This document shows, piece by piece, positions 1 through 64,000 of a stretch of DNA of 64,000 nucleotides. The stretch is taken from contig OZ220733.1 of assembly GCA_965116875.1 (NCBI GenBank), forward strand, positions 5,120,001 to 5,184,000, in the 5' to 3' direction. Every line of letters starts with the position of its first letter. Positions within the stretch are counted from its first letter, which is position 1. Origin of the DNA: Candidatus Latescibacterota bacterium (lineage in GTDB: Bacteria; Latescibacterota; UBA2968; GCA-2709665). The notes under the pieces were generated by a model. It was not told where the DNA came from and made no database searches. It worked only from the letters and a program-made list of their open reading frames with translations. The position numbers were made by a program, and so were the translations under genes.

Positions 1-170
1 CGCGCCGGTTCCGGCTTCCCGTATCGATGGGCTACGTTACGGTTTCCCCTCAGGGAACGCTTGTTCCTGAACTGCGGACCGTTGAGATCGAGTAGGTATA
101 GGCGAAAGAATCTTTGAATTCGACATCCGAACCGGGACTCCAACCCCCCACCGCATCAGCCGTCGCCGGT

Positions 171-360
171 CCCTTCGACACGCTCCGGTCAGCGCCTTCG
201 ACCCTTCGACAATCCTTCGGCCCTTCGACAGGCTCAGGGACCACAGGCTTGCTTCGACAGGCCACTTCGACAAGCTCAGTGCAAGCAGCACAAGCAGGAC
301 AACGGCTCAGGGACCACAGGCTCAGTGCAAGCAGCACAAGCAGGGCAAGTCCTCTGGCGG
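171..360. repeat. Cluster of nested/tandem REP-like units (CCCTTCGACAGGCTCAGGG / CACTTCGACAAGCTCAGTGCAAGC)
   Basis: CTTCGAC recurs about six times in 171-271; GGCTCAGGGACCACAGG and GCTCAGTGCAAGCAGCACAAGCAGG each occur twice; related single units at 21128-21170 and 47054-47077. Confidence 0.85.
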
Positions 361-422
361 ACAGTTGAGGCCAACGAGTGGCGGATGCACTTCCTATCAA
401 ACGACGCATGAGGATACCTCAA

Positions 423-2093
423 ATGACGAGCGATGCCAGAACGACGGATGGCGCCCATGCAGAATGGGTGATTTCGCGTATGGTCAGGCCTGCCGAGTTG
501 GAGAATTCCGGGCATATCGCGGAGAGCAAGGGCAAGGGGCCGGAGGTCTGGGCGATGTTCTGCGCGACGATACGCGGCGACCTGGAAGCGATTCAGAGTC
601 TTGCCGGGCGCAACCCAGACCTGATCCGTTGCGTACACTACTACACCCAACCCATAAAGTTCGCGGTGCGCGAGGGTCACGCGGAGGTCGTCCGCTACCT
701 CCTGAAAAAGGGCGCCAGTCCTTTCTACCGGACCCGGATTTTTCACGACTCGCTGGTCAACCTGGCGTCCGACCGGGAACACGACCATATCGTGAAAATC
801 CTGGAAGCAGCCATCAGCGAACGGAGCGGCGGGTACACGCGGGATACGGAACCCCTTGCGAATGAACTCATCGACGCTGTTCGCGCGCGCGATTATGAAA
901 AAACAGCACATATTGTCCGAAATTCTCCTGAACGGGTCAAATTGAGCAACGCGAACGGGACCACGGCGCTTCACGAGGCGGTTTCGATCGGCGACTTCCA
1001 CCTGACTCGACTGCTCCTGGATAGCGGCGCCGATATTCAGGCGCAGGCCGGCACGGGCTTCAGCACCGGGCAGAAGGCCATCCACGTCGCGCTCTACGCC
1101 GGATGGCGGGACCGGATTCTCATACGCAAGAGAGCGGCGCTGGCGGGCTATCTGGTCGCCCGGGGCTCGGACTACAATATTCTCGTGGCCTCCGCGTTCG
1201 GCGACTCCCGGCGGGTCCGGGAATACCTGGACGCGGAACCATCGCTGGCAAACTTCCGCGACACCTGCGACCGGTTGCCGATTTCCATCGCGGCCAGCCG
1301 GGGCCATCACGACATCGTGGAACTTCTGCTCGAAAGGGGCGCCGATCCAAACGCGCGGGAACCGGACGCACCCCGAGGAAAAGCCCTGCTCGAGGCGGCA
1401 TTCCATGGACACACCGCCACCGCCCGGTTGCTTCTCGAACACGGCGCCGACCCCAACGGCAACGTGGACTCCACCGGCACGGCATTCCACCATGCCAGAA
1501 AGAACCCCGAGCTCTATGAATTGATGAAATCGTACGGCGGCAGGTCGGATATCATCCCCCCGATCAGCGCCGCGGTCAACGCCAACAACCTGGAGGGCGT
1601 TGAGAGAATACTCACCCAAAACCCCGAAGAGATCGCGAACGCGAAACTGGGCAATCCCGCACGGCGCGGCAGGCTGGAAATGGTGAAGCTGCTCCTGAAG
1701 CACGGCGCGACCATGACAGACAAGAACCACGGCTCGTTCTTCCGGGTCTACGAAACGGCGAAATACCTGCTTGAAAACGGGGCCAATCCAAATTACCGGA
1801 ACTGGCAGGGGATCTCTTCCCTCCACTCGGTCGCCCACGAGGGAGACGTCCGGAGAGCCGGTCTACTGCTGGACTACGGCGCGGAGATCAACGCGATCGA
1901 ACCCGAGTACTGTGCGACGCCGCTGGGGCTGGCGTGCCGGGCGGGTCATGCGCCTATGGTGGCGTTTCTCCTCACACGGGGAGCAGACGCCGGCCTGCCG
2001 CACGAACATCCGTGGGCGAGGCCCCTCACCTGGGCGGAAAAGAAAGATCACCCTGAGGTCGCCCGGATTCTTCGGGACCACGGGGCCAGGTAG
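423..2093 (+). CDS. Ankyrin repeat protein
   Basis: Multiple ankyrin motifs (GTTALHEAV, LLERGADPNA, LLEHGADPNG, TPLGLACRAGH); ORF is open from 378, ATG 423 chosen because GAGGA precedes it. Confidence 0.9.
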   Translation: MTSDARTTDGAHAEWVISRMVRPAELENSGHIAESKGKGPEVWAMFCATIRGDLEAIQSLAGRNPDLIRCVHYYTQPIKFAVREGHAEVVRYLLKKGASPFYRTRIFHDSLVNLASDREHDHIVKILEAAISERSGGYTRDTEPLANELIDAVRARDYEKTAHIVRNSPERVKLSNANGTTALHEAVSIGDFHLTRLLLDSGADIQAQAGTGFSTGQKAIHVALYAGWRDRILIRKRAALAGYLVARGSDYNILVASAFGDSRRVREYLDAEPSLANFRDTCDRLPISIAASRGHHDIVELLLERGADPNAREPDAPRGKALLEAAFHGHTATARLLLEHGADPNGNVDSTGTAFHHARKNPELYELMKSYGGRSDIIPPISAAVNANNLEGVERILTQNPEEIANAKLGNPARRGRLEMVKLLLKHGATMTDKNHGSFFRVYETAKYLLENGANPNYRNWQGISSLHSVAHEGDVRRAGLLLDYGAEINAIEPEYCATPLGLACRAGHAPMVAFLLTRGADAGLPHEHPWARPLTWAEKKDHPEVARILRDHGAR

Positions 2094-2183
2094 AAATACG
2101 AACTGTACTGTTTGAGGGTTAAGGAGCGCGTTCCGGGGGACCGGATCGACTGCGACTCCCCCGACGCGAAACCATGCGTGCGG

Positions 2184-2903
2184 TCAGGCCGACCCGCGCG
2201 ACGCCCACCACCTGGCGATGGGGAAAGGCGCATAGACCAGGAAAAACATGGCCAGCCCGATGACGTCCAGAAAGACGAGATACCACGGCCACGGCAGAAA
2301 GAAGAAGGGCGAGACCGTTCCCCACGGAGGTGAGGAGAGGTACATGTAATTCGAACCGGAGAGCAGGTTGACAATAGCAGCAACCGCCGCCAGGACGTGC
2401 AGCCAGAGAAATGCGCGGAAGAGCCCGCCCGGAGTCGGCCGCATGTTCAAACCCCAGGTGGCGTACAGGACCCCGGCAACGATTCCCGAGTGTGAGAAGA
2501 AATACTGGATGAACCGGTACTCCGGATAGTCAACTGCCAGATTTCCGGGCGTGATCACCGCGTTCGCCGATCCGGCGAGGCCCCAGAAATAGGCGACCTC
2601 ATAGAGCTTCTGATTGTGAAACAGCAGGGTAAGGGAGGTCAGGAAGGTCGCGACACCACAGAGGTGGAGGGGAAGGAAGTATCGAAGAAAGACACCGGGG
2701 CCGTATCCGGCGACCCGGAAACCCCAGTGGATCAGCTCATTGCCGAGGAGGACGCCCCCCAGAACAAAGCCCACAACGGCCGCGGCGCGTGCGCCAACCC
2801 GCTTCGCCATCAGCGACAGCAGAATCGGCAGGGCCAGCGTCAACGCCATCGCGACGAGGTGCGGGGTGCCAAACGTCTGAAATCCGCCGGTCAACGCGCC
2901 CAT
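2184..2903 (-). CDS. YwaF/TIGR02206-type integral membrane protein
   Basis: Hydrophobic helices with LPLHLC, YFFSHSG, NYMYL and PWPWY motifs; ATG 2903 overlaps the stop of the upstream lyase gene. Confidence 0.8.
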   Translation of the reverse strand: MGALTGGFQTFGTPHLVAMALTLALPILLSLMAKRVGARAAAVVGFVLGGVLLGNELIHWGFRVAGYGPGVFLRYFLPLHLCGVATFLTSLTLLFHNQKLYEVAYFWGLAGSANAVITPGNLAVDYPEYRFIQYFFSHSGIVAGVLYATWGLNMRPTPGGLFRAFLWLHVLAAVAAIVNLLSGSNYMYLSSPPWGTVSPFFFLPWPWYLVFLDVIGLAMFFLVYAPFPIARWWASRGSA

Positions 2904-4858
2904 CCCTCGCCCGAGGCCAGGTCTCTTCCCACCCGCCACGTCTCACCCGACGCGTTGACGGTCATCTCCACGCGGTCGTCCCCCGCCCGCAACTCCTCGG
3001 GCAGTTCCGCCGATACTGCCGGCGTACTGGTACCTCGATAGGGATAGATCACGGCCCCGAAAACCGCGGGCGCCTGGCTGTCGAGCGCGAACCGGAATCC
3101 CTTTCGCGGCGTGCGATGGCCGTATTCCCAGGCGAACCAGCCCGTTTCCTCAATCATCGATGCCGGAGACCCGGCCGCCGCCTGTACCAGGACGTTGGCA
3201 TCTTCAAATCGCGTGAACGCCTTGTTTTCCGCGTTGTCGAACGTGACGTCGCCGGGCGCAAGCTGGAAGTGCAGGTCCAGCTGACCCGGCGCAATGCCGA
3301 TCGCCTCGTCGAGCAGAACGAAGAAGCGACGGTCCAGGAACCATACGGAACGACGGTGGATGAGCCCGGGATAGGACCCGTTTTCGACCACCAGCACGTC
3401 TGTGTCCGCCCCCTCGGAGACCCACATGAATTCGCGCGCGTCGTCGGCGATATCCCGGCCGTCCAGCGTCAGGGTCTGGTGAACCGAGGTCTGCCGGTGC
3501 CAGGCACGGGCTTCGTTGTCTCTACCGTAGGTATAGAAGCCCGTATCGTTCATCAGCCAGCGTCCATAGGCGTACAGCTCAAACGTCCCGTTGTCGGGCT
3601 GGTCGTGGCTTGAAATCGCTGGCGGCGAACAGTGCAGCGCCATATGGATCTGATCGGGACCCCAGTCATTGCGCATGACGTAGAAGCCTGCTTCCGAGAA
3701 TGCGCGGCTCTTCTCCTCAGGCAGGGCTTCGCGATTCAGATTCGCCCTTGCCTCGTATTTGGGATCCCCCAGCAATTCCGACGCAGCCACCAGTTCGCCG
3801 TAGAGCGGCCACTTTGTCCGGTCGTCCGTGGCGACCAGAGGACGGGAACCGTCTCCGAACATCGGCGGCGTGAGATCGGGCGACGCGACCCAGAAAATAT
3901 AGTCGTACATCCTCCGCACGCGCTCCAGGAATTCCGGCGAAGCCTGCATGTCGAAGACTTCCAGGCGCGAGAGGATTTCCACGGCGTCGCGCAGGACGCC
4001 CTGGTGATATCCGAACGACCACTCCCTCTGGACGCCGTCGGTCGTTGTCTGCGCCAGGATGTTCTCCTCCACGCGCGCCAGCCCCAGTTCCATCCAGTCG
4101 CGCGCTTCCCTGAACTCGCTGAACGTATAGGCGACGTTGATAAATCCGCGCTGTTCGAACACCGCCTTGTTGTGGATGAGGCCCATGGGAATCAGCGTCG
4201 TTTTTGTCTGATGGTCGTACACACTCGCAAGAAGCACGCCCAGAAACTCCGGCGTGAACGCCTCGGACTGGATCAGCCCGCGAAAAGCCGCGCAGATGTT
4301 CGTGGCCCGGATGCCCGTCTGCAGGTCCAGCCATGCGAATCCCTTCCACCATTTGTATACGGGATGGGTTCTGGTATGTTTTTCGAGCGGATGTTTTGAT
4401 ATCCAGTCGGACGCCAGTTCGACGAATGCCCGCGCGTACTTTTCATCGCTAGATGCCGCGTAGGCGTTTACGAGCGGCGCGGCCCAGTTAAATCGATAGA
4501 CGACGCATACCCACTCGATATCCCCGGGCGGGTCCCACTCCCAGTCGAAATCGTCGCCATATTGCGCCTCGTCGTACGGCCCCCATTGAATGATACGGCG
4601 GCAGATCTTGTCCGCCTCAGTATGATCACCCTCTTCAACCGCCTCCCCCAGCGGAAATTTCGCCCTGTAATAGTCGCGCAACGCGGAGAGGGCGCCCGTC
4701 CTGTCGCCCGCGTCTGCCGCCCGTTTCACGTCTTCCAGACCGGCCGTTGTCAGATCCAGTTTTTCAAGAATGCGATCGGGGTCGAACGACGTCAGCGGCA
4801 TCTCGTGATCGATCTGGTCCGCGCCCGCGGGGCGCTCTACGACGTAAGTCATTTCCAT
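2891..4858 (-). CDS. Heparinase II/III family (alginate/heparin lyase-like) protein
   Basis: N-terminal helical region (HNKAVFE, DGVQREWSFGYH) and C-terminal GFYVMR..SHDQPDNGTFELY..TSVHQTL..HRRSVWF motifs. Confidence 0.85.
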   Translation of the reverse strand: MEMTYVVERPAGADQIDHEMPLTSFDPDRILEKLDLTTAGLEDVKRAADAGDRTGALSALRDYYRAKFPLGEAVEEGDHTEADKICRRIIQWGPYDEAQYGDDFDWEWDPPGDIEWVCVVYRFNWAAPLVNAYAASSDEKYARAFVELASDWISKHPLEKHTRTHPVYKWWKGFAWLDLQTGIRATNICAAFRGLIQSEAFTPEFLGVLLASVYDHQTKTTLIPMGLIHNKAVFEQRGFINVAYTFSEFREARDWMELGLARVEENILAQTTTDGVQREWSFGYHQGVLRDAVEILSRLEVFDMQASPEFLERVRRMYDYIFWVASPDLTPPMFGDGSRPLVATDDRTKWPLYGELVAASELLGDPKYEARANLNREALPEEKSRAFSEAGFYVMRNDWGPDQIHMALHCSPPAISSHDQPDNGTFELYAYGRWLMNDTGFYTYGRDNEARAWHRQTSVHQTLTLDGRDIADDAREFMWVSEGADTDVLVVENGSYPGLIHRRSVWFLDRRFFVLLDEAIGIAPGQLDLHFQLAPGDVTFDNAENKAFTRFEDANVLVQAAAGSPASMIEETGWFAWEYGHRTPRKGFRFALDSQAPAVFGAVIYPYRGTSTPAVSAELPEELRAGDDRVEMTVNASGETWRVGRDLASGEGWAR

Positions 4859-5469
4859 TCCCTCGATGACAGGTTAACCTACCGGCGAATCCAATGAACC
4901 GCTTCTTGCCGGATTCCTTCGAAACGCACCTAAATTACGCCCCAGCCGGTGCGATGGCAACACCATTGTTGCGGATTCCTGTGGAAGAGCAACATGGATG
5001 GGCTGGATGAAAACCGGAGAACGCGGTTTCGCGGTCGTTTCCCGGCAGCGGGCGGACGGAGACGCCAGGCGCATTGCGCAGGGCCGGAAATGTCCCTATA
5101 TTGGGCGACGACTCCCGGTTCTCCCACCTGGAAACGGCATGTACACGGATGCAGACGGCGTATCCAGGCTTTCCACGGGTAAGCGCTCTCTGCTTGCGTC
5201 GATCCTGAGTCCGTCGTCCAATTCTACCGGTCTGCATCGTTATTACGCCTCCCTTCCCGCGTGTGTGCGAAACCGCTTTACTTCAAGTCCCTGAACGTCG
5301 AATAAAGCGTAATAGCCCTGACGCCGGTATCGGTGAAGATGAAATTCTGTCAACCCCTGGCTGAGGTTATTGAAGAGCAACGATTGTACGTCCATATCGC
5401 CGTTCTTTGTGTAAATTTGAAAGTAGCACTTGCAAATTGCACTTTATTTCGGTACATTTCGCAATCCTT

Positions 5470-6654
5470 ATGATTGCTCGCGAGATCACAGACAGACTGG
5501 TCGCGTTGTTCCGCCAGTACCCGTTTGTTACTCTGACGGGCCCACGTCAGTCCGGCAAGACGACGCTCTGTCGCGCCGCGTTTCCCCATCTCAAATACGT
5601 CAACCTGGAGGCGCCCGATCAACGCCTGTTCGCCGAAACCGACCCTCGCGGATTTCTCTCGCAGCACGGCGACGGCGTCATTCTGGATGAAATCCAGCGG
5701 GTCCCGCAACTCCTTTCCTACCTTCAGGTCCTCGCCGACGAAAATGGTGGAAACAGTCTTTACGTCCTCACCGGCAGCGAGCAGTTCAGGCTCTCGGATA
5801 CCATCAGCCAGTCACTGGCGGGACGTACGGCGCTGCTGTGCCTGCTGCCGTTCACAGTTGACGAACGGCGTCGCGCGGGAGCCGGCGGCAGTGTCGACGA
5901 CATCCTGTACTCCGGGTTTTATCCACGAATCCACGATCAGAAACTGGAACCGCGGCAGGCGCTGGGCGACTATTTCGAAACCTACGTCGAACGAGACGTG
6001 CGTCGCCTCGGTGAAATCCGCAACCTCAGCAGTTTTCGTCGATTCGCGCGCCTGTGCGCCGGGCGCGTGGGGCAACTGCTGAATGTCTCATCATTGGGCG
6101 CCGACGCGGGCGTTTCCCATACCACGGCGCGTGAGTGGCTGTCAATTCTCGAGGCCAGCTACGTAGTCTTCCAACTCCCGCCCTTCTTCGCAAATATCCG
6201 CAAGCGCCTGATCAAATCGCCCAAACTCTACTTTTACGACGTGGGATTGGCGAGTTATCTGATCGGAATCGAAAACGCCGGTCAGATCGCGACCCATCCG
6301 CTGCGTGGCGCTCTGTTCGAAAATGCCGTTGTCGCCGAGGCAACAAAGTACTTGTTCAATCGCGGCCGCCGGTCCAATCTGGCCTTTTTCCGCGATATAC
6401 GCGGCCTCGAGTGCGACCTTCTCTATGAAACGGGAGATCGAATTGGCGCCATAGAGGTCAAATCCGGCGCCACCGTCGCATCGGACTTCTTCGATGGACT
6501 GAACCGGATTGCCAGGCTTCTGCCGCAGGTCTCGGACAGGGGACTGGTTTATGGGGGTTCGTTTCGGCAGACCAGAGGAGACGTCGACGTGGTCACGCTG
6601 GACGACATCAGCGACTTGCTACAACGATTCGACAATAGCGAGAAAAACTTATAA
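5470..6654 (+). CDS. AAA_14 ATPase with DUF4143 C-terminal domain
   Basis: Walker A GPRQSGKT, Walker B ILDEIQ, LTGS, KSPKLYFYDVG, GALFEN, ECDLL..IEVKSG; start at MIAREI. Confidence 0.9.
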   Translation: MIAREITDRLVALFRQYPFVTLTGPRQSGKTTLCRAAFPHLKYVNLEAPDQRLFAETDPRGFLSQHGDGVILDEIQRVPQLLSYLQVLADENGGNSLYVLTGSEQFRLSDTISQSLAGRTALLCLLPFTVDERRRAGAGGSVDDILYSGFYPRIHDQKLEPRQALGDYFETYVERDVRRLGEIRNLSSFRRFARLCAGRVGQLLNVSSLGADAGVSHTTAREWLSILEASYVVFQLPPFFANIRKRLIKSPKLYFYDVGLASYLIGIENAGQIATHPLRGALFENAVVAEATKYLFNRGRRSNLAFFRDIRGLECDLLYETGDRIGAIEVKSGATVASDFFDGLNRIARLLPQVSDRGLVYGGSFRQTRGDVDVVTLDDISDLLQRFDNSEKNL

Positions 6655-6681
6655 GTAGCTGAAAAAAAAGGATTTGTAATT

Positions 6682-7665
6682 ATGGATTCGATTCGTCTGG
6701 GTCTGGTCGGTTCGGGGGGCATGGCGCACAGCCGCGCGGGCGCGTTCTCGAAAATGCAGGGATACACGCTTAGCGCCCTGGCCGCAAGGAATCCTCAGTC
6801 GGGCGCGGAACTGGCGAGTCGATACGATCTGCCGTTGCTGGGAGATTGGCGGAACCTGATCGACCGTACAGACGTTGACGCGGTCGTGGTCTGCACCAAC
6901 AACGACAGCCATGGCCCAATCGCGCGAGCCAGCCTGGAGGCCGGCAAGCCCGTCTTTCTCGAATACCCTCTCGCGCGACACGTTGACGAAGGGACCGCTC
7001 TGGTCGACCAGGCGCGTTCCACCGGAACGGTGCTGCGCGTAGCCCATCCGGAGGTCGTGTCCGCGTCACATCGGCGGCTCAAGGAGACCGTCGGTTCGCT
7101 GGGCGGACTGTTGCTGGCGCTGTTCGTGCGGCTGACGCCGGGGAAAGGGGCGCGACCGGAGGTGCTGTTCAACGTCCACGCGTCGGGGCCGCCGAGTCTC
7201 TTCTTCGTCTACCATGTGTATCCGGTGGTCGACCTGTTCGGTCCGGCGTCCTGGGTGGAGGGATACGCACACTACGACGGCATGGACAGCAGCGGCACGT
7301 ACGAACGCTTCGTCAATCGCGTCGCCGTCGGAATCGCAGGGGGCGGGACGGCAGAATGGACCTGGGCGGGCGGGATTTCAATCGGAAAGGCCGAACAGGT
7401 TCAGCGATTCGTGCTGGAGGGAGGAACGCTGGTCCACGAGGGTGAAGTCTGGAATATTTCGGCTGCAGACGGCAAAGAGGTATCGCTGCCGCCCGCCGGA
7501 CGGGAGACGTCGCTGGAAGAACTCTTTCTGGAGGAAGTACACCGCAGACGGGATGATTGGCGATCGGACCTGGATACGGCCCTCGAAGCCGTTCGCATCG
7601 GGCTGGGCGCCGAGGAAGCGGCGAACCGCGGCGGCCGCGTACATCTTGGGACCGACGCGTCATGA
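6682..7665 (+). CDS. Gfo/Idh/MocA family oxidoreductase
   Basis: N-terminal GLVGSGGMA Rossmann motif, DVDAVVVCT, GKPVFLEYP. Confidence 0.85.
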   Translation: MDSIRLGLVGSGGMAHSRAGAFSKMQGYTLSALAARNPQSGAELASRYDLPLLGDWRNLIDRTDVDAVVVCTNNDSHGPIARASLEAGKPVFLEYPLARHVDEGTALVDQARSTGTVLRVAHPEVVSASHRRLKETVGSLGGLLLALFVRLTPGKGARPEVLFNVHASGPPSLFFVYHVYPVVDLFGPASWVEGYAHYDGMDSSGTYERFVNRVAVGIAGGGTAEWTWAGGISIGKAEQVQRFVLEGGTLVHEGEVWNISAADGKEVSLPPAGRETSLEELFLEEVHRRRDDWRSDLDTALEAVRIGLGAEEAANRGGRVHLGTDAS

Positions 7666-7684
7666 CGATTAACGGAGACTGAAA

Positions 7685-10426
7685 ATGGAGCCGTGCAAAA
7701 CCGCGCCGCACATCGCACGGGGGTTCGGAAAAAGCATCGGAACAGCGACCCTGGTCGTTGCGTTCATCCTCGTGTCCTTTCCTGGGGCGGCCGGCGCCGG
7801 CGCCTTCTCGTTCGCCCTCATCGGAGACGTACCCTACGCCGATGCCGACAGTATCCGGTTCGCAAGGTTGACCGATATGATCAACGCGGACGACGACGTA
7901 CAATGGGTCATCCACGCGGGCGACATCAAGCGTGGCGGACAACCGTGCACGGATGCGGTTCTGGAAGGTCGACTGGAAAGGTTCAACCGTTTCGATGACC
8001 CGTTCATCCTTACGCCGGGCGACAACGAATGGACGGACTGTCATCGCAAGGTCGCCGGCCGTTTCGATCCGCTGGAACGCCTGCGGAAACTGCGGACCCT
8101 GTTCTATCCCCGTGCCGGGATGACGCTCGGCAAGCGGACGATGCGGGTTGAATCCCAGGCGTCGGCGCCTGAATACAGCGAGTTTGTCGAGAATGTCCGC
8201 TGGGAACGGGCCGGGGTTCAATTCGCAACCATCCACATTGTGGGGAGCAGAAACGGGTTGCGAGGGTTTCAACGCCGGGATTCGACCGAGGTTGGCGCGG
8301 TCCCGATGAGGACGAAACGGCACGACGCGGCGGTGGAGCGGCGCACCAATGCGGGAATCGCATGGCTTCGACAGGCTTTCGCCGCGGCGGGTGAATCGGG
8401 CAGAGCGCTGTTTTTGACCCTGCATGCGTCGATGGGCCTGGAGCAAAATCCGGCGCCGGACCCGCCCCACTTCCAGGCGGTCCTCGACGTGTTGCGCGAG
8501 GAAACGGAGCGATTCGGAAGGCCGGTCGTACTGGCGCACGGCGATTCCCACTATTTCAGGATCGACAAACCGCTCCGACGCAAGGGAGGCGGCAGGCGAG
8601 TTGTGAATTTCACGCGCGTGGAGACGTTCGGCGCGTCAGACGTTCACTGGATCGAGGTCACGGTGGATCCCGCCAGTGAGAACGTGTTCCACTTCGAGCA
8701 GAGAATCGTGAAGGAGGAACGAACGAGCGAAAGTCAACGCATAGCTACGGAGAGGACCGGAATGACCACCGAAAAAACCGGCGCATCGGAACGCACGCCG
8801 CAAGACGTCCTCGACGCCATGCACCGCCCGTCCTGGTGCGTGAACACGGCGGAGGGGCGCCTTTACTGGGAACTGATCGGCGCCGCGATCCGCAATGATG
8901 CCGCAGCCCTGCGCGAACATCTGCGCGAGGACCCGGACTGTGCCAGGCTGCAGTTCTGGTACACCCCGCCGATCCACTTCGCAGTGAGGGAGGGCAGTCT
9001 CGACGCAACGAAAGTGTTGTGGCAAGCCTATGCGCACGACGAGGTGAGCGATCTGATTGTCATGGCCGAAGACCGCGGCCACACTTCGGTCGCAGACTAT
9101 CTCAGGGAAGCCTCCGGGCCCGTTTCGGATGCGCCGGACCCGAGGCTACACAAAGCGATCAACGCCGGAGATCACGCGGAGATCCAGCGTCTGCTTGAGG
9201 TTGCGGACGGGATCGAATTACAGCGGGACGCGGAAGGAAGGACCGCGCTCCATCTCGCCGTCATCGCGAATGACCGCGCGGCGGTAAAGGCGCTCCTCGA
9301 CAGCGACGTGGACGTGGATGCCACCGACCACGCCGGTTTCCGCGCCATCCACTACACGTACTGGAAGGACCTGATGTGGCACCGGTCGAAGGCGAGTCCC
9401 GATCTGGCGGAACTTCTGTTGAACGCCGGGTCCCGAGACAGCCCCGCACTGGCTGCCGCGAGGGGAGATCTGGACGCCGTCATGGCGTTTGTCAACGCCG
9501 ATCCATCCGCCGCGAACGAGGGCGAGAGCCTTCAGAAACGCCCGCTGTCAGCCGCGGTGGAACGCGGCCACCGCAACATCGTCCGCTTCCTGCTGGAAAA
9601 CGGGGCGGACCCCAGTCTGCCGGAAAGCCGGCTGTGCCCCTACGGCGCATCGCTGATGACCGCAACCGTGCAGGACGACCTGGAAGTTGCAACCTGGCTG
9701 CTTGAAGCCGGGGCCGATCCGAATGGACACGTGGACTCCTCCGGGTCCCCCGCAATCCGCGCCCGTTCGGACGCCATGCGCGGCCTGCTCTACGGCTACG
9801 GCGGACGCGCATCCGGAGCGTGGGGCTACGTGCAGCGCGGTGAGTTCGAGACGGTGGCCGCCGTCCTGCGTTACACGGACGATCCGTTTACAGGCGAGGA
9901 GAGCGAGTACCTGACCACGCCCTACACGGCCGTGATCAGCGGCTGCGGGCGGATGGAGGACCGGGGAGAATCCACGGACGCTCACGAGGCGATGTTCAAT
10001 ATGTTCCTGCAGCGCAAACACCCGATGCCCCGCGTGCTGACCGCGTGCAAGACCTACCTCTACCACGTGCCCCGCATGACGCGCCGGCTCCTCGAACATG
10101 GACTGGATCCGGACCTGCCCGACTGGCAGCGACGGACCCCGCTGCACGACCTCTGCCGCGGCAACCGGGCCGTGTCCGACGCCGGAGAAATGGTGCGCAT
10201 GTTCCTCGAATTCGGCGCTGACGTCAATGCAATCGACGAGGAAGACCGGTCCACGCCCCTGGGAATCGCCGCGCGCGAAGGCAACGCGGAACTGGTCGGG
10301 CTGCTGCTGGACAGCGGCGCCGATCCAAACGCGGCCGGCGCCCGATGGGCGACGCCGCTGGCGTTGGCGGAACGACGCGGTCACGACGACATCGCGAAGC
10401 TTCTGCGCAGCCGGGGCGCCCGGTAG
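7685..10426 (+). CDS. Calcineurin-like metallophosphoesterase fused in frame to an ankyrin repeat protein (possibly two genes; internal start at 8762)
   Basis: N-terminal hydrophobic signal, then GDVPY, HAGDIK, PGDNEWTDC, HGDSH motifs; ankyrin repeats from about residue 400; internal SD GGAGAGG and ATG at 8762. Confidence 0.8.
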   Translation: MEPCKTAPHIARGFGKSIGTATLVVAFILVSFPGAAGAGAFSFALIGDVPYADADSIRFARLTDMINADDDVQWVIHAGDIKRGGQPCTDAVLEGRLERFNRFDDPFILTPGDNEWTDCHRKVAGRFDPLERLRKLRTLFYPRAGMTLGKRTMRVESQASAPEYSEFVENVRWERAGVQFATIHIVGSRNGLRGFQRRDSTEVGAVPMRTKRHDAAVERRTNAGIAWLRQAFAAAGESGRALFLTLHASMGLEQNPAPDPPHFQAVLDVLREETERFGRPVVLAHGDSHYFRIDKPLRRKGGGRRVVNFTRVETFGASDVHWIEVTVDPASENVFHFEQRIVKEERTSESQRIATERTGMTTEKTGASERTPQDVLDAMHRPSWCVNTAEGRLYWELIGAAIRNDAAALREHLREDPDCARLQFWYTPPIHFAVREGSLDATKVLWQAYAHDEVSDLIVMAEDRGHTSVADYLREASGPVSDAPDPRLHKAINAGDHAEIQRLLEVADGIELQRDAEGRTALHLAVIANDRAAVKALLDSDVDVDATDHAGFRAIHYTYWKDLMWHRSKASPDLAELLLNAGSRDSPALAAARGDLDAVMAFVNADPSAANEGESLQKRPLSAAVERGHRNIVRFLLENGADPSLPESRLCPYGASLMTATVQDDLEVATWLLEAGADPNGHVDSSGSPAIRARSDAMRGLLYGYGGRASGAWGYVQRGEFETVAAVLRYTDDPFTGEESEYLTTPYTAVISGCGRMEDRGESTDAHEAMFNMFLQRKHPMPRVLTACKTYLYHVPRMTRRLLEHGLDPDLPDWQRRTPLHDLCRGNRAVSDAGEMVRMFLEFGADVNAIDEEDRSTPLGIAAREGNAELVGLLLDSGADPNAAGARWATPLALAERRGHDDIAKLLRSRGAR

Positions 10427-10460
10427 ATTACCTTTTGTTGTCAACGGGAGTGTTTTGAAG

Positions 10461-11027
10461 ATGTCACCCGAAGAGGAAACACATCCGAGATTCCTGGCGC
10501 TCCTGCGGGGCGTGAACGTGGGCGGGAAGAATATCGTTCCCAAAGACGCGCTCCGGGAGTGCTTTGAGGACCTGGGATTCTCCAGCGTCCGCACGTACAT
10601 CCAGAGCGGCAACATCCTGTTTCGGTCCAGAGATACTGACGTCCCGGCGCTGACGGATGAGATCGAACGCGCCCTTTCGGGACGTTTTTCGTACAGCGCT
10701 CGCGCCGTCGTTCTGCCCCGCAAGTCATACCGACTCGTCGTTGACGCCGCCCCGGAAGATTGGGGACAAGACGATGCGTACATGCACCATGCGCTCTTCA
10801 CGCTGGCCGAATCCACGCCGAAAGACGTCCTCTCGAAACTCCGTGCGCCGAAACCGGAGTTCGAGACGGTCACCGCCGGGCCCGGGGTGATCTACTGGTC
10901 GATATCACGGTCCCGTCCGACGCGGTCCACGTGGGTGAAGCTGCCGGCGTCGCGGGAGTATCAGAAGCTCACCGCCCGGAATCACAATACGGTCTTCAGA
11001 TTGAGGGAACTGTTCGAGGAGATATAG
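10461..11027 (+). CDS. DUF1697 family protein
   Basis: ALLRGVNVGGKN, VRTYIQSGN and TARNHNTV motifs. Confidence 0.9.
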   Translation: MSPEEETHPRFLALLRGVNVGGKNIVPKDALRECFEDLGFSSVRTYIQSGNILFRSRDTDVPALTDEIERALSGRFSYSARAVVLPRKSYRLVVDAAPEDWGQDDAYMHHALFTLAESTPKDVLSKLRAPKPEFETVTAGPGVIYWSISRSRPTRSTWVKLPASREYQKLTARNHNTVFRLRELFEEI

Positions 11028-11030
11028 TGA

Positions 11031-11360
11031 ATGGCAGGCGACGAGGAACTCGTCAGCCGGATACGGTCAATCCTTGCCGGCGAGGACGGATTTTCCGAAA
11101 AAAGGATGTTCGGCGGGGTCTGCTTCATGATAGAGGGCAATATGTGCGCGGGAACGTGGAAGGGGTCCCTGATCGTGCGACTCCACAGGGCGCACCACGA
11201 GCAGACGCTTGCCGAACCATACACGAGGCCGTTCGACGTCACGGGCCGCGTGATGAGGGGATGGGCGCTGGTTGAGCCGCCCGCGATCGAATCGGACGAA
11301 GACCTGACGGATTGGCTTTACAGAGCGGTGGATTACGTCCGTACGCTTCCATCCAGGTGA
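11031..11360 (+). CDS. TfoX N-terminal domain protein
   Basis: EKRMFGGVCFMIEGNM, FDVTGRVMRGW. Confidence 0.85.
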   Translation: MAGDEELVSRIRSILAGEDGFSEKRMFGGVCFMIEGNMCAGTWKGSLIVRLHRAHHEQTLAEPYTRPFDVTGRVMRGWALVEPPAIESDEDLTDWLYRAVDYVRTLPSR

Positions 11361-11401
11361 CGGTGGGTGGCATCAATCGGAAGCGCAGAAGGGTTGTTCC
11401 C

Positions 11402-11719
11402 CTACTGCATCGGCGAAAAGGAGGTTGGGATGAGGACGTCGGAGATAACCTCGTCCACGATGGGTCCGTTGGCCTCGGTTTTTTCCCGCGCCGCGATCCA
11501 TTCCGGGTCCGCACGGAACGCATCCCACGCGGTTTCCATCGCCTCTTCGCTTTCGAATGCACAGAGGTAGATCAGTTCATTGACGTCTTTTCGCGTCCAG
11601 AAACCCACGACCTTGATGCCGTGCCTGTCGAAGAGGCCGAACGTAATGGTCTCAAACCGGTTGAGGATGTCCGGCATCCGGCCTTCGGGGACTCGGTAGA
11701 TGCGGTGTTCGTAGATCAT
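11402..11719 (-). CDS. NIPSNAP family protein
   Basis: MIYEHRIY..HGIKVVGFW..WDAFRADPEW..PTSFSP. Confidence 0.9.
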   Translation of the reverse strand: MIYEHRIYRVPEGRMPDILNRFETITFGLFDRHGIKVVGFWTRKDVNELIYLCAFESEEAMETAWDAFRADPEWIAAREKTEANGPIVDEVISDVLIPTSFSPMQ

Positions 11720-11888
11720 CGGAACGCTCCCTGGTGTGAAAGGACCCTGAATCGATCCTGTATGGAATGAAACTCGCTGTGACCTGCCATGGTAACAAGA
11801 AACCAGGCGGATTGAAAGGGGCGTCCGACCCCGCCGCCGCGCACCGGCGTGCTTGCTATAGCTGCAGGCGTGAAAGGAAACACGAAAC

Positions 11889-13397
11889 GTGAGAACAGAC
11901 AAGCGGGGCGGCATCTGCTTTCGCGTGGACGACAACAAACCGATACAGCAATGGATCGAGTTCGCCGAGATCTTTGACCGGCACGGTTTCAAGTTCTGCG
12001 CCGCATTGTGCCCGGGGAGAATGGCCGGCGACGAAGACTATACGAGGCTGGTCAGGTCGTTGCAGGACCGGGGACACGAAATCATGGACCACACGCCCCT
12101 TCACAGTGTCGATAAGCTCCCGCTCCCCCACGGCGCCAACGCAGATACCTGGGACACGAAGCCGGGCGTCGACCACGTGGACGAAACTCGGGTCTACCTG
12201 ACCTATGACGCGATTGACACGACGTCGCTTGCGGAATATCGCGCGGATATTTCAGGCAACCTGATGAAAAGCCGGACGACTGGAGTCCTGAACGACACGA
12301 ACCAGACGAGATTCATCGCTGTCTACGTTCCCCATACCGGCAGTGTGTTTCGGTTCAGACAGGTCGAACGATCGGGCGACGTCGCATTGGCGCTGCGCAG
12401 CTTCTGGGACGAAGACAACGTCGATCTGGGCGAACATCGGGATGTGGTCTTCCACAAGCTGAGCAAAGCGGACGTCCGGATGACGTTGGCCGCGCGCAGG
12501 CTTCTGGCCGAATCGTCCCTCAATCTGTTTCGCGAGATCGGCCTTGAACGCCCCGTGACGTGGATACAACCGGGCTCCGGAGGGTGTTCCGACTTCTGGC
12601 GTGAAGACGTCAAGACGTGCTTTGGAGATCGGTACGGATACGTGGCCGCGGCAACCTACCCGGACCGGTCATCGAAATGCTTTAACGAGGATGATCCCGA
12701 TGGGGACAAGTGCTACGGTATGCAGTGGGGCGACTTCAACGACGAGGCACGGGACCTGGACTGGAACCTGAAACGAATTGCGGACGGGGTCGCAGGCCAC
12801 CGCGTGCTCATCGGCCACAGCCACTTCTGGGAGCACGTCATGCCGGACGGCTGGGACGGTTATCTTGAACGCGTCGACCGGATCCTTTCCTGGTGCAATC
12901 ACAACGGTGTCCCGGTAAGGACGTATTCAGAGTGGGCGGAAGCGCTCTATCGTACGAAACCGGACCCGAGCGTGAACGGGTTTCCCGATCTGAACGTCGA
13001 TCTGGATGCGGACGGCGTTCCGGACGGGTTCGACGTGCTGTCCTCGGAACTGGTCCATGGCCGCGGGAAGGCCGGCGTCATCGATCCTTTTCTGTCGGTA
13101 AAGAATGCCGGCACGATTTGCAAAGTGGATCGATTGGGCGGTCTGGAAAAGGGCGCGAATACCTTCTCGGTCCGGACGCGCGGGCATCCGGTGGGCGCCA
13201 TCGAGGCAACGTTCAGATTCTTCGAAGTCGAAACGACGGAAAAACTCACGTTTTCAGTGAACAGCCACGAATGGACCGAACAACACGCGACGGTGACGGT
13301 GCCCGAAGAAGCTTCTCTGGTGGATATCTCAATCGAGTGCAGGCGTACCGGCGGAGATGGCCTGAAGATTGGCGGATTGCGTTTGAGCGGGAGGTGA
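11889..13397 (+). CDS. Polysaccharide deacetylase-like protein with C-terminal beta-sandwich
   Basis: FRVDDN, GHEIMDHT and LIGHSH NodB-like motifs. Confidence 0.7.
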   Translation: MRTDKRGGICFRVDDNKPIQQWIEFAEIFDRHGFKFCAALCPGRMAGDEDYTRLVRSLQDRGHEIMDHTPLHSVDKLPLPHGANADTWDTKPGVDHVDETRVYLTYDAIDTTSLAEYRADISGNLMKSRTTGVLNDTNQTRFIAVYVPHTGSVFRFRQVERSGDVALALRSFWDEDNVDLGEHRDVVFHKLSKADVRMTLAARRLLAESSLNLFREIGLERPVTWIQPGSGGCSDFWREDVKTCFGDRYGYVAAATYPDRSSKCFNEDDPDGDKCYGMQWGDFNDEARDLDWNLKRIADGVAGHRVLIGHSHFWEHVMPDGWDGYLERVDRILSWCNHNGVPVRTYSEWAEALYRTKPDPSVNGFPDLNVDLDADGVPDGFDVLSSELVHGRGKAGVIDPFLSVKNAGTICKVDRLGGLEKGANTFSVRTRGHPVGAIEATFRFFEVETTEKLTFSVNSHEWTEQHATVTVPEEASLVDISIECRRTGGDGLKIGGLRLSGR

Positions 13398-13506
13398 GGA
13401 CCCGATATACGTGCGGTGAGCCGAAAACGCGCAGGATCACATCGATGCGCGCCGGAAATGGTTTAAATGGCGTCGGATTCGGGCCCCGAAAACTCCGGAT
13501 CGGATT

Positions 13507-13935
13507 ATGTTGAAGATCGAGCCCCTGGAAGAATACCATTTGCCGCAGGTTTTGGATCTCGCAAACGCCCACCTCGGCGCCGTGATCCCGGGGTGGGCCC
13601 TTACCGCCGGCTATCTGTGGGAATGCCTGAAAAGGAATCCGGCCGAGGTGATAACCGACCCATGGGTTGCGCAGAGAGAATCCATCGTCGGCGTTGTCAA
13701 CGACCGCGTTTGCGCCGCGGCCAATCTGCTACGCTACGGAGACGATACCCGCTGGAAGGGAACCGTGTACGTCGACTGGCTGCTGTTCTGGCCGCAGGAG
13801 CGTCCTGCCGGCGAGGCGGTTTTGAAGGAGTGCCTGGGTCGGATGGATGCCACTGGTTCGACAGTACCACTGGACGCGAAGTTCCATGTAACGATCCATC
13901 GCGTGACCCAACCGTCCGTATCTTCCAACGAATAG
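13507..13935 (+). CDS. GNAT-like acetyltransferase N-terminal part, probably truncated
   Basis: GNAT-like start (KIEPLEEYHLPQVLDLANAH..DPWV..AAANLLRY..WLLFWP); C-terminal tail looks random. Confidence 0.5.
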   Translation: MLKIEPLEEYHLPQVLDLANAHLGAVIPGWALTAGYLWECLKRNPAEVITDPWVAQRESIVGVVNDRVCAAANLLRYGDDTRWKGTVYVDWLLFWPQERPAGEAVLKECLGRMDATGSTVPLDAKFHVTIHRVTQPSVSSNE

Positions 13936-13944
13936 GAATGATCG

Positions 13945-15093
13945 ATGTCCGAAAAAGCTGAAAACTATGACCTGTTGATTTCGGTCGGACGCGTTTTCTG
14001 CGCCGATACCGGCCTGGACGGCCCCGGCGCCGTCGCCCTACGGGGGGACCGGATTGTCGCCACCGGTCCAGGCGTGAAAGGAACCGCGAGTCTGACGCTC
14101 GACTACCCGGACGCCCTGCTTCTGCCGGGACTGGTGGACATTCACGCGCATCCGGCCAGGGGCGGATCCCGGTTCGGCGTCGATCCCGATACGCACTTTC
14201 TCCCGCGCGGGGTCACCACCTGTCTGTCGCAAGGCGATGCCGGCGCCCTCAACTGGCCGGCCTATCGCGAGGACGTGATCCGCGGCAGCCGCACGCGGGT
14301 CCGGCTCGCGCTGCACCTGGCGAAAACCGGCGAATCCCCTCCCGATCACTGTTTCGAGCACCTCGAAGACGCCGACGTCGACCTCTGCGTGGATGCCATC
14401 ACGGCAGCGGGCGATGAAATTTGGGGCATCGCCTTCAACACGGTTCTCGAACCACGCCTCGCCCACGACCCTCGAGAGATCATGCGTCGCGGCGTCGAAG
14501 CGGCCGAACGCAGCGGGCGCCCCATCCTCTACGGGCCGCGCTTCAACGTCGACTTTCCGCTCGAAGAGCAACTGGCGTTCCTTCGCGCGGGAGACCTCTT
14601 CACGTACACGTTCAGCCCTCGCCCGGACAACGTCATCGCGGGCGGAAGGGTGAGGCGCGCGGTATGGGAAGCCCGAGACCGGGGGGTCCTGTTCGACGGC
14701 TGCCACGGGATGCAGTCTTTCAGCTTTCCGCACGCGGAGCGGGCGATCGCCGAAGGGTTCTATCCCGATACGATTTCCACCGACCAGTACAATGCGCACG
14801 TGGACGCCGACCCGCCCCACCATCTGCCCAGGACGATGTCCAAATATATCGTCGCGGGCATGCCCGAAGCGGAAGTTTTCGCGCGGGCAACGGCCAGGCC
14901 CGCCGGCATATTGGGGCTGAAGGGCGAGGTGGGTACGCTGGCGCCCGGCGCATGTGCCGATATTGCGGTTTTGCGTTGGAACCCCGACGGACGCCTGTCC
15001 GACGTCCTCGGTGTTGAACGCCCCGGCGGATCCTGGGAGCCGCTGGCCACCGTGAAATCCGGAAAATTTGTGGATCAGGACTGCCCGAATTGA
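13945..15093 (+). CDS. Amidohydrolase (dihydroorotase-like/deacetylase)
   Basis: PGLVDIHAH, GVTT, DTISTD, GTLAPGACADIAV. Confidence 0.9.
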   Translation: MSEKAENYDLLISVGRVFCADTGLDGPGAVALRGDRIVATGPGVKGTASLTLDYPDALLLPGLVDIHAHPARGGSRFGVDPDTHFLPRGVTTCLSQGDAGALNWPAYREDVIRGSRTRVRLALHLAKTGESPPDHCFEHLEDADVDLCVDAITAAGDEIWGIAFNTVLEPRLAHDPREIMRRGVEAAERSGRPILYGPRFNVDFPLEEQLAFLRAGDLFTYTFSPRPDNVIAGGRVRRAVWEARDRGVLFDGCHGMQSFSFPHAERAIAEGFYPDTISTDQYNAHVDADPPHHLPRTMSKYIVAGMPEAEVFARATARPAGILGLKGEVGTLAPGACADIAVLRWNPDGRLSDVLGVERPGGSWEPLATVKSGKFVDQDCPN

Positions 15094-15292
15094 TTCGAAT
15101 TCAGTCGCCTGCTCTTTCAGCCAGGGGACAGCAGGATGCCCATCGTGGACGATATTTCGACACATCTTACTCCGATGTCCGGATTTTCCACAGCGGTCCG
15201 ATGCGGATTCCCTCTCCGTCTACCGGAACGCAACGAGTTGCCCGGTCCACAATTCCCGTTTGCCAAACCCTATCGATTGGAGGAGAGCCGTT

Positions 15293-16243
15293 TTGAGTCA
15301 GGAAGTAATCATGGTTGTCGGCTTTTTGCTTGGTGCCTACTCTATTGTTGGAAACGACGCGATTCAGACCCTTGGAACCTTTCTCAGCTCCAACGCCAGA
15401 CGCCCCTGGTGGGTGCTCTGGATCTTTGCCTGCAGTATTCTGTTCGTCGTCCTCGTCTACGGGTGGTGGATGCACGACGACGTCTCCTACGGCAGGCTGG
15501 AGAAGATCCCCGAACCCGATCAGTGGACCTGGATCTACTGTGTCCCTCCTTTCGTCCTGCTCCTCCTGACACGTTGGGGCATCCCCGTGAGTACCACGTT
15601 TCTCACCCTGACGATCTTCGCGCCGAAGGCCCTGCCGGCCATGCTGGTCAAATCACTCGCCGGCTATGCTACGGCGTTCGTGGCGGCCATTCTGATCTAT
15701 CGATGGGTCACCGGTGGCTTCGAATCCCGCTTTCACAGGACAGACGGGCCCACGAACAGCTGGTGGGTAGTGGCGCAGTGGTGTTCCACCGGTTTTCTCT
15801 GGAGCCAGTGGCTGATACAGGACCTGGCCAATATCTTCGTATTCCTCCCACGTAGCCTCCCCGCGGAATGGTTTTTTCTATCGATGGTGGTCATGCTGGT
15901 CCTACATGCCGTTATCTTCTACAACCACGGGGGCGCCATTCAGAAGGTGGTGCTCACCAAGACCAACACGACCGACATCCGGTCAGCCACCTTCGTCGAC
16001 CTGATTTACGGCATCGTACTCCTGTTGTTCAAGGAGGTCAGCAAGCTCCCGATGAGTACGACATGGGTATTCGTTGGCTTGCTGGCCGGCCGGGAGATCG
16101 CGGTCGCCCGGAATCAACGGCACCGCAGCCGCAAGGAAGTGACGCGGCTTGTGACGACGGATTTCGCCAAAATCACCGGCGGGCTGCTCGTCAGCATCGC
16201 CCTCGCCTATCTCCTGCCCGAATTACAGGCGATGTTCGGCTGA
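15293..16243 (+). CDS. Membrane protein, PiT/phosphate-permease-like
   Basis: GNDAIQTLGTF, GIPVSTTF, PMSTTWVFVGLLAGRE; SD GGAGGAG precedes TTG 15293. Confidence 0.7.
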   Translation: MSQEVIMVVGFLLGAYSIVGNDAIQTLGTFLSSNARRPWWVLWIFACSILFVVLVYGWWMHDDVSYGRLEKIPEPDQWTWIYCVPPFVLLLLTRWGIPVSTTFLTLTIFAPKALPAMLVKSLAGYATAFVAAILIYRWVTGGFESRFHRTDGPTNSWWVVAQWCSTGFLWSQWLIQDLANIFVFLPRSLPAEWFFLSMVVMLVLHAVIFYNHGGAIQKVVLTKTNTTDIRSATFVDLIYGIVLLLFKEVSKLPMSTTWVFVGLLAGREIAVARNQRHRSRKEVTRLVTTDFAKITGGLLVSIALAYLLPELQAMFG

Positions 16244-16366
16244 CGAACTGTAGGTTGGTACGGGCTCCGATACAACCTGGACCGTGAGTCACGACATTGG
16301 TACCGGAAGAGAACAGGCTCCCGGCCGGCAGCGTGGATCAGCTATCCATTTTTATCAAGATAAATC

Positions 16367-16395
16367 TTGACAGTGTGGGCTAAAATTGGCATTTT
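16367..16395 (+). promoter_or_regulatory. Putative sigma70 promoter of the antitoxin-doc operon
   Basis: TTGACA-17 nt-CATTTT. Confidence 0.5.
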
Positions 16396-16420
16396 GGAAG
16401 AAAAACGGGGTAGTTCGGCT

Positions 16421-16648
16421 ATGAAACCGCCACGAGAGAAATTCTCCAGCCAGGTTGCGCCGGAACTGTTGGGCGCCTTTCGGGAAATTGCCCGCAAGGA
16501 AGGGCGTCACTTTCAGACCGTGCTGGAAGAGGCCATGAGCGAATACATCGAAAACCGGGCCCGGGAAAAGCCGCGGGCTCAGGTCATGGCCCACTTTCAA
16601 GCCAGCGTGGAAAGAAACCGCCGTCTGGGTGAAATGCTGGCCAGATGA
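16421..16648 (+). CDS. Antitoxin (ribbon-helix-helix-like) partnered with Doc toxin
   Basis: 75 aa, REKFSSQV..EGRHFQTVLEEAM; ATGA overlap with downstream Fic gene. Confidence 0.75.
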   Translation: MKPPREKFSSQVAPELLGAFREIARKEGRHFQTVLEEAMSEYIENRAREKPRAQVMAHFQASVERNRRLGEMLAR

Positions 16649-17034
16649 CCCACGACTTCCCCACCATACAGGAAGTCCTGGTCATGCACGACGCCCTGAT
16701 CAGCACTTTCGGCGGAATACCGGGCGTGCGTGATGAAGGCGCCCTGGCCGCCGCGCTCATGCGACCGCAGCTTGGATACTACGAGGGTCTGATCGACCAG
16801 GCCGCCGCGCTTATGGAGAGCCTCGCCAACAACCATCCCTTTATTGACGGCAACAAACGGGCGGCCTTCTTCGTCACCGACACCTTCCTGCGTCTGAACG
16901 GCCGCTTTATCGACTGTGACGACGACGAGGCATACGCGTTCTTCATGGGGAACCTGGAGGCCGGAACCTTCCGGTTCGCCGGGTTGAAGGCGTGGCTTCA
17001 GGATAAGGTCGCGGCGTTGCCCGGTGTCCGATAG
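16645..17034 (+). CDS. doc: Fic/Doc (death-on-curing) family toxin
   Basis: GVRDEGAL..NHPFIDGNKRA Doc motif. Confidence 0.9.
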   Translation: MTHDFPTIQEVLVMHDALISTFGGIPGVRDEGALAAALMRPQLGYYEGLIDQAAALMESLANNHPFIDGNKRAAFFVTDTFLRLNGRFIDCDDDEAYAFFMGNLEAGTFRFAGLKAWLQDKVAALPGVR

Positions 17035-17150
17035 CGATCGAGGACACGAGACGATGTAACGATACGTCCGTTCCATGCGAGTATCGGACGAGGATCGGCA
17101 AGGACAAGGGTACGTCGCCTGGCCGGGATAAACCATCAGGGAGAGTCAGG

Positions 17151-18440
17151 ATGCAATACAAGATGGCGCGGACCGACGCGCAGATCGCGGCGGCCTTTCG
17201 GGAGGCCGCCGAGCAGTATGCCGTATTCGGCGTGAATGCGTTCGAAGCCGTGGAGAAAGCAGCGGACGTTCCCATCTCGCTTCACTGCTGGCAGGCCGAC
17301 GACGTGGCGGGGTTCGAGACGAAGGACGAATCCGTGGAAGGCGGCGGCATCATGGCCACCGGGAACTACCCGGGCCGGGCGCGAAACGGGGATGAACTGC
17401 GCGCCGACCTGAAGCAGGCGATCGATCTGTTGCCGGGGCGGCACCGCGCGAACGTTCACGCTTCCTATGGCGACACGGGGGGTAAAGTCGTGGACCGGGA
17501 CAGCCTGCAACCCGAACACTTCGCCGGCTGGATATCGTGGGCGAAGGAAAACGGCGTCGGCCTGGACTTCAACCCGACGTATTTCGCCCATCCGAAGGCG
17601 AACGACGGGTACACCCTGGCTCATCCGGACGTGGAAATCCGGGAATTCTGGATCCGACACGGCGTGGCGAGCCGGCGAATCGCGGATGCCATGGGTCTTG
17701 CACTGGACGACGTTTGCGTGAACAACCACTGGATTCCCGACGGCGCGAAGGACCATCCCGCGGACCGATTCGGACCCCGTGAACGCCTGGTGGAGTCCCT
17801 GGACGCGGTCCTGGACCCCGTGCTGGGCATCGGTCCGGCCTGCGTGGACGCGGTTGAGGGCAAGCTCTTCGGCCTCGGCGTGGAAGACTACACGGCGGGC
17901 TCCAACGACTTCTACGCGAACTACGCCCTGTCGCGGGGCGCGGTCCTCTGCCTGGACATGGGCCACTTCCACCCCACGGAATCCATCGCGGACAAGATCA
18001 CCGCGCACCTGCCCTTTCACGACAGGCTGCTCATCCACACCAGCCGGCCCATCCGCTGGGATTCGGACCATGTGGTGCTCTTCGGCAACGACGTGCGCAA
18101 CGTCTTCCTGGAAATCGTCCGGTGCGACGCCCTGGACCGCGTGTACGTGGCCCTGGACTTTTTCGACGCCAGCATCAACCGCATCGGCGCGTACGTGATC
18201 GGCGCCCGGGCGACGCGGAAGGCCATCCTCTACGCGCTGCTGGATCCCACACGGCAACTGCAGGAGCTGGAACGGGAGGGCAAACTGGCGCAGAAGCTCG
18301 CCCTGATGGAAGACATGAAAACAATGCCCTTCTCCGCCGTGTGGGACATGACCTGCCTGAAAACCGGCGTCCCCCCCGGCGCCGCCTGGATACCCGAAAT
18401 GGAAGCCTACGAGAAACAGGTCCTGTCAACCCGGACATAA
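17151..18440 (+). CDS. rhaA: L-rhamnose isomerase
   Basis: ISLHCWQADDV, GNYPGRAR, DFNPTYF, DMGHFHPTE, RWDSDHVV, LDFFDASINRI. Confidence 0.95.
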   Translation: MQYKMARTDAQIAAAFREAAEQYAVFGVNAFEAVEKAADVPISLHCWQADDVAGFETKDESVEGGGIMATGNYPGRARNGDELRADLKQAIDLLPGRHRANVHASYGDTGGKVVDRDSLQPEHFAGWISWAKENGVGLDFNPTYFAHPKANDGYTLAHPDVEIREFWIRHGVASRRIADAMGLALDDVCVNNHWIPDGAKDHPADRFGPRERLVESLDAVLDPVLGIGPACVDAVEGKLFGLGVEDYTAGSNDFYANYALSRGAVLCLDMGHFHPTESIADKITAHLPFHDRLLIHTSRPIRWDSDHVVLFGNDVRNVFLEIVRCDALDRVYVALDFFDASINRIGAYVIGARATRKAILYALLDPTRQLQELEREGKLAQKLALMEDMKTMPFSAVWDMTCLKTGVPPGAAWIPEMEAYEKQVLSTRT

Positions 18441-18445
18441 AGAAA

Positions 18446-18485
18446 ACCGCGGAAGGGGGTGGAAAAATCAACCCGTTCCGCGGTC
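18446..18485. terminator. Stem-loop between convergent rhaA and hsdR remnant
   Basis: ACCGCGGAAGGG...CCCGTTCCGCGGT inverted repeat just after the rhaA stop. Confidence 0.5.
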
Positions 18486-18601
18486 CTTATCTGCTGCAAT
18501 CCTCCACCTGCATGGCCCGATAAACTTCGTTATCGCTCCCGTAGTCGTTCGTTCGGTTCATTTCCAAGTTTCAAGCGAAACTCAACGGCTGTTCGCTCTC
18601 A

Positions 18602-19330
18602 TTATGTCTCTACCGGATCGTAGGCGAGGTTGAACACGATGTCAGTCATCATACGCTTGAAGTCCTTATCGTCCATATACCGCTTGAACAGTTCGGTGTC
18701 ATCCTTCATCACTCCGGTCATCACGCGCAGCAGCGCCTTGTCATGCTCGATCCGCGCATTCTGCCGGTCGGAGTTCACCCGGGCGTTTCGGAATGCGGTG
18801 TCGGCGGCGACGCGGGCCGGAATGGTTTCTGTGATAAGCTGCTTGACGCGGTCTTCATCCTCCCATTCGATATCCCCGAAATGCTCGTTGAAGACGCGAA
18901 GGATGTTGGAAAGTCGATCCAATTCCAGCTCCGGTTGATGTCCGCCGCCGGCCGTCGGCACCGGATCGATCTCCGCATCCTCGTCCGACAGCATGATCTG
19001 TTGCATTGCCCGCTTCTCTACCCGGTAGCTGTCAAGATCGATCGCATCGAGGATCCCCTTGGAGAGGTCCTCTTCCCATTTTTGATCGTGTCGCGGATTT
19101 GGCGTTCCAGAATGACACTGTCCGTGACGACAAAAATCGAGTGGAATACCGGAGCGCCGTCCTTCTCAAGTCCAATCAACTGGCGGGCGAGCCGGACGAT
19201 GGAGTTGCTCTTCCGGCTGCCGGCAGAGTGCTGGATCCGGTAGCGCTGTCCAGCGCCCGCTGCGCCTCGTCGCGGCTGTAGCGAAGCTGCCGCGTCACGG
19301 AAAAACGGTTCGACCCGAACAATTGCTGAA
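18602..19330 (-). pseudogene. hsdR: Type I restriction subunit R remnant: three fragments joined by internal deletions
   Basis: NRFSVTRQLRYSRDEAQRALD (N-terminal domain), QHSAGSRKSNSI..VVTDSVILERQIRDTIK (helicase motif I/Ia), EEDLSKGILDAIDLDSYRVEK..NSDRQNARIEHDKAL (C-terminus), in different frames. Confidence 0.8.
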
Positions 19331-19347
19331 CCTGCGTTTTGCGGCGT

Positions 19348-19689
19348 CTATGTGCCCCGCGTTTTCCTGCCTTCCCGGATCTCCTGAGCCGTAAACAGGC
19401 ATCGCCCGACCGCGTCGACGTGCTCCTTCAGAGGGCGATGCGTCAGCCTTTCATAGCTGGCAATGTCAACCGAGAAAGGCAGATTGCTTTCGTTGAACAG
19501 CGTCCACATTCTGGCGATGCTGGCATCCCTGACGTCTCCGTGAATGACAAGGTCGACGTCGGAATTCCTTCGGTGGTTTCCCGTTGCCCTGGACCCGAAC
19601 AGGTCAACCCGTGTGATCTCATCGGCGAAGTTGGCCAAAACGGCACGAATCGTCTCGAGATCCTCGTCGTAGAGTCCGTGGTCAGTCAG
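19348..19689 (-). CDS. Minimal nucleotidyltransferase (MntA-like), probable CTG start
   Basis: LFGSRATGNHRRNSDVDL motif; AAGGAGGT SD upstream of CTG 19689. Confidence 0.8.
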   Translation of the reverse strand: MTDHGLYDEDLETIRAVLANFADEITRVDLFGSRATGNHRRNSDVDLVIHGDVRDASIARMWTLFNESNLPFSVDIASYERLTHRPLKEHVDAVGRCLFTAQEIREGRKTRGT

Positions 19690-19700
19690 TGTCCACCTCC

Positions 19701-20129
19701 TTAAGCCACGTAGTCGGTGAACGGGTTGATAACCCGGAGGCCGTCGTAGTCCTGTTCTGAACTCAAATCCTCGGTGTACACGACATCGCAGCCCAAGGCA
19801 CGGGCTGCGGCGAGAATGGCGCCGTCCCAGTAGGACAGCCGAAAGCGCTTGCTGATAGTTACGCTGGCGCAAAAGACCTCGTGAGTGACGTCCTGCACTG
19901 GAAAGTGACTAATGCTCGCGATGAACTGCAGCACGTGGTCCTGGGAGATCGCTCCAGGACGGCTGTCGCGCGTTGCCTGGTGATAGAACTCTTGCAGCAC
20001 CTGCACAGACAGCGCCAAATCTCCCTCCTCCAGCAGCCGTTGGGCCGAACGCTGCTTGCCGGCTTCATCAGGAGCGGGGCTGGCAGCGTATATCAGGACG
20101 TTCGTATCGACAAAGCGCACGTCGCTCAC
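19701..20129 (-). CDS. vapC: PIN domain toxin (VapC family)
   Basis: FVDTNVLIY, SVQVLQEF, LSYWDGAILAAA, YTEDL. Confidence 0.9.
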   Translation of the reverse strand: MSDVRFVDTNVLIYAASPAPDEAGKQRSAQRLLEEGDLALSVQVLQEFYHQATRDSRPGAISQDHVLQFIASISHFPVQDVTHEVFCASVTISKRFRLSYWDGAILAAARALGCDVVYTEDLSSEQDYDGLRVINPFTDYVA

Positions 20130-20467
20130 CCGCCCTCAGGATTCTCGCGTTCGACAGCGGCCGCCGCCTTGGCTTCGGCCCTTGCCCTGGCCCGGTCGTA
20201 CAGCGCCTCCCGAGACAGGTTGTCGGCGGCCCTGAATCCGGGTGAAGTTGTGCGGATTTTCGCAATGACCTCGCTCAACATCCTACGCCGGCGCTTGGCC
20301 ACTTGCTCCGTGACCGCCCCGCTGTCGGTTGTGCCGTCTTTGCGGTCCGTTGCCAGACTCTTCAGGTAGTCTCGCACGAGGGCCGATACCGACGTGTCCA
20401 ATTCTGCCGCACGGATGCGCGCGAGCCGATGGGTCTCTTCGTCGACGGAAACGGTAATATTTCTCAT
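20126..20467 (-). CDS. VapB-type antitoxin (ribbon-helix-helix)
   Basis: MRNITVSVDEETHRLARIRAAELDTSVSALVRDYL..LSREALYDR; overlaps the PIN gene start. Confidence 0.8.
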   Translation of the reverse strand: MRNITVSVDEETHRLARIRAAELDTSVSALVRDYLKSLATDRKDGTTDSGAVTEQVAKRRRRMLSEVIAKIRTTSPGFRAADNLSREALYDRARARAEAKAAAAVERENPEGG

Positions 20468-20547
20468 AGTCACAGACTCACAGTTTCTGCGTAACACAAT
20501 ATATACATTTGCCGGTCGATCGGCAACAGTTGCGGCGGTGCGGGAAG

Positions 20548-20575
20548 TAGGGGCGACCGGCCGGTCGCCCCTACG
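20548..20575. repeat. GTAG-type REP palindrome
   Basis: GTAGGGGCGACCGGCCGGTCGCCCCTAC is a perfect palindrome. Confidence 0.85.
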
Positions 20576-20599
20576 GCGATGGGATCCTGGTCATCCCAA

Positions 20600-20680
20600 A
20601 AGACAGAATTCTCGCAGCGTTCCGACAATCTGGCCAGGCTATATTGCGCTGTATCGCCGAATCCGCCGCCAGTTCACCAT
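20600..20680 (-). pseudogene. Degraded 3' end of REP-associated tyrosine transposase (RAYT)
   Basis: Minus strand ELA/RIRRYSAI*PGQ; nucleotide similarity to 22130-22215; adjacent to a GTAG REP. Confidence 0.5.
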
Positions 20681-20734
20681 ATACCTGAAATTCCAGCATA
20701 CGCCGAAAGCCTTCGTTCCCGTCACGGTTCTTCA

Positions 20735-20980
20735 TCATGAATCGCCCTTGGCGCCGGATCGACCGCCATCGCTTGTCCCATCGTCCTGCCGGGGTCGCAC
20801 AATCCGGGACTTCGGAATGTGTGCGAAGTAGGGATCCTTGCCGACGGCCGCATTGAGTTGTCGACGCCGCTCTTCCGGGGACATTCCCGCCAGTTCCGCG
20901 TTGATCCGGTCCCGGACCTCGCGCGTCCACGTTACGCAATCGAAGGATCTCTCGCCGCTTCCGTCCCGCGATGCAGGCAA
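20735..20980 (-). CDS. Small antitoxin-like protein (FDCV family)
   Basis: SFDCVTWTREVRDRINAELAGMSPEERRR; paralogue of 21293-21508. Confidence 0.65.
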   Translation of the reverse strand: MPASRDGSGERSFDCVTWTREVRDRINAELAGMSPEERRRQLNAAVGKDPYFAHIPKSRIVRPRQDDGTSDGGRSGAKGDS

Positions 20981-21127
20981 ACGTGCCGCCTCTCAGGTAT
21001 CGACACGTGGAAACCGCACGGGGTTGATCCGATGCTGCAGTAGATCCTTCGTCGGCTTGGGGGTCGGCACAAAATGATCGTCTGGTGTCAAGTAAAACCT
21101 ATGCACTTCGCGGACGTTGCACCCAGG

Positions 21128-21170
21128 CCCCTTCGACAGGCTCAGGGCAAGTCCTCTGGATGACAGTGGG
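21128..21170. repeat. REP-like unit CCCTTCGACAGGCTCAGGGCAAGTCCTCTGG
   Basis: Same units as the 221-357 cluster. Confidence 0.75.
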
Positions 21171-21292
21171 AAGCCACGTGCATGGCAATCATAAAACATG
21201 CCATTCTAAGCGTACTTGCCTCCTCAGGATGAAGGGTCTCCGTCGCGATATGCGGAACATCACCGGCCTGTACGCTTCAGTTTCCTTTGGGT

Positions 21293-21508
21293 TCAGCCGT
21301 CGGAACTGTCTGTTTGCCTGTCCTGCGCTGATTTGCGTATCTGCGCGGCCATTGCTTCCAGCACAGGGTCGGAATACCGCCTGGAATTGAACCACTCTAT
21401 CCGTTCATCAGCAGTCATATCGGCGGTTTCGGCGGTTATGCGGGCGCGGGCCTGGCGCATGAATTCGACACAGTCGAATTTCTTTTTGCGGCGGGGGCCT
21501 TCAGACAT
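21293..21508 (-). CDS. Small antitoxin-like protein (FDCV family)
   Basis: MSEGPRRKKKFDCVEFMRQARARITAETADMTADERIEW; start overlaps the stop of a PIN-like remnant. Confidence 0.7.
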   Translation of the reverse strand: MSEGPRRKKKFDCVEFMRQARARITAETADMTADERIEWFNSRRYSDPVLEAMAAQIRKSAQDRQTDSSDG

Positions 21509-21634
21509 GGACGATTTCCTCGTGGGCTCGATTGTCGATCGTGGCGTATCCATTATGACAATCGACTTCGTTGCCGGGCCAGATGCGCATGAATCCTTCT
21601 GTTTGGAGAAGGTTTTTGGCCGGGGATCATGGAG

Positions 21635-21883
21635 TTACCCGAAGAGAGTTTCTCGTACCTCGCGTTTGGACAGACCAAGAAACTCCGATACGTCAGCGAC
21701 GATTCCGTCAAGCGTTCCGACGCGCACATCCCGATGTCTCGGTACGGTCACGCTGTGCCGGTTGCCCTCGATTGTCAACGTCACAGTCATGTGGTTGCCT
21801 TTAGTTCGCGTCACGCGGTAGCCATAGTGACGGGTCAGCAGCCTGGCAACCTGGTTTCCTGCGAGGTCGCGTGGTAGCTTCAT
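21635..21883 (-). CDS. hicA: HicA family toxin
   Basis: YGYRVTRTKGNHMT..VTVPRHRDVRVGTLDGIV. Confidence 0.9.
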   Translation of the reverse strand: MKLPRDLAGNQVARLLTRHYGYRVTRTKGNHMTVTLTIEGNRHSVTVPRHRDVRVGTLDGIVADVSEFLGLSKREVRETLFG

Positions 21884-22092
21884 ACGGCAATGGCCTCGAC
21901 TCTGACGAGATGCAGCCTGATCACTCGTGGCATGTTCTCGTCGTCAAAATGACAGCGCACCGCGTCTCGCACCATGTCCTTCAGGTCGGTCCAGTCTTCT
22001 CCCTGCGTGAAGATACTGTGCCCGAGCGCTCTGGCGTCGTATCCGCCTTCAACCGCTTCGGTCACCTCGAAGATGATCTCGCTCGGTTTCAT
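21880..22092 (-). CDS. HicB-like antitoxin
   Basis: EIIFEVTEAVEGGYDARALGHSIFTQGE..MVRDAVRCHF; ATGA overlap with hicA. Confidence 0.85.
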   Translation of the reverse strand: MKPSEIIFEVTEAVEGGYDARALGHSIFTQGEDWTDLKDMVRDAVRCHFDDENMPRVIRLHLVRVEAIAV

Positions 22093-22129
22093 GTGTTTAT
22101 CCTCCGTGGGTCGTAACGATTCTCTGCGT

Positions 22130-22215
22130 CAGGATTCTCGGGGACTTCAGACCATCCGGCCGGGTTATACGCACTGTATTGCCGAATCCGACACAATGTG
22201 GATTCGTTCCGGATT
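22130..22215 (-). pseudogene. Degraded 3' end of RAYT transposase
   Basis: Translates IRNESTLCRIRQYSAYNPAGWSEVPENP, resembling the RAYT C-terminal IRNE..RIRQYI..NP..W...ENP pattern. Confidence 0.65.
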
Positions 22216-22223
22216 CACTCATG

Positions 22224-22248
22224 CGGGCGACCGGCCGGTCGCCCCTAC
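22224..22248. repeat. GTAG-type REP palindrome (second copy)
   Basis: CGGGCGACCGGCCGGTCGCCCCTAC. Confidence 0.8.
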
Positions 22249-22310
22249 AAGACAGAAAGGCGAATCACCCGTGGGGGCGTCGCCTCGGTCGAAGAATACC
22301 ACCGCTTCTC

Positions 22311-23516
22311 TCACCCCCGGTTCCCGCCTCCCCACGCGGACGAGAACTGATCGCCGTCCGCAAAACGGCTGGGACGGAACGGGTGCAGATCGAACGCGGG
22401 CGTCCGGCCGAGTATGACGTCGCTCAGCGAATCGGCAATCGGCGGGCCCAGCTTGAAGCCGTGCCCGCTCCCGCCGAAGAAGGCGTAGTAGCCCTCCAGA
22501 CCCGGCTCGGTTCCAACCAGGGGATGCCAGTCGTCCGCAATGGTATAGACCGACGCCCAGCCCTTCAGGTATGCCCCCTGCCGGAACGCGGGCACCCGTT
22601 CGAAGGTCCCTGACTCGATGCGCCGTCGCGTGGGCGCATCCAGGTCCGGATCGTACGCGTCCACGTCCATCGGCTCCACCTCTTTGGGAAAACTCAGGCC
22701 GGCAAGCAACCCGTTTTCGCCGTCGGGACGAAAATAGATCCGGAGATTGGGATCGGAGACCACGGGAAACGTACCGAATCCCTGCGGCAATCGCATTACC
22801 AGATCGCTCTCCCGGCTCCATCGAACCGAATAGTTCAGGCCCGCGGACAATCCGATATGCCGGCCCCATGGACCCGCCGCGTTGATCACCAGTTCAGTTT
22901 GAATTTTGCCGGCATCCGTCTCCACCCCCGTCACGCGATCGCCGGACAGCCGGATTCGCGTTGCCCCCACGCCCTCGTAACACGCCAGTCCCCAGTCCGC
23001 GGCGCGCGTCACCAGGTTCCGGACCGTCCTGACGGGGTCCGCGTACCCCGACGCGGGTTCGTAGATGCCTGAGACGATCCCGTCCGTGTTTACGCCCGGG
23101 ACGAGTTCCCCGATCTCATCCGTTTCCACCTCCACGGCCCGGGTGTGATTCCGCTGCTCCGCCTCCAGCACCGCCAGGCCGGAGGCCGCGGTATGCTCGC
23201 CCAGAAGACAGATATAACCCGTATTGCGAAAGCCGCAATCTCCCCCCAGCGCCTCCTGTCCGTACGCGAACATCTCCAGCGCCTTCATGGACAACCGGAT
23301 GGTCAGGTCGTTCGAGTAGAAAGTGCGGATCACCGCGGCCGAATGGCCCGTGCTCACGGCGGCCAGCGACCGTTTTTCCAGGAGCGCGACGTCCCCCAGT
23401 CCCTTCTTTGCGAGAAAATGGGCCGCGCTGGCCCCCATGATTCCCCCGCCGATCACAACCGCGTCTGCCACCTTTAGCATCTGCATGCTCCTGTGCGACC
23501 TGTTGCTCCAGTTCAT
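22311..23516 (-). CDS. FAD-dependent oxidoreductase (DAO / sarcosine oxidase beta-like)
   Basis: VIGGGIMG, INAAGPW, DDWHPLVG, GGSGHGFKLGP. Confidence 0.9.
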   Translation of the reverse strand: MNWSNRSHRSMQMLKVADAVVIGGGIMGASAAHFLAKKGLGDVALLEKRSLAAVSTGHSAAVIRTFYSNDLTIRLSMKALEMFAYGQEALGGDCGFRNTGYICLLGEHTAASGLAVLEAEQRNHTRAVEVETDEIGELVPGVNTDGIVSGIYEPASGYADPVRTVRNLVTRAADWGLACYEGVGATRIRLSGDRVTGVETDAGKIQTELVINAAGPWGRHIGLSAGLNYSVRWSRESDLVMRLPQGFGTFPVVSDPNLRIYFRPDGENGLLAGLSFPKEVEPMDVDAYDPDLDAPTRRRIESGTFERVPAFRQGAYLKGWASVYTIADDWHPLVGTEPGLEGYYAFFGGSGHGFKLGPPIADSLSDVILGRTPAFDLHPFRPSRFADGDQFSSAWGGGNRG

Positions 23517-23547
23517 GTTCCCGGATGGCGATCCCCGGCAACGAGGG

Positions 23548-23949
23548 TCAGACCTTCACGAAGACCATGGAAACCTGCGATCCGGCAAGCGACGAAGTCA
23601 ACGTCAGCTCATTCCCGTTGACAGTGGCGTTGGTACCGACAAGACCCAGCGTCGCTGCTTCCTGGAAGAGAATGCTCGATCCCTCTATCGCGTACGTTCC
23701 GTCGGAGTAGCGATCTTCGTGCCCAAGCGACGGGATGCTCAGACTCAGGGAAAAGTCGCCCGTTGTCGTAAGTACAAGCGTGCCGGTTGCTTCGGGCGGA
23801 CGGAGTGTCTGGGTTGCCGCGCCGCTTGCCAGTTGTATCTCGCGGAGCGTATAGGTGCCTGCCAGCGTATCGTAATTCAGCGGATTGTCTTCTCCACAGG
23901 ACATGAACAGCAGTGCCACGACAAACGAAAACGGTTTGAATCTCTTCAT
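23548..23949 (-). CDS. Lipoprotein, lipocalin-like beta-barrel
   Basis: Lipobox LFMSC; LAGTYTL and DGTYAIEG motifs; SD GGAGG. Confidence 0.7.
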   Translation of the reverse strand: MKRFKPFSFVVALLFMSCGEDNPLNYDTLAGTYTLREIQLASGAATQTLRPPEATGTLVLTTTGDFSLSLSIPSLGHEDRYSDGTYAIEGSSILFQEAATLGLVGTNATVNGNELTLTSSLAGSQVSMVFVKV

Positions 23950-23982
23950 CGCGCACCTCCGGGTCCGGCTGTTTATTTGAAT

Positions 23983-24151
23983 CTAATGTCCTGTCCCAAA
24001 AATTCCTCACCATTCGGCCGCCGATTCATCCCGTCTCGCTGCGTTCCCCTCGCTCGCCGACCATACGCAGGTCGCCTGCGCTCGGGCGCCTTGCGATCCG
24101 GGCGACTCAGCGGCCGAATTCAGGCAACTTATTTCCGGGACAGAACACTAG
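23983..24151. mobile_element. MITE-like element (family 2)
   Basis: Terminal inverted repeats CTAATGTCCTGTCCCAAAAAT / ATTTCCGGGACAGAACACTAG (17/21 by eye); no credible ORF. Confidence 0.75.
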
Positions 24152-25011
24152 CGAATGATGTCCTCCAGATACGCCTTGGCCGTTAGCAGCCCCTCCTGAT
24201 TCAGGGCCGTGCTCCCCATATAGCGGTCGTCTTCCAGCTCGATTGCAAGCGGGCCGTCGTAGCCGAACTCTTCCAGGCGCGCCACAATCCAGATCCAGTC
24301 GGCGTCGCCCCAGCCGGGAATGCAATACCGCCACCAGCCTTCCCCGTGTCCATATCGCCTGCCGAAGCTCTGGCCGAGGCTGCCGTACAGATACAGACCG
24401 TCTGAAAGCAGTTCCGTGTCTTTGGCGTGCACGTGCCGGACGCGGTCTCCGAATTCCATCAGCAGACGCTGATGATCCACGCCGATCCGGATGAAATGCG
24501 ACGGATCGTAGCAGATCCCGAGATGGGGGGACGGCACGACCTCGAATACGGCACGGAGCGTTTCTGGCGTGCATCCCAGATTGCCGTAGCCCGGCGCGCC
24601 TCCCGGATAAGGTTCGATGGCAAGATGGACGTCCTGTTGTTCCGCATACGCCACAATCGCGGGATAGACCTCCTTGAAAATCTCGAAACTCTCGGCCCTT
24701 GACTGCATGCCTTCGTCCGGGGACAGGCAGAGAAAAACCACGCCGGAACCGTGGACACCCGTATCGTGGATGCGCCGCTTCATCGCCGCGACCGCCCCCT
24801 GCCGTACCCCGTCGTCCTTGCTCAGCAGGGCGCCGCCCACCCCCCAGTCGACCGTACCGATCGCCAGTCCCGCCCCGTCGAAAACGCCGCGAATTCCGGC
24901 GTCGACTTCCGGGACGTCGACAGATCCGAAACCGCATTCGCTCGCCCACGCCACCACGCCCTCAAGACCCAACTCCCTTCCCATTGGCGGTATCCGCATC
25001 CCAACGTGCAT
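24148..25011 (-). CDS. Sugar phosphate isomerase/epimerase (xylose-isomerase-like TIM barrel)
   Basis: LAIEP, YDPSH, HVHAKD, PGWGDADW, IELED. Confidence 0.9.
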   Translation of the reverse strand: MHVGMRIPPMGRELGLEGVVAWASECGFGSVDVPEVDAGIRGVFDGAGLAIGTVDWGVGGALLSKDDGVRQGAVAAMKRRIHDTGVHGSGVVFLCLSPDEGMQSRAESFEIFKEVYPAIVAYAEQQDVHLAIEPYPGGAPGYGNLGCTPETLRAVFEVVPSPHLGICYDPSHFIRIGVDHQRLLMEFGDRVRHVHAKDTELLSDGLYLYGSLGQSFGRRYGHGEGWWRYCIPGWGDADWIWIVARLEEFGYDGPLAIELEDDRYMGSTALNQEGLLTAKAYLEDIIR

Positions 25012-25071
25012 AATTTCCTCCGTGATATTGGTGATTGAATCGACCGACCGCGTCCCTCGTGACGATTTTTC

Positions 25072-25977
25072 CTAAACCGACCAGAGGTCGCGGATACCGG
25101 CAAGAATCCCATCGAGTTCGGCGTGATCGTGCTTGTCCAGCGGACCGGTCGCGGAGGTCCTTACCCGGGCGGACCGGATCACCCCGCGTCGGCGGAGCAC
25201 CTCTTTATAACCCTGTACGCTGTGCAACGATTCAAAATTCAACAGAGGCAACAGGCGGTTGAACACCTCGCGGGCGCGTGACGCGTCGCCCCCCTGCCAT
25301 GCATTCCATACCGCGGCGTGCACGTCGGGAACGTCGCAGGCCGGCATGGTCCCGGCCGCACCCCGACTCATTTCGTCAATCAGGAATCGTCCGGCAGCGC
25401 CCCCGAACACACCCTCCACCGAATCCCCGCAGGCTGCGATATCCGCCGAAACCGAATGCGTAACCGGGGGGACTTCCTCTTTGACGTAAAGCACGCGTTC
25501 GATTTCGCTTGATATCCGACCCAACAGCGCGGGCGACATCGGCACCCCGATCGGCAGCGGATAGTTCTGTACGAATATCGGCAGTTCCGTCGCCGCGGAG
25601 AGCGCCTCGTAATACGCCCGCACGCCATCGGCCGGAGGTTTGGAGACATAGGGCGGCATGGCGATCACGGCGTCGGCCCCGGCATCGGACGCGTGTTTCG
25701 CCAGCCAGACGGCCACCTGGGCGCTCACGCCGGACACGCCGGCAACGAAAGGCAGCCGGCCCCGCGCCGTCCTGCCCACGACTTCGATCAAGCGCAATCG
25801 TTCCGGATCGGACAACGCGCTGAATTCGCTTGCGTTCGCGGGCGTGACCAGCCCGTGCGCTCCCGCCGCGATCGAGAATTCCACAACGGACTTCAACCCG
25901 TCTTCGTCAATCGAACCGTCGTCCGTAAACGGTGTTGCCAGAATGACGAACACCCCCCGAAACGGCCGCCCCGCCAT
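25072..25977 (-). CDS. Dihydrodipicolinate synthase family (class I aldolase)
   Basis: TPFTDDGSID, ANASEF, MPPY, VQNY, YVKEE. Confidence 0.9.
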   Translation of the reverse strand: MAGRPFRGVFVILATPFTDDGSIDEDGLKSVVEFSIAAGAHGLVTPANASEFSALSDPERLRLIEVVGRTARGRLPFVAGVSGVSAQVAVWLAKHASDAGADAVIAMPPYVSKPPADGVRAYYEALSAATELPIFVQNYPLPIGVPMSPALLGRISSEIERVLYVKEEVPPVTHSVSADIAACGDSVEGVFGGAAGRFLIDEMSRGAAGTMPACDVPDVHAAVWNAWQGGDASRAREVFNRLLPLLNFESLHSVQGYKEVLRRRGVIRSARVRTSATGPLDKHDHAELDGILAGIRDLWSV

Positions 25978-26032
25978 TCATCTCCCCTCTCGCTCTTGAT
26001 TGGACGTTCAACCCAACCCAACCCCCCATCCA

Positions 26033-26060
26033 ATGGTAAGGTTGAGTAGGGAGATGTCAA
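26033..26060 (-). promoter_or_regulatory. Putative sigma70 promoter for the DHDPS-isomerase operon
   Basis: Minus strand TTGACA-16 nt-TACCAT. Confidence 0.55.
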
Positions 26061-26085
26061 GCGGAAAATCCCCCCGATAATTCGA

Positions 26086-26114
26086 TTGACTTACTCCGGA
26101 CCCCGGCCTACCAT
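26086..26114 (+). promoter_or_regulatory. Putative sigma70 promoter (divergent) for the nucleotidyltransferase gene
   Basis: TTGACT-17 nt-TACCAT. Confidence 0.55.
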
Positions 26115-26155
26115 ATTCAAATATCACGCGCAAACCTCCATTTGCCGGGTTACCC

Positions 26156-26893
26156 ATGCAGGTCGATCCACGGAGACTTCAGGAACTGCACAGCTTCATG
26201 AACGCGCTCGAACCCGGCGGACCGTCGCGGGCGGCTCTGTTGCTCAGAGCGGCGAAGGGTCTCAACCGGCCGGGCGGCAGCCTGGTTGTGATGGATGCCT
26301 CTTTCAACCCGATGACCCTTGCCCACGAAGCCATGATGAACCGGGCATCGGAATCCTGCCGGGCCGGCGAAGCGCTGCTGTTGCTGTCACACGCAAATGT
26401 CGACAAACCCATCTACGGGGCGTCGCTGGCACAGCGGCTGGCCATGCTCGAACACTATGCAAAACCGTATTCGAACGTCTCAGTGGCCGGCTGCAGCCAC
26501 GCCCGGTTCGTGGACAAAGCCAGCGCACTGCGTCCCCTCTATCCCGATTCGACCGATCTGAATTTCGTCGTCGGTTACGACACGCTACTGAGAATCTTCG
26601 ATCCGAGGTACTATTCCAACCTCGAGGACGAGCTCGCCGCACTCTTCGACCGCGCCTACGTCATCGCCGCCAACCGCGACAATATCGGCAAGGAAACCAT
26701 GCGAAGGCTGGAGAAAAGCCCGGAATTTGCGGCATTTTCAGATAGAATCCGTTTCATCAGGCTGGACGGCGCCTATTCGCGGATATCTTCAACCGAGGTC
26801 CGGGACCTCAGACGAAATGGCGTGGCAATCCGTCACCTTGTCCCGTCCAGCGTGGCGGACGCCATCGATGCGCTCGACCTGTATCGTGTCTGA
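26156..26893 (+). CDS. NMN/NaMN adenylyltransferase-like (cytidylyltransferase fold)
   Basis: DASFNPMTLAH, NVDK, VVGYDTLLRIFDPRYY, ISSTEVR. Confidence 0.8.
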   Translation: MQVDPRRLQELHSFMNALEPGGPSRAALLLRAAKGLNRPGGSLVVMDASFNPMTLAHEAMMNRASESCRAGEALLLLSHANVDKPIYGASLAQRLAMLEHYAKPYSNVSVAGCSHARFVDKASALRPLYPDSTDLNFVVGYDTLLRIFDPRYYSNLEDELAALFDRAYVIAANRDNIGKETMRRLEKSPEFAAFSDRIRFIRLDGAYSRISSTEVRDLRRNGVAIRHLVPSSVADAIDALDLYRV

Positions 26894-27000
26894 CGGTATG
26901 GCGGGTGCGGCACGGCGGCGACGGACGCTCTCCGGCGTCGGTAAAGCCTGTAAACTTTTGACTGTGAGAACCCCTTGAAAGTTCCACGGGAGGAAATTGA

Positions 27001-28632
27001 ATGAACGGCGCGGATCTGCTGGTGGCGGAACTACAGCAAAAGGGGGTCGCCTTCGTTGCAACCCTGTGCGGTCACGGTCTGGACGACCTGGACGACGCGT
27101 GCGACCGGGCGGGAATGCGGCTTGTGGACGTGCGAAACGAGCAGGCCGCGGGATATATCGCCGAAGCCGTGGGACGCCTCAGCCGCACAGTGGGCGTTTG
27201 CGCCGTCAGCAGCGGCGTGGCGCACGTGAACGCGCTCACCGGCGCCTGCAACGCCCATTTCGACGGCGCGCCGATGCTGCTCATCACCGGGAGCGGACCT
27301 TTCCGAACCTCGGGACTCGGTCACTTCCAGGACCTGGACCAGGTTGCCATCGCTGCGCCCCTGTGCAAGTACGCGGAAACCATCCGCCATCCGGAGCGAA
27401 TACCGCAGATGCTGCACGAGGCCTTCGAAGCCGCGATATCCGGCAGACCGGGACCCGTGCACCTGACCGTTCCCCAGGACGTCCTCGACGCCGAAATCCG
27501 CGCCGACGCGGTCGTGCGCGTTCACAATACCGGCCATCCGGCGCCCACCGTCGCGTTGGGGCATCCGGGAGGAATCGACCGGATCGCGGATCTGATCTCA
27601 CAGTCGGCCCGTCCCCTTCTGATTGCCGGCGGCGGGACACACTATGCCGACGGCGGCGACGCGCTGGCGGAATTCTCCCGATTTCTGGCTGTTCCCGTGG
27701 TGGTTCCGATCTGGGACCGCGGCGCCGTCCCGCGGCCCATAGAGACCTTTATGGGCGTTGTCGGCGCGGCAAGCGGGGGACCCCGGCTCCTGTCCGATGC
27801 AGACCTGGTTCTGGTGGCAGGCGCGGTCTGCGACTACCGGATCGGCTACCTTCAACCGCCTGCCGTGCATCCCGACGCAACCATCGTGCGCATCCACGCG
27901 GATGCCTTCCATCTCAATCAGGGCGCGGGCGCTCACCATCGCCTGACGGCAGATCCCGGGTCCGCGCTCAGCCAGCTGACCGAGGCCGCGAAATCACGGA
28001 AGATCGCGCCCAGGACGGCCTGGCTCCAGGAAGCCGCCAGGCGGCGGGACGCGTTTCAACGGCGGTGTCTGGCCGCACGCAAAGGAAACGGCCTGCACGC
28101 GCTGGACATCATCAACGCCGTTCAGGCCGTCCTGACCGACGATACCATTGTCATCATCGACGGCGGCAACATCGGACAGTGGGCCCACCAGGTCCTCTGC
28201 GACCGGTATCCCGGCCACTGGCTCACCTGCGGCGCAAGCGGCGTTGTCGGCTACGGGATCCCGGCGGCGATGGCCGCACGCCTCCTGTACCCGGAACGGC
28301 ACGTCATCCTCATTTCCGGTGACGGCGCGCTCACGTTCACCGTCGCCGAACTCGAGGCCGCCTCCCGACAGAAACTGCCCTTCGTGGTCCTGCTGGCCGA
28401 CGACGAAGCGTGGGGAATCACACTTTCCGGGCACGAGGCGCGTTACGGCCGCGGCATCACCTCCGAACTGGGTCCGATCGACTACGCGGGGATGGCGGAA
28501 GCCTTTGGCGCGGACGGCACACGCATCGAACACGCCCGCCAGATCCTGCCCGCGCTTCGGGACGGTCTGGACGCGGAACGGCCCACGCTGATCCACGTTC
28601 CGGTGCCCCGGAGCAGTCCCGCTGACAAATAA
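27001..28632 (+). CDS. Thiamine pyrophosphate-binding protein (ALS / 2-hydroxyacyl-CoA lyase-like)
   Basis: VRNEQAAGYIA, GRPGPVHL, GVVGYGIPAA, GDGAL. Confidence 0.9.
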   Translation: MNGADLLVAELQQKGVAFVATLCGHGLDDLDDACDRAGMRLVDVRNEQAAGYIAEAVGRLSRTVGVCAVSSGVAHVNALTGACNAHFDGAPMLLITGSGPFRTSGLGHFQDLDQVAIAAPLCKYAETIRHPERIPQMLHEAFEAAISGRPGPVHLTVPQDVLDAEIRADAVVRVHNTGHPAPTVALGHPGGIDRIADLISQSARPLLIAGGGTHYADGGDALAEFSRFLAVPVVVPIWDRGAVPRPIETFMGVVGAASGGPRLLSDADLVLVAGAVCDYRIGYLQPPAVHPDATIVRIHADAFHLNQGAGAHHRLTADPGSALSQLTEAAKSRKIAPRTAWLQEAARRRDAFQRRCLAARKGNGLHALDIINAVQAVLTDDTIVIIDGGNIGQWAHQVLCDRYPGHWLTCGASGVVGYGIPAAMAARLLYPERHVILISGDGALTFTVAELEAASRQKLPFVVLLADDEAWGITLSGHEARYGRGITSELGPIDYAGMAEAFGADGTRIEHARQILPALRDGLDAERPTLIHVPVPRSSPADK

Positions 28633-28669
28633 CGGCTGCATCGGTCGCCTGAAATCGAGGGCTTCGATT

Positions 28670-30778
28670 CTACATGACGCCGTACCAGCCGTACTGGTCT
28701 TCGGGAACAAGCACGAAATTGGACCGCGCCGCGGGATACCACGTGTCCGGATTCCTCTCCCGGTGATCGTCCACGGCGCGCACTTCCACAAAGTACATTC
28801 TGTTGGCTTCCGGCACCTTCCAGACAATTGACGTGTCCACGGTCGTTTCGGCCGTCACTTCCTCACGACACGCTCGATCATTGAAAACCCGCACGTCGTA
28901 TTCGACCCCGCCGCCGCCCATCTTTATCGCCCGAGCCCAGTTCAAGCGGACCTCTTGCCCGCCCACCCGCTGCGCCGGCAACGGAAGGGCAAACGTTGGC
29001 GGATGCTCCTTGTCGGCCCCCAGATAGTACGAGTAATACGGCTCCGACCCCCAGATGCCGAATACGTACCCCAGAATCCAGAACCGGTCTTCGCTCTCGA
29101 GCAACTCGGGATCGTACGCGAAGCACTCCTGGGCGAAGCCATCGGCGAAATAAACGTCCGCCTTCAGTTCGGCCACGGACAACACGCGCCCCGCCTTGTG
29201 CGGCTGATTGGCGCCGAAAAACAGCGCGTCCACAATATGATCGCCGCCGTCGTACGTGGCCTCCGCGACCACGTGGTGGGAGAGACCGACCGTCCGAACA
29301 GGAATGCCCAGCGCTTCCAGAATCGCCACCGTGACCGCAACGCCCTGCCCGCACCGGGCATCGTGTGCCTCGAGTATGGCCACCGGGTCCCGGGTATCGG
29401 GTATCTGGACCGGATTGTAGTACAGCGTCCGATTCACGTAACCCGCAACCTCTTTAACCGCTTCCGCGTCCGATGACAGCCCGGCCGTGATGGTCCTGGC
29501 AAGGTGTCCGAGGTACCTCGACCGATCGGTCCTGGATGCACGGCGGACCAGTTCGGCCTCCACCCCGGGCGGATAGTCCGTCGCGGGGCCCTCCATATTC
29601 ACGGTGGGCGGCGTCCATGGCGAATGCGGCAGATAGAGTGACCTCTCCGCGCCGTACGTGCGGCGGTACCGATTCAGATGCGCACCCCGGTCAAACGCCG
29701 TGTCATGATTGCCGAAACCCGGCTCCTGTGCGGCCGGTTCGCTTTGCAGTACAATCCAGGAACCGAAAGCCTTACCCGGCTTCCCGGGTTGCGCGTAGGG
29801 AATGGTCGTTCCCGTAATCGCGAATCGATCGCCGTCCGTCCAGTGATAACAAAGCAGCGGGACCCCGTCCGGCTGTTCCGGCGCCGTGAGGTAGTCGAAT
29901 GTTCCGGTATCCGGGTCGAATACCAGAAAACGGTCAAGAAACCGGGGTGAATCCCCGTCGATCGTCAGAGGCCCGTCAGGGATCACGATCCGACCCGTTT
30001 TCGGATCGAGGCGGCTCGGATGCATATATGTACTCAGGCAGATATACGCACAGCCCCCGAAGCCGAACCCGCCACCCATGAATCCGTACACACTGCCGTG
30101 GTCCGGCGTGGGAATCGGTTCTTCCCAACGGCCGCTGACCGGCTCCAGCGGCAGAATCCGGCCCCTTGAAACGTCCCACGTGTAAAGCAGGCCGCGATGC
30201 ATGAGGTGTCCGGATAGCGAGGCTTCGGGATAGGGACCGGGGCGCTCGTCAACGAATCGTTCTTCAGCGGGATCGAACCTGATTATTCTTGAGGGATCGG
30301 TCAATGGTGACCAGACCATCCCCTCAACGTACCACCCGCTTGCCAGTTGCCCTTCGAACGGGCAGTCCACGACACGCGGCTGCGCCAGCGGGCCGTCCAG
30401 AACCAGAACCCTGGATTCCGAACGCTCGAAGAGCAGCACCTTGCCACAAGGCGTCTTGAGTCCGTACCAGACGATGGGCCGGGCTGCGGGGATCTGCCGC
30501 CTTTCACACGTTCGACGCTCCGGATCGAATACCAGGTAGTACGGCAGGTCCCCCATGGTGAGCAACAGCCTGTCTTCCCATGCGATGACCTGGACCACCG
30601 ATCGACCCGCCATTTCTGCCACCGGCATCCGGACCGACTCCGCTGTTCGTAAATTATGGCCTGTCAATCGGTTGCGCCCACAACCCTCCCATAGCCAGTC
30701 CGATCCGTCGACGTCAATTCCGAACGGTCTTCCGGTTTGAATTTCGTCGTGCCTGTACATCCAAACCTGATTTTTCAT
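28670..30778 (-). CDS. Hypothetical protein: beta-propeller-like N-terminus plus transglutaminase-like domain
   Basis: ARCGQ..ALGIPVR..HHVVAE..IVDA Cys-His-Asp arrangement; repeated FDP/LDP blade-like motifs. Confidence 0.7.
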   Translation of the reverse strand: MKNQVWMYRHDEIQTGRPFGIDVDGSDWLWEGCGRNRLTGHNLRTAESVRMPVAEMAGRSVVQVIAWEDRLLLTMGDLPYYLVFDPERRTCERRQIPAARPIVWYGLKTPCGKVLLFERSESRVLVLDGPLAQPRVVDCPFEGQLASGWYVEGMVWSPLTDPSRIIRFDPAEERFVDERPGPYPEASLSGHLMHRGLLYTWDVSRGRILPLEPVSGRWEEPIPTPDHGSVYGFMGGGFGFGGCAYICLSTYMHPSRLDPKTGRIVIPDGPLTIDGDSPRFLDRFLVFDPDTGTFDYLTAPEQPDGVPLLCYHWTDGDRFAITGTTIPYAQPGKPGKAFGSWIVLQSEPAAQEPGFGNHDTAFDRGAHLNRYRRTYGAERSLYLPHSPWTPPTVNMEGPATDYPPGVEAELVRRASRTDRSRYLGHLARTITAGLSSDAEAVKEVAGYVNRTLYYNPVQIPDTRDPVAILEAHDARCGQGVAVTVAILEALGIPVRTVGLSHHVVAEATYDGGDHIVDALFFGANQPHKAGRVLSVAELKADVYFADGFAQECFAYDPELLESEDRFWILGYVFGIWGSEPYYSYYLGADKEHPPTFALPLPAQRVGGQEVRLNWARAIKMGGGGVEYDVRVFNDRACREEVTAETTVDTSIVWKVPEANRMYFVEVRAVDDHRERNPDTWYPAARSNFVLVPEDQYGWYGVM

Positions 30779-30924
30779 TGGCTGTCCCTCACTGGAGGCG
30801 TTGCCCGCCAAATCCCTTTTTTTAAAAGAATGCTCGCCCGCCACGGGACGCCCCGCCCTGAACAGCCCATTGAAAAAACACATCCAGGTTGCGTAGCGAC
30901 GATATCAACGGACCGTTAAACCGG

Positions 30925-30952
30925 TTGACAAATCAAAAAGAACCGCTAATTT
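30925..30952 (+). promoter_or_regulatory. Putative sigma70 promoter
   Basis: TTGACA-16 nt-TAATTT upstream of the cytidylate kinase-like gene. Confidence 0.5.
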
Positions 30953-31029
30953 ATGCCGAAATTTGGGCCCTGTACCCTTCCGCTTCATCCGGAATTCCAA
31001 TGCGGCATCTCACATCGGCGAGGCTCCCC

Positions 31030-31722
31030 ATGGGTGTGATTACCGTTTCAAGAGAATACGGCAGCGACGGGCGATCGGTCGCACAAAAGGCGGCGGATCT
31101 GCTGGGTTATCTATGCATGAACAAAGACCTGCTGGTGGAAGTGGCCAATGAAGCCGAGATCCCGGTTTCTGAAGCCGAACGCTTCGATGAACGCCCTGAA
31201 CATCCCGCCATGCGTGTGATTCGAAAGTTCCTCACGCCGGGCCATCCGGAAGCCATTACCGGTCTTTCCGAGTACGAATGGTGGGCGACCGCCACGGTGC
31301 CCGAATTGACCGGACGAAGCGATGCCGGTCTGTCCCTTCCGGACGAGGAATCCTTTGTCAACATCACACGTGAAGTCGTCACGCGGCTGGCCGAACGGGA
31401 CAACGTGGTTCTGGTGGGCCGGGGCGGGCAGGTGCTGCTGAGAGATCGGCCGGATACCCTCCATCTGCGGGTGGTTGCCCCCATGGAGTACCGGATTCAG
31501 GTGGTTATGGAGCGGGAAGATCTGGAATCGGATGCCGCGGCGAAACGCATCCGCAAGATGGACGAATACCGAAGACGCTACCTCAAACGGCACTACGGCA
31601 TCGCCTGGAATGCTTCCGAAAACTATCACCTGACGCTCAATACCCGGCAGACCGGTATCGAAGGCGCCGCCGGCATCGTCGCCGAAGCCGTGCGGTATAT
31701 GGTCAAGGCAAGGCGAAACTGA
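31030..31722 (+). CDS. Cytidylate kinase-like family protein
   Basis: ITVSREYGSDG, VVLVGRGG, YHLTLNT. Confidence 0.85.
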   Translation: MGVITVSREYGSDGRSVAQKAADLLGYLCMNKDLLVEVANEAEIPVSEAERFDERPEHPAMRVIRKFLTPGHPEAITGLSEYEWWATATVPELTGRSDAGLSLPDEESFVNITREVVTRLAERDNVVLVGRGGQVLLRDRPDTLHLRVVAPMEYRIQVVMEREDLESDAAAKRIRKMDEYRRRYLKRHYGIAWNASENYHLTLNTRQTGIEGAAGIVAEAVRYMVKARRN

Positions 31723-31761
31723 CCGCGCACGGCCGGAAAACATTGAAGCACGCACAAAGAT

Positions 31762-31788
31762 GCCCCGGGGATCCCTCCGGGGCGTTTT
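31762..31788 (+). terminator. Intrinsic terminator
   Basis: GCCCCGG-loop-CCGGGGC followed by GTTTT. Confidence 0.6.
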
Positions 31789-31814
31789 GCTCTCTGAATC
31801 AATCCTGACCTCGT

Positions 31815-32255
31815 TTATTCTTCTTCCCTGAGCAACTCCACCAGCATTTCCAGCGCCGCGATATATCCCCGCCATTTGAAACCGGCAACCTGCCCAACCA
31901 CGATCGCCGAAAAGCAGGAATGCCGCCGGAACGCTTCCCTGGCATGGATATTTGACAGATGCACCTCCACCGTTGGCAGCTGGCTGTCTTCAACGGCATC
32001 CCGCAGCGAGTAACCGAACCCCGTCAGACCCGCCGGATTGAGTATGACTCCCTGGACGCGCTCCCTCGCCTCGTGGACCCTGTCGACGAGATCGCCCTCG
32101 TGGTTGGACTGCAGGAATTCCAACTCGCAGCCCACCTCGCTCGCGCGTTTCTGGAGCCTGGCGTGGATCTCGTCCAGCGTAACGAGACCATAGTGATCCG
32201 CCTTCCGTTTCCCAAGCATATTCAGGTTGGGTCCCTGGAGCACGAGTATTTTCAT
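31815..32255 (-). CDS. aroQ: Type II 3-dehydroquinate dehydratase
   Basis: GPNLNMLGKR, QSNHEG, NPAG, EVHLSNIHAREAFR. Confidence 0.95.
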   Translation of the reverse strand: MKILVLQGPNLNMLGKRKADHYGLVTLDEIHARLQKRASEVGCELEFLQSNHEGDLVDRVHEARERVQGVILNPAGLTGFGYSLRDAVEDSQLPTVEVHLSNIHAREAFRRHSCFSAIVVGQVAGFKWRGYIAALEMLVELLREEE

Positions 32256-32326
32256 GTCGACTTCTCCATTTCCAATCCGAAACGCCGCGTATCCGCGCTC
32301 AATCCGGCCACCTTCGGGATCAATTC

Positions 32327-33400
32327 CTAGAGATATCCCGCGCGGTCATTCCGCAATGCCGACACAACGTCTCTCACGCGCTGCGCCTTGTCGCGCCGGC
32401 AGATCAGCAGCGCGTCGGGCGTATCGACGACGACCAGACCCTCCACGTCCACGAGGGCGATCAGTTTGCCCTCGACGCCATACGCCGTGTTGTCTCGTGA
32501 ATTCAGATTCAACACCTCGCCGGAGACCAGATTGCCATCGGCGTCCACGGGAAGGATATCCGCCAGCGCGCCCCAACTGCCGATATCGCTCCAGTCAATA
32601 TCCGCTTCCAGGGTGGCCACCCGCGGCGCACGTTCAATAACGGCATTGTCTATGGCCACCTCCGTCATCCGGGGATATTCCCGCGCGATGACATCCTGTT
32701 CCGACCCGGTGCCCACCGCCTCCTGAATGCGCATCAGAATCCGGTGGAGTTCCGGCTCAAACTGCTCGAACAACGCCAGGACCGTACGCGCCTTCCAGAC
32801 AAACATGTTGCTGTTCCAGAGATAGTCGCCGCTTTCAACGTATCGCCTCGCGGTCTGCTCATCGGGCTTCTCCCTGAACCGCGCCACGCTGTACACCGGC
32901 TCACCGTTTGCCCGCATGGCAACGCTGCCCTTCCGGATGTAGCCGTACCCCGTCTCCACGCGGGTGGGTTTCACCCCAAGCGTAAAGAGGGCGTCGGGAT
33001 CCATCTTCGCGGCTTCTTCGGCCACGCGAAGCAGCCGGCAGAACTCCCCGGGCCTGCCGATATGGTGGTCGGAGCCAAGGCTGGCCACCGTACAACCGGG
33101 GTACCTGCTTTCGAGAAGTACGCATTCGAGTCCCACTGCGGGTCCGGTATTGCGCAATGCCGGCTCGACGATCAGCCCGGTCCCGGGCAGTTCGGGGAGC
33201 TGTTCACGAACCAGCGCGACCAGGTCGCTGCCCGTTGAAACGTGGAGATTGCGCACGTCCACCAGCGGCCGGATCCGGTGCACAGCCTCCTGCAGCATGG
33301 TGCGTTCTCCCACCATCCTGTGGAACTGCTTGGGCCGCGACGTCCGGCTGTAAGGCCACAGGCGGGTACCGAAACCGCCGGCCCGAATGACGAATTTCAT
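32327..33400 (-). CDS. manC: Mannose-1-phosphate guanylyltransferase
   Basis: AGGFGTRLWPYSR..PKQF, RNTGPA, ETGYGYI, FREKP, WSDIGSW. Confidence 0.9.
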   Translation of the reverse strand: MKFVIRAGGFGTRLWPYSRTSRPKQFHRMVGERTMLQEAVHRIRPLVDVRNLHVSTGSDLVALVREQLPELPGTGLIVEPALRNTGPAVGLECVLLESRYPGCTVASLGSDHHIGRPGEFCRLLRVAEEAAKMDPDALFTLGVKPTRVETGYGYIRKGSVAMRANGEPVYSVARFREKPDEQTARRYVESGDYLWNSNMFVWKARTVLALFEQFEPELHRILMRIQEAVGTGSEQDVIAREYPRMTEVAIDNAVIERAPRVATLEADIDWSDIGSWGALADILPVDADGNLVSGEVLNLNSRDNTAYGVEGKLIALVDVEGLVVVDTPDALLICRRDKAQRVRDVVSALRNDRAGYL

Positions 33401-33930
33401 CGTGTTTCCTGTTTTCCGGCCGAATTCCCGGATACCGGAGGATTCACCCTCACTGCGCGGATGGCGCCGCCGCACGCCGCGTCTTCCACGGCAAGAAACG
33501 GGCCCGGAAACGCGGATTCCTCTGCCTGGAGGGCCAGATTCAACGCATATCTGGCGTTTTCGACAAGGTCCAGGTCATCCACGCGATCCAGGTCGACCCA
33601 CTGGAGCCGCCCTTCGTTGCATTCACGCAACGATTCACGATCGGTTTGCCCCGAAAAGAATACCACGGTGGTGAGGTCGCCGTCTTCTATCCGGGAGAAA
33701 ACGACGCGGATCTCAAGGTTCCGGATGTCCTCCGCTTCGATGCCGGCTTCCTCGCTCACCTCGCGGAGCGCCGCCGCTTCAAGATCGTCCATCTCGCCGG
33801 GTTCCGCCCGGCCCCCGACTCCTGTCCATCGGCCCGGCGCGAACCGCTTGCGGGACCCACGCTCAAGTAACAAAACACGGTTTTTCCGAAACAGAAAAAC
33901 CGTCACATAGACGTTCAGACCCGCACCCAC
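33397..33930 (-). CDS. NUDIX hydrolase
   Basis: GGRAEPGE..AALREVSEEAG Nudix box. Confidence 0.85.
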   Translation of the reverse strand: MGAGLNVYVTVFLFRKNRVLLLERGSRKRFAPGRWTGVGGRAEPGEMDDLEAAALREVSEEAGIEAEDIRNLEIRVVFSRIEDGDLTTVVFFSGQTDRESLRECNEGRLQWVDLDRVDDLDLVENARYALNLALQAEESAFPGPFLAVEDAACGGAIRAVRVNPPVSGNSAGKQETR

Positions 33931-34019
33931 GTCAGCCTCTTATGAGTTTGCCGCCCGGAGATCGGAACGCCCGGGCGTCCGGGTCCCCGGTCGCGCGCCA
34001 ACTCAGGCGTGATCCGAGG

Positions 34020-34895
34020 TCATACACGCACCCCCGCGCCGGATCGCGAGTTCAACAACAGCGAATACAGCCTGGCCAGCGTCTGCCGCATTTCGTTGCG
34101 CGGCACGATCATGTCGACAAATCCGTGCTCAAGGACCTTTTCGGCGCGCTGGGCGCGACGGAGCGCCTCCAGTTCCTCCTCGCCCACCGAACTACCGGTA
34201 ATCCGCTCGCCCGTAAAGCCGATCAACGCATTGGGCTCCGCGATATTGATATCGCCGATCAGGGCATAGCTGGCGGACACTCCGGCGGTCGTGGGGTCCG
34301 TCAGTATGGAAATGAACAGCAGCCCCTCGTCTGCAAACCGCGCAAGCCTGGCGTTGATTTTGGCGAGCTGCATCAGCGAGAGCGCGCTTTCCTGCATCCG
34401 GGCGCCCCCCGATCGACAGATCAGGAGGAGGGGCAGGCGCTCCGTGATACACCGATCGATCAATCGGCAAAACCGCTCGCCCTCCGCCGACGACAGCGTA
34501 CCCATAATAAACGCGGGTTCGTGAATCCCCACGCCCACGCACCAACCATCGATCTTCCCGATCCCCACGCTGACCGCCGCGTCCAGGCCCGTGGCTTTGC
34601 GACCCTCCCGGATCCGATCGGCATAACGCTTGCGATCTTCGAATTGCAGCGGATCGGCGGACTTTACCTCCGTGGCAATCTCCTTGAAGGAGCCTTCGTC
34701 GAGAATATGGTCCAGGTACTCCTTATACCCGATCCTGAAATGCGCGCCGCAGTGGGGACAGATTCCGAACTCCTGCCGGACCTGCTTTCTGTAAAGCGTC
34801 TGGTGGCAACGTTCGCACTTGATCCACAGATTGTCGGGCATTGTCCTGCGGACGAGCGTCTTGATGCCGGACTTCAATCGGTCAAACCAATTCAC
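34020..34895 (-). CDS. accD: Acetyl-CoA carboxylase carboxyltransferase beta subunit
   Basis: LWIKCERC..CPHC zinc finger, SGGARMQES, DPTTAGVSAS, AEPNALIGF; probable GTG start at 34895. Confidence 0.95.
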   Translation of the reverse strand: MNWFDRLKSGIKTLVRRTMPDNLWIKCERCHQTLYRKQVRQEFGICPHCGAHFRIGYKEYLDHILDEGSFKEIATEVKSADPLQFEDRKRYADRIREGRKATGLDAAVSVGIGKIDGWCVGVGIHEPAFIMGTLSSAEGERFCRLIDRCITERLPLLLICRSGGARMQESALSLMQLAKINARLARFADEGLLFISILTDPTTAGVSASYALIGDINIAEPNALIGFTGERITGSSVGEEELEALRRAQRAEKVLEHGFVDMIVPRNEMRQTLARLYSLLLNSRSGAGVRV

Positions 34896-35300
34896 AATCA
34901 GGCTTCCTCCGAAATCCGTTGCGTTTTCATTTTCCCGCACCGCCGGAACCGGCTGTGGCGGAGCGCGAAATATACCCGCATTGCCGGATAGACACAAGAA
35001 AATTAACACATCGCAGGCATTTAGACGGCTCCCGTGCCCCAACCTGCGTTTTCACTGCGGCGCGCGTCGTGTCGGCTTCGCCCCCGGTTACTTCCCCGCG
35101 TTCACTGCCGGGTCATATAGATTTCCTGTTGACTTGCTTTCGCATATCTTATAGTTTTCCCACCGTGATCGACCGATTCAAGCTGCATAATGACCATCTG
35201 TTCGCGCCCATGGTATCCCTCTGCCATACTGCCGCTGCAAACGACCGCCATCGCTGTCACGTCCGGAAGAATTCACCCATTCCGAATTGGGAACCAATAC

Positions 35301-36185
35301 GTGCTGACAGAAAGCCTCAAGGTCTTTTGTGACCTTATAGAAACCCAGAGCTTCTCCAAGACCGCCCTGCTCAACGACGTCAGCCAGTCGGCCGTCAGTC
35401 AGCAACTCAAGAGCATCGAAAGACGACAGGGCCGGCAGCTGGTACAGCGGGAGAAAAGACGGCTCTCTCTTACCGCGGAAGGCGAAATCTTCTACGGCTG
35501 CGCCCGGGAGATCGTCCGGCGCTTCGATGAAATGCAACACCGACTGCAGGCGTTGAGCGGAGAAGTCTCGGGTACCGTACGGCTATCCGCCATTTACAGC
35601 GTGGGCATGATGGAACTGGCCCGGTTTCTGAAAACGTACATCAAGAGCCATCCCAAAGTCAATTTGCGATTGTCGTATGCCCAGGCGAGGAATATCTACG
35701 ACAACGTGGCAAGCGGCCAGATCGACCTGGGGGTCGTCGCCTTTCCCCGCTCCCGGCGAAACGTGGACGCGGTCCCGTTTGCGGAAGACCCGATGGTGGT
35801 GATCTGCTCCGTATCCAACCCGCTCAGCGTGCGGCCGAGTGTCAGCCCGGGTGAACTGGCCGAACTGCCGCTCATCCTGTTCACGCCCGAATTCCCTACC
35901 AGGACGGCGGTCGACCGGTACTTCAGGAAACACGGCGTGACCCTCCGGCCGGTCATGGAACTGGATCACATCGCCACCCTGATCCACGCCGTCGAGGTGG
36001 ATCTGGGAATCTCCCTGGTGCCTTCATCGGCGCTGCGACAGGGCCGCTTCAAAGATACCCTCAGGGCGCTTCCGCTTCGGGGAAAGCCGTTGATTCGCAC
36101 GCTGGGCGTCCTTCAGCGCAAGGGCCGCAGTCATTCCATGGCCACCCGAAGACTGTACGAAACGCTGACCCGTACCTGTCCATAA
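35301..36185 (+). CDS. LysR family transcriptional regulator
   Basis: SFSKTA..VSQSAVSQQLKSIE..LTAEGE HTH; substrate-binding domain follows. Confidence 0.9.
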   Translation: MLTESLKVFCDLIETQSFSKTALLNDVSQSAVSQQLKSIERRQGRQLVQREKRRLSLTAEGEIFYGCAREIVRRFDEMQHRLQALSGEVSGTVRLSAIYSVGMMELARFLKTYIKSHPKVNLRLSYAQARNIYDNVASGQIDLGVVAFPRSRRNVDAVPFAEDPMVVICSVSNPLSVRPSVSPGELAELPLILFTPEFPTRTAVDRYFRKHGVTLRPVMELDHIATLIHAVEVDLGISLVPSSALRQGRFKDTLRALPLRGKPLIRTLGVLQRKGRSHSMATRRLYETLTRTCP

Positions 36186-36192
36186 ACCGCTG

Positions 36193-36472
36193 CAAAAAGC
36201 CTGAATGTGGGTAGAGGTGAAACGGTAGAGGGTAGAGATTGCCCGCCTTGTGAGGCTTCTTTTCGTGCCGGAGGCAAGGAGGGATCAATTAGCTGGCAAG
36301 GATATCTTCTACCGTCTTACGTCTCCCGTCTACCCGCTTCAAAGGGTCCGGGGGGAGAGGTCCCCTTCACGACCAGTGACCCGGTTAATCCCGGTAATCC
36401 GCCTTCTAATCGCCTTTATTAACTGACACTTATTTGAAATAACGTCCACGAGAACTTACGAATCAACGTTAA
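36193..36472 (+). mobile_element. MITE-like element family 1, copy A (left end truncated; core in orientation 1)
   Basis: Colinear similarity with 40822-41143 and the reverse complement of 59405-59739; right end GAATCAACGTTAA. Confidence 0.8.
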
Positions 36473-36484
36473 TAAGGAGCCCTG

Positions 36485-37045
36485 ATGTCACTACCGGGCA
36501 GGGATGAAGCGTTTCAGCTGTTGTGCGAACACACGAGTAATCCGAACCTCGTCAAGCATATGCTGGCTGTCGAAGCGGCGATGCGGGCCTACGCCAGAAA
36601 ATTCGGACAGGACGAGAATCTGTGGGGCATCACCGGGTTGCTGCATGATTTCGACTACGAAAAACACCCCAGCCCCGAAGAGCATCCGATGGTCGGCGTC
36701 CGTATCCTTACGGAAAGAGGATATCCCGCGGACGTCATCCACGCCATCAAATCTCACGCCACGTACCTGGGTGTGCCCAGGAACAGCCTGCTGGACAGGG
36801 CCCTGTTCGCCGTGGATGAACTCACCGGGTTTATCGTCGCCGTTACGCTGATGCAGCCTTCCAGAAAGCTGGCGGACCTGAAGACCTCGTCCGTACGCAG
36901 GAAGATGAAACAGAAAGGATTCGCGCGGGCGGTCAGCCGGGACGACATCCTCACGGGGGCGTCGGAACTCGGGGTGGACCTGGACGAACACATCGCGTTC
37001 GTGCGTGACGCAATGGCCGGCATCGCGGACGAACTGGATCTATAG
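36485..37045 (+). CDS. HD-domain (HDIG) metal-dependent phosphohydrolase
   Basis: KHMLAVE, GLLHDFDYE, AIKSH, AVDELTG. Confidence 0.9.
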   Translation: MSLPGRDEAFQLLCEHTSNPNLVKHMLAVEAAMRAYARKFGQDENLWGITGLLHDFDYEKHPSPEEHPMVGVRILTERGYPADVIHAIKSHATYLGVPRNSLLDRALFAVDELTGFIVAVTLMQPSRKLADLKTSSVRRKMKQKGFARAVSRDDILTGASELGVDLDEHIAFVRDAMAGIADELDL

Positions 37046-37055
37046 CAGCCCGTTG

Positions 37056-37083
37056 AAAAAGCCCATCCGCACGCCGGATGGGC
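37056..37083 (-). terminator. Intrinsic terminator between convergent genes
   Basis: GCCCATCC-loop-GGATGGGC with a T-run on the minus strand. Confidence 0.6.
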
Positions 37084-37087
37084 CCGC

Positions 37088-40000
37088 CTACCGCTTCAAT
37101 ACGTAGAGTACCCCGTCCCCGGAAGCCGCCGCGATTTCCGGAAACCCGTCGCCGTCCACGTCCGCCGCGGCCATTGTCAACAGGGGGCCGCCGGTTTTGA
37201 ATCGCGCCAGCGTCCGTCCATCGCCGTTGGCAAGCAGATGCACGACGCCATCCACGGTCCCCGCGGCGACCTCGGGCCTCCCGTCGCCGTCGAAATCGCC
37301 CACGGCAATACAACGCACGACCTCCCCGAGGTCCGCTCGCCATCCAACGGTCCTTCCGTCTCCCTTGATCACGTACACGTTGAAACTCATCGAGGATGCC
37401 ACCACCTCATCCAGCCCGTCCCCGTCCATATCGGCCGTGACGACCTGCGTCACCTCGTCACCCGTATTGAACTGCCAGAGGAGCCTGCCGTCTGCGCCAA
37501 GGGTGTGAATATGCGTATCGGCCCCCGCGAAGACCACTTCCTTCATACCGTCCCCGTCCAGATCACCCGCCGCCGTGGAATTGGTCCGGGGGCCGGTCCT
37601 GGGATGGTAGGACCATCGGATCGCACCGCTGCCGTCAATGCAGTGCCAGCGATGGTATTCCGTTCCGGCAATCACCTCGTCCCTGCCGTCACCATCGATA
37701 TCCGCCGCGCAGCCCTGGGTGGATGAGTGTACGGTCATCTGATACCAGAGCAACTCTCCCTCGTGAGTGAACGCGTAGTAACGCCAGGACTCGGCTCCGG
37801 CGATCACCTCCAGCTTGCCGTCCCCGTTGATGTCTCCGGCAAATACGGTTTTCAGCATTGGTTTTCGGTAATACAAAGGGATTTCATATTCCCACTTCAC
37901 CTTACCCCCTGCGCTGAGGACGTAGACCTTCGTATCCGCGGACCCCGCAATTACCCGCGTCCTGCCGTCGCCCTCCAGGTCCGCGGCCCAAACGGATCTC
38001 ACCTCGCCCCCCGTGCGGAAACGCCAGAGCGCGGCGCCATCCCGCAGCGCACAGACGGACGCGCCCCGGCCGCCCGCCACCAGGACGTCCGATCCGTCCC
38101 GCAGAAGGTCTGCCGCGTACAACGAGAGAAACGGGCCCTCTTCCCCATAGGTCCACAGCGGCCTCAGTCGACCCGTGCGGCCCCGGCCGGGTCGGATCAA
38201 CTCCGGCTGCGACACATTCGAGCGCACCGAACGCGTGGCCGCCCTGCGCAGAGACATCACGGCGTCCGGCGGCACGCGGAACCGATGATCGCCCGCGGGC
38301 AATGCAAAAGACACCATGTCGCCGGAAACGGATGCATCCACGGCCTTTCCGTCCACAGTAACGCCCGAACGCCCACCCGACCACAGGCACAGCCTGGTAC
38401 GCTGCCGGACGGCCGCCCGACCCTCACCCCGAACCGGATCGTACTCCAAGGACACCGGCTGTTCCGAACGCAATTCCACACCTTCCCACGCGACCCCCGT
38501 GCCATCCGCGAACGCGAATCGGGACGGAGAGACCATGAACTGCGCCGCGGCCACGGTGGGACCGCCTGGAATCTCGACCGGTTCGCCGGGTTCTCCGGTG
38601 CCGGCGTAAACAACTTCCTCACCACCGTCAACCCGGACGACGCCATCCGTGAGACGCGTCAACTTCAAACTCCGCGTGGCCGGTTCACTGCCGCAATAGA
38701 GAAGGTTGAAGAACCGATACGTCTCACGCGCCTTCAATCGCACGTCCACGATCTGCTGAAGGATTCGCACCACCGGTTCCGCGTGCGGATATTCCGTCCA
38801 GTTCCTGCCCGTCTCCCCGTCGTCTTCCAGCTTCAGCGAAGGTCCCTTCAATCCCTGGATGAAAAACCGCTCTCCGTCCTGCTCCACCTTCAGACCGCCG
38901 CCGCGCAATGCCACGTCGCCCAGCGTCTGCCAGATCGCTCTGAAACCGAAGTCATCTTCCGACAGGGCTTCCATCTCATCGATCACCAGGAAGAACCGGC
39001 CCCGGTCCCAGAGGATGTTCCGGTGCCAGTCCACTCCGCTGTAGTCGCGCAGCGTGGTCTCGGAGAAGCCCGATCGGTCGAAGTTCGCTGCGCGCTCGAG
39101 CTCCACGTACGGCGGAATCTCGGCGGATTGTCCGTTCCTGAAAACCAGGACGCCGTTGTGAAACTTGGGCAGCGACTTGATATAGTCGCAATCGGCCAGC
39201 CAGATCCGCCGCCGCTGGGTAATGCGGCAAATCGAATTTCCGTCGTAATGTTTGTGCCCGCCGTTCGAGAGCCCGTCCAGGAACAGATATTGCGCCATCG
39301 GATCGTACCCGTCACGGAATACCACTTTATCGACGGTCTTCTTCAATGGCAGATGGTCCTTCCCCTGATTCGACGCGTAATACAGCGGATCCACCGGAAA
39401 GACCTGTGTGCCGTCCAGGTCCGCGGGCTCGACCGGGGTTACCCGTCTGTGGTATTCGTAGGCTGCGAATCGAGGCTCAACCTCCGTTTTCTTGTCGAGC
39501 ATCCACTGATATCGACCGTCGCCCGTCGCAAAAACAGCAGCCCGCAGATAGGGCAGTTCACTCCACCATCCAAAAGGCGAGGCATTGTCTCCATAGGGCA
39601 GCGCATAGCCCAGATTGTCCGTTGTCAGGACGGCATAGTCCGCGGCTTTCCGGGCGCACCCGTTCTCGAAAAAGGTCATATCTCCGCTGGAGAGTGAATA
39701 CCTGGTCAGATGGTAATGGGTCAGCCACTGGTACCCGCTGCAATCTTCGTGTGGCTTGAACGCTTTTGCCTGGTACCGGAAACACGCGTCGGACAGCGCC
39801 AGCCAGGCGTCCGCTTCCGGAATTCCGTAATACTTCCGGAAATAGGCGCCGGCATAGTGCAGCCCCAATGCGGCAAACGTGGTATGGTTGTGCCGCACGT
39901 GAGGAATTTCCATATCGCCCACGTGAGACACGCAATCGCTGACGAATTCGAACAGGATCCGGGTAATCCGCAGCCGGTCGTCGTCGGAGATCACCGGGCT

Positions 40001-40786
40001 TTCCTCTACGAGGTCCCACCCGGGCATCACCTTGTACAGCGCGAAATCCGCATCGAATCCCCAGATGCCGCCGTAGTTGTCCGGATCCGACATCGCGTGC
40101 CGGTACATCCGATAGACGAGGCGTTTGTAGATCTCCGCGTAGACGTCTTTTCCGGTCAGCCCGTACAGGAGCCCCCGCTCGCCGATCCGGCCCCAGAGGC
40201 CCGTATGTTCTCCCCGGCGCAACGCCTCCTCCGCGGCAGCCATCTCCGAATCCACGTCCGGCTCGTCTTCGAGCCCGGGAATCTTCAGCGCGTCGGACCC
40301 GAACCTCACCTCGAACAGAGGTCCGGTCGAAAGCGTGTCCCCCTTTTCCAATTTCGCCGAGAATCGCCTCACCGCGGCACGTACGCCCTCCAGGTCGCTT
40401 CCCAGCAGTCCCACGGCGTTCTTCCCATTCCCCCACGGGTCGTGTATCGACTGAACGAGATATCCCCCGCGCCCCGGATACAGGTCGTCCGCGGGGGTAT
40501 AGTTGTATCCGTAGAGACCGAAGACCACGGGATTCGTATTCACGTTTCCCAGCAGAATGAGATTCCGCTCCGGCGGCGCGGCCGTTTCCGTCACAATGGG
40601 GACATCAGCAGAGGAAAGATCGCGGATCTTTGCCTGCAATTCGGATGCCAGCGCCCGGTAGCGCGCATCTTCGGGACAGACGATGGCCGACGCGGCTCTG
40701 CCCCTGTCCACCAGCACCGTATCCGGGTAGCTTTTTTTCGGACGTTTCAAACTTCCGGGAGACCCCTTTTTGTCCGGCATGGGCAC
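37088..40786 (-). CDS. Large protein: lyase/heparinase-like core plus C-terminal FG-GAP beta-propeller repeats
   Basis: Repeated ADxDGDGxxEVIAG motifs; HNH, GHKHYDGNSI and WHRNILW heparinase-like motifs. Confidence 0.8.
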   Translation of the reverse strand: MPMPDKKGSPGSLKRPKKSYPDTVLVDRGRAASAIVCPEDARYRALASELQAKIRDLSSADVPIVTETAAPPERNLILLGNVNTNPVVFGLYGYNYTPADDLYPGRGGYLVQSIHDPWGNGKNAVGLLGSDLEGVRAAVRRFSAKLEKGDTLSTGPLFEVRFGSDALKIPGLEDEPDVDSEMAAAEEALRRGEHTGLWGRIGERGLLYGLTGKDVYAEIYKRLVYRMYRHAMSDPDNYGGIWGFDADFALYKVMPGWDLVEESPVISDDDRLRITRILFEFVSDCVSHVGDMEIPHVRHNHTTFAALGLHYAGAYFRKYYGIPEADAWLALSDACFRYQAKAFKPHEDCSGYQWLTHYHLTRYSLSSGDMTFFENGCARKAADYAVLTTDNLGYALPYGDNASPFGWWSELPYLRAAVFATGDGRYQWMLDKKTEVEPRFAAYEYHRRVTPVEPADLDGTQVFPVDPLYYASNQGKDHLPLKKTVDKVVFRDGYDPMAQYLFLDGLSNGGHKHYDGNSICRITQRRRIWLADCDYIKSLPKFHNGVLVFRNGQSAEIPPYVELERAANFDRSGFSETTLRDYSGVDWHRNILWDRGRFFLVIDEMEALSEDDFGFRAIWQTLGDVALRGGGLKVEQDGERFFIQGLKGPSLKLEDDGETGRNWTEYPHAEPVVRILQQIVDVRLKARETYRFFNLLYCGSEPATRSLKLTRLTDGVVRVDGGEEVVYAGTGEPGEPVEIPGGPTVAAAQFMVSPSRFAFADGTGVAWEGVELRSEQPVSLEYDPVRGEGRAAVRQRTRLCLWSGGRSGVTVDGKAVDASVSGDMVSFALPAGDHRFRVPPDAVMSLRRAATRSVRSNVSQPELIRPGRGRTGRLRPLWTYGEEGPFLSLYAADLLRDGSDVLVAGGRGASVCALRDGAALWRFRTGGEVRSVWAADLEGDGRTRVIAGSADTKVYVLSAGGKVKWEYEIPLYYRKPMLKTVFAGDINGDGKLEVIAGAESWRYYAFTHEGELLWYQMTVHSSTQGCAADIDGDGRDEVIAGTEYHRWHCIDGSGAIRWSYHPRTGPRTNSTAAGDLDGDGMKEVVFAGADTHIHTLGADGRLLWQFNTGDEVTQVVTADMDGDGLDEVVASSMSFNVYVIKGDGRTVGWRADLGEVVRCIAVGDFDGDGRPEVAAGTVDGVVHLLANGDGRTLARFKTGGPLLTMAAADVDGDGFPEIAAASGDGVLYVLKR

Positions 40787-40821
40787 GTCCTTTCGAATCC
40801 GTCATCTGGCAAGAAGCCGTA

Positions 40822-41143
40822 TTAACCTCAATTCCAAAAAAAAAACTACAGTCAGATTGACCACAAAAAGCCTGAATTCGGGTAGAAGGTAGAGGGAAGA
40901 CGGGAGAAGAAACCCTTGCCCGCGACTCTATTCCTTCTTGCCTCCGGCAGGAGAAGAAACTCCACAAGGCAGGAAATCTCTCCCCTCTATCGTCTCCCGT
41001 CTACCCAATTCTAGGGGGCCCGGGGGAGAGGTCCTGAACACTTCCAGTAACCTGGTGTATCCTGGGTATCCGCCGTTGAATCGCCTTTATTAACGAACAC
41101 ATATTCGAATGAACGTCCACGAAAACTTACGAATCAAGGTTAA
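40822..41143 (+). mobile_element. MITE-like element family 1, copy B (core in orientation 2)
   Basis: TIRs TTAACCTCAATTC / GAATCAAGGTTAA (11/13). Confidence 0.85.
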
Positions 41144-41835
41144 ATTTCCACGAACTTTTCAAACAGGAACAGTCCGATCAACAGAAAAACCAGCCCGGAG
41201 ACAACCGTGTATGCCATCCATGCGAGGCCGGCTGGAAGACCCGCAGGAAGATCGGACACGAGATAACCGGCCAGTGCGAAATACAGGATCACGCACGACA
41301 CGAACGAAGCGACCGTCACCAGACCCCTCAGCCGTGATGCCGTGTACCTGGCGCCTTCCACGGCCGTAACAATGCCAAGCGTCAGGAACGTGTAACATCC
41401 CAGGAACCCGGCGGTGTATCCGTAAACCGACGCCGTCGTGACACCGAAGAACCCCAGAATCCGAGATACGTCTTCCCCGGGGGCGCGCGCCACCACGGCA
41501 TAGACGCCTGCGCCGGCAATCGAGAACAGCAGAAGGCCGATACTCAGGATCGCGGCGTATTTGCAGAGGCACACGACCGCCGCCCGGACGGGGAGCGCAA
41601 AGAGCAGATAGGTTGTATTGCCTCGCCATTCCCCGTTGAACGAGGAAGCCAGCAGGAATGGCAGGACAGACATGATCGCCCAGAGGGGAAACGCTGAAAA
41701 AAACAGGGCGAGCACGTGCGTTTCAACGGACAACAGGACCCAGCCCTGCACCACCAGGGTGCCGATGGCAAGGATGCCGGATACATTCCTCGCGTCCCTC
41801 AACTCCTTAAAATACAGAGCACAAAACATCTTCAT
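41140..41835 (-). CDS. ABC-2 type transporter permease
   Basis: About six TM helices, KELR near the N-terminus, YLLFALPVR motif; follows an ABC ATPase gene. Confidence 0.75.
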   Translation of the reverse strand: MKMFCALYFKELRDARNVSGILAIGTLVVQGWVLLSVETHVLALFFSAFPLWAIMSVLPFLLASSFNGEWRGNTTYLLFALPVRAAVVCLCKYAAILSIGLLLFSIAGAGVYAVVARAPGEDVSRILGFFGVTTASVYGYTAGFLGCYTFLTLGIVTAVEGARYTASRLRGLVTVASFVSCVILYFALAGYLVSDLPAGLPAGLAWMAYTVVSGLVFLLIGLFLFEKFVEI

Positions 41836-41854
41836 ACGCTCTTGGCCTCGTGCA

Positions 41855-42544
41855 TCAGGCAACCGCCATTTCGAAGATCTCGGACAGAGACTTCCCGTGT
41901 TCCTGCTGCAATTGGTCCGTCCGACCCGCGGCAAACGTCTCACCGTCGCGCAGAAGCAGGACATCTTCGATAAACGGTTCCACGTCGGATACCAGGTGGG
42001 TTGAAATCAACACCGTCTGCCCGGAATGCCGAAACTGGTTGAAGAGACTGTCCAGTATGCGCCTCCGGGACGGCGGATCGATACCCCCCAGGGGTTCGTC
42101 CATCAGCACCACTTCAGGGGACCACGAGAATGCGGAGACCACCTTCAGCCTTGCCCGCTGTCCTCGCGAGAGGGCGCCCACCTTGCGGTCTTCCGGCAGA
42201 TTCATGAAATCCAGCAGCCTCCTTGCCCGTCCCGCGTCCCAGGTGGCACGAAAGGACGAGAGGAAATCCAGCTGTTCTCCCACCTTCATCCACGAATAAA
42301 ACGGATCGACTTCAGGCAGATAGGATACCACCGGCTTTGTGGCAAACCCGGTCGGGGTCTCGCCGATTTGCGCCCGCCCCCGGGTGGGCCGCGTCACGCC
42401 CGCCAGAATCCGGAACAACGTACTCTTTCCGCTTCCGTTTTCACCCAGCACGCCAAGCACCCTGCCACGAGCCACCGTCAGCGACACGCCTCTGAGCGCC
42501 CACGAACCAGGGTATCTCTTCCATAGGTCTTCGACGCAAACCAT
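41855..42544 (-). CDS. ABC transporter ATP-binding protein
   Basis: GENGSGKS, LSRGQ, LMDEP, STH. Confidence 0.95.
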   Translation of the reverse strand: MVCVEDLWKRYPGSWALRGVSLTVARGRVLGVLGENGSGKSTLFRILAGVTRPTRGRAQIGETPTGFATKPVVSYLPEVDPFYSWMKVGEQLDFLSSFRATWDAGRARRLLDFMNLPEDRKVGALSRGQRARLKVVSAFSWSPEVVLMDEPLGGIDPPSRRRILDSLFNQFRHSGQTVLISTHLVSDVEPFIEDVLLLRDGETFAAGRTDQLQQEHGKSLSEIFEMAVA

Positions 42545-42564
42545 CCCTGCACAACCCCGAATAG

Positions 42565-42600
42565 AAAAAGGCCGCCCCGGTATCCAGTCCGGAAGCGGCC
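42565..42600 (-). terminator. Intrinsic terminator after ferritin
   Basis: Minus strand GGCCGC..GCGGCC followed by TTTTT. Confidence 0.6.
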
Positions 42601-42626
42601 GAATCTGGCAACAACAACGGCGGGAT

Positions 42627-43106
42627 TCAGCGCATATCGCGATCGACCAGGAACAGCCCGTATCGATCGTCGCCCACCAGTTCCAGCTTCTTCACGATAG
42701 CCCGAAGCCGGGCCTCCTCCTCCACCTGTTCGTTGACGAACCACTGCAGGAACGTGTTGGTCGCATGGGCGCGGTTCTTCATGGCCAGATCGACCAGATC
42801 GTTGATCCGGCCGCTGGATTCCTGTTCCCGCCGATATGCTTCCGATATCGCGTCCAGCGGCGAACTCCAGTCCGCCGGCGGTTCGGAAATTGCCTTGAAC
42901 CCGACCGGCGCCTCCCGTTCGTGCAGGAATTCGTAGATCTTCATCGCATGCGCCATCTCCCTCTGGGCCTGCTTTCCCATCCACCTGGAAAATCCGTTCA
43001 GATTGACCGATTTGAAATAGGAAGACATGGCCAGGTAGGTATACCAGGCGAGGAATTCACTGTTGACCTGATCGTTCAGCGCCGATTGAATTTCCTTGCT
43101 AAACAT
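42627..43106 (-). CDS. ftnA: Non-heme ferritin
   Basis: ALNDQVNSEF..YLAMSSY..EMAHAMK..FLQWFVNEQVEEE. Confidence 0.9.
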   Translation of the reverse strand: MFSKEIQSALNDQVNSEFLAWYTYLAMSSYFKSVNLNGFSRWMGKQAQREMAHAMKIYEFLHEREAPVGFKAISEPPADWSSPLDAISEAYRREQESSGRINDLVDLAMKNRAHATNTFLQWFVNEQVEEEARLRAIVKKLELVGDDRYGLFLVDRDMR

Positions 43107-43238
43107 CGACTCCCCCGTGCCTTTGATTGGGGACGTCCCCGTGCACCCGTTGCGCGTCGCATGCGCGAGCGCCAACGACGGGCCCGAACCCGCACCGGAA
43201 TTCAGACCCGGCATTCAAGTCACCGTGCCGCGAGGCGC

Positions 43239-43592
43239 CTATTGGGGCTGAGGTACTTTGCAGCATTCCGGCAGACTCGCGTAGGCCGCGCTGTCGGCGA
43301 GGGCCTCATTCGCCTGGTAACCCACCCCGGCAATCGCCCGTTCCATCGTCGCCAGGTCGGTCCGCGTCGCGTCGTAGGTCACGCTTGCGACCTTGACATC
43401 CATGTCGACGGCCACCTCGGCCACGCCCTCGACGTTTTTCAAAGTCTTCTCAATCTTGTTCGCGCACATCATGCACTGCGCCGTGGGCACCTTGATTTTG
43501 GCCGTACGGGTCTCCGCCGTGGAACAGCCCGTGACGGCGACAAGAGAGAACGCGAACACGCTTGAAAGCACGATGCAAATGGTCTTGCGCAT
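43239..43592 (-). CDS. Exported heavy-metal-associated (HMA) domain lipoprotein
   Basis: Signal with VTGC, AQCMMC metal-binding motif, C-terminal LPECC. Confidence 0.85.
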   Translation of the reverse strand: MRKTICIVLSSVFAFSLVAVTGCSTAETRTAKIKVPTAQCMMCANKIEKTLKNVEGVAEVAVDMDVKVASVTYDATRTDLATMERAIAGVGYQANEALADSAAYASLPECCKVPQPQ

Positions 43593-43683
43593 GGATTGAT
43601 CTCCTTTGTTGAGAGGGAAAGCCTGGCGCCTTCCCGATACCTGACGTCTTCAACCTCGAATATATGACAACACCTATCGATAA

Positions 43684-46600
43684 TCAACTGTCTTCTTCTA
43701 AAGATCGACCCTTCCACAACGCGTAGATCGCGGGTATCACAATTAGGGTCAGCAGTGCCGACGAAGCAACCCCGCCCACCATCGGCGCGGCAATGCGCTT
43801 CATCGTCTGCGACCCGATGCCGTGTCCCCACATGATGGGAAGCAACGCCAGCAACGTCGTGAGTACTGTCATCATTTTCGGCCTGACCCGTTCCACGGCG
43901 CCGGCGATAACCGCTGTCCTCAGGTCCGAAGCCTTCATCTCGCCGCCTCGCGCCTTCCGGATACGATCGTACGCATGATCCAGATAAACCAGCATGACCA
44001 CGCCTGTCTCGGCCGCCAGACCGCCCAGCGCGATGAATCCAACCCCCACCGCAACGCTCATGTTGTAGTCCAGCAGATACATCAGCCAGATCCCGCCCAC
44101 CATCGCAAAGGGCAGGGACAGCATCACAATCAGGCTCTCGGTAATATTCCTGAAGTTGAGATACAACAGCAGGAATATGATCCCGAGGGTGAGCGGCACC
44201 ACCAGCTTCAATCGCTTTTCCGCCCTCTGCATATATTCGTACTGCCCGCTCCAGGTGATCGAATAGCCCGGCGGCATCGTCACCTTCTCCAACACCGCCT
44301 TCTGGGCGCGTTTCACGTAGGTCCCCACGTCGATGCCCTGGATATCCACGTACACCCAGGCGTTCAGGCGCGCGTTCTCGCTCTTGATCCCCGGCGGTCC
44401 CTTCCTGATCCGGATGTCCGCGAGTTGCTGGATGGGAATCTGGGCGCCGGTGGGCGTTGGCACCAGCACCCGGCGCAGCGCCGGCAGGTTGTCGCGCAGT
44501 TCCCTGTCATAACGCAGATTGACCGGATAGCGCTCCAGGCCCTCAACGGTCGTTGTGATATTCATCCCGCCGACCGCAAACATGATCACGTCCTGAACGT
44601 CTCCGGTCGTAAGCCCGTAGCGTGCGGCTTCTTCCCGGTCGATTTCGAAATCCAGGTAGTTTCCGCCCACGACGCGTTCGGCAAACACGCTCAGAGTACC
44701 CGGCAGATCGCGGATCACCCCTTCGATCTGCTCGCCCAGGCGCTGCAACACCTCCAGGTCCTCACCCGCGACTTTCACGCCAACCGGGGTCTTGATCCCG
44801 GTCGACAGCATGTCGATTCTCGTCTTGATGGGCATTGTCCACGAATTGGTCAGACCGGGGAACTGAATCGCCCGGTTCAATCGGTCGATCAGCTTTTCGG
44901 GTGTCATGCCCGGGCGCCACTCGCTCTCCGGTTTCAGCGTAATGGTGGTCTCGATCATTGATAGCGGCGCCGGGTCGGTTGCGGTCTCGGCGCGCCCGAT
45001 CTTTCCGAATACGTCCTGGACCTCCGGAAACGCCTTGATGATCTTGTCCGTCTGCTGCAGCAGTTCACGCGCTCGGGTTACGGAGATTCCAGGCAGCGTG
45101 GTGGGCATGTAGAGAAGGTCTCCCTCGTACAGGGGCGGCATGAATTCGGAACCGATCTTCTCCAGGGGAAACAGGCGGTCCAGCCTCAGAAGCGCGCGAT
45201 ACGCGACGCTGCGCGGCGCATCGGAGAACCGCTCGAGTACCGTGCTCCTGAACGGAAAGAGGGTTACGAACATCACGGCCACCGCCAGCAGAATCGTGGC
45301 GACCCTGTGCCTCAGGACCCAGTCGATGACAGGTCGGTAGGCCCAGATGAAAAACCGGCTGCTGGGGTTCCGCGCCTCCGGCCGGATTCTGCCCCGGACG
45401 AAAATGCTCACGAGCACGGGTACGACCGTGACGGCCAGCAACGCCGCGCCGGCCATCGCGTACGTCTTTGTATAGGCCAGCGGACTGAAGAGGCGGCCCT
45501 CCTGGGCCTGGAGCGTGAACACCGGAAGGAAGGAGACCGTTATCATGAGCAGCGAATAGAACAGCGCCGGGCCCACCTCCCTGGACGCGAGGGCGACGAT
45601 CTCGAGATGACTTCTCCGTCCGTTGTTCTGCTCCAGGTGCTTATGGGCGTTCTCGATCATCACGATCGACGCGTCGACCATCGCGCCAATGGCAACCGCG
45701 ATCCCGCCCAGCGACATGATGTTGGAGCTCACTTCCTGCGTATACATCATGCCGAACGAAATGAGTACCCCGGTTGAAAGTGAGAAAATCGCCACGAACG
45801 CGCTGCGAAAGTGCAGCAGAAACACGATGCAGACCAGCGCAACGACCGCCATTTCCTCAATCAGCTTGTTTCTCAGATTGTCGATGGCGCGGCGTATGAG
45901 CGCGGACCGGTCGTACGCCGGCTTAATTTCGACGCCTTCGGGCAGTCCGGGTTTGAGCGATTCGATTTTCTCCTTGACCCGATCGATCACAGCCAGCGCG
46001 TTTTCGCCGTAACGCATCACAACGATGCCGCCCACGACCTCGCCCTCGCCGTTCCATTCGGCCAGACCCCTGCGAAGCTCAGGACCCAGCTGTACCGTGG
46101 CGATATCACCCACCCGTACCGGGGTACCCCTGGAATCGACCCCCACGGCGACATTGCGAATATCCTCCGTGGAACGCAGATAGCCCAGCCCGCGGACCAT
46201 AAACTCCGTTTCCCCGAATTCCACGATGCGCCCGCCCACGTCATTATTGCTCCGCCGGATCGCCGATCGGACTTTCTGCAACGGAATGTTGTAAGCCAGC
46301 AGCCGGTTGGGGTCCACGGTTACCTGGTACTGTTTCACGTACCCGCCCACCGCCGCCACCTCCGCTACGCCCTGCACGCTGCTGAGTTCGTAACGCAGGT
46401 ACCAGTCCTGGATGGACCGCAGTTCCGAGAGGTCGCGGCGCCCCGTGCTGTCAACCAGCACGTACTCATACACCCATCCGACCCCGGTGGCATCCGGACC
46501 CAACCGCGGCGCGACACCCGCGGGCAGGCGGTTCGAAACGGTGTCGAGCGCCTCCAGGACCCGGCTTCTGGCCCAGTAGATATCCGTGCCATCCTCGAAG

Positions 46601-46887
46601 ATCACGTAGACGAACGACAGTCCAAAGAATGAATACCCTCTCACAACGCTTGCCTTCGGCACAGCCAGCATTGCAGAGGTGAGCGGATAAGTCACCTGGT
46701 CCTCCACAACGCGCGGCGCCTGTCCCTGAAAGTCAGTCATTACGATCACCTGCACGTCCGACAGGTCCGGAATCGCGTCCAGGGGCGTATTCAGCATCGC
46801 GTAAACCCCCCACGCGATTGCAAAAACCGTGGCCATGATGACCAGAATTCGGTTCCGGAGGCTGAGTTCGATAATTTGACCAATCAT
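43684..46887 (-). CDS. cusA: CusA/CzcA family heavy-metal RND efflux permease
   Basis: DAIPDLSDVQVI, GPDATGVGWVYEY, EFMPPLYEGDLLYMP, RVRPKMMT. Confidence 0.95.
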   Translation of the reverse strand: MIGQIIELSLRNRILVIMATVFAIAWGVYAMLNTPLDAIPDLSDVQVIVMTDFQGQAPRVVEDQVTYPLTSAMLAVPKASVVRGYSFFGLSFVYVIFEDGTDIYWARSRVLEALDTVSNRLPAGVAPRLGPDATGVGWVYEYVLVDSTGRRDLSELRSIQDWYLRYELSSVQGVAEVAAVGGYVKQYQVTVDPNRLLAYNIPLQKVRSAIRRSNNDVGGRIVEFGETEFMVRGLGYLRSTEDIRNVAVGVDSRGTPVRVGDIATVQLGPELRRGLAEWNGEGEVVGGIVVMRYGENALAVIDRVKEKIESLKPGLPEGVEIKPAYDRSALIRRAIDNLRNKLIEEMAVVALVCIVFLLHFRSAFVAIFSLSTGVLISFGMMYTQEVSSNIMSLGGIAVAIGAMVDASIVMIENAHKHLEQNNGRRSHLEIVALASREVGPALFYSLLMITVSFLPVFTLQAQEGRLFSPLAYTKTYAMAGAALLAVTVVPVLVSIFVRGRIRPEARNPSSRFFIWAYRPVIDWVLRHRVATILLAVAVMFVTLFPFRSTVLERFSDAPRSVAYRALLRLDRLFPLEKIGSEFMPPLYEGDLLYMPTTLPGISVTRARELLQQTDKIIKAFPEVQDVFGKIGRAETATDPAPLSMIETTITLKPESEWRPGMTPEKLIDRLNRAIQFPGLTNSWTMPIKTRIDMLSTGIKTPVGVKVAGEDLEVLQRLGEQIEGVIRDLPGTLSVFAERVVGGNYLDFEIDREEAARYGLTTGDVQDVIMFAVGGMNITTTVEGLERYPVNLRYDRELRDNLPALRRVLVPTPTGAQIPIQQLADIRIRKGPPGIKSENARLNAWVYVDIQGIDVGTYVKRAQKAVLEKVTMPPGYSITWSGQYEYMQRAEKRLKLVVPLTLGIIFLLLYLNFRNITESLIVMLSLPFAMVGGIWLMYLLDYNMSVAVGVGFIALGGLAAETGVVMLVYLDHAYDRIRKARGGEMKASDLRTAVIAGAVERVRPKMMTVLTTLLALLPIMWGHGIGSQTMKRIAAPMVGGVASSALLTLIVIPAIYALWKGRSLEEDS

Positions 46888-46914
46888 ACGAAGAACTCCT
46901 GCTTTTTTCCTTTC

Positions 46915-47153
46915 GTGAGTCAGATTGCCTGAATTCGGCCGACCAGAAGCAGCAAAAACTGCCATCAGCGCTCAGCCGTCAGCTTGAATCAAAAACCCGA
47001 TCAATTGACGTCAGCGCTGTGATGAGTCGGAACCGGAACGGGCGCAATGCGGGCACTTCGACAAGCTCAACGCAAGCTGCACGGACAGCGCAGGCAACAC
47101 AGCGGTACGGGACGACTCGCCGCGACAATCGTGACGATCTTCAGAAACTCTAG
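46915..47153. mobile_element. Degenerate MITE family 2 copy with an inserted REP-like unit, between cusB and cusA
   Basis: TTGCCTGAATTCGGCCG and AGCGCAGGCAACACAGCGGTACGGGACGACTCGCCGCGACAATCGTGACGA resemble the reverse complement of 23983-24151; REP-like unit at 47054-47077. Confidence 0.6.
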
Positions 47154-48433
47154 TGTTGATGACCCTTCGACCCCACGGCCCCGTGATGCCCGCCGATGTT
47201 CCCAAGAGCCGCCTTCAGGTTGCTTTCCGAGTCGATCAGAAACTGCGCCGATACGACAATCCGCTCGCCTCCCTGCAGCCCGCCGGTTACCTCGAAACCG
47301 TCGTCCGCCTCCACGCCGAGCGACACTTCGCGCGGGGCAAACCTGCCTTCCCCGAGATCCAGAATCACAACGCTTCGCTCTCCCGTACGTATCACGGCCT
47401 CCACCGGGACGACCACGGCCTCTTTCGCCACCCTGGAAAGGATCTTTACCGTGGCAAACATCTCGGGTTTCAATTCCAGTTCCGGGTTGTCGAACACCAT
47501 CCGAACCTTCGCGGTACGTGTCGTGGATTCCAGGAACGGATAGATGTAGCTCACCACGCCTTTGAACTCCCTGCCGGGCGCGTAGGAAAGCACGACTTCG
47601 GCCGATTGCCCTCTTCTGATCCACGGCAATTCATACTCGTAGATATCCGCGTAGACCCATACACGCGAAAGATCCGCGATCCGATAGAGATGCTCTCCGG
47701 CCTTTATATGTGCGCCGTCGTACACCGCCCGATGCACAACCACGCCCTCCTGCGGGGAATGAATCGTCATGGTCCGCTGCGCCTCCCGCGTCCGATCCAG
47801 GTCCGCAATCTGCGCTTCCGCAATATCCCAGTACATCAAACGCTGCCGCGCCGCGGCCAGGAGCGCCTTTGCGCCATCCAGCGCTTCGGCGGACGCTCCC
47901 TCCTCCAGCCGCCGGACATAGTCCAGCGCCGTGAGATACTCCTCCTGCGCGGCCACGAGTTCGGGACTGTAGATGTCCAGCAGCGGTTGTCCCTTCTTCA
48001 CCTCCTGACCGGTAAAGTCGACATACAGTTTCTCCACCCAGCCGGTTACCTTCGTATTCACGTCCGTCATTCCTGTTTCGTCGTAATCTACACGTCCCAT
48101 GGCGCGAACGGTCCGGCTCAATGGGCGCCGTTCCACGACCCCGATTCTGACCCCCATATTCTGCACGGTGGACGGATCGATCCGGACCTCTCCGGCCTCC
48201 TCCCCGTGGTCGCCATCGTGTCCCGACCCGCCCTGCTGGTCCATCACAAGGTCCATTCCGCAAATCGGACAACCTCCGGGCCTGTCCGACACCACCGTGG
48301 GATGCATGGGGCACCGGTACACGGACGGTCCCGACTCATGAGGCGTTGAACCGTCCTCTCCGCCGAGCCATAATCCCAGGACCAGTCCGACACCAAGAGC
48401 GAGAATCGCCATAATGATGTTTTTCGAATTCAT
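47150..48433 (-). CDS. cusB: CusB-type RND periplasmic adaptor subunit
   Basis: YRCPMHP..CPICGMDL, YSPELVAAQEEY, LKPEMFA, SAQFLIDSES. Confidence 0.92.
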   Translation of the reverse strand: MNSKNIIMAILALGVGLVLGLWLGGEDGSTPHESGPSVYRCPMHPTVVSDRPGGCPICGMDLVMDQQGGSGHDGDHGEEAGEVRIDPSTVQNMGVRIGVVERRPLSRTVRAMGRVDYDETGMTDVNTKVTGWVEKLYVDFTGQEVKKGQPLLDIYSPELVAAQEEYLTALDYVRRLEEGASAEALDGAKALLAAARQRLMYWDIAEAQIADLDRTREAQRTMTIHSPQEGVVVHRAVYDGAHIKAGEHLYRIADLSRVWVYADIYEYELPWIRRGQSAEVVLSYAPGREFKGVVSYIYPFLESTTRTAKVRMVFDNPELELKPEMFATVKILSRVAKEAVVVPVEAVIRTGERSVVILDLGEGRFAPREVSLGVEADDGFEVTGGLQGGERIVVSAQFLIDSESNLKAALGNIGGHHGAVGSKGHQH

Positions 48434-48497
48434 AACTCGACCCTTCCCTTTTCAATGCGTACGGCTGCTGAAACCGAGGCGATATCGGGATACCGTA

Positions 48498-49760
48498 CTA
48501 AAACAACCGTTTTCCGATTACCGCTTCCAGTTCCGCCAGCTTTTTCTCGCGCTGAATCAGATGGTGATAGTGTTCGATTTCAAACTGAAACAAAGAGACC
48601 TGGTTGTTCAACAGGGTCAGAAAGTCCACTTTGTCCACCTGGTATCCCGCCATTGCGGATTCCAGCGACTGCTGAGCCTGGGGCAGAATTGCGGTACGGA
48701 ACAGTTCCGCCTGCTTCCGGTGCCGGTCGACTTCAAGGCAGATTTCCTGCACCTGAAACAGGATCTCACGGCTGACGTCTTCTTTCTGCGCCCGGGCCAT
48801 TCTGTTATTGGCCTGCGCCTCGGCAACCTGATTGTCCCGTTTCCGTCCGTTGAAGATCGGAAGGTTCATGCTCACGCCGAACGACAGAAAGTCGCTGCCG
48901 TTCACGGGATCCGGCGCCACATGAGCGCGTTGCAGATAGCCCAGGCGAAACGTCAGATCGGGTCGGCCCGATCGCCGCGCCGCCTGTTCGGTTGCCGCCC
49001 ACCTGGAAATGGTATGGTCTAATTCCTGCAACCGCGGACGGTGCGCCAGGGCAAGCCGCCGGGCGTCCTCCACCGACAGGTCGAGTGGCGTCGCCACCAC
49101 GTCGCCGGGCGCATTCACGGCGGTATCCATCGGCCGATTCAGCACCCGGTTGAGCCGCGCCTCCGCAAGCCTGCGATCCGTATTCAGCCTGATCAGTCGA
49201 TCCCGCAGCGCGGAAAGCGACACCTGGGCCTTCAGGACGTCTTGTTGAAGTCCGCGACCGACCACGTATTTCTTCTCTGCAATTCGAACCAGGTCCCGGA
49301 GGAGCGCCCGGTTCCGTTCCGTCACTTCAATCGCCCGGTCCAGAAACGCCAGCGCATAATATCCCTGCTTCACAAGGTTGACGATCGTTCCGGTGCGGTC
49401 CGCAAGGACTTCTCTGGCAGCGCCGGCGGCAGATTCCGCCGCCCGCTCTTTCGCGCGCAACAGACCCGGAAGCGGTATCCGTTGGCTGACCGTCAACTGC
49501 TTGCCGGACATGTGCGTGCTGTTGAAATCGAAGCTGCTTGTCGGTACGTTCCGCAAATCCAGCGCCAGCATCGGATCCTGCAATGCACCGGCCTGAGGCA
49601 CCCGGGCTTCGACGGCGGCCAACCGATGCTCAAGAACCCTCAGGCCGGAATTTTTCGCAAGCGCCGAGTCGATCAAAACCTCCAGGTCCGGCGCCGCGGC
49701 GCCGGCAACACGGGGTACGTTGAATAGACACATCCCGATGAGTTTCAGCATTCCCTTCAA
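48498..49760 (-). CDS. TolC-family outer membrane efflux protein (CusC-like)
   Basis: OEP-type helical repeats, QAGALQDP, AGYQVDKVDFLTLL; upstream of cusB. Confidence 0.85.
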   Translation of the reverse strand: MKGMLKLIGMCLFNVPRVAGAAAPDLEVLIDSALAKNSGLRVLEHRLAAVEARVPQAGALQDPMLALDLRNVPTSSFDFNSTHMSGKQLTVSQRIPLPGLLRAKERAAESAAGAAREVLADRTGTIVNLVKQGYYALAFLDRAIEVTERNRALLRDLVRIAEKKYVVGRGLQQDVLKAQVSLSALRDRLIRLNTDRRLAEARLNRVLNRPMDTAVNAPGDVVATPLDLSVEDARRLALAHRPRLQELDHTISRWAATEQAARRSGRPDLTFRLGYLQRAHVAPDPVNGSDFLSFGVSMNLPIFNGRKRDNQVAEAQANNRMARAQKEDVSREILFQVQEICLEVDRHRKQAELFRTAILPQAQQSLESAMAGYQVDKVDFLTLLNNQVSLFQFEIEHYHHLIQREKKLAELEAVIGKRLF

Positions 49761-49900
49761 GACTGATCACCTCCATGGCTGGAAAATGGGGCTTCACGCG
49801 CGCAAGAGAGCGCACTCGAGCCGGAGGAACTTCGTCCAGCGATTGAAATTTGGGCGATGTTTCCGAGGAGAAGAGAGAACCTGAACCGCGGAAGACGCGG

Positions 49901-49992
49901 TCAGCCGTCCGTTGACAAAGTCGCTCTTGCAGGCCTGCCAGCGAAGTCCTGGCAGGCAGGCGAAGCCGGAGGGACTCTTCAACGGACTGCCA
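49901..49992. mobile_element. Small MITE-like element (family 3)
   Basis: Ends CAGCCGTCCGTTGACAAAGTC / GACTCTTCAACGGACTGCCA are imperfect inverted repeats; internal CCTGCCAG..CTGGCAGG hairpin. Confidence 0.55.
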
Positions 49993-50002
49993 AGGCGGGA
50001 AA

Positions 50003-50353
50003 TCAGATCAGAAACGAAGCATTCATCAGGTACAGCGAGGACATGTGACGGGCAGCAACAGAATGATTCACCACCGTGCGGGGCAGGCGTGACATGAAAG
50101 CTGCGGGAGCGCGGACCGAAGGAGGCGCGGCATGTGAGTCCGGATGCAAAAACCGCTGACCGGACGCCGCGAGGGCAGGAGGCAGTTCGGCAGGCGCGTT
50201 GGATACGTTGCCGTTGTTCCCCGCGCAGCAGCAGTCCGACTCAACCGGTTCGGCGTGGCACGCTTCGGCCTGAACGGGAATGCCGCACAGACAGTGGACG
50301 ACAGCGAGTGCGAAGCCGAAGGCCAGAAATGAATTGGAGAAGGCGCGGACCAC
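50003..50353 (-). CDS. Cys/His-rich small exported protein heading the cus operon (CzcI/DUF2946-like)
   Basis: Signal-like N-terminus, CH..DCCC, C-terminal LYLMNASFLI. Confidence 0.55.
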   Translation of the reverse strand: MVRAFSNSFLAFGFALAVVHCLCGIPVQAEACHAEPVESDCCCAGNNGNVSNAPAELPPALAASGQRFLHPDSHAAPPSVRAPAAFMSRLPRTVVNHSVAARHMSSLYLMNASFLI

Positions 50354-50445
50354 TTCCTGCCTCCTGAGTGTGAATTGTCTGCCGGAACGATCGGTACTTT
50401 ATCTACGCCTGTCAAGCCCTGCAGTTCGAAAAAAGCCGCGATTCG

Positions 50446-51618
50446 CTATTCGAGACTCTGGAAGGGCTCCCAAGCTTCCCCCGCGGCGGCGGCACGGCGC
50501 TCGAGCTCACCGCGCCAGCCCACGACTTCTCCGCCCTTTATCCGCCCGATGTCATAGCCGGCGTACCGGTCTTCCAGCGTATCGCCGAGCTTCTGCGTTT
50601 CGGCCCATCGGTCCCACGCCGTTTTCATCCAGTCATAGGGAAGTGCGTCTCGCACCGCGGGATCCAGTTGCCACGCGCTTCGCACGTCGGCCACGGAAGG
50701 CTCACCCGTGAACGGCCCGGACCACCTCGACCATCCGATGGACAGTGTATTTCGTTCTCTACCGGGGACGGTATGGCCCGTGTGAATGTTCGAGCCGATC
50801 CGTATGAGGGCTTCGCCCGCCTTCAGGCGGATCGCGACCTGTCCAGGCAACGGGTCCACGCCGTTCCAACTGGGTGTGTGCGGGACGCCCTTCTCCTTCA
50901 TGGCCTTGGGAAGGAGGACGTCGTGCTCGAAGGGCGTGCGCCATCGATTGTGGCTGCCGGGTATGAGTTCGTGGCACTCTTCGTCGACCAGCGCAAGGAA
51001 CATGCTCACCCCGTTCCGCTCGGTGATCGACCGGGCGTTGTTCGCGCGAATCTCCGTCCAGCGTTCCCGCTCGACCTCCTCGGTGTACGCTTCGGGCCCC
51101 TCCCCGCGGATCTCTCGCTGCGCGAAATAGGGCTTTCCGGTCCCCCACCAGGTCACGTCCCGGTGCCAACTGAGGGAATGTTCCGAATCTCGCGGATTGC
51201 ACCACAACAGCAGACCGCCATACGTGAAATCCTCAGGGCCAAGACCATTGCACCAGGATTGAATGAAATTGAGAAAATCGTCCGAGCCGTGAAACTCCGC
51301 GAAACAGGGTTCATTGAAAGCGGGATGGACCACGCCGCGTATCGCCCACGGTTCGTCCTTCCCGGTGCGGTGGACGTAGCCCCTGGAGCAGTCGATTTTG
51401 CTGTACCCGTTGACCGGTGCGCACGCCTCCGTTATCCGGCGGCCCGCATCCCGGAGAACCGGAATCCATGGATTCTCGACAAAGTCGTTGATGATGACGA
51501 ATCCGTGTTCTTCGAGGTGTGCCAGCCGCTCGGGTGTGGCGCCCGGCGCCGACAGTTCGGGCAGAGCGTCCGCAAAGGCAGGCGCCCTGTAGGTGGAGGA
51601 TTTCGCGTCAGTTTTCAT
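50446..51618 (-). CDS. Phytanoyl-CoA dioxygenase (PhyH)-like Fe/2OG protein
   Basis: HGFVII, WHRD, LIPGSH, LKAGEAL..HTG. Confidence 0.8.
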   Translation of the reverse strand: MKTDAKSSTYRAPAFADALPELSAPGATPERLAHLEEHGFVIINDFVENPWIPVLRDAGRRITEACAPVNGYSKIDCSRGYVHRTGKDEPWAIRGVVHPAFNEPCFAEFHGSDDFLNFIQSWCNGLGPEDFTYGGLLLWCNPRDSEHSLSWHRDVTWWGTGKPYFAQREIRGEGPEAYTEEVERERWTEIRANNARSITERNGVSMFLALVDEECHELIPGSHNRWRTPFEHDVLLPKAMKEKGVPHTPSWNGVDPLPGQVAIRLKAGEALIRIGSNIHTGHTVPGRERNTLSIGWSRWSGPFTGEPSVADVRSAWQLDPAVRDALPYDWMKTAWDRWAETQKLGDTLEDRYAGYDIGRIKGGEVVGWRGELERRAAAAGEAWEPFQSLE

Positions 51619-51630
51619 TTCTTTTCCCCT

Positions 51631-51718
51631 TGATCAGGATTTGCAGGATTTTCAGGTTTAAAAACAGGTACTCAACGCCATCCTGTCCGCCCTTTCATCC
51701 GGACAATGCCGATCAGAA
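51631..51718. repeat. Nonamer-repeat hairpin element (CAGGATTTN / NATCCTGNN)
   Basis: TGATCAGGATTTGCAGGATTTTCAGG ... CATCCTGTC..CATCCGGACAATGCCGATCAG. Confidence 0.6.
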
Positions 51719-51995
51719 CCTACGGTATATCCCGACCGTCGCTTTGTCAACACCAATTTCCATGCATTGTGCGTGTACGGAATGCGAAGACGGGACAGGA
51801 TTTCCGGGCAATGTAATACAAAACGCTCGCCTATCATGTGAATTGTCCCTATATTTGAACTTTGCGGTCGCAGTTTCCTGCAAACATGACGCTGCAGACG
51901 TCCGACCCTCCAGAGGGTTCCGCGCCTGGCTGAGCAGGCTGTCCAACAGGTTGGAAAATCGGGGGTTCGGGCGTTTTTCGCTTGAGGAACAACGT

Positions 51996-53909
51996 GTGAA
52001 TCGGATCGTTGCTGCGTTCTGGCTTGTCCTCGTTGCCCATCTCGCAGTCGCACAACCTGCCAATGCGCAGATCGGCCGCGGAGAAATCGAAACCCGGTTT
52101 CAAAAAGCCCTCGGCGACTACATCGACGGCAACTATCGGGCGGCGGAAAGGGCCTTCCGGGCGCTGACCGAAGCCGAACCCACGCACCGGCGTTCGTCGG
52201 CCTCCCGGCTGATGCTGGCCAAATCGCTCTACAAACTCGAGAAATACGAACTTGCGCTCGTAACGGCAACAGGAATCTACGACGCCTTCCCTCGCAGCCG
52301 GTATCTTCCCGAAGCCGACCTGATCGCCGGCGACTGCGAGTTTCAGCAGGGACGGGTCTACGTCGCCGCGTCCCGGTACGCGCGCGTGGTGTCCGGAAAG
52401 GGAGACCTCCGTCTGAAGGCCAGAGCGGCGGATCGGCTGGGACAACTTGCGGGAGCGGGGAGAATCACCGATGGCGACGTCGCGCGTCTGCGGGACGACT
52501 TCGGACAGGGCATCGTCGCGGAGGCCGTGGCGTTCGGCCGCGCCCGGTGGCCGTCGAGACTTGCCCGGACCGAACCGTCCGAACGGGAAATGGCGGGATT
52601 CCTGGGTCGGTATCCGAATGGCACATTCGCCGCGCTGGCACGTGAAAAACGCTCTGCGCCGGAACGCATTCAGCCCTCCGAAGCCGGTACGCCGCCCACA
52701 CAAGCCGCCGAAGAACCCGAAGAACCGGCCGACGCGCGCTTCACGATCGGCGTGATCGCGCCCCTCGCAAGCCCGCCTGGAAAGGACATGGTTGACGGCG
52801 TCCTGGTGGCTCGGGAACTGCATCAGCTCAAATCGGGAGAGCGGGTCGCGCTGGTCTTTAAAGACTCGGAAGGCAGGCCGGTACGCGCAATCAAGGCGGC
52901 TCAGAGTCTGGTGGAAGATCACGGTGTGATTGCCATTATCGGCGCCCTGACCAGCGCTGAAACCCTTCCCATCGCTGCACTGGCCGGCTCCTACGAAGTC
53001 CCGCTGATCGCGCCCACAGCCTCGGAAGACGGCCTGGCGACCCTGAGTCCCTACGTTTTTCAGGTCAATGCCACGCCTGGCGCGCAGGGCCGCCGGATTG
53101 CGGACTACGCGGTTCGGGAAACGGGGCTGCGCACGCTGGCGACGTTCGCGTCGCGGGACCCCTACGGGGAACAGATCGCCAATGAGTTCACGGCCCGTGC
53201 GGAAGAGTCGGGTTCGGAAGTCATCGTACAGACTTGGTACGAACCCGGAACGACCGACTACCGGGGTCAGCTGGAGCGCATCAGGGACGCCGGACTGGCG
53301 CTCCACCCGCCCGAATTTCTGGCGGACGAAATAGACTCGCTGATTCTTGGGAGCATTCGGCTCGCGCCGCCGCCGCCGGTCGAAGTGGATCCCGATACGG
53401 TGCAGCCGGCGCCGGTGCATACGCTGGATGGCCTGCTCATTGCCGGGGGCAAGGACGACGTCCTGCTGATCGCGCCGCAGATCGCCTTCCACCGCATCCA
53501 CTCGCGAATGCTGGGCAGCGACGGCTGGAATCACCACGAAGTCGCGCGAGACTCCTATACCGACGGCGCGGTCTTCGTCGCAAAGTACTCCACACGCAGC
53601 GATCTGGTTTCCGTGCATGAGTTCCTCGGCGCCTTCAGGCAACGGTTCAATCGCGACCAGACCATTGCGGCTGCACTGGGATTCGACGCCATGACGGCAG
53701 TCCTGACCGCAATCGAGAAAGGCGGCACGACGCCGGTGCGACTTCAGCACGCGTTGGAGAACCTCGGCGAAATTCCGGGCGCCACCGGGAAGATTTCCTT
53801 CAGCCGCGGCAATCGGGAAAACGCCTGGATGTACCTTCTGACCATAAGCGACGGAAAGATTCAGCTTCTCTCTACCGGCCGCGCGGACAATGCCGCGTCC
53901 GAACCCTGA
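51996..53909 (+). CDS. TPR plus periplasmic binding protein type 1 (LpoA/LppC-like)
   Basis: Signal peptide, TPR-like helices, IGVIAPL, AIIGAL, ALGFDA, GATGKISF; GTG start after GAGGA. Confidence 0.8.
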   Translation: MNRIVAAFWLVLVAHLAVAQPANAQIGRGEIETRFQKALGDYIDGNYRAAERAFRALTEAEPTHRRSSASRLMLAKSLYKLEKYELALVTATGIYDAFPRSRYLPEADLIAGDCEFQQGRVYVAASRYARVVSGKGDLRLKARAADRLGQLAGAGRITDGDVARLRDDFGQGIVAEAVAFGRARWPSRLARTEPSEREMAGFLGRYPNGTFAALAREKRSAPERIQPSEAGTPPTQAAEEPEEPADARFTIGVIAPLASPPGKDMVDGVLVARELHQLKSGERVALVFKDSEGRPVRAIKAAQSLVEDHGVIAIIGALTSAETLPIAALAGSYEVPLIAPTASEDGLATLSPYVFQVNATPGAQGRRIADYAVRETGLRTLATFASRDPYGEQIANEFTARAEESGSEVIVQTWYEPGTTDYRGQLERIRDAGLALHPPEFLADEIDSLILGSIRLAPPPPVEVDPDTVQPAPVHTLDGLLIAGGKDDVLLIAPQIAFHRIHSRMLGSDGWNHHEVARDSYTDGAVFVAKYSTRSDLVSVHEFLGAFRQRFNRDQTIAAALGFDAMTAVLTAIEKGGTTPVRLQHALENLGEIPGATGKISFSRGNRENAWMYLLTISDGKIQLLSTGRADNAASEP

Positions 53910-54072
53910 TCACCTCCACTCGACCTCTTCTCTTCGCATCACGAGCGCTACCCACTGGCATTTCAATTGCAATGGATTCGACAAGCGACCGCCAGACGCA
54001 TCGTCTGCGGCAGATTCATCGCTTGTTAACAAGAACTTGCGTCCAATTGCAACGTCAGGGGGACAGCCTGTG

Positions 54073-55884
54073 ATGCGCGATTTTTTTCAATCCGCCAATC
54101 GTAGAGCGAAAGTGACTTTCATCGCTCTGCTCCCGAATCTACTTTCCGGTCTCGCGTCTCATGCGCAGGTATCCCTGAATCCTGAAGCCGCGGAAACGTA
54201 CCTGGCCGTTCTGAGGGACCTGGACGGACAGGTCATCAACGTCAACAGGGCCGGCGCCGAGGACCTGCAGGTATTGCCCTGGTTTTCGCCGGAGATGGCG
54301 CGGCAGGTCATCGCCCATCGAAAACGGTACGGTCCCTTCCAGCGTCTGGGCGATCTTCGCAGGGTTCCCGGCGTCACCTCCGAGGTCCTCGCAGCCGTGC
54401 GGCCCTATCTCACGGTATCGTCGCGGCGGGATCCACGCGTCCGAACGTCGGTAAGGATCACCCGCCCGTCGAGTCATCCTGACGCCTGGTCCAACCTGCG
54501 GCTCTACCAGCGAACCGTGATCGGAGTACGGGGCGTGGAAGGCGTCTTCCTCACGGAACGCGACCCCCTGGAAGTACGGCTTGCGGACTTCCTCACCGGA
54601 TACGTGCGCGTCGCGGCCGTGCCGGGCTTGCGGCGCCTGCTCGCGGGCGATTTCCGACCCGGTTACGGACAGGGCCTGCTTTTCAGCCGCCACACCCGAT
54701 CCGCGACAGGCCTCGAGTGGGCAAGGCCGGCCAGCGTTCGAACCGTGGGCAATCGCTCCGCGATCGAAGACGGCGCGCTCCGCGGCCTGTTTGCCGAAGG
54801 CCGGTCCGGCCGGGTCACGTGGACGGTCATGGGTGCGCGAAACCGATGGGATGCCGCCATAGACAGCGCGGGCGTTGCCGAGTTACGTACCGCCGACCTG
54901 CACGTCACGCAAACCCAGCGGGAACGCAGAGGCAGGCTGCGGGAACACCTGGCGGCGATTCGATCCCGAGTCGAAGTGCCGGGCGGCAGTATCGGGGCCA
55001 CTTTCGTCCGGACCACGTTTACTCCTTCGTTGCAAGACGTACACCGCCTGCATTCTTCCGGTATGGACTGGAACCTGCGCGTGAGGCAGATGAACGTCTT
55101 CGGCGAAGTCGCCGCAACCGGAGCAAAGGCCGTTGCCTGGCTGACGGGCGCACGTACGGGAATGGATCGCCTCAAGCTGGTGGTACTTGCCCGCAGGTAC
55201 GCATCCGAGTTTTCCAGCCTGCACGGCGGCCCGTTCTCCGCGTACGGCGGCAGGAACGAGTGGGGTCTGTTCACCGGCGCCGTGTGGCGGCCGGGCAGGA
55301 AAACACGGTTTCAGGCCACGCTCGACAGGCACGGCCGCATCGCGCCCGAAGGCAGACACACACTGCCCGCCCGGGGAGAGCGTTTCGGCCTGGAAATGAG
55401 GCGTCGTCTCGGCGGCGCCAGGATGCGGCTTACGCTGGGTACGCGGAGGCAGACGATCACGACTTCGGGTATCAAAGGAATGCGACACCAGAAACGCGCG
55501 CGCCTTCGTCTGACCGTACCCCGGTCGGCTGCACGCCTCAATCTGTGGCTGGAAGGCGCAGGCGCCCGCTCCCCCATCCGAACGAGCGACGGCCGCGCCG
55601 CGGGTCTGGATCTCCGCGTCCAGCGCGGGACAGGACTGAGGGTCGACACCTGGCTGGCCCTTTTCGACGTGACCCACTTCGACTCCCGGATCTATACGTT
55701 TGAACCCGACGTCTGGGGTGGCAGCCGCATGCAACTCCTGACCGGAAGAGGCCGTACGGCGGGAATCCGGATCATCTGCAAGGGTTCGCGCATCCGCGTT
55801 TCCGTACGATACGCGATCAAGAAGACCGGAGACGGTACATCGAGCACCTGGGCGGCGCAGATCGAACTCGGTACGAGGAAGTAA
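54073..55884 (+). CDS. Helix-hairpin-helix (ComEA-like) domain protein with outer-membrane beta-barrel
   Basis: INVNRAGAEDLQVLP..YGPF..DLRRVPGV; AGDFRPGYGQGLL, NEWGLF, RIYTFEPDV. Confidence 0.8.
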   Translation: MRDFFQSANRRAKVTFIALLPNLLSGLASHAQVSLNPEAAETYLAVLRDLDGQVINVNRAGAEDLQVLPWFSPEMARQVIAHRKRYGPFQRLGDLRRVPGVTSEVLAAVRPYLTVSSRRDPRVRTSVRITRPSSHPDAWSNLRLYQRTVIGVRGVEGVFLTERDPLEVRLADFLTGYVRVAAVPGLRRLLAGDFRPGYGQGLLFSRHTRSATGLEWARPASVRTVGNRSAIEDGALRGLFAEGRSGRVTWTVMGARNRWDAAIDSAGVAELRTADLHVTQTQRERRGRLREHLAAIRSRVEVPGGSIGATFVRTTFTPSLQDVHRLHSSGMDWNLRVRQMNVFGEVAATGAKAVAWLTGARTGMDRLKLVVLARRYASEFSSLHGGPFSAYGGRNEWGLFTGAVWRPGRKTRFQATLDRHGRIAPEGRHTLPARGERFGLEMRRRLGGARMRLTLGTRRQTITTSGIKGMRHQKRARLRLTVPRSAARLNLWLEGAGARSPIRTSDGRAAGLDLRVQRGTGLRVDTWLALFDVTHFDSRIYTFEPDVWGGSRMQLLTGRGRTAGIRIICKGSRIRVSVRYAIKKTGDGTSSTWAAQIELGTRK

Positions 55885-56072
55885 CACTCACGGCAGAAAG
55901 GCGTATCCAATCAGGCGGACGGGTGGCATTTTTCCCTTTCTGGTGTCCTTCTGATTGAGTATTTTGGCCACCGGGCGGTAACGTCAGGCACGCACTTCGC
56001 AAGTACAATTGCCGGCAGCGAAACCTTCCGCTCGCCGGCAATTTCACGTTATTCAAAACGGCTGATCGGCAC

Positions 56073-57113
56073 ATGGTGAAATACTTCACAATACGATCCC
56101 GGATTTCCCCGATCGCGCTGTGCGGCATGTTGCTGGCCGGCTGCGGCCCGCGGCTTCCCGAATCCGTGGGACCCGCACAGGAGATACTGGTCCTGATCGA
56201 TCCGTCCGCCCGGGAGCGGCTGGAACCGCATTTGAAAGAGGTCTTCGAAAAGATCCTCTATACACCTCAGGAAGAGAAGGTCTTCCGGCTGCAGTTCGAA
56301 GACGTGGCCGATTTTGACAGGTACGAGAACAAGAGGCGCAAGAATATTCTGGTGATCGCCGAACTCGACGCACCGAATCCCACCGCGGACTTCCTGAGGA
56401 ACATCCTCAGCCCCGACGTGCAAGACGCCGTGCGGATGAAACGGTCCGGCGTATTCTGGAAGGAAGACGTCTGGGCAAAAGAGCAGCTTCTCATGGCGGT
56501 GACGGGAGCGGACAGCACCGCGCTGGTGGACAACCTCCGGATGGAAGCGGATCGGCTCTACCGGCGGATCGAAGACGCACGTAACGAACGGATCCGGCGG
56601 TTGATTTATCGGTACGGCGAACGGAAGGACGTCACCGAACGGCTCGGAAGGGAATTCGGCTGGCAGGTGCGCGTGGCTTTCGGATACCGCATCCTCGAGG
56701 CCTATCCCGACAGCGGATTCGTGGTCTTGACGAAGGAGGAACCCAACCGGTGGCTGTTCGTCTATTGGGAGGACGGCATCTCCCCCGACGAACTCTCGGA
56801 GGAGTGGTGCATCCGAAAACGCGACGATATTACGCGGAGATTTTTCGATCGGGACCGGATTGTACAGGACCACCTGGAAATCGGCCAGGCTGAGTTCGCC
56901 GGAAGGCTGGCGTTCGTCCTGCAGGGACTCTGGGAAAACAAGAAAAAATGGGCCGGGGGCCCATTCAGGAGTTACGCGTTCGTGGACGTGGAAACCGATC
57001 GGTTCTTCTACATCGACTGCGGGGTGTATTCACCGAACAAACGCAAAGAACCCTATCTTCGCCAGATCGATCTGATGGCAAGGTCCTTTACACAGGTGGA
57101 ATCGACACCCTGA
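56073..57113 (+). CDS. DUF4837 family lipoprotein
   Basis: Lipobox LAGC; EILV, TPQEE, DVWAKEQ, GLW..GGPFRSY, YSPNKRK. Confidence 0.8.
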   Translation: MVKYFTIRSRISPIALCGMLLAGCGPRLPESVGPAQEILVLIDPSARERLEPHLKEVFEKILYTPQEEKVFRLQFEDVADFDRYENKRRKNILVIAELDAPNPTADFLRNILSPDVQDAVRMKRSGVFWKEDVWAKEQLLMAVTGADSTALVDNLRMEADRLYRRIEDARNERIRRLIYRYGERKDVTERLGREFGWQVRVAFGYRILEAYPDSGFVVLTKEEPNRWLFVYWEDGISPDELSEEWCIRKRDDITRRFFDRDRIVQDHLEIGQAEFAGRLAFVLQGLWENKKKWAGGPFRSYAFVDVETDRFFYIDCGVYSPNKRKEPYLRQIDLMARSFTQVESTP

Positions 57114-57198
57114 ACCTTGCTTTTCATTCGTGAAGACGGTATAATTCGAAACGCTGATCGACCCTGAACCGGTACGGCGCCCGCGGAGCGGAAGATCG

Positions 57199-57909
57199 AT
57201 GCAAGAGCAGAATCGTATTTCGAGTCTGGGCAAACGAGCACGGATGAGCTTTCGCGGCACCCTTATTGCCGGGATCGCGTTTCTGGTGCCGGTTGTGGTT
57301 ACGTTTATCGTTCTTCAGATCATCTTTGAGTGGATCGACGGCCTGGCTCAGCCGCTGGCGAAGCGCATTTTTCAGATCGAGGACGACGTCTTCGGGCTGG
57401 GGTTGGTCCTGACGCTTGTTCTGATCTGGCTGGCAGGCCTGCTGGCCGGCAACGTATTCGGCAAACGCCTCATTGGCAAAGGCGACGGCCTGATAAAGCG
57501 CCTTCCGGTTATCGGCGCCATTTACGGCCCGCTAAAACAGTTCATGGAATCGGTCGTCTCACCGGACGAGAACAGGGGCTTCAACCGGGTGGTTATCGCC
57601 GAATACCCATCCGACGGGCTCTGGATCCTGGGTTTTGCAACGGGCGATATTCCAATGGATGAGGAAGGTAAGACCGGTTGCTGCGTGTTCATTCCGACCT
57701 CACCCAATCCGGCCACGGGCTGGACGGTTGTGTTCCCGCCCGAGAAGGTGCGTAAAGTCTCACTTACCGTGGAAGAGGCCATGCAGATGATCGTATCGGC
57801 CGGGGTCGTCATTCCGGATTCGCTGAAATCTTCGCCCACGGACAGTCTGGCAGGACCCCCTCCGGGCCTGCCGCGAATGACCGGACAATCCGACGCTTCA
57901 CGCACCTGA
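57199..57909 (+). CDS. DUF502 family membrane protein
   Basis: LPVIGAIYGPLKQ, VFIPTSPNPATG, EEAMQMIVSAG. Confidence 0.9.
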   Translation: MQEQNRISSLGKRARMSFRGTLIAGIAFLVPVVVTFIVLQIIFEWIDGLAQPLAKRIFQIEDDVFGLGLVLTLVLIWLAGLLAGNVFGKRLIGKGDGLIKRLPVIGAIYGPLKQFMESVVSPDENRGFNRVVIAEYPSDGLWILGFATGDIPMDEEGKTGCCVFIPTSPNPATGWTVVFPPEKVRKVSLTVEEAMQMIVSAGVVIPDSLKSSPTDSLAGPPPGLPRMTGQSDASRT

Positions 57910-57937
57910 GAAACGGAAGCAGACGCGCCGGGATACG

Positions 57938-58342
57938 TCAGGTTTCGAAATCGTCAACGCCCTCAAATTCCTCCATGCCGGCCACGTCTTCCCGGACCAG
58001 CGCCAGTATGGAGTTGTGCGGGATTATCAGGTATTTCTCACCCTCGAACTTGATCTCCATCGCCATCTTTTTCATGAACAGGGCATAGTCGCCAACCTGG
58101 GCCTGCATCGGCAGGTACTTGGGTTCGTCCGGTACGCTTCGCCAGGGTTCGTCGTCCACGTCGTGGGTCTGCGGCAGCGGCATCCCCGGACCCGTCAGCA
58201 TAATCCGGCCGCCCTGTACCTCTTCCTTTTCAACGACCGTCTGCGGCAGGTACAGGCCCACCTCGGTGCGTTCCTGGAGTTCCTCCTGCTTGACCAGGAC
58301 CCGGTCCCCCACGATAATCAGTTCCTTGTTTCCCATCTTCAT
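57938..58342 (-). CDS. Co-chaperonin GroES family paralogue
   Basis: VGDRVLVK..GLYLP..GPG..QVGD..GEKYLII; insertion in the roof loop. Confidence 0.85.
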   Translation of the reverse strand: MKMGNKELIIVGDRVLVKQEELQERTEVGLYLPQTVVEKEEVQGGRIMLTGPGMPLPQTHDVDDEPWRSVPDEPKYLPMQAQVGDYALFMKKMAMEIKFEGEKYLIIPHNSILALVREDVAGMEEFEGVDDFET

Positions 58343-58375
58343 AGGACAATCCTCTTGGATTCGTTACCATATGAG

Positions 58376-58461
58376 TGCCGGAGGCCGGACTCGAACCGGC
58401 ACGGGCGTATCGGCCCGGGGGATTTTAAGTCCCCTATGTCTACCAATTCCATCACTCCGGC
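58376..58461 (-). tRNA. tRNA-Leu(TAA)
   Basis: GCCGGAG acceptor stem, TGGTAGAC D-loop, GGGGA-CTTAAAA-TCCCC anticodon arm, long variable arm, GGTTCGAGTCC. Confidence 0.95.
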
Positions 58462-58471
58462 ACCGGATTCG

Positions 58472-58500
58472 AAAATAGCCAACCGCCGGAACATTGTCAA
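58472..58500 (-). promoter_or_regulatory. Putative promoter of tRNA-Leu
   Basis: TTGACA-17 nt-TATTTT. Confidence 0.6.
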
Positions 58501-58578
58501 GCGGGATTATGCGTTTCTCCTACTTCCAAAAAAACAACGACTAATCTCAATAAGACAGTCGCTTGTGCATCCGTTTAA

Positions 58579-58653
58579 TGGAGGCGGCGGGCGGATTCGA
58601 ACCGCCGAATAGGGGCTTTGCAGGCCCTTGCCTTACCACTTGGCCACGCCGCC
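58579..58653 (-). tRNA. tRNA-Cys(GCA)
   Basis: GGCGGCGTGGCCAAGTGGTAAGGC..CTGCAAA..GGTTCGAATCC..TCCA. Confidence 0.95.
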
Positions 58654-58668
58654 TCGCCTTATGTACTG

Positions 58669-58697
58669 AAAATACAATACCCACGCGCCATTGTCAA
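58669..58697 (-). promoter_or_regulatory. Putative promoter of tRNA-Cys
   Basis: TTGACA-17 nt-TATTTT. Confidence 0.6.
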
Positions 58698-58732
58698 GCC
58701 TCTCGCACGGAACGGGTGGGACTCCGGTCCCG

Positions 58733-59377
58733 TTACCGGCTTGCCCAGAGCATCCCGCGCCTTTGAATCTCACGCGCCTCCGGCACGTCGAAGTCGCGCG
58801 CCACGTGCCCCAGCGATGAGTAGAACACCCGTCCCCCGCCCCACATCCGCTTCCAGACCACCGGCATCACGCAACCGTTCACCCACGGCGCAACGGTCGT
58901 CCTGAAAGTGGTGGTGGCCAGCACGCGGTTGGATGGATCCACGTGCATGTAGTACTGCTCCGAATGCATCCTGAAGTCCTGAATCCCGCGGGTAACCGGG
59001 TCGTTATGGTCCACGATATTCACCTCGTAGTCGATAACGCCGCCGGGGTGCGCCACCCACTGTCCTCCGACCATAAACTGGTATTCCGTGTGGTTCCGGA
59101 ACGCATCGGCCATGCCGCCGTGCCAGCCGGCTATACCCACGCCACTCCTGACGGCTTCCAGGAGACCCTTCTCCTGTTCGCGTTCGATGGTTCCCATCGT
59201 CCAGATTGGAACGACCAGACTCAATTCCGCCATCCGGTGGGCATCCAGATACACATCCATCGTATCCGAAAGCGTAACGTCGAAACCCGCTTCGCCAAGG
59301 ATCGGAGCGAAGATATCCACGCACTGCCTGGGCTCGTGCCCCTCCCAGCCGCCATACACGATCAACGCTTTCTTCAT
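58733..59377 (-). CDS. ThuA-like (trehalose utilisation) domain protein
   Basis: [37 protein letters not shown]. Confidence 0.9.
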
Positions 59378-59404
59378 AGCCCGCCTCTCTTTGAAGCTTT
59401 GTCG

Positions 59405-59739
59405 TTAACCTCGATTGGCAACTCTTCGTGAACGTTAGTTCGAATGTGTGCCAGTAGGCGATTGGACGGCGGATTACCAGGATCCACCAGATCACGGAAC
59501 GTGAACGGAACCTCTCGCCCGGTCCCCCAGAAGCGGGTAGACGGGAGAAGGGAGAGGGGAGAGATTACCTGCCTTGTGAGGATTCTCTTCGCGCCGAAGG
59601 CAAGGCGGGAAAACATCCTGGGCGAGGATTTCTTCTACCGTCTCACCTCTTCCGTCTCCCCGCATTTCATCTACCGTCTCCCCGCATTCAGGCTCTTTGT
59701 GGCCAATTTGACCGATGTCTTTTTTTCAATTGAGGTTGA
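59405..59739 (-). mobile_element. MITE-like element family 1, copy C (core in orientation 2)
   Basis: TIRs TTAACCTCGATTG / CAATTGAGGTTGA (11/13); internal tandem duplication of CCGTCTCCCCGCATT. Confidence 0.85.
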
Positions 59740-59812
59740 TCCTACACGATTCTTCAGGACGAATGCCTCAGCGGGTATGGACGCCGCGGCGTTGATCGGC
59801 TACCTCTTCCGA

Positions 59813-61045
59813 TCAGGACCAGCCGCGTACCATGTAGGCCTGCAGAACGCCGCTTTCATCGGAATTGAAGAAACCGGAGAATCCGTCCGGCGACAGAAAC
59901 GGATGGATATGTGACTCCTTTTGCCATGAGGAACCGGGGCTCGCGATTCTTCTTGCATTCGACAACGCGCCATCCGCCGCGCCCGGAAGATCGAACAGCC
60001 AGACCGCGCCACCCCCGTCCCTGGGGCCCGCATCCGTAATCAGGCGGCGTCCGGAATCGTCCGTGGCGAAATGGTAGAAGTCCGGTTCGTTGAATGATCG
60101 GGACAGATCCCTCCTCCATCCCCCGGGCGTCCCGTTGCCGGAATGGTCCGCGTGCGCGGTTGCACGGCCGGAAATGAGCTGCCTTTCATCCGGCTGACGC
60201 GTGGACGTGCTGGTGATCGCAATGTCGGACCGCCCCTGCCAGCACTGGTGCCCCTGGCAGAATTCGTTCCCGTCCCGCCCCCAGGGAAAGTCCCGGAGCG
60301 AGGTCCCGTCGTCCCGGATCAGATGGATATCCGCGCCCCGCCCGCCCGTGAGCTTCTGGATCCTGCCATCCGGGGACGCGACGTTGCCGTGGTTCTCCTG
60401 GATCATGATGTCGTGCGAGGCGTCCGCGTCGGTCTGCCGTGTGTACTGCGGGTGGACGTTGCACCAGGAGGGGCCGTGAAAGACCAGTCGAACGGATGGT
60501 TCGCCGATTTCGAAGACGAGCAGACCCCATGGCGCGCCTTCGGATCGGCCGTCGCCCAGGAATCCGGAGATCGCGATTCGCCTCCCGTCTGATGAGATGG
60601 TTGAGAGCGGATACGGACGGCTGAGCCGGAAATCCGTGCCCGGAACGGGATGATCCAGGACGTAGATCACTTCGCGTTCCGATCCGTCCAGTCTCACCCG
60701 CTTGAGCGTGAGCGGTTCCGGATCCATGGGGTCGGTTTCGTCGACGAAGTAGTAGAGCCAGTCGCCGTCGGGCGAGATGGAGGGCGCGGTTGTTCCCCGT
60801 TCCGTCGTCAGGGGCGCCAGGCGGCAGTGGTCCTCGAGGTCGCACACCAGATACCGGTGCTCCGGGTCTTTCGGATCGGAGCCATGGGGATGCGCGGATC
60901 GGTGGAGCACGAGACGCCGCGAATCGGGCGTGAATATCTGCGCTTCCATGTAAATGTGCGACGACGGAATCGACTCATCCGTGAGCTGAACGACCTCCAG
61001 ATTGTCCCTCTCGGACGCGGGAATAAGGTCCTGTCGGATTTTCAA
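59813..61045 (-). CDS. Oligogalacturonate lyase-like beta-propeller protein
   Basis: VVQLT..HIYMEAQIFTPD, HIHPFLSPDG..FNSDESG; SD GGAGG before TTG. Confidence 0.75.
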   Translation of the reverse strand: MKIRQDLIPASERDNLEVVQLTDESIPSSHIYMEAQIFTPDSRRLVLHRSAHPHGSDPKDPEHRYLVCDLEDHCRLAPLTTERGTTAPSISPDGDWLYYFVDETDPMDPEPLTLKRVRLDGSEREVIYVLDHPVPGTDFRLSRPYPLSTISSDGRRIAISGFLGDGRSEGAPWGLLVFEIGEPSVRLVFHGPSWCNVHPQYTRQTDADASHDIMIQENHGNVASPDGRIQKLTGGRGADIHLIRDDGTSLRDFPWGRDGNEFCQGHQCWQGRSDIAITSTSTRQPDERQLISGRATAHADHSGNGTPGGWRRDLSRSFNEPDFYHFATDDSGRRLITDAGPRDGGGAVWLFDLPGAADGALSNARRIASPGSSWQKESHIHPFLSPDGFSGFFNSDESGVLQAYMVRGWS

Positions 61046-61075
61046 AAATCTACCTCCGGATCGGGATTTACAGGA

Positions 61076-61298
61076 TTGACCTCAATTCAATAAAGACAGA
61101 CGATACATCTACCACAAAAAGCACAAAAGGCACAGAAGGTGTCGGTGCGAAAACGGGGTATCAAGGTCGCACAAATCAATGAAATTTCCCTTCACGTCCA
61201 GTGACCGCATGAATCCCGGACCTTTGACGTCAATTCGCCGCTGTTCTTCTGTATATCTTCGACATTCAGGCCCGTGGAAAACTACGAATCGAGGTTGA
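61076..61298 (+). mobile_element. MITE-like element family 1, copy D (lacks the heptamer/core cassette)
   Basis: TIRs TTGACCTCAATTC / GAATCGAGGTTGA; shares CCACAAAAAGC, CCTTCACG.CCAGTGACC and AATCCCGG blocks with copies A-C. Confidence 0.75.
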
Positions 61299-61309
61299 AT
61301 GATGCTTGA

Positions 61310-61553
61310 TCATTCGTGTCTGGCGGCTCTTGCCCGGCGTACCGCTTCCCGTTCCTCGGATTTGGACGCAGAGGACCTGCCATCTGCAAGACAGCCGTAT
61401 AAGTCCTTGAGGGTTTCCGGCTGGGGTTTCACCAAAACGGCGCCGTCGGCCAATTCATAGATGAGCTGTTGCCGGGGCTTTGAGATGGAGCGCCCTGCGG
61501 ACTTCTGCCGGGATGGTGGTTTGCCATTTATCATTTAACGTTGACCTGATTAC
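61310..61553 (-). pseudogene. AbrB/MazE-family antitoxin, frameshifted
   Basis: IRSTLNDKWQTTIPAEVRRALHLK in one frame continues as KPRQQLIYELADGAVLVKP in another; no intact start seen. Confidence 0.7.
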
Positions 61554-61679
61554 AGGGCTGTCATCAATTCATTTTCTCTGTGTCCGGTGCGGCCGGTTTA
61601 TGTAGCCGTTGTCCGTGCAATTGTCGGGATCAGGATCGAAAGGCGAACAACCGCCTGCGCGATGTGAGCATCCTCCAGC

Positions 61680-62267
61680 TCAATGATGACTTGATCTGAC
61701 CAGATCGTTAAACTGCAACGTACGTTTTGCCGGCGCGCTCAGTTTAAGCATACGCTCCGGTGCGTCGTGTTTCCCTGATGGCGGAGGGTTTCGTGTAGGC
61801 TTCTTGTCTATCCGGATGTTCTTGACGCTGACGAAACGCTGCTGGTAGTTCGTTTTTTTCAGGAATTTCGGTTCCTTCCAAAACTCCTGACCAATGGCGC
61901 GACAGTAGGCAACAAGGCATTGTGCTCCGCGCAACTGTTGCTCGATTTCAGTTGCCGAACCTGTATTGCCACTCTTCATCTCTATGATAACAATCCAATT
62001 TACCCTGTCGTCACGGGCGATAAGTATGAAATCGGCGCGCTTGCATTCTCCCCTGTTGTTTTTGAAAATATCTTTCGCAGGCGGAAATGCATCCGCTTTA
62101 AATGCGATAATTTCGTCTGGCGAGTTGCGAATCTTCAGAGAATATGGCGGCTGTCGTCGATCTCCAGGTTCCTGCAGCACAACTGTCTTTCTGTTGTATT
62201 CATACTCAACCAATGCCCTTGTCTCGTCGCGGATCAGATCTTGCAAGATTTCAAAGTCTGACATCAT
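61680..62267 (-). CDS. Hypothetical PD-(D/E)XK-like nuclease coupled to an ATPase
   Basis: CKRADFILI..IIEMKSG..EQQLRG; start overlaps the ATPase stop. Confidence 0.65.
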   Translation of the reverse strand: MMSDFEILQDLIRDETRALVEYEYNRKTVVLQEPGDRRQPPYSLKIRNSPDEIIAFKADAFPPAKDIFKNNRGECKRADFILIARDDRVNWIVIIEMKSGNTGSATEIEQQLRGAQCLVAYCRAIGQEFWKEPKFLKKTNYQQRFVSVKNIRIDKKPTRNPPPSGKHDAPERMLKLSAPAKRTLQFNDLVRSSHH

Positions 62268-63658
62268 TCATCTACACCCCACACAATGGCGTCCTGAATC
62301 TCGTTCATTTTGTTGATCGTCTCGTCGAAACTGCGTACCTCAATGCCCAGTTCCGGATCTATACTCGCCGGCTCAAGTGAAGGATGGCGGCTTCTCCGGC
62401 GTCTGCCTTCCAGCTTCATCAACGCTTTTTGCGCTACGTAAACCCTGATTTTACCAGTGTGGAGGAGTTCTTCGCGATTGTACCCTTCCCGTTGCGCGAT
62501 CTTCTTCAGATAGGACTTGTCCTGATTCAGCATGATCAGCGTATTGAGCTCCTTCACGATATAGTCGCTGTGGGACGTCACGAAGACGCGGATACCCAGA
62601 TTCACCAGACGCGCGAAGAGGCGCGCGACTCGGCGCTGGTTTGCCGGATGCAGGTTTAGTTCCGGTTCATCCACCATCAACAGGTCACCCGGTTTGGCGA
62701 CATGGCGCAGATAGTATCCAATGTCCAAGAGGGAGCGTACCGCACTGGAACTCTCGTCCATTGTCAGCTTAATTTGCTTTCGTGCAGGCTTGAAATAGAT
62801 CGTGTCATTACTTCCCACGATGTATTCGCCACCCATGATATCCGCGAAGTCATCCAGGATATGCGGATGATTTTCGACAAGATAGCTGTCTCTCTTCGCA
62901 ACCTCCTCAAGTTTGCCAATAAAATCCACGTTGTCTTTGACCGGCAAGGGATAGTCCTGGTAAGACTTTGACATCAATGCCGTCGGGTTAATGTCTCTTT
63001 CCACTCTACTCATTTCCTCCAGCAAACGGTTCCGGGAAAAATTCAACTCCTTACGGAAAATTGCCGCGCCGGTGCGCTCTGTGCTGGCGATAAAAGGACG
63101 GGGGAAAAACCGGTCGAAGAGTAATTCAACAATCCCGTCCGATATGACTTTTTCGATCAAACTTTCGGGCAACCCGCCTCTCCGTTTTTCCATCAACAGA
63201 GAAACCACTACTTCGCTTCCTCCACCAACCTTCGACAATGAAATAAGATCGTCATCCGCAGATCGCTTTGTGAGCTCAAAAGCACGATCCTTAATTGAAG
63301 ATTTCTTTTCCGTTTCTATAAAAACCTGAAATTTCGTGTCCGTGAAACGACTAGGTTTCGATGCGAAGATTCTCGGAAGATGTCGCGTGAATTCCTCGCA
63401 TCCCTTTCTTAGGATATGTTTCGCCTGTTCTGCATAGGTATCAACATCAAGGCGCGTTACACCATCCCTCAGCAATTCCTGGATTGCACTGTCGTGGACT
63501 CCAGCTTTTAGATGACGTCTCCAGTGCGACAAGAAACCGAACAGGGCATAGGTAGCATAGGTCTTTCCCGTATTGTTGCCGCCACAAATCAGCGTCAACT
63601 CGCCCAGTTCAAATTCCGCCCTTTTAAGAATGCCTAAGTTTTCGACCTGTAATTTCAT
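62264..63658 (-). CDS. ABC-type (AAA_15/AAA_21) ATPase
   Basis: MKLQVENLG, Walker A GGNNTGKT, SSSAVRSL, Walker B VDEPELNLHP, VTSHS. Confidence 0.9.
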   Translation of the reverse strand: MKLQVENLGILKRAEFELGELTLICGGNNTGKTYATYALFGFLSHWRRHLKAGVHDSAIQELLRDGVTRLDVDTYAEQAKHILRKGCEEFTRHLPRIFASKPSRFTDTKFQVFIETEKKSSIKDRAFELTKRSADDDLISLSKVGGGSEVVVSLLMEKRRGGLPESLIEKVISDGIVELLFDRFFPRPFIASTERTGAAIFRKELNFSRNRLLEEMSRVERDINPTALMSKSYQDYPLPVKDNVDFIGKLEEVAKRDSYLVENHPHILDDFADIMGGEYIVGSNDTIYFKPARKQIKLTMDESSSAVRSLLDIGYYLRHVAKPGDLLMVDEPELNLHPANQRRVARLFARLVNLGIRVFVTSHSDYIVKELNTLIMLNQDKSYLKKIAQREGYNREELLHTGKIRVYVAQKALMKLEGRRRRSRHPSLEPASIDPELGIEVRSFDETINKMNEIQDAIVWGVDE

Positions 63659-63865
63659 GTCTTCACCTGTATTGTTGCGAAATCTTCCTTTGTCTGGCCG
63701 AACAGCGCGTAAATCAGCGAAATCGATCGCTGGATTTGCGGGTCTAACAGTCGGAATAAGGCTAATCGCGCCGATGGATGCGATGCCCGAAAGCAACGCT
63801 TTTTGTACGATGGCTTCCACAACGGCTTGAGCTTGGTTATTCCATCGTAAATTACAAAAGCTTGC

Positions 63866-64000
63866 TCAATCGCGCTGGGTATCGTATTGCGTAATTTGGT
63901 CTTTAATCGGACGAAATCTGGGATGTTCTTCAGGCCTGACATATCGCCAGGACTGCGGGACGACGAAATTCGGGAATTGGGTCCTCAGTTCGTTCAGGCC
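63866..64000 (-). CDS. 3' end of probable ASCH/PUA domain protein (truncated by the window edge)
   Basis: GLNELRTQFPNFVVPQSWRYVRPEE..* resembles the ASCH C-terminal L..L......PQS(F/W)RY motif. Confidence 0.55.
   Translation of the reverse strand, partial: GLNELRTQFPNFVVPQSWRYVRPEEHPRFRPIKDQITQYDTQRD

Follow-up and report, generated by a model that had tools for sequence, protein, structure and literature searches.

Copies A, B and C of the repeat described here are copies of a non-coding, TTAA/TTAG-duplicating MITE which carries a smaller repeat unit composed of inverted heptamer arms and a core. B and C represent the common form. In a second lineage (A-type), of which A is a member, the unit has the reverse orientation and is enclosed by what is left of outer arms. 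The inverted block of A is a complete unit of this reversed lineage, which likely had a rare origin and was propagated by MITE transposition and ectopic conversion. The orientation is inherited with the copy and not toggled. The difference in orientation is inherited and probably not a working genetic switch, since orientation is linked to the sequence subfamily, agrees in most comparisons of orthologous copies and is the same in contigs of several sequencing runs, which together indicate a stable, inherited state.

The window, i.e. the whole stretch of 64,000 nt that was analyzed, covers positions 5,120,001-5,184,000 of a single 5.45-Mb contig (G+C 59.6%). The genome under study is termed G000, and the genomes of relatives are termed G003-G014. 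Positions within copies A, B and C refer to the window; other loci are named by their position in G000. The sequencing runs containing the stretch were mostly labelled as sponge metagenomes; one was labelled as a coral-reef metagenome and two were labelled with coded organisms.

The original prediction had described three copies with colinear flanks, in which the centre of A is the reverse complement of the centre of B, and both repeat pairs and BLASTN confirmed this. In repeat pair I2, positions 36208-36336 of A are inverted relative to 40879-41007 of B (129 nt, 80% complementary), and in pair D1, positions 36308-36472 of A are direct with 40979-41143 of B (165 nt, 79%). Therefore, the centres of A and B are inverted relative to each other and the right flanks are colinear. 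Copy C had been described as matching B relative to its flanks, and it does: positions 36209-36337 of A are direct on the plus strand with 59535-59663 of C (pair D2, 79%), and positions 36344-36415 in the right flank of A are inverted relative to 59456-59527 of C (pair I3), so that copy C has the arrangement of B, on the minus strand. In BLASTN, the A core matched the B core on the opposite strand only, with 79.2% identity over 77 nt (E 1e-12). The slot predicted for the core was correct, but its size had to be corrected to 77 nt (36234-36310), and the inverted block extends further than the core and takes in the arms (about 36208-36336).

A palindromic core, which would have made the orientation meaningless, does not agree with the data. 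The core was matched on both strands in none of 100 genomic position bins (BLASTN, G000) and is therefore not palindromic, and the A core showed 80.5% identity to its positional ortholog in G010 when reversed vs. 53.8% in forward direction. The inverted heptamer arms are real, as had been proposed. The heptamer-dimer GGNAGANGKNAGA has 13 matches in the 64-kb window, all of them within the arms of A, B and C, with 0.21 matches expected and none of 100 shuffles reaching 13. The features of the three copies are listed in Table 1.

Table 1. Positions of the modules, arms and cores of copies A, B and C in the window.
Feature	Position	Strand	Basis
Copy A, L-module remnant (..AAAAAGCCTGAATG)	36193..36207	+	Sequence; L-junction motif at genome 5156207
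Copy A, L-side heptamer arm (right arm of the unit in core orientation)	36208..36233	+	Arm motif; comparison with G010 solo arm
Copy A, 77-nt core, non-palindromic, reversed relative to L and R	36234..36310	-	nhmmer, minus strand, E 2e-24
Copy A, R-side heptamer arm (left arm of the unit in core orientation), GCGGGTAGACGGGAGACGTAAGACGGT	36311..36336	+	Sequence comparison
Copy A, modules S (GGGTCCGGGGGGAGAGGTCC) and R, up to the right terminal repeat (..CGAATCAACG)	36337..36468	+	Sequence
Copy B, complete 314-bp type III MITE, TIRs CCTCAATTCC / CGAATCAAGG	40826..41139	+	Genome pair 5160826-5161139, TTAA/TTAA
Copy B, 77-nt core, in the orientation found most often with respect to L and R ('B-like')	40905..40981	+	BLASTN; L-junction survey
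Copy C, complete type III MITE, ends CCTCAATTG..CAATCGAGG	59409..59735	-	Sequence; precise absence in relatives
Copy C, 77-nt core, B-like with respect to L and R of the same copy	59560..59636	-	Repeat pairs; BLASTN

In copy A, a deletion which reaches as far as the stop codon of the upstream ORF 35190..36185 has removed the remaining part of L, and G010 has a full L at the orthologous locus. The L-side arm is composed of an outer 'solo arm' remnant (36208-36222) and an inner arm (36223-36233). The core is a member of the 'AGAAGATATCC' subfamily, and the last 25/27 nt of the left arm in core orientation are identical to the copies at 890579, 2271659 and 4322504. After the R module, the TTAA target (36469-36472) is followed by the start of ORF 36485..37045. 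Copy B is flanked by TTAA on both sides (40822-40825 and 41140-41143) and consists of L (40826-40878), the two arms (40879-40904 and 40982-41006) around the core, and S+R (41007-41139). In copy C, L and the unit are separated by an additional solo arm; the flanks of this copy are TTAA (59405-59408) and TCAA (59736-59739), the latter a mutated copy.

The unit of about 135 nt is formed by two arms of about 27 nt each, composed of GGNAGAN heptamers, around the conserved 77-nt core. In the consensus of the unit, conservation extends from ..AAATGCGGGGAGACGG.. to ..CCGTCTACCCGCTT, with the core as the best-conserved part, and the unit ends AAA(G/T)GCGG..CCGCTTTT are themselves inverted. In G000, BLASTN detected the core at 95 loci (72 full length), and an nhmmer search with a profile HMM yielded 126 matches (111 full length). 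The R module was found at 105 loci in G000 (BLASTN). An R module lies at a distance of ≤400 nt from the core at 17 of the 95 core loci; the other 78 are without R module, and arms plus core are therefore a repeat family of their own. The unit is present in all 14 genomes of the same genus, in none of four genomes from other genera of the family, and in one of 12 genomes of a neighbouring family. Also, the repeats form mosaics: solo arms, a second kind of core between arms (short core of 25 nt, CACCAGGTGGTGGGG..), the S motif and the modules L and R are combined in numerous ways.

As one of two explanations, the original prediction had considered a smaller hairpin element which inserts into the MITE in either orientation. 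The data largely bear out this view, as the 78 of 95 loci without R module reveal a separate family and the arms of A move with the core. As for a putative mobility of its own, neither a target-site duplication nor a clean empty site was found for the unit alone at the loci examined, where relatives have other sequence instead. Also, the arms had been expected to form a long stem. The arms are there, but folding of the unit as single-stranded DNA gave a predicted structure of moderate stability (-20 to -27 kcal/mol, z -1.9 to -3.3), in which two of the seven positions of the arm heptamer are unpaired; the core alone showed no unusual fold (z about +0.5). In the arm heptamers, AGA and GG are kept and two of seven positions vary regardless of pairing. 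Agreement between the arms amounts to 26-51% at these two positions and to 85-99% elsewhere. A match of mir-483 to the hairpin of copy B was obtained in an Rfam search of positions 35000-42000 (E ≤ 1), but with 25.4 bits vs. a gathering score of 60 and an E value of 0.26 it was rejected as a chance match on a hairpin.

The frame between L and R has the properties of a MITE. All 14 intact CCTYRATT.. terminal-repeat pairs in G000 have identical 4-nt flanks, ten with TTAA and four with TTAG, and the elements have sizes of 189-192 bp (11 elements), 214 bp, 314 bp (copy B) and 395 bp. The MITE contains no gene, occurs at about 100 loci and has terminal inverted repeats of 9-10 nt. It is modular, with three left halves on one right half, and only type III, in which the unit is located between L and the S-R module, carries the unit. 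Copy C is exactly absent in G004, G005, G008, G012 and G014, which have a single TTAA at the site GGA-TTAA-CTAC. Likewise, the MITE at 1740086 is absent in G004, G008 and G014, and the MITE at 890579 is absent in G005 and G008. Empty sites with TTAA were found for locus A in G005 and G003, and for copy B in G006 (..CAG-TTAA-ATTTCC). Thus, terminal inverted repeats, a target-site duplication of fixed length, and presence or absence with exact boundaries were all observed. These features, together with a size of 190-395 bp and the lack of a gene, are those of prokaryotic MITEs. Unlike such MITEs, the frame has three left halves on one right half and no autonomous partner in G000, where the members of a terminal-repeat pair are never separated by more than 400 bp and none of 14 DDE_Tnp_1 genes is flanked by MITE ends. 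The 4-bp target TTAA/TTAG is similar to the Py-T-A-Pu tetranucleotide described as being duplicated by IS5 (PMC5493358). As no autonomous partner with MITE ends is found in G000, membership in the IS5 group is a matter of resemblance in the target only.

Orientation of the unit is linked to its sequence. L-linked units number 26 in G000; 19 of them have the B-like and seven the A-like orientation. Five of the seven A-like units are 87-99% identical to the A core, and no B-like copy exceeds 82%. The A subfamily has 20 further copies in six other genomes, which are 88-95% identical to A, and 13 of these 20 are A-like. Over all seven genomes, including the five G000 copies, 18 of the 25 copies are A-like, none is B-like and seven are without L. 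The typical A-type order is L, outer arm remnant, CCAAAAG, complete reversed unit, and TTTT or S motif. As the reversed arrangement is common to the subfamily, it did not arise by accident at one locus and is a type that has been propagated. Another, diverged A-like group is formed by the copies at 2974632 and 3263820, and the copy at 3777863 has the same arrangement by eye; hence, the A-like arrangement arose more than once. Between non-orthologous loci of different species, identity within the A subfamily reaches up to 94.9%, vs. 89-94% for the flanking gene. This high identity across loci could result from conversion or recent spread, and so could selection on a putative function.

The two arms of a unit can be distinguished: counted outward from the core, position 4 is occupied by C in 94% of the left arms, and the corresponding base is G in 60% of the right arms. 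This asymmetry was expressed as a leave-one-out log-odds score over the 72 full copies, and the score was positive in 68 of them. Copy A has a value of +10.5, equal to the median; therefore, the arms of A move with the core and the whole unit is reversed. Four copies had a negative score and were candidates for a flip of the core alone. Three of them were rejected: at 3391217 the score is an artefact of an IS inside the arm, at 1459926 a resident outer arm is located beside an A-type unit, and the copy at 1568393 is degenerate and has the same orientation in G004. The copy at 1472980 is thus the sole core-only flip among the four.

For the comparison of orthologous loci, 11 unselected unit loci were used in 25 comparisons with G004, G005, G008, G010 and G014, which are kin and thus not independent. 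At 1472980, an ordinary BLAST match to G010 runs straight through the inverted core. Therefore, all counted comparisons were rechecked and orientation was scored by the core HMM plus BLAST of the flanks. G010 at 1864547 was left out (23 nt of flank, partial core), and the loci 1459926 and 1568393, which had been picked for their odd arm score, are outside the 25 comparisons. Orientation was alike in 22 of the 25 comparisons and opposite in three, namely at locus A, 1472980 and 890579, in each case vs. G010. With three of 11 unselected loci differing over a flank divergence of roughly 11%, a change of orientation is not negligible at this distance. All 25 scored ortholog copies had the canonical relation of arms and core, and a 26th core match was too short to be scored. 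These events were polarized by the arm-asymmetry score and not by a rooted tree.

The three loci with opposite orientation represent different cases. At 1472980, the flanks are in place, the arms are 24/28 and 22/27 identical between G000 and G010, and the core alone is reversed; the arm log-odds score is -7.6 in G000 (non-canonical) and +12.8 in G010 (canonical). The inverted segment is thus exactly bounded by arms that stay in place, which is not the case at A, where the arms go with the core. At 890579, G000 and G014 have an A-type interior and G010 has a plain B-type unit, with a common TTAA and an orthologous L. A similar exchange is seen at 1459926. This locus is A-type in G000; in G004 and G008, its core is truncated, B-like and from a different subfamily. 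Together with locus A, interiors are swapped at three MITE loci.

The TTAA that marks locus A is also occupied in G010, by a full L, a solo arm, a B-like unit, S and R. In G004, only the final 87 nt are left, and G005, G008, G009 and G012 have 69-76 nt without the element. Taken on its own, the comparison with G010 might suggest that an inherited B-like unit was turned round in situ in the G000 lineage via its own inverted arms, by recombination or template switching and without a dedicated recombinase. In accordance with this, all modules are found at the same TTAA with the unit in opposite orientation, and the A unit, when reversed, aligns end to end with the G010 unit, arms included (80.3%, 106/132). 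The S-R flank is 86.7% identical (124/143), and the gap to the value of the unit is not significant. The clean core-only flip between retained arms at 1472980 also points in this direction, as do documented cases of template-switch spacer inversion and hairpin-linked small inversions (PMC8604942, PMC12371153). Nevertheless, we consider a fresh inversion at locus A rather unlikely. Copies at 20 other loci in six other genomes share 88-95% identity with the A core vs. 80.5% for its positional ortholog, and the reversal is common to the whole subfamily (18 A-like to 0 B-like), which makes one old event plus spread more economical than a fresh flip for A. In addition, the MITE has reused TTAA in opposite orientation at locus C in G010 and at locus 1740086 in G005, so that G000 and G010 may not share one insertion. 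For locus A itself, in-situ inversion, replacement and independent insertion at the same TTAA are all compatible with the data.

For the propagated reversed lineage, we propose the following course. The A-type may have arisen from the B-type on rare occasions, by inversion of the whole unit via its own inverted arms through recombination or template switching; alternatively, a unit may have been re-inserted. Afterwards, the A-type would have been spread by transposition of the MITE and also by ectopic gene conversion between MITE copies, anchored in L, arms and S. Such conversion would explain why the interior of one orthologous MITE insertion is A-type or B-type depending on the species, and also why A-type units are highly similar across loci and species.

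The core-only flip at 1472980 would fit a recombinase-free inversion of the spacer between inverted repeats. According to the reports on small inversions at chloroplast hairpins and on template-switch spacer inversion, no recombinase is needed for either process (PMC12371153, PMC8604942). At 1472980 in G000 vs. G010, as in these cases, a segment bounded by arms is reversed with arms and flanks in place. In contrast to the inverted spacers reported there, which measure 4-50 bp in chloroplast DNA and 2-5 bp in genes of yeast (PMC12371153, PMC8604942), the spacer here has 77 nt, the arms are imperfect (5/7 positions), and mostly the whole unit is reversed or the sequence type is swapped.

The assembly at locus A was checked with contigs of three sequencing runs from three studies, in which the unique left flank runs into the core. 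The orientation of A was found throughout, with 0 differences in the contigs of X1 and X2 and 6 differences in X3 (one contig spanning 36154-36324); rare variants drop out of such contigs. Assemblers can err at repeats with inverted arms, and A might accordingly be a misjoin or a one-off. With contigs of three runs in agreement, A is not an assembly artefact, and the same arrangement is found in seven of the 26 L-linked units of G000 and in 13 of the 20 subfamily copies elsewhere, so that the chance of an error at A is practically negligible. As a separate observation, one X3 contig skips 78 nt over the core (36229 to 36308) and has 35 nt on its shorter side; it may represent the alternative orientation or another locus and is too short to be assigned.

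As stated in the original prediction, no invertase gene is visible in the window. The domain search in the G000 genome gave no match for Resolvase and two matches for Phage_integrase, at 598590 and 1605173, whereas the window is located at 5.12-5.18 Mb. An IS110-family element of 1592 bp (PF01548 and PF02371) is present in six copies, all of which begin with arm heptamers. Three different units contain one of these copies each, always in the canonical left arm and always 9 nt away from the core. Members of the IS110 or IS3 families target REPs, and the IS110-family element at one fixed arm position in three units is similar to such REP-targeting elements. Insertion at one arm position implies that the genome has a recombinase which reads the arms.

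The original prediction had also considered an invertible switch carried on the MITE. In its programmed form, a recombinase acting in trans (a tyrosine recombinase or an IS110-family DEDD recombinase) would flip the core or the unit reversibly and thereby change the expression of neighbouring genes. The segment is bounded by inverted arms, both orientations exist, the IS110-family element is inserted at a fixed position in the arms, and copies A and C end 12-27 nt ahead of a start codon. Yet a switch is highly improbable, as orientation tracks the sequence subfamily and 68 of 72 copies keep one relation of arms and core. For a switch, about half of the orthologous comparisons would be expected to agree, and the 22 of 25 found alike correspond to P(≥22) = 8e-5 if the comparisons are independent, which those among kin are not. 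The contigs of the three runs, from which rare variants drop out, have one orientation at A. Also, the genome domain search and the ORF lists revealed no recombinase gene beside A, B or C; a serine recombinase was not found and the two tyrosine recombinases are far off. Scans of A and B detected neither promoter-like nor terminator-like sites. The core-only flip at 1472980 vs. G010 is the grain of truth in the switch idea.

A broader reading is that the heptamer arms are recombination sites for a trans-acting factor, with the IS110-family DEDD recombinase as candidate, and that the more than 100 units are cassettes whose centres are inverted or exchanged (77-nt core, 25-nt short core, A-type for B-type). 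We regard this as very doubtful. If true, the units would not be passive repeats, and this uncultured sponge symbiont would possess a guided system, dispersed over the genome, for the inversion and exchange of cassettes.

Another reading takes the unit as a REPIN-type REP doublet, which would be moved by a single RAYT-like Y1 transposase and would land either way. Like REPINs, the unit is extragenic, hairpin-forming, about 100-135 nt long, present in tens to hundreds of copies (more than 100 in the case of the unit of about 135 nt), restricted to a lineage, here one genus, and vertically inherited at orthologous sites. Also, one ORF of 153 aa has a marginal Y1_Tnp match just above the cut-off (23.4-23.7 bits). 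However, this RAYT-like gene is located in an array of a different repeat (GGGTGGAGCGGACATTCCTGTCTGC), and no heptamer-dimer motif was found within 1.5 kb of it. REPINs are described as having conserved arms and a variable spacer (10.1101/2021.07.10.451892), whereas in the unit the 77-nt centre is most conserved and the arms are tandem arrays of heptamers and not short palindromes. A REPIN-type origin is therefore improbable. A further resemblance exists to the BIMEs of enterobacteria, as units, solo arms, short core, S motif and MITE modules are combined in variable order. Unlike in BIMEs, two adjacent units (905320/905471) have the same orientation and do not alternate, and the sequences are unrelated.

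A narrow literature search (Latescibacteria, sponge, transposable; nested palindromic bacterial MITEs) found no description of a heptamer-armed repeat family. The repeats are a new family of a known kind, i.e. genus-wide heptamer-armed palindromic repeats nested in a TTAA/TTAG MITE of sponge-associated Latescibacterota. As a switch, the system would have been remarkable; the evidence is against it, and current understanding is not overturned. For the analysis of such repeats, caution is required, as ordinary BLAST alignments pass straight through inversions of this type. In this family, the homing of an IS110-family element to a repeat arm is clearly seen, and the family is a natural series for measuring the rate at which arm-bounded segments as long as 77 nt are reversed or replaced by ectopic conversion.

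The right half of the MITEs, an R module of about 110 nt, is common to types I, II and III and was found at 105 loci genome-wide; the family is modular. In copies A and C of the window, a start codon is located 12-27 nt beyond the end of R.

Positions of MITE types and other repeat-associated features (G000, this genome)
Feature	Size	Position	Remarks
Type I MITE	~190 bp	e.g. 3336216-3336405, 5093334-5093523	11 intact copies
Type II MITE	214 bp		carries common R module
Type III MITE			hairpin-bearing; carries common R module
IS110-family element	1592 bp	C1:3391291-3392882 (locus L164)	one of six copies
Other five IS110-family copies		3382695, 3415440, 1774058, 1776390, 5315215
RAYT-like ORF	153 aa	ORF 1195..1656 in locus L001 (C1:2122277-2125405)	Y1_Tnp match
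Dispersed repeat GGCCACTTCGACAAGCTCAG..		window 260-357, 21126-21157, 47051-47082

Some arms of the hairpin units are themselves occupied by another element. Three of the six IS110-family copies are inserted into the left arm of three different units, at an identical position 9 nt from the core, and all six begin with TCT(A/C)CCGTCTAC, which is the arm heptamer sequence. With its transposase of 370 aa (domains PF01548 and PF02371), this element looks like an IS targeting the repeat arms. Between heptamer arms of this kind, a second, short 'core' CACCAGGTGGTGGGGCGGGGTGTGGTCC was also detected (e.g. G000 1096572-1096660 and 3072505-3072560; locus L078 in the relative G004), and in front of many units stands a solo arm to which 6-9 nt from the start of a core, AGAAGAAAT or AGAGAT, are attached. 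Such arrangements suggest that nesting, or unequal exchange within arms, has occurred repeatedly.

At G000 1472980 (L064/L082), compared with G010:C5, the inverted 77-nt core was spanned by one unbroken BLAST alignment of 2451 nt with 88% identity; therefore, the orientation of such elements cannot be scored from colinear matches.

The RAYT-like ORF, whose Y1_Tnp score of 23.4 bits is barely above the cut-off, lies within an array of a repeat distinct from the hairpin unit, GGGTGGAGCGGACATTCCTGTCTGC, which gave about 20 BLAST matches across the genome with both direct and inverted copies. ORF and array possibly represent a separate REP/RAYT system.

Comparison between species revealed two TTAA sites, each with the MITE oppositely oriented: that of copy C (window 59405-59739) versus L052 in G010, and G000 1739926-1740245 versus G005:C26:54365-54674. 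Both are without MITE in further species, and these sites are insertion hot spots occupied independently more than once. The position orthologous to copy B is taken by the dispersed repeat GGCCACTTCGACAAGCTCAG.. in G004, G005 and G008 (L054-L056). Several repeat families turn over the intergenic regions in this genus.
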